From an uncultured archaeon (GTDB taxonomy: Archaea > Asgardarchaeota > Lokiarchaeia > Sigyniarchaeales > Promethearchaeaceae), in contig CAYRPF010000056.1 of NCBI GenBank assembly GCA_964426185.1, positions 13,364-22,014 on the forward strand: 8,651 bases of DNA. Reading direction: 5' to 3'. Positions 1 to 8,651 of the stretch are shown piece by piece (the first letter of the stretch is position 1; each line of letters starts with the position of its first letter). Below the pieces are notes generated by a model, which was given only the letters and a program-made list of their open reading frames with translations, searched no databases and had not been told where the DNA came from. A program made the position numbers and the translations under genes.

Positions 1-236
1 GGTAGACATTTTTCTATACTCTATATAGTATTTAGGATTGTCTGTATTAATTCTTTGGAAATGCCCCCCTAATAAAAAAGATTTCATCTTTGTGGAAATA
101 TTAGTAGGATTGGTGTTTATTGGGCTCTTATGTGGAAAAAATTGGGTAATTTCAGCGTTATGTTATCACCTTTGAATTTTTAAGTTCTAAAACAAAAAAT
201 TTTTGGTACATGCTATCTTGATCAAAATGGTTTCGA

Positions 237-1466
237 ATGAAAAAAGTTGAACTTCTCGCTCCTGCGCAAAATAAAAAATCTATCGATGCCGTTATCCCTT
301 ATGCCAATGCAGTCTATTTTGGAAGCGATGCGCTTAATATGCGGATGAATGCCGATAATATTCCACTTTCAGAATTAAGATCTGCAGTATCCTATTGCCA
401 TGAACATAATTTACGAGCCTATTTAACCACAAATGTTATCATCTATGAAAATGAATTAAAATATTTGGAAAATTTACTTGCAAGTGCGAAAAACGCCGAA
501 ATCGATGCTGTTATTCTTCATGATCTTGCTGCTGTTGAGATAGCGCGTGAAATGGATCTTTCTTTTCATATTTCTACTCAAGCCAGTGTTTCAAATTCTC
601 GAGCAGCGCGGTTTTATGAAAAATTGGGTGCAGAAAGAATCATTCTGGCGCGTGAGTGTTCATTAGCTCAAATTCGAGAGATTGGACAGCAGTTAAAGCA
701 TACAGAGATCGAAACATTTGTTCATGGTGCTCAGTGTACTTCCGTTTCTGGGAGATGTTATTTTTCTGCTTATGTATACGATGATCCGGTGTGTTCGGCT
801 AATAGAGGTCAATGTTTGCAACCATGCAGGCATAAATGGACTTTAAAGCATTTTTCTGGAGCTGAAATCGATTACAGCGAAGGTTTTTTTCTTAATTCAA
901 AAGATCTATGCATGATTGAGCACATCCCAGAATTAATTGATGCAGGTATCGCCTCTTTCAAAATTGAAGGACGTATGCGCGATCCCCATTATATTGAAAC
1001 GGTAGCGCGCTGCTATTGTGAAGCAATTGATGCAGTTTATGCTGACAAATATACTCCTGCAAATGTCGAATCATGGTTAGGGCAATTAAAGAAAGTATAT
1101 AATCGAGGTTTTTCCACAGGATTTTATTTTGGCCGACCTGGTCCTGAAGATATTTCGGTTGATGTTGCAGGAAATCAAGCAGAAACAAAAAAAGTTCAGA
1201 TAGGAAAAGTTATAGCATATTATCGTGGTGTTCAAGTGGCAAAAATCGTCTTACATACTGGACGCTTACAATTGGGTGATGAAATTATATTTGAAGGATC
1301 GAAACGAGGTGGTTATGTTCACCAAAAAATAGAATCCATGCAATATAAAACTAAATCCATTACAATGACCCCTCCCATACCTTCAAATGGAAGTATTTTA
1401 TTAACCACTAAAGTATCTCAACCTGTAAAAAAGGGAGATTGGGTTTATCGATATTTAGAAAAATAG
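237..1466 (+). CDS. Peptidase U32 family protein (TrhP/YegQ-like; probable Fe-S-dependent, O2-independent RNA hydroxylation protein rather than a true protease)
   Basis: 409-aa ORF with the U32 motifs in order: ELLAPA, AVYFG, HISTQASVSN, GAERIILARE, ETFVHGAQCTSVSGRC, NRGQCLQPCR, SKDLCMI, SFKIEGRMR, NRGFSTGFYFG. Conserved E159, C167, C174, C193 and C197. C-terminal beta-rich domain (GKVIAYY...LQLGDEIIFEG) as in Peptidase_U32_C. Confidence 0.95.
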   Translation: MKKVELLAPAQNKKSIDAVIPYANAVYFGSDALNMRMNADNIPLSELRSAVSYCHEHNLRAYLTTNVIIYENELKYLENLLASAKNAEIDAVILHDLAAVEIAREMDLSFHISTQASVSNSRAARFYEKLGAERIILARECSLAQIREIGQQLKHTEIETFVHGAQCTSVSGRCYFSAYVYDDPVCSANRGQCLQPCRHKWTLKHFSGAEIDYSEGFFLNSKDLCMIEHIPELIDAGIASFKIEGRMRDPHYIETVARCYCEAIDAVYADKYTPANVESWLGQLKKVYNRGFSTGFYFGRPGPEDISVDVAGNQAETKKVQIGKVIAYYRGVQVAKIVLHTGRLQLGDEIIFEGSKRGGYVHQKIESMQYKTKSITMTPPIPSNGSILLTTKVSQPVKKGDWVYRYLEK

Positions 1467-1493
1467 GTAAGTAATCAGATTTCATATTTATGA

Positions 1494-3710
1494 TTAAGTT
1501 CGACTTTTCTGGCGTTTTTGCTTCACATAAAGATCTGCTACTTTTTCAATATCTGCATCAGTTACATTTCTTTTAAGTTTCATCCGAAGCTGAGAAATAA
1601 ATTTCTCACACAGCTCTAAATCGAGAGTTTCACCTTTGATCAAGATTAATTGTTCGAGTTTTTCTGCGGGAGTTAAGATTTTGTGTGGGTTTAGAGGTGA
1701 AGTTTCAATTGTAAATTTTTGTAAGGGATTTCGGTCATCTTTTTTTGATGAAGATTTGGTTTTTTGAATATTTGCAGACTTATGTTTACGATCTTGTTGA
1801 ACCAGAGGAGAACGTTCAAATGTAAGCGTCTTTCTGCGGGTAAATCCCTTTTTTTTCAAATTTGTGTTAGAAATAAAAGGATTTTTTGAAGAAGGCACAT
1901 TTTCATGATTTTCATGGGTTTTTGAAACAGTTAAATCTATAGGTTCGACTACATGACTGCGAATTTTAAATGAATCGATTGACATTCCCGGCTTAACTTC
2001 ATGGATTGCATTTTTAATTCCCTGTTCTTGAGACTGTGTCTGAGTGGAGCCATTTTGCACATCATCTGATTGAGATTGCCATTGTTGCTTATTTCTTTCA
2101 TGATCTGCTTGAATTTCTTCAAAAAAATCTAAATCGGTGCTCACATCCTGAATTTTCTTATGATCTCGAAGCAATGTTTCAAGTTCGTTTTCTAAATTTC
2201 CATCTCTAGCTGTTTGAGAAGAATCAGTATTTGATTGAACAGTTGTTTGATTAGTAGGGATAGATTCCGATTCACCAAGGGGTGATTTAGTGGTTTGAAG
2301 TTCATCAAGATTCACATCAGGGATTCCAGTGAAGAAAGGTTTATCCGTTTTTGCTTGATTTGTTGTATGTTTTTTGGGTGCTGTTGTTTTTTTAGCGAGA
2401 GTTTGTTTTCCCGCTGAACTCGAGGGTTTAGATAGTCCGTTAAAAAATGGGTTGTTACTATCAATATCTTGCAAAATACTTTCATGTTCTTCTGTAGAAG
2501 CAAGAGTAGTAATTTCATTATTGGTCGATTTGCCCGCAATCTTTTTTAATTTGCTTAAATCAGGAATAATTTTCCCTTGGGGTGTGGTAGGAAGCCTTTT
2601 TGCCCCGTGAAATTTTCCAAACGATATTTTTTTCGGAGCTTTGATTTTACTACGTTCAATTTCCTCTTGTAATTTTTTCTCTTCCAATTTTTGTTGTAGT
2701 TCAGAGATTTTATTTTGAAAAACATCTATATAATTGTATTCTTGATAATTTTCGCAAATTTGAATCAATTCTTTGAGTAAATCCATTGCTTTTTGAAATT
2801 TTTGTGAACTAACAAATTCATTGGCTTGTTTCAATTTGTTTTTGAATTCTGGAGGAAGTGGTTGTTTTAAACCTAAAGCCTTTGTCATCACCAATCTTAA
2901 TTGATTCTCGCCATCCGAGGCATCCAAATCCATTTTATAAACTGAATATTTTTCAAGAAATGGGTATTTTTCTTTAAAAACTTCCTCTCCAATAAACGAA
3001 GGATAATTTGCATGAGTTAAAAAAAGGGCAGCTTTACTGTATTTTCCCTCCCGCAGTCGAATAGAATTAAAATACTTCAATTCTTTTTCATTCAATTCGG
3101 GATCTGAGCCATTAATGACAAATAAAATCATATCTGATCCACGAATATAATTATTCCAAAGAGGGGATAAATTATCTTTAATAATGAAATTCCATAAGTC
3201 TAAAAAGAGGTTTCCAATTTGGATTTGATGATAAACGGCAAAATCCATCATTCTTTTATCTGGTTCTGGATTAATCTTTAATAAATCTATTATTTTCTGA
3301 CGATCTTTATCATGAGGACCCATTAATGTTATTTTTGGATGTAGGTAGTAGTGTGTTTCATTGATAAATTTAACAAATTCATCCTTCTGGACAGATGGAG
3401 TTTTAATATCTACTGGATTTGGAAAAAGCTTTTGGAACATCCTTGCAGAGCGTTGAATTTCTTTCGATATAACCTTTGGTCGATCACTCATATCGGTGAT
3501 ATAAAGGAAAAAAACCTCACCAAACATACCAAAATGAGTTTGAAAATCAAAAATTGGCTTACTAAATACTTGCCCAATAGATGGTTTGTCAATATAGCCT
3601 ACGATTTTTTTAGTTAAGATTTCTTCTAATTTTGTCTTAGAATAGGCTTTTGCAAAGATATGGGTAAAAATGGTTTCCTTCTGATAATACAGAATAACTT
3701 GCCGTAGCAT
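1494..3710 (-). CDS. Longin-like domain + degenerate small GTPase (Arf/Rab-like fold) + MIT/TPR-like helical unit + long disordered linker + C-terminal helical domain
   Basis: 738-aa ORF. Residues ~1-123 show a longin-like beta/alpha pattern (RQVILYY-x-ETIFTHIF...EVFFLYITD...ISKEIQRSARMFQKLFP). Residues ~124-281 follow small-GTPase topology: KITLMGP, LFLDLWN, LSPLWNNYIRGSDMILFVING (switch II/beta4), KAALFLTH. Residues ~285-355 are helical. Residues ~356-678 are S/T/Q/K/E-rich low complexity. The CDS is certain; the domain calls come from motif recognition. Confidence 0.8.
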   Translation of the reverse strand: MLRQVILYYQKETIFTHIFAKAYSKTKLEEILTKKIVGYIDKPSIGQVFSKPIFDFQTHFGMFGEVFFLYITDMSDRPKVISKEIQRSARMFQKLFPNPVDIKTPSVQKDEFVKFINETHYYLHPKITLMGPHDKDRQKIIDLLKINPEPDKRMMDFAVYHQIQIGNLFLDLWNFIIKDNLSPLWNNYIRGSDMILFVINGSDPELNEKELKYFNSIRLREGKYSKAALFLTHANYPSFIGEEVFKEKYPFLEKYSVYKMDLDASDGENQLRLVMTKALGLKQPLPPEFKNKLKQANEFVSSQKFQKAMDLLKELIQICENYQEYNYIDVFQNKISELQQKLEEKKLQEEIERSKIKAPKKISFGKFHGAKRLPTTPQGKIIPDLSKLKKIAGKSTNNEITTLASTEEHESILQDIDSNNPFFNGLSKPSSSAGKQTLAKKTTAPKKHTTNQAKTDKPFFTGIPDVNLDELQTTKSPLGESESIPTNQTTVQSNTDSSQTARDGNLENELETLLRDHKKIQDVSTDLDFFEEIQADHERNKQQWQSQSDDVQNGSTQTQSQEQGIKNAIHEVKPGMSIDSFKIRSHVVEPIDLTVSKTHENHENVPSSKNPFISNTNLKKKGFTRRKTLTFERSPLVQQDRKHKSANIQKTKSSSKKDDRNPLQKFTIETSPLNPHKILTPAEKLEQLILIKGETLDLELCEKFISQLRMKLKRNVTDADIEKVADLYVKQKRQKSRT

Positions 3711-3717
3711 TTGTTTT

Positions 3718-3734
3718 GTTCCCCTCGTTCCCCT
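3718..3734 (-). promoter_or_regulatory. Tandem purine-rich Shine-Dalgarno-like motif (AGGGGAAC-G-AGGGGAAC) ending 7 nt before the ATG at 3710
   Basis: Minus strand reads AGGGGAACGAGGGGAACAAAACAA-ATG. It is a G-rich island in an otherwise AT-rich spacer. Confidence 0.5.
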
Positions 3735-3760
3735 TGAAAAAAGCTCTTTATTATTATTTC

Positions 3761-3788
3761 TAATATATTATAAGATTAATGCATTAAT
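3761..3788 (-). promoter_or_regulatory. Putative archaeal TATA box region (TTATAATATATTA on the minus strand) next to a perfect 14-bp palindrome ATTAATGCATTAAT
   Basis: Palindromes at 3761-3770 (TAATATATTA) and 3775-3788 (ATTAATGCATTAAT), about 50-80 bp upstream of the longin-GTPase start. Confidence 0.4.
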
Positions 3789-3808
3789 TAAAATTGTCGT
3801 GTTATTTT

Positions 3809-5131
3809 CTATCGACCGCGCTTTGTTAAAGAATTCACCTTTGCCCGTACATTTTCAATATAAACATCTTCAGTGGGAATCCGTTCTAATAATTTTTGCG
3901 CTACTTCTACGGCTGTATCAATCATTTGAAAATTTTCCAGCAATTCTATGATTTCCAAACTGTTTTCGGTGGATAAAATTAAATGTCTTCCCGAAATACA
4001 ATCTGTAGGAGTTGATTGCTCATAAGATTCTGTTGTTTTATCCTCTTCAGATGTTTCTATTTCTTCAGATGTTTCTATTTCTTCAGATGTTTCTATTTCT
4101 TCAGAAAGTTCTGATTCTTCATTTTCTTCTGTTCGTTCTTCCAATGAATCAATATTTAATGTGGATGATGTGTTGGTTGCTGCTGATCCTACAGCATATT
4201 TTGACAGATTTTGCTGCAACGTCAGTTGTATTTCTTCTGAAAGGGGAATTTCTAATTGTTGTAATTTTTTTATTAAAGTTTTAATCCCTTGCATTACTGC
4301 GAATTCATGATCATAGCTATCAATACCAGCAAAAATTTTTTTAATCAAATTAAGAGCTATTTCAGGGGATTTTGCTTTTAATGCTGTTCCTGTTAGATGA
4401 ATGAGGCTTTGTTCTCGCAAAAATTGGCTATCAATTATGGGAATAATTTTTGTTGTTAGATACTCAACCAAAGGAATAAAATTTTGGTCAGGAATTTTGT
4501 CTACAACATCGTCTATAAAAAGAATAATGGTGTGTTTAAGTCTTGAATCATTCGTTTTTTTTCCCGTTCCGTAATTCAGCACGATATACTTTATACGTTC
4601 AATTACTTCATCGATTTTTGGTGGCACTTCAGTTAATTTATAGAAACTGGCTTCAATAGCATCTTGGATTTTTTCTTGATTCTCCAAGGGAAATGGGAAA
4701 TATTTAGTTAATTCTGGTTGTGGCCCTGCTGGGACTTTAGTTTTTGATCTTGTTTTCTTTCTTCGTTTCTTCTTCTCTCCATCTGCCCCTTCCATTTCAT
4801 CTTTAGATTTATGGGAAGCTTTTGATTTTGAATTTTGTGCAAGAATCAAATCAGGAATTTCGTAATCTCTTACTGGAAAAAGCATATACGTGTCACCTTC
4901 CTTCCAAAATGCAAATGCTTGTTTTTCTTCACAAGTTTCTCGCACTGATTTTGGTAAAGTTATGCTTCCACTTTTAGTTAATTTCAATATTTCGACTGGA
5001 TTTTTTGGGAGCTGTCGCTTTTTCTCTATAGCTTCAGATGTCTGAGCAGTTTTGACATCTTCTTTTGGATTTTGCTTTTCTTTAAGAACTTCATTTATTT
5101 CTACTGAATTGGAAGGTGGATTTTCTGACAT
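3809..5131 (-). CDS. AbrB/MazE/SpoVT-like DNA-binding domain protein with basic patch and C-terminal alpha-helical (HEAT/TPR-like) region
   Basis: 440-aa ORF. Residues ~46-88 (ILKLTKSGSITLPKSVRE...FAFWKEGDTYMLFPV) fit the swapped-hairpin consensus GxITIPxxxR...EGDxIxLxP. Residues 120-132 are KKKRRKKTRSKTK. Residues ~140-314 and ~385-436 form amphipathic helices, interrupted by an acidic loop. Confidence 0.75.
   Translation of the reverse strand: MSENPPSNSVEINEVLKEKQNPKEDVKTAQTSEAIEKKRQLPKNPVEILKLTKSGSITLPKSVRETCEEKQAFAFWKEGDTYMLFPVRDYEIPDLILAQNSKSKASHKSKDEMEGADGEKKKRRKKTRSKTKVPAGPQPELTKYFPFPLENQEKIQDAIEASFYKLTEVPPKIDEVIERIKYIVLNYGTGKKTNDSRLKHTIILFIDDVVDKIPDQNFIPLVEYLTTKIIPIIDSQFLREQSLIHLTGTALKAKSPEIALNLIKKIFAGIDSYDHEFAVMQGIKTLIKKLQQLEIPLSEEIQLTLQQNLSKYAVGSAATNTSSTLNIDSLEERTEENEESELSEEIETSEEIETSEEIETSEEDKTTESYEQSTPTDCISGRHLILSTENSLEIIELLENFQMIDTAVEVAQKLLERIPTEDVYIENVRAKVNSLTKRGR
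4044..4105. repeat. Perfect 18-bp tandem repeat TCTTCAGATGTTTCTATT x3.4, in frame, encoding (SEEIET)n
   Basis: Identical units at 4044-4061, 4062-4079 and 4080-4097, plus a partial unit TCTTCAGA at 4098-4105. Confidence 0.97.
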
Positions 5132-5157
5132 TTAACTTTCTCATATTTAGATTTGCT

Positions 5158-5170
5158 TTCATAAATTAAA
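5158..5170 (-). promoter_or_regulatory. Possible TATA box for the AbrB-like gene (TTTAATTTATGAA on the minus strand)
   Basis: AT-rich box 27-39 nt upstream of the ATG at 5131. This fits a leaderless or short-leader archaeal transcript, but specificity is low in AT-rich DNA. Confidence 0.3.
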
Positions 5171-5270
5171 AGCATTGCTGGGAAAAACAATTCTCGAATT
5201 TTAATTCTACCTGTTCGATCCAGAAATAATTAAAAATTATATGAGAATTCCTTTTCATTGAATAATTCAT

Positions 5271-5377
5271 GGTAAAATATTGGTAAAAAATAAAGAAAAT
5301 TATTATAAAATATTGGTAAAAAATACTTGATAAATTTATTTTAAGGTAAAAAATAGGGAAAAAATAGGGTTTCAATA
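5271..5377. repeat. 11-bp-periodic direct-repeat array (consensus GGTAAAAAATA), including a perfect 20-bp direct repeat TAAAATATTGGTAAAAAATA
   Basis: Units start at 5271 GGTAAAATATT, 5282 GGTAAAAAATA, 5293 AAGAAAATTAT, 5304 TATAAAATATT, 5315 GGTAAAAAATA, 5345 GGTAAAAAATA, 5356 GGGAAAAAATA and 5367 GGGTTTCAATA. The 20-mer lies at 5273-5292 and 5306-5325. Confidence 0.85.
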
Positions 5378-5382
5378 ATCAC

Positions 5383-5394
5383 TTTTAAATATAT
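5383..5394 (+). promoter_or_regulatory. Putative archaeal TATA box (TTTTAAATATAT) for the wHTH gene
   Basis: TTTAAATA at 5384-5391 is centred about 31 nt upstream of the ATG at 5419. No SD motif is evident, which suggests a leaderless or short-leader mRNA. Confidence 0.45.
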
Positions 5395-5418
5395 TAGGTT
5401 GCTAATATTATATAGTAA

Positions 5419-7305
5419 ATGTCGAGCCAGACGGTTTCTCTCAATCTTGCCATGGAAAATTTTCTTCAAAAAGCCTCACCTGAGTTAAAAATTTTGTTCA
5501 TCCTTTATTTTCACGACAAAATTCGACATTCAGAGATTTATAGACTGAGTCATTTATATCCAGGAATTGATAGAAAAAGTTCTCGAACGTTTTATAAAAT
5601 ATATCAACGATTGATTTCTGAGGGTTTAATAAAGAAAACTAAAGATTTTTTGATTCATCGACAGTATTATGCATATACATTAACTCCAGAAGGTAAAAAA
5701 TATATAGAATTTCTTTTACAACTCCCTACAGACGAAGAATTGATTAGTTATTCCGATTTTAAGTACATCTATTCAACCCAAGAATCTCAATCTCCATCAA
5801 TTTCTGCTAAAAATGCAGAAGATCCTGGAACTAAACCTATAATCAATTTTCTTATCGAAGAAATTAAAGATCTTAAATCTCAATTGCGTAGATTTCCAGC
5901 ACAATCAGAATTAAATTCTAATATGTCAGATTATTCTGCGAAATATTCATGGGAAGATGATAATGTTCTTGAATCTGAAGAAATTATACCAGAATCATCT
6001 GTAATTGCAAGTGGAGATCTGCTTAATGGCGATCTGAATTCAAGTGGACAACTTGATAAGGATTTAAATGATGCTGATGCTTTAGAAAATCTCAATTCTA
6101 ACGAAAATACGAATTTAAATCAAAATTCTGACCAAATCGATGGTTTTACAGCTTCTCCAAATTCTAAAACACTCGAATCCATTGAACCAACTGAACCCCC
6201 CAAACCCCCTAAACCTTCAGAACCTCCATTTATAACTCATTTGAAATCTCTTTCACAAGATGAGGTTCTTACTGAAATTCCTTCTATATTTCTCGATCCA
6301 GCAAAATGGCTCTTCTTTGTGGATTATTTTCACAAATTAGAATATAAAGGGGGTTTTAATCTCCAGATCTTTGAAAAGATTTTTCTTTCAATGAAGGAAA
6401 ATAAAGATTTCGTTAGTTTAAAAGCTAGTTTAACTCAATTAATTAACGATTTAGATTTTACATTCAATGAAGTTAATGAAATATTCATTAAATTTCCATT
6501 TCCAGTTATCGTTCAGATTTTCACAGATTATCTGCTGTTTAATTTCTCTCCTGCTGAATGGGAAAATATCAATGTGAGCTATGGAAGCGGGAAAATCTCC
6601 ATTATTCAGTTTTTGCATCAGATCTTGCGGTACTACTTCACTCAAAAGCGATATCAAGCTTGTTGGGATTTAATTCAAGAAATTCGTAGAAAGTATTCCC
6701 GCATAGGAGAAATCGCAGTCCAGTATGAAATCTCTATTCTAATACGCCAAGTGGAATATGATCGAGCCATTCAATTGATTAAAACGGAATTATTCGATCG
6801 GGAGCGGCAGGTGGGTGAGCAGAAAACTTGGTATTACATATTTCGGGCTTTTTATGATGCACAGCGTCTACCCGAATTTATTAATTTGCAATATAACGGT
6901 GATAATCGGGAATTCTATTATAATTGGTCAAAATTGGCTGAGTTAGTAATTCAAATTAAAAAGGGTCCCGATTATATACCTAATTTCTTCCGGATAAAAA
7001 CGATTCTTCGAAATTTTCTCCCAATTTTCGATAATGTAGATATAACCAATGTTTCCGAACGCTATATTTCAGAATTGAAGAAGTATCCCGATGTTAAGGA
7101 TATAAATAGGGTTTATTATTATTTTCACTTAGCTCCGATAATATATCAGATTTTCAAAAATCCTGTGGTTTTAGGGCTTCCACCAGACTATGATGCCAAT
7201 GATCTCTTGCAGATCTGCGTTCAACCCCAAAATTTGGAGCTATATGATGATTTCCCTTCAGTATTATATGAAATTCAGAATTTATCAGGAATTGAAACTA
7301 ATTAA
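5419..7305 (+). CDS. Winged helix-turn-helix (PadR/HxlR/MarR-like) domain protein with disordered acidic/Pro-rich linker and TPR-like helical C-terminal region
   Basis: 628-aa ORF (alternative start M12 at 5452). Residues ~19-101: ELKILFIL...IRHSEI...SSRTFYKIYQRLISEGLIKK...YYAYTLTPEGKKY, with the typical wing-end YxLTxxG. Short coiled coil at 141-158, D/N/S-rich linker, EPTEPPKPPKPSEPP at 256-270, and TPR-like helices at ~398-460 (YYFTQKRYQACWDLI...LIRQVEYDRAIQLI). Confidence 0.75.
   Translation: MSSQTVSLNLAMENFLQKASPELKILFILYFHDKIRHSEIYRLSHLYPGIDRKSSRTFYKIYQRLISEGLIKKTKDFLIHRQYYAYTLTPEGKKYIEFLLQLPTDEELISYSDFKYIYSTQESQSPSISAKNAEDPGTKPIINFLIEEIKDLKSQLRRFPAQSELNSNMSDYSAKYSWEDDNVLESEEIIPESSVIASGDLLNGDLNSSGQLDKDLNDADALENLNSNENTNLNQNSDQIDGFTASPNSKTLESIEPTEPPKPPKPSEPPFITHLKSLSQDEVLTEIPSIFLDPAKWLFFVDYFHKLEYKGGFNLQIFEKIFLSMKENKDFVSLKASLTQLINDLDFTFNEVNEIFIKFPFPVIVQIFTDYLLFNFSPAEWENINVSYGSGKISIIQFLHQILRYYFTQKRYQACWDLIQEIRRKYSRIGEIAVQYEISILIRQVEYDRAIQLIKTELFDRERQVGEQKTWYYIFRAFYDAQRLPEFINLQYNGDNREFYYNWSKLAELVIQIKKGPDYIPNFFRIKTILRNFLPIFDNVDITNVSERYISELKKYPDVKDINRVYYYFHLAPIIYQIFKNPVVLGLPPDYDANDLLQICVQPQNLELYDDFPSVLYEIQNLSGIETN
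6184..6228 (+). repeat. Degenerate 9-bp coding repeat x5 encoding (E/K)-P-x proline-rich linker
   Basis: GAACCAACT GAACCCCCC AAACCCCCT AAACCTTCA GAACCTCCA = EPT EPP KPP KPS EPP. Confidence 0.7.
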
Positions 7306-8605
7306 ACTTCTTCCAAAATCTTGAAATACGAAATACTGCATGTTGTAAAGATGTCCATAATAAAGTGCGTAAAGATACGTATTTTATCCATGGAGTTATT
7401 GGAATTTCGGTCTTAACTGGAATTTTTTCGAGCATTTGTATATAATCTGGAGCACAACCGCCAAAATAAGCCCCCTCATTCTTGAATTCTTCTGCACACT
7501 TCCCCAATATTATTGTTCTTTTTTTCGGCAGTTTTTCCAACTCTTCTGGCGGAATCTTTAAATTTTCCCCCAGAATAATGTAAACTTCCCCCAGAGAATT
7601 CCATCCTGCGTTTCTTCCATAACCGTCCAAAATTGCCCTAATAAAAGCCTTGCATCCTGATTTACATGTTTTTCCTTCATACACGTGAATATTTGGAGCC
7701 AAATTTGAAAGAGACATGTCTGGTCGTTTAAATTCATGTTGGTGTTTCTTTAAAATCTCGTGATCAAGCTCGGATATATTTGCCAAATTTAAAAATCCAT
7801 AACCACCTTCTTCCAGCAATTTCAAATGTAGAATTTCCTTTGGGGAATAACCCATTAAATTACAACATACCGTATCCACAGCCAAGCCATTATTGCCCAT
7901 AATCACTAAACCAGTAGGATAAGCTGATGCTTCCATCGGTCCTTGTCCTTCCCCTGCGAAAATTGCATCTGTAATTACTAAATCTGGGGGCCGTATCTGA
8001 TAAATATCTGCTATCAAGGAATGCAGCTGAGAACCATGATATTTCAACCGAGTGGGTTTAGAAATCAACCCCATTCCATTTTTAATCGAAAGAGTAATGT
8101 TTGCAAAGATATTGACCTTCAATTTTGGCAAAGAGATGAAATAATTAACCTCACGAACTAAACGGGGGTAATCTAAAGCGATTTCGGGAGTGAAAGGCTT
8201 TTCTGGAGTTATCCATGGGCGGGGAAGTTCATCAAGATACGCAAATTTGATTTTTTTCCGAAATTTAGAGGAGATCAGTTTCAAATGTTTATCCATTTGG
8301 GTCATTTTGAAGGAATAACGCGCCGAACCCATAGTTTCCCCGTCTCCAATATATACGACCTTCGCTCCTCTTGAACAGATAACTTCAGCCACGGCCATGG
8401 TTAAAACTGGGTTTGTGATGATCATTTTTACCCGTTCAGGATTTTTCACCGGAAAAACTAGTGATATTTTTAGTAAAACCGATTTTTCTTGGAAAAAAAT
8501 TTGCTTCTTTTGAAACACATCAGAGATTTTTTGCACTAAGCTGGAAAAATCGTATTTATTTTGTTCTATTAAATATACCCAAGTATCCTCACCATCGGTT
8601 GGCAT
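7298..8605 (-). CDS. DUF362 domain-containing protein with C-terminal Cys-rich (putative Fe-S) module
   Basis: 435-aa ORF with the DUF362 motif order: VLLK, ITNP...AVAE...GAKVVYIGDG, FISLPKLK, ITLSIKNGMG, RLKYH, PDLVITDAIFAGEGQGP, LAVDTVCCNLMG. The C-terminus carries C314xxGC318 (CKSGC), LGKC370 and GGC384AP. Its 3' end overlaps the convergent wHTH gene by 8 bp. Confidence 0.88.
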   Translation of the reverse strand: MPTDGEDTWVYLIEQNKYDFSSLVQKISDVFQKKQIFFQEKSVLLKISLVFPVKNPERVKMIITNPVLTMAVAEVICSRGAKVVYIGDGETMGSARYSFKMTQMDKHLKLISSKFRKKIKFAYLDELPRPWITPEKPFTPEIALDYPRLVREVNYFISLPKLKVNIFANITLSIKNGMGLISKPTRLKYHGSQLHSLIADIYQIRPPDLVITDAIFAGEGQGPMEASAYPTGLVIMGNNGLAVDTVCCNLMGYSPKEILHLKLLEEGGYGFLNLANISELDHEILKKHQHEFKRPDMSLSNLAPNIHVYEGKTCKSGCKAFIRAILDGYGRNAGWNSLGEVYIILGENLKIPPEELEKLPKKRTIILGKCAEEFKNEGAYFGGCAPDYIQMLEKIPVKTEIPITPWIKYVSLRTLLWTSLQHAVFRISRFWKKFN

Positions 8606-8651
8606 TATTGTTTCACTTAGAACAATATCGATTTTGACGCTTTTTAAGGAT

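Follow-up and report, generated by a model that had tools for sequence, protein, structure and literature searches.

A longin-Arf-like protein of Lokiarchaea with a conserved G domain devoid of nucleotide-binding motifs, a probable nucleotide-independent scaffold in one genus

The debate on how far Asgard archaea anticipated eukaryotic trafficking centres on small GTPases and longin/roadblock platforms. The window, that is the whole stretch of 8,651 nucleotides which was analysed, contains a gene that joins both elements in one polypeptide, and in which none of the motifs of the G domain appears usable. This raises the question of whether such a domain is a GTPase undergoing decay, a partner of an active paralog, a binder of some other ligand or a maintained pseudoGTPase. 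The presented results make it probable that the protein is a single-copy longin-Arf-like ortholog whose G domain has become, in one genus, a pseudoGTPase of the class i type, and that it acts as a nucleotide-independent scaffold.

The preliminary description had reported an uninterrupted frame of 738 codons, and translation of the minus strand from 1494 to 3710 gave exactly this, with a product of 738 aa. Homologs of the product were found in 116 cluster representatives (E<=1e-3), and the start, MLRQV, is conserved throughout the family; therefore, the frame represents a genuine gene rather than an ORF left open by chance. The gene and its parts are as follows.

1494..3710 (-): whole gene, 738 codons plus stop, full-length homologs known; layout of longin, pseudo-G domain, helical hairpin/coiled coil, disordered linker and C-terminal helical domain
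3342..3710 (-), aa 1-123: longin domain, topology beta-beta-alpha-beta-beta-beta-alpha-alpha
2868..3341 (-), aa 124-281: Arf/Sar/Arl-like G-domain fold without nucleotide-binding motifs
2616..2867 (-), aa 282-365: linker motif GLKxxLPxEF, helical hairpin and coiled coil, ending in APKKISFG; conserved in the alignment
1674..2615 (-), aa 366-679: low-complexity linker, probably disordered
1497..1673 (-), aa 680-738: conserved C-terminal helical domain of about 55 aa

Within the disordered linker, short NPFF-type motifs are conserved at aa 420, 457 and 610. The C-terminal domain is common to the whole orthogroup and absent from the canonical paralogs, and a profile search with it against PDB sequences gave no match below E=0.6. 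The public runs containing the sequence are DNA metagenomes (marine, vent and sediment); no RNA run is listed, and the runs are uninformative on expression.

The AF2 model of aa 1-290 reached a pLDDT of 94.9 and a pTM of 0.88, and in this model the longin domain is packed on an Arf/Sar/Arl-like G domain. The longin domain itself (pLDDT 95.5) consists of the DSSP elements E2-9, E12-18, H25-41, E48-53, E56-63, E66-72, H78-95 and H107-123, which form the five-stranded antiparallel sheet and the beta2-alpha1-beta3-alpha2-alpha3 order characteristic of longins, without an N-terminal helix. In fold searches it was closest to AP sigma, VAMP7 and SRX: Foldseek returned AP-1/AP-2 sigma (E 6.6e-5 to 3.9e-4) and the VAMP7 longin (TMq 0.67-0.73), with further matches to SRX, Ykt6, Sec22b and TRAPP. 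An HMM profile of the domain matched AP-2 sigma (E=1.6e-4), and Pfam Clat_adaptor_s, Longin or Fuz_longin_1 was matched in 9/59 members. The G domain gave structural Z values of 16.4 with Arl3, 16.2 with Arf6, 16.1 with Sar1 and 15.1 with the Asgard HodArfR1, the rmsd to Arf/Arl/Sar structures being 2.6-3.0 A over about 148 residues and the Foldseek TMt reaching 0.76. The Pfam Arf model (PF00025) scored 22.4 bits (cut-off 22.3), covering only aa 161-217 in the switch-II region, and 20.4 bits, below the cut-off, for the same protein in the genome scan. The longin and G folds that had been proposed for the two N-terminal domains are thus both borne out, the former by AF2, Foldseek and the profile match to AP-2 sigma, the latter, as an Arf-like fold, by AF2, Foldseek and Z values of about 16.

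The positions of G1, G3 and G4 were assigned by alignment to Arf1 and to more than 100 relatives, and the elements of the G domain are located as follows.

aa 126-131: beta1, KITLMG
3297..3320 (-), aa 131-138: G1/P-loop remnant GPHDKDRQ
3180..3200 (-), aa 171-177: G3 remnant DLWNFII (LWNFII at aa 172-177)
3117..3167 (-), aa 182-198: switch II/alpha2/beta4 segment SPLWNNYIRGSDMILFV
aa 184-198: switch-II stretch LWNNYIRGSDMILFV
aa 227-231: beta5, AALFL
3006..3017 (-), aa 232-235: G4 remnant THAN, against NKxD, with THxD in the live orthologs of the family

Translation and this alignment placed every motif exactly where the preliminary description had put it. In G1, which reads G-x4-D-R-Q against the canonical G-x4-G-K-[ST], Gly136 is changed to Asp, Lys137 to Arg and Thr138 to Gln; Arg137 preserves the positive charge of the Lys. 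G3 reads W-N-F-I-I-K against W-D-x-G-G-Q, so that the Asp of the Mg/water site is replaced by Asn, and the Gly of DxxG and the catalytic Gln are absent. At G5, MDLD stands where (S/C/V)A(T) is expected. The switch-I Thr, a loss missing from the earlier list, is also gone, switch I being RMMDFAVY against PTI(S/T)G in canonical paralogs. A different G4 register, in which pairwise HMMER alignment to Arf1 sets N235 on the Asn of NKQD and gives NYPS, was rejected in favour of the family alignment with THAN on NKQD; G4 is dead in either register. No other Walker A or NKxD motif was found anywhere in the 738-aa protein. The claim that all G motifs are degenerate therefore holds in the family alignment, G1-G5 being unusable, and the protein combines a G fold with the absence of nucleotide- and Mg-binding residues, as class i pseudoGTPases do. 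The segment SPLWNNYIRGSDMILFV, by comparison, is almost unchanged between dead and live orthologs (shared conserved positions 182-193).

The history of these losses can be followed in the orthogroup, which consists of the longin-Arf-like protein, is matched in 130/151 genomes of the order, almost always in one copy, and includes protein P0017 of Promethearchaeum syntrophicum MK-D1, annotated as an ADP-ribosylation factor-like protein. Homology to the P0017-type orthogroup is collinear over the full length, C-terminal domain included; over aa 1-290 a match with E 2.6e-81 at 100% coverage was obtained, and identity to P-loop-intact proteins, MK-D1 among them, is 44-48%. One copy was found in the own genome, which is 92% complete and could conceivably hide a second, and one in a closed genome from the same genus. 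The dead state is restricted to this genus (g1), and its six sequences, from at least six assemblies, form a clade with 100/100 support nested among live orthologs; therefore, the dead form took the place of the live one instead of joining it as a further copy, and the loss was one event within the genus. The ortholog alignment that had been suggested as a check on P-loop retention dates this loss to the genus level, since relatives in sister genera keep GxxxxGK[ST]. These live orthologs already lack the switch-I Thr, the DxxG Gly and the catalytic Gln, whereas the loss of the P-loop Gly/Lys/Thr, the G3 Asp and the G4 Asp is specific to g1. Only 16 positions are conserved in live orthologs and different in every dead sequence, the pocket residues G134, G136, K137 and D174 among them, against 97 positions conserved in dead and live orthologs alike. 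Elsewhere in the orthogroup, the P-loop Lys is changed to Arg in two representatives and genome locus L037, WN occurs at G3 in representative P0036 and genome loci L022 and L032, and G4 passes from NKxD through THxD to eroded forms. In the canonical paralog representatives, G1 is intact in 52/52 and G4 is NKxD in 51/52, with NMxD in the remaining one.

The dN/dS ratio, which had been named as a check for purifying selection, was 0.08-0.16 for the G domain within the dead clade at unsaturated dS, dS being saturated in deeper comparisons, and 0.03-0.09 in live controls; against the closest relative it was 0.09. These values are far from those of decay, and the G domain is therefore that of a maintained pseudoGTPase. 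For the linker (aa 366-679) the ratio was 0.18-0.29 and for the C-terminal domain (aa 680-738) 0.02-0.08.

The orthogroup without the switch-I Thr, the DxxG Gly and the catalytic Gln would have given up hydrolysis before the P-loop was lost; the nucleotide was thus probably at most a structural ligand, and the later loss may have been tolerable for this reason. The replacements specific to g1, in the P-loop, G3 and G4, belong to one event that left the fold in place. Because of these replacements, canonical binding of GTP/GDP and Mg is not expected to be possible, and the absence of nucleotide binding is predicted from the residues at the pocket. The protein remains functional, most likely as a nucleotide-independent scaffold: the longin-G module may be fixed in one conformation that presents the conserved interswitch/switch-II surface, and partners may be recruited by the helical/coiled-coil segment, the motif-bearing disordered linker and the conserved C-terminal domain.

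The surroundings of the gene are also conserved, and the two elements found directly upstream are listed below.

3711..3808 (-): intergenic spacer, 98 nt, AT-rich; a TATA-like and a G-rich stretch precede the ATG
3809..5131 (-): P0003, 440 aa, conserved neighbour on the same strand

The neighbour comprises an AbrB/MazE-like hairpin, a basic patch, a helical domain, an acidic stretch and C-terminal helices; in Pfam it gave only weak, sub-threshold MazE_antitoxin/AbrB matches, and in the Atlas only a Promethearchaeota cluster (0.82). Both dead and live orthologs in the family have a gene of this type immediately upstream. It was not found beside more distant orthologs by tblastn in the 1.5-kb flanks of loci L017-L039, so the pairing is demonstrated only within part of family f1. 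A U32 peptidase gene nearby is common to dead and live loci, including that of MK-D1, and this common neighbourhood speaks further for orthology.

The preliminary description had interpreted the dead protein as a paralog acting as partner of an active longin-GTPase, and an obligate heterodimer through longin-longin or G-G contacts, resembling the inactive subunit in Rag-type or SR-type pairs, remains an unlikely reading. Candidate partners do exist: the own genome has 52 Arf-Pfam matches and a short longin-Arf-like paralog of canonical type (G000:C21:752-1660; GYAGVGKTT, WDFAGQ and NKQD), dimerisation is common in longin and roadblock domains, and MK-D1 fusions have been modelled as homo- and heterodimers (PMC10933270). 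However, instead of being an additional copy, the dead protein is the sole, single-copy ortholog, nested in live ones, and no GTPase gene is linked to dead or live orthologs in about 10 loci examined. Moreover, live orthologs of sister genera share the same architecture and neighbours, therefore no new partner requirement is evident, and the pairing proposed earlier is not supported.

We regard it as similarly improbable that the G domain binds a nucleotide or another phosphorylated ligand non-canonically, in the manner of class ii/iii pseudoGTPases or atypical binders, with Arg137 in place of the Lys and other residues compensating. Arg137 and Gln138 are invariant in 6/6 dead sequences and Asp136 in 5/6, which indicates that the old pocket is still constrained there, and the otherwise intact GxxxxG-R-[ST] occurs in the two representatives and the genome locus mentioned above. 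An acidic side chain before the Lys position, however, would collide with the beta-phosphate and repel it. The Mg ligands (Thr138, the switch-I Thr and Asp174) and the guanine-specificity Asp are gone together, and the dead sequences differ freely from one another at positions 133-135 and in the G4 tetrad. The idea that a recently inactivated GTPase is becoming a pseudogene, to which the loss of every catalytic motif and a somewhat long stem branch (0.45) would lend themselves, can be dismissed with near certainty, being refuted by the G-domain dN/dS, the tree and the shared conserved positions, and opposed by frames of 738-762 codons that are intact in all six sequences, although these have diverged to 62-73% identity and come from independent assemblies.

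The preferred reading, that of a maintained nucleotide-independent scaffold, may be carried further by analogy. Longin platforms such as TRAPP, Mon1-Ccz1 and DENN stabilise empty GTPases. It is conceivable, though rather doubtful, that the cis-fused sigma-adaptin-like longin keeps the Arf-like domain nucleotide-free or in an effector-like state. The orthogroup would then be a proto-adaptor that works without nucleotide, and an Asgard forerunner of the way in which Arf and longin domains are combined in AP/COPI coats or of chaperones of the AAGAB type. Its parts would be the longin-G head, the linker with NPF-type motifs and the C-terminal docking domain. If this were true, the loss of the P-loop at the genus level would amount to nature's own proof that the protein can do without the switch.

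The protein had been ranked as the strongest protein-level novelty in the window, and this claim has to be tempered because longin-Arf-like fusions in Lokiarchaeota have already been published (Klinger et al., 2016, via PMC4917890; Tran et al., 2024, PMC10933270), and Tran et al. classed Asgard platform-GTPase fusions as Rag-/Arf-like. An inactive longin-Arf member is mentioned in neither PMC4917890 nor PMC10933270, and a full-text search of a limited literature collection for 'pseudoGTPase' with 'archaea' returned two general reviews only. The new element is the fully dead, selection-kept state together with graded intermediates in relatives, which cover every step from canonical paralogs through P-loop-intact orthologs without catalytic residues to forms without motifs. 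It constitutes a natural, selection-maintained 'switch-dead' allele of a single-copy protein nearly universal in Lokiarchaeales, and pseudoGTPases, so far studied mainly in eukaryotes, would extend to archaea.

Among known systems, Arf/Arl/Sar1 proteins (PF00025) have the same G-domain fold, and the Arf-type interswitch/switch-II signature W-x(8-9)-PLW-x-x-Y is retained in the Lokiarchaeal protein, whereas none of their G1-G5 motifs is left, and a 123-aa longin domain takes the place of their usually myristoylated N-terminal amphipathic helix. Rag/Gtr proteins likewise join a small G domain covalently to a platform of the longin/roadblock superfamily, but with the G domain followed by a C-terminal roadblock; in the Lokiarchaeal protein the order is reversed, and its N-terminal longin is without the roadblock-type N-terminal helix. 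A Pfam Gtr1_RagA match was obtained on a canonical paralog only. The pairing of longin and Arf-like domain recalls SRX, the longin of SR-alpha, on the Arf-like SR-beta (PDB 1nrj), and SRX was matched by the N-terminal domain (E 4.4e-4, TMq 0.54). However, SRX and SR-beta are two chains whose binding is GTP-dependent, SR-beta is membrane-anchored and has its motifs intact, and the SRP-related context is not present around the Lokiarchaeal gene. The class i pseudoGTPase domain of AAGAB (PDB 9ddt) binds AP-1/AP-2 sigma subunits (PMC12490416) and combines a G fold without nucleotide binding, demonstrated there and predicted here, with a sigma-adaptin-type longin; the sigma subunit in 9ddt is among the structural matches of the Lokiarchaeal longin domain. 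AAGAB is eukaryotic and binds its longin protein in trans, on the surface opposite the switches, whereas the Lokiarchaeal longin is fused in cis, and the likeness is not a claim of homology. Superposition of the two-domain model on Atlas clusters from Promethearchaeota and Thorarchaeota gave TM values of 0.79-0.82. The closest known counterpart, P0017 of the cultured MK-D1, shares the layout of longin, Arf-like, helical, disordered and C-terminal parts, is 46% identical over aa 1-290 and likewise has an AbrB-like gene upstream and a U32 peptidase nearby. Like all other genera, however, it keeps GxxxxGK[ST], WD and THxD/NKxD, all of which the dead genus has lost; matched pairs of this kind could show which interactions of an Asgard longin-GTPase need nucleotide.

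The longin-G gene occupies a minus-strand frame (1494-3710) that is uninterrupted over 738 codons, and the remnants of its nucleotide-binding motifs and its distal regions are positioned as follows.

3320-3297, minus strand: G1 remnant GPHDKDRQ, aa 131-138
aa 172-177, minus strand: G3 remnant LWNFII
aa 232-235, minus strand: G4 remnant THAN
1674-2615, minus strand: low-complexity linker, aa 366-679, with the NPFF-type motifs NNPFFNGL (aa 420), DKPFFTGI (aa 457) and KNPFISN (aa 610)
1497-1673, minus strand: C-terminal helical domain, aa 680-738, ~55 aa, with near-invariant Gly and Cys (I-x3-G-x2-L-x4-C)

Re-reading of the ORF placed the three remnants and the frame exactly where the preliminary description had put them, and KITLMG, AALFL and LWNNYIRGSDMILFV likewise agreed with it. 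The Pfam Arf model matched the protein at threshold level, over aa 161-217 only (22.4 bits; cut-off 22.3), and a direct search of solved structures aligned aa ~162-235 to Arf1 (E about 1e-3). Because this alignment pairs WNFIIKD with WDVGGQD and PLWNNY with PLWRHY, the aligned residues are the true G3/switch-II positions; other residues take the place of the G3 Asp, of the Gly in DxxG and of the catalytic Gln. No second Walker A or NKxD motif was found in the whole protein.

The AlphaFold2 model of aa 1-290, built from an alignment of 67 sequences, reached a pLDDT of 94.9 and a pTM of 0.88. The C-terminal half of this model folds as an Arf/Arl/Sar-like G domain (Z of 16.4 with Arl3, 16.2 with Arf6, 16.1 with Sar1 and 15.1 with Asgard HodArfR1; rmsd 2.6-3.0 Å, ~148 residues; Foldseek TMt up to 0.76). 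Folded alone (pLDDT 95.5), aa 1-125 display the longin order of two strands, a helix, three strands and two helices, and the best structural matches were AP-1/AP-2 sigma, the VAMP7 longin, SRX of SR-alpha, mu-adaptin N-termini, Ykt6, Sec22b and TRAPP subunits. The sequence profile of this domain matched AP-2 sigma (E=1.6e-4), and individual family members matched Pfam Clat_adaptor_s, Longin or Fuz_longin_1. These structural and sequence matches of both domains confirm the longin-fused G domain proposed earlier. The two-domain model also matched Atlas clusters of Promethearchaeota and Thorarchaeota carrying the Arf family (TM 0.79-0.82). The longin-G protein is a maintained Arf-like fold without any canonical nucleotide or Mg ligand, fused to a sigma-adaptin-like longin. 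The top-ranked matches of the aa 124-281 model were mostly GTP- or transition-state Arf/Arl/Sar structures (Arl3-RP2 GDP-AlF4, Arf6-GTP, Sar1 in Sec23 complexes), with lower Foldseek TM for Arf1 entries in the GDP form; since the Z differences are below 1, the resemblance of the predicted apo domain to an 'on' conformation is only a hint.

An exhaustive homolog search yielded 116 cluster representatives, the homologs being Promethearchaeota (Lokiarchaeal) proteins, and their motifs fall into three grades. The canonical paralogs (52 representatives) carry GFSGVGKTT, the switch-I PTI, WDFAGQE and NKQD. The orthogroup of the longin-G gene (47 representatives) shares a conserved C-terminal domain and lacks the switch-I Thr, DxxG Gly and Gln throughout; GxxxxGK[ST] is intact in 39 of the 47, and G4 reads THxD in the closer family and NKxD in the more distant one. 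The third grade comprises six dead sequences: that of the window, a second at 73% identity whose closed genome belongs to the same genus, and four more that share about 62%. All six have lost G134, G136 and the G4 Asp, along with K137 (now Arg), T138 (now Gln) and D174 (now Asn). In the maximum-likelihood tree they form one clade (100/100 support) several nodes deep within P-loop-intact orthologs, which indicates a single event of motif loss. Partial erosions occur independently in other genera of the order: the P-loop Lys is replaced by Arg in an otherwise intact GxxxxG-R-TT in proteins P0042 and P0051 and genome locus L037, and the G3 Asp by Asn (WN), with the P-loop intact, in protein P0036 and genome loci L022 and L032. 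Such sporadic changes suggest that constraint on catalysis is generally weak in this orthogroup.

The orthogroup was matched in 130 of the 151 sampled genomes of the order, almost always exactly once per genome, and the dead state was seen only in the genus of the window. The genome itself (3.26 Mb, 92% complete) contains one member. The neighbouring genes are the following.

3809-5131, minus strand: upstream gene, encoding P0003, with an AbrB/MazE-like hairpin motif (LTKSGSITLPKSVRE), then a basic stretch (KKKRRKK), a helical domain, an acidic repeat of Glu, Ser and Thr, and helices at the C-terminus
237-1466, plus strand: U32 peptidase (Pfam E 4.7e-77), oriented convergently to the longin-G gene and kept near it in relatives
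5419-7305, plus strand: 628-aa protein whose N-terminus is weakly PadR-like
7298-8605, minus strand: DUF362 protein (E 8.4e-30)

The AbrB-like P0003 gene immediately precedes the longin-G gene on the same strand, an arrangement present in 10/10 loci of the closer family checked, dead and live. P0003-type proteins were found in Promethearchaeota only, with 70 invariant columns across 10 homologs and no Pfam family above threshold. The AbrB-like gene and the nearby U32 peptidase are common to dead and live loci, including that of MK-D1. Given the single copy and the common synteny, the dead protein is a replacement of the live ortholog and not a spare copy.

Sixteen positions only are conserved in live orthologs but changed in every dead sequence, among them the pocket residues G134, G136, K137 and D174, and 97 positions, including the interswitch/switch-II segment, are conserved in both. 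Within the dead clade, variation is free at the G4 tetrad and at positions 133-135 of the former P-loop; Arg137 and Gln138 are invariant, and Asp136 is present in 5/6 sequences. In the longin domain, Lys47 (nt 3570-3572) of a P-x2-G-K loop is Lys in 31/41 P-loop-intact orthologs; as it is Gln or Glu in 5/5 dead-clade sequences of that alignment, this position changed together with the G-domain pocket. Asp76 is near-invariant across dead, live and canonical members, and positions 47 and 76 may mark the longin-G interface.

The functional roles of the P-loop Lys and Ser/Thr, the switch-I Thr, DxxG and NKxD in G-protein chemistry are established. Since all of these are lost, we infer from sequence that the longin-G protein is unable to bind GTP/GDP canonically and is a class-i-type pseudoGTPase. 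Live orthologs are probably able to bind nucleotide, with hydrolysis predicted to be absent. The genus of the window would have given up nucleotide as a ligand, the longin-G head would serve as a structural interaction module and the remainder as a multivalent scaffold, and we regard this as the probable reading. That the G domain still binds a ligand non-canonically seems unlikely. Similarly improbable is the model of the preliminary description, in which the dead protein partners an active longin-GTPase paralog. The genome, with 52 Pfam Arf matches in 3.26 Mb, does contain a canonical candidate:

752-1660 of contig C21 (own genome G000, locus L040), minus strand: short longin-Arf-like paralog, ~300 aa, with GYAGVGKTT, WDFAGQ and NKQD, near a contig end

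However, nothing ties this paralog to the longin-G gene, and a pairing of dead and active paralogs was not borne out, because the longin-G gene is the sole orthogroup member found in its genome and has replaced the live form. Decay, which a dN/dS near 1 would have indicated, is highly improbable, the G domain of the dead clade giving 0.08-0.16 (Nei-Gojobori, pairs within the clade, unsaturated dS of 0.2-1.2). In the same clade the values were 0.035-0.065 for the longin domain, about 0.2 for the disordered linker and 0.02-0.08 for the C-terminal domain, the strongest constraint in the protein. The G domain gave 0.03-0.09 in two live-ortholog pairs, and the window against its nearest relative gave 0.09 with dS near saturation.

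For the class-i-type pseudoGTPase reading, the regions beyond the G domain, a helical/coiled-coil segment, the long low-complexity linker and the conserved C-terminal helical domain, would provide the scaffold. Ortholog linkers, dead and live, contain one to three NPFF-type motifs each, along with the recurrent F-x-I-[RK]-x-[HY]-x-V-x-PI and G-x-TR-x-K-x-LT-x-E-x-SPL, and the linker looks like a putative multivalent docking region. The C-terminal domain is conserved orthogroup-wide (in 29 sequences from two of the order's families), is missing from canonical paralogs and had no match in a PDB sequence search.

A full-text literature search for 'pseudoGTPase' and 'archaea' returned two general reviews only. 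Longin-Arf-like fusions have been on record in Lokiarchaeota since 2016 (Klinger et al., cited in PMC4917890). In MK-D1, 26 roadblock- or longin-fused GTPases were modelled (Tran et al., 2024; PMC10933270), and, as read, neither that paper nor PMC4917890 mentions an inactive member. The longin-G protein is a variant within the known longin-Arf fusions and not a separate kind. Its nearest functional analogy is AAGAB (PMC12490416); this class i pseudoGTPase engages the longin-type sigma subunits of AP complexes in trans.
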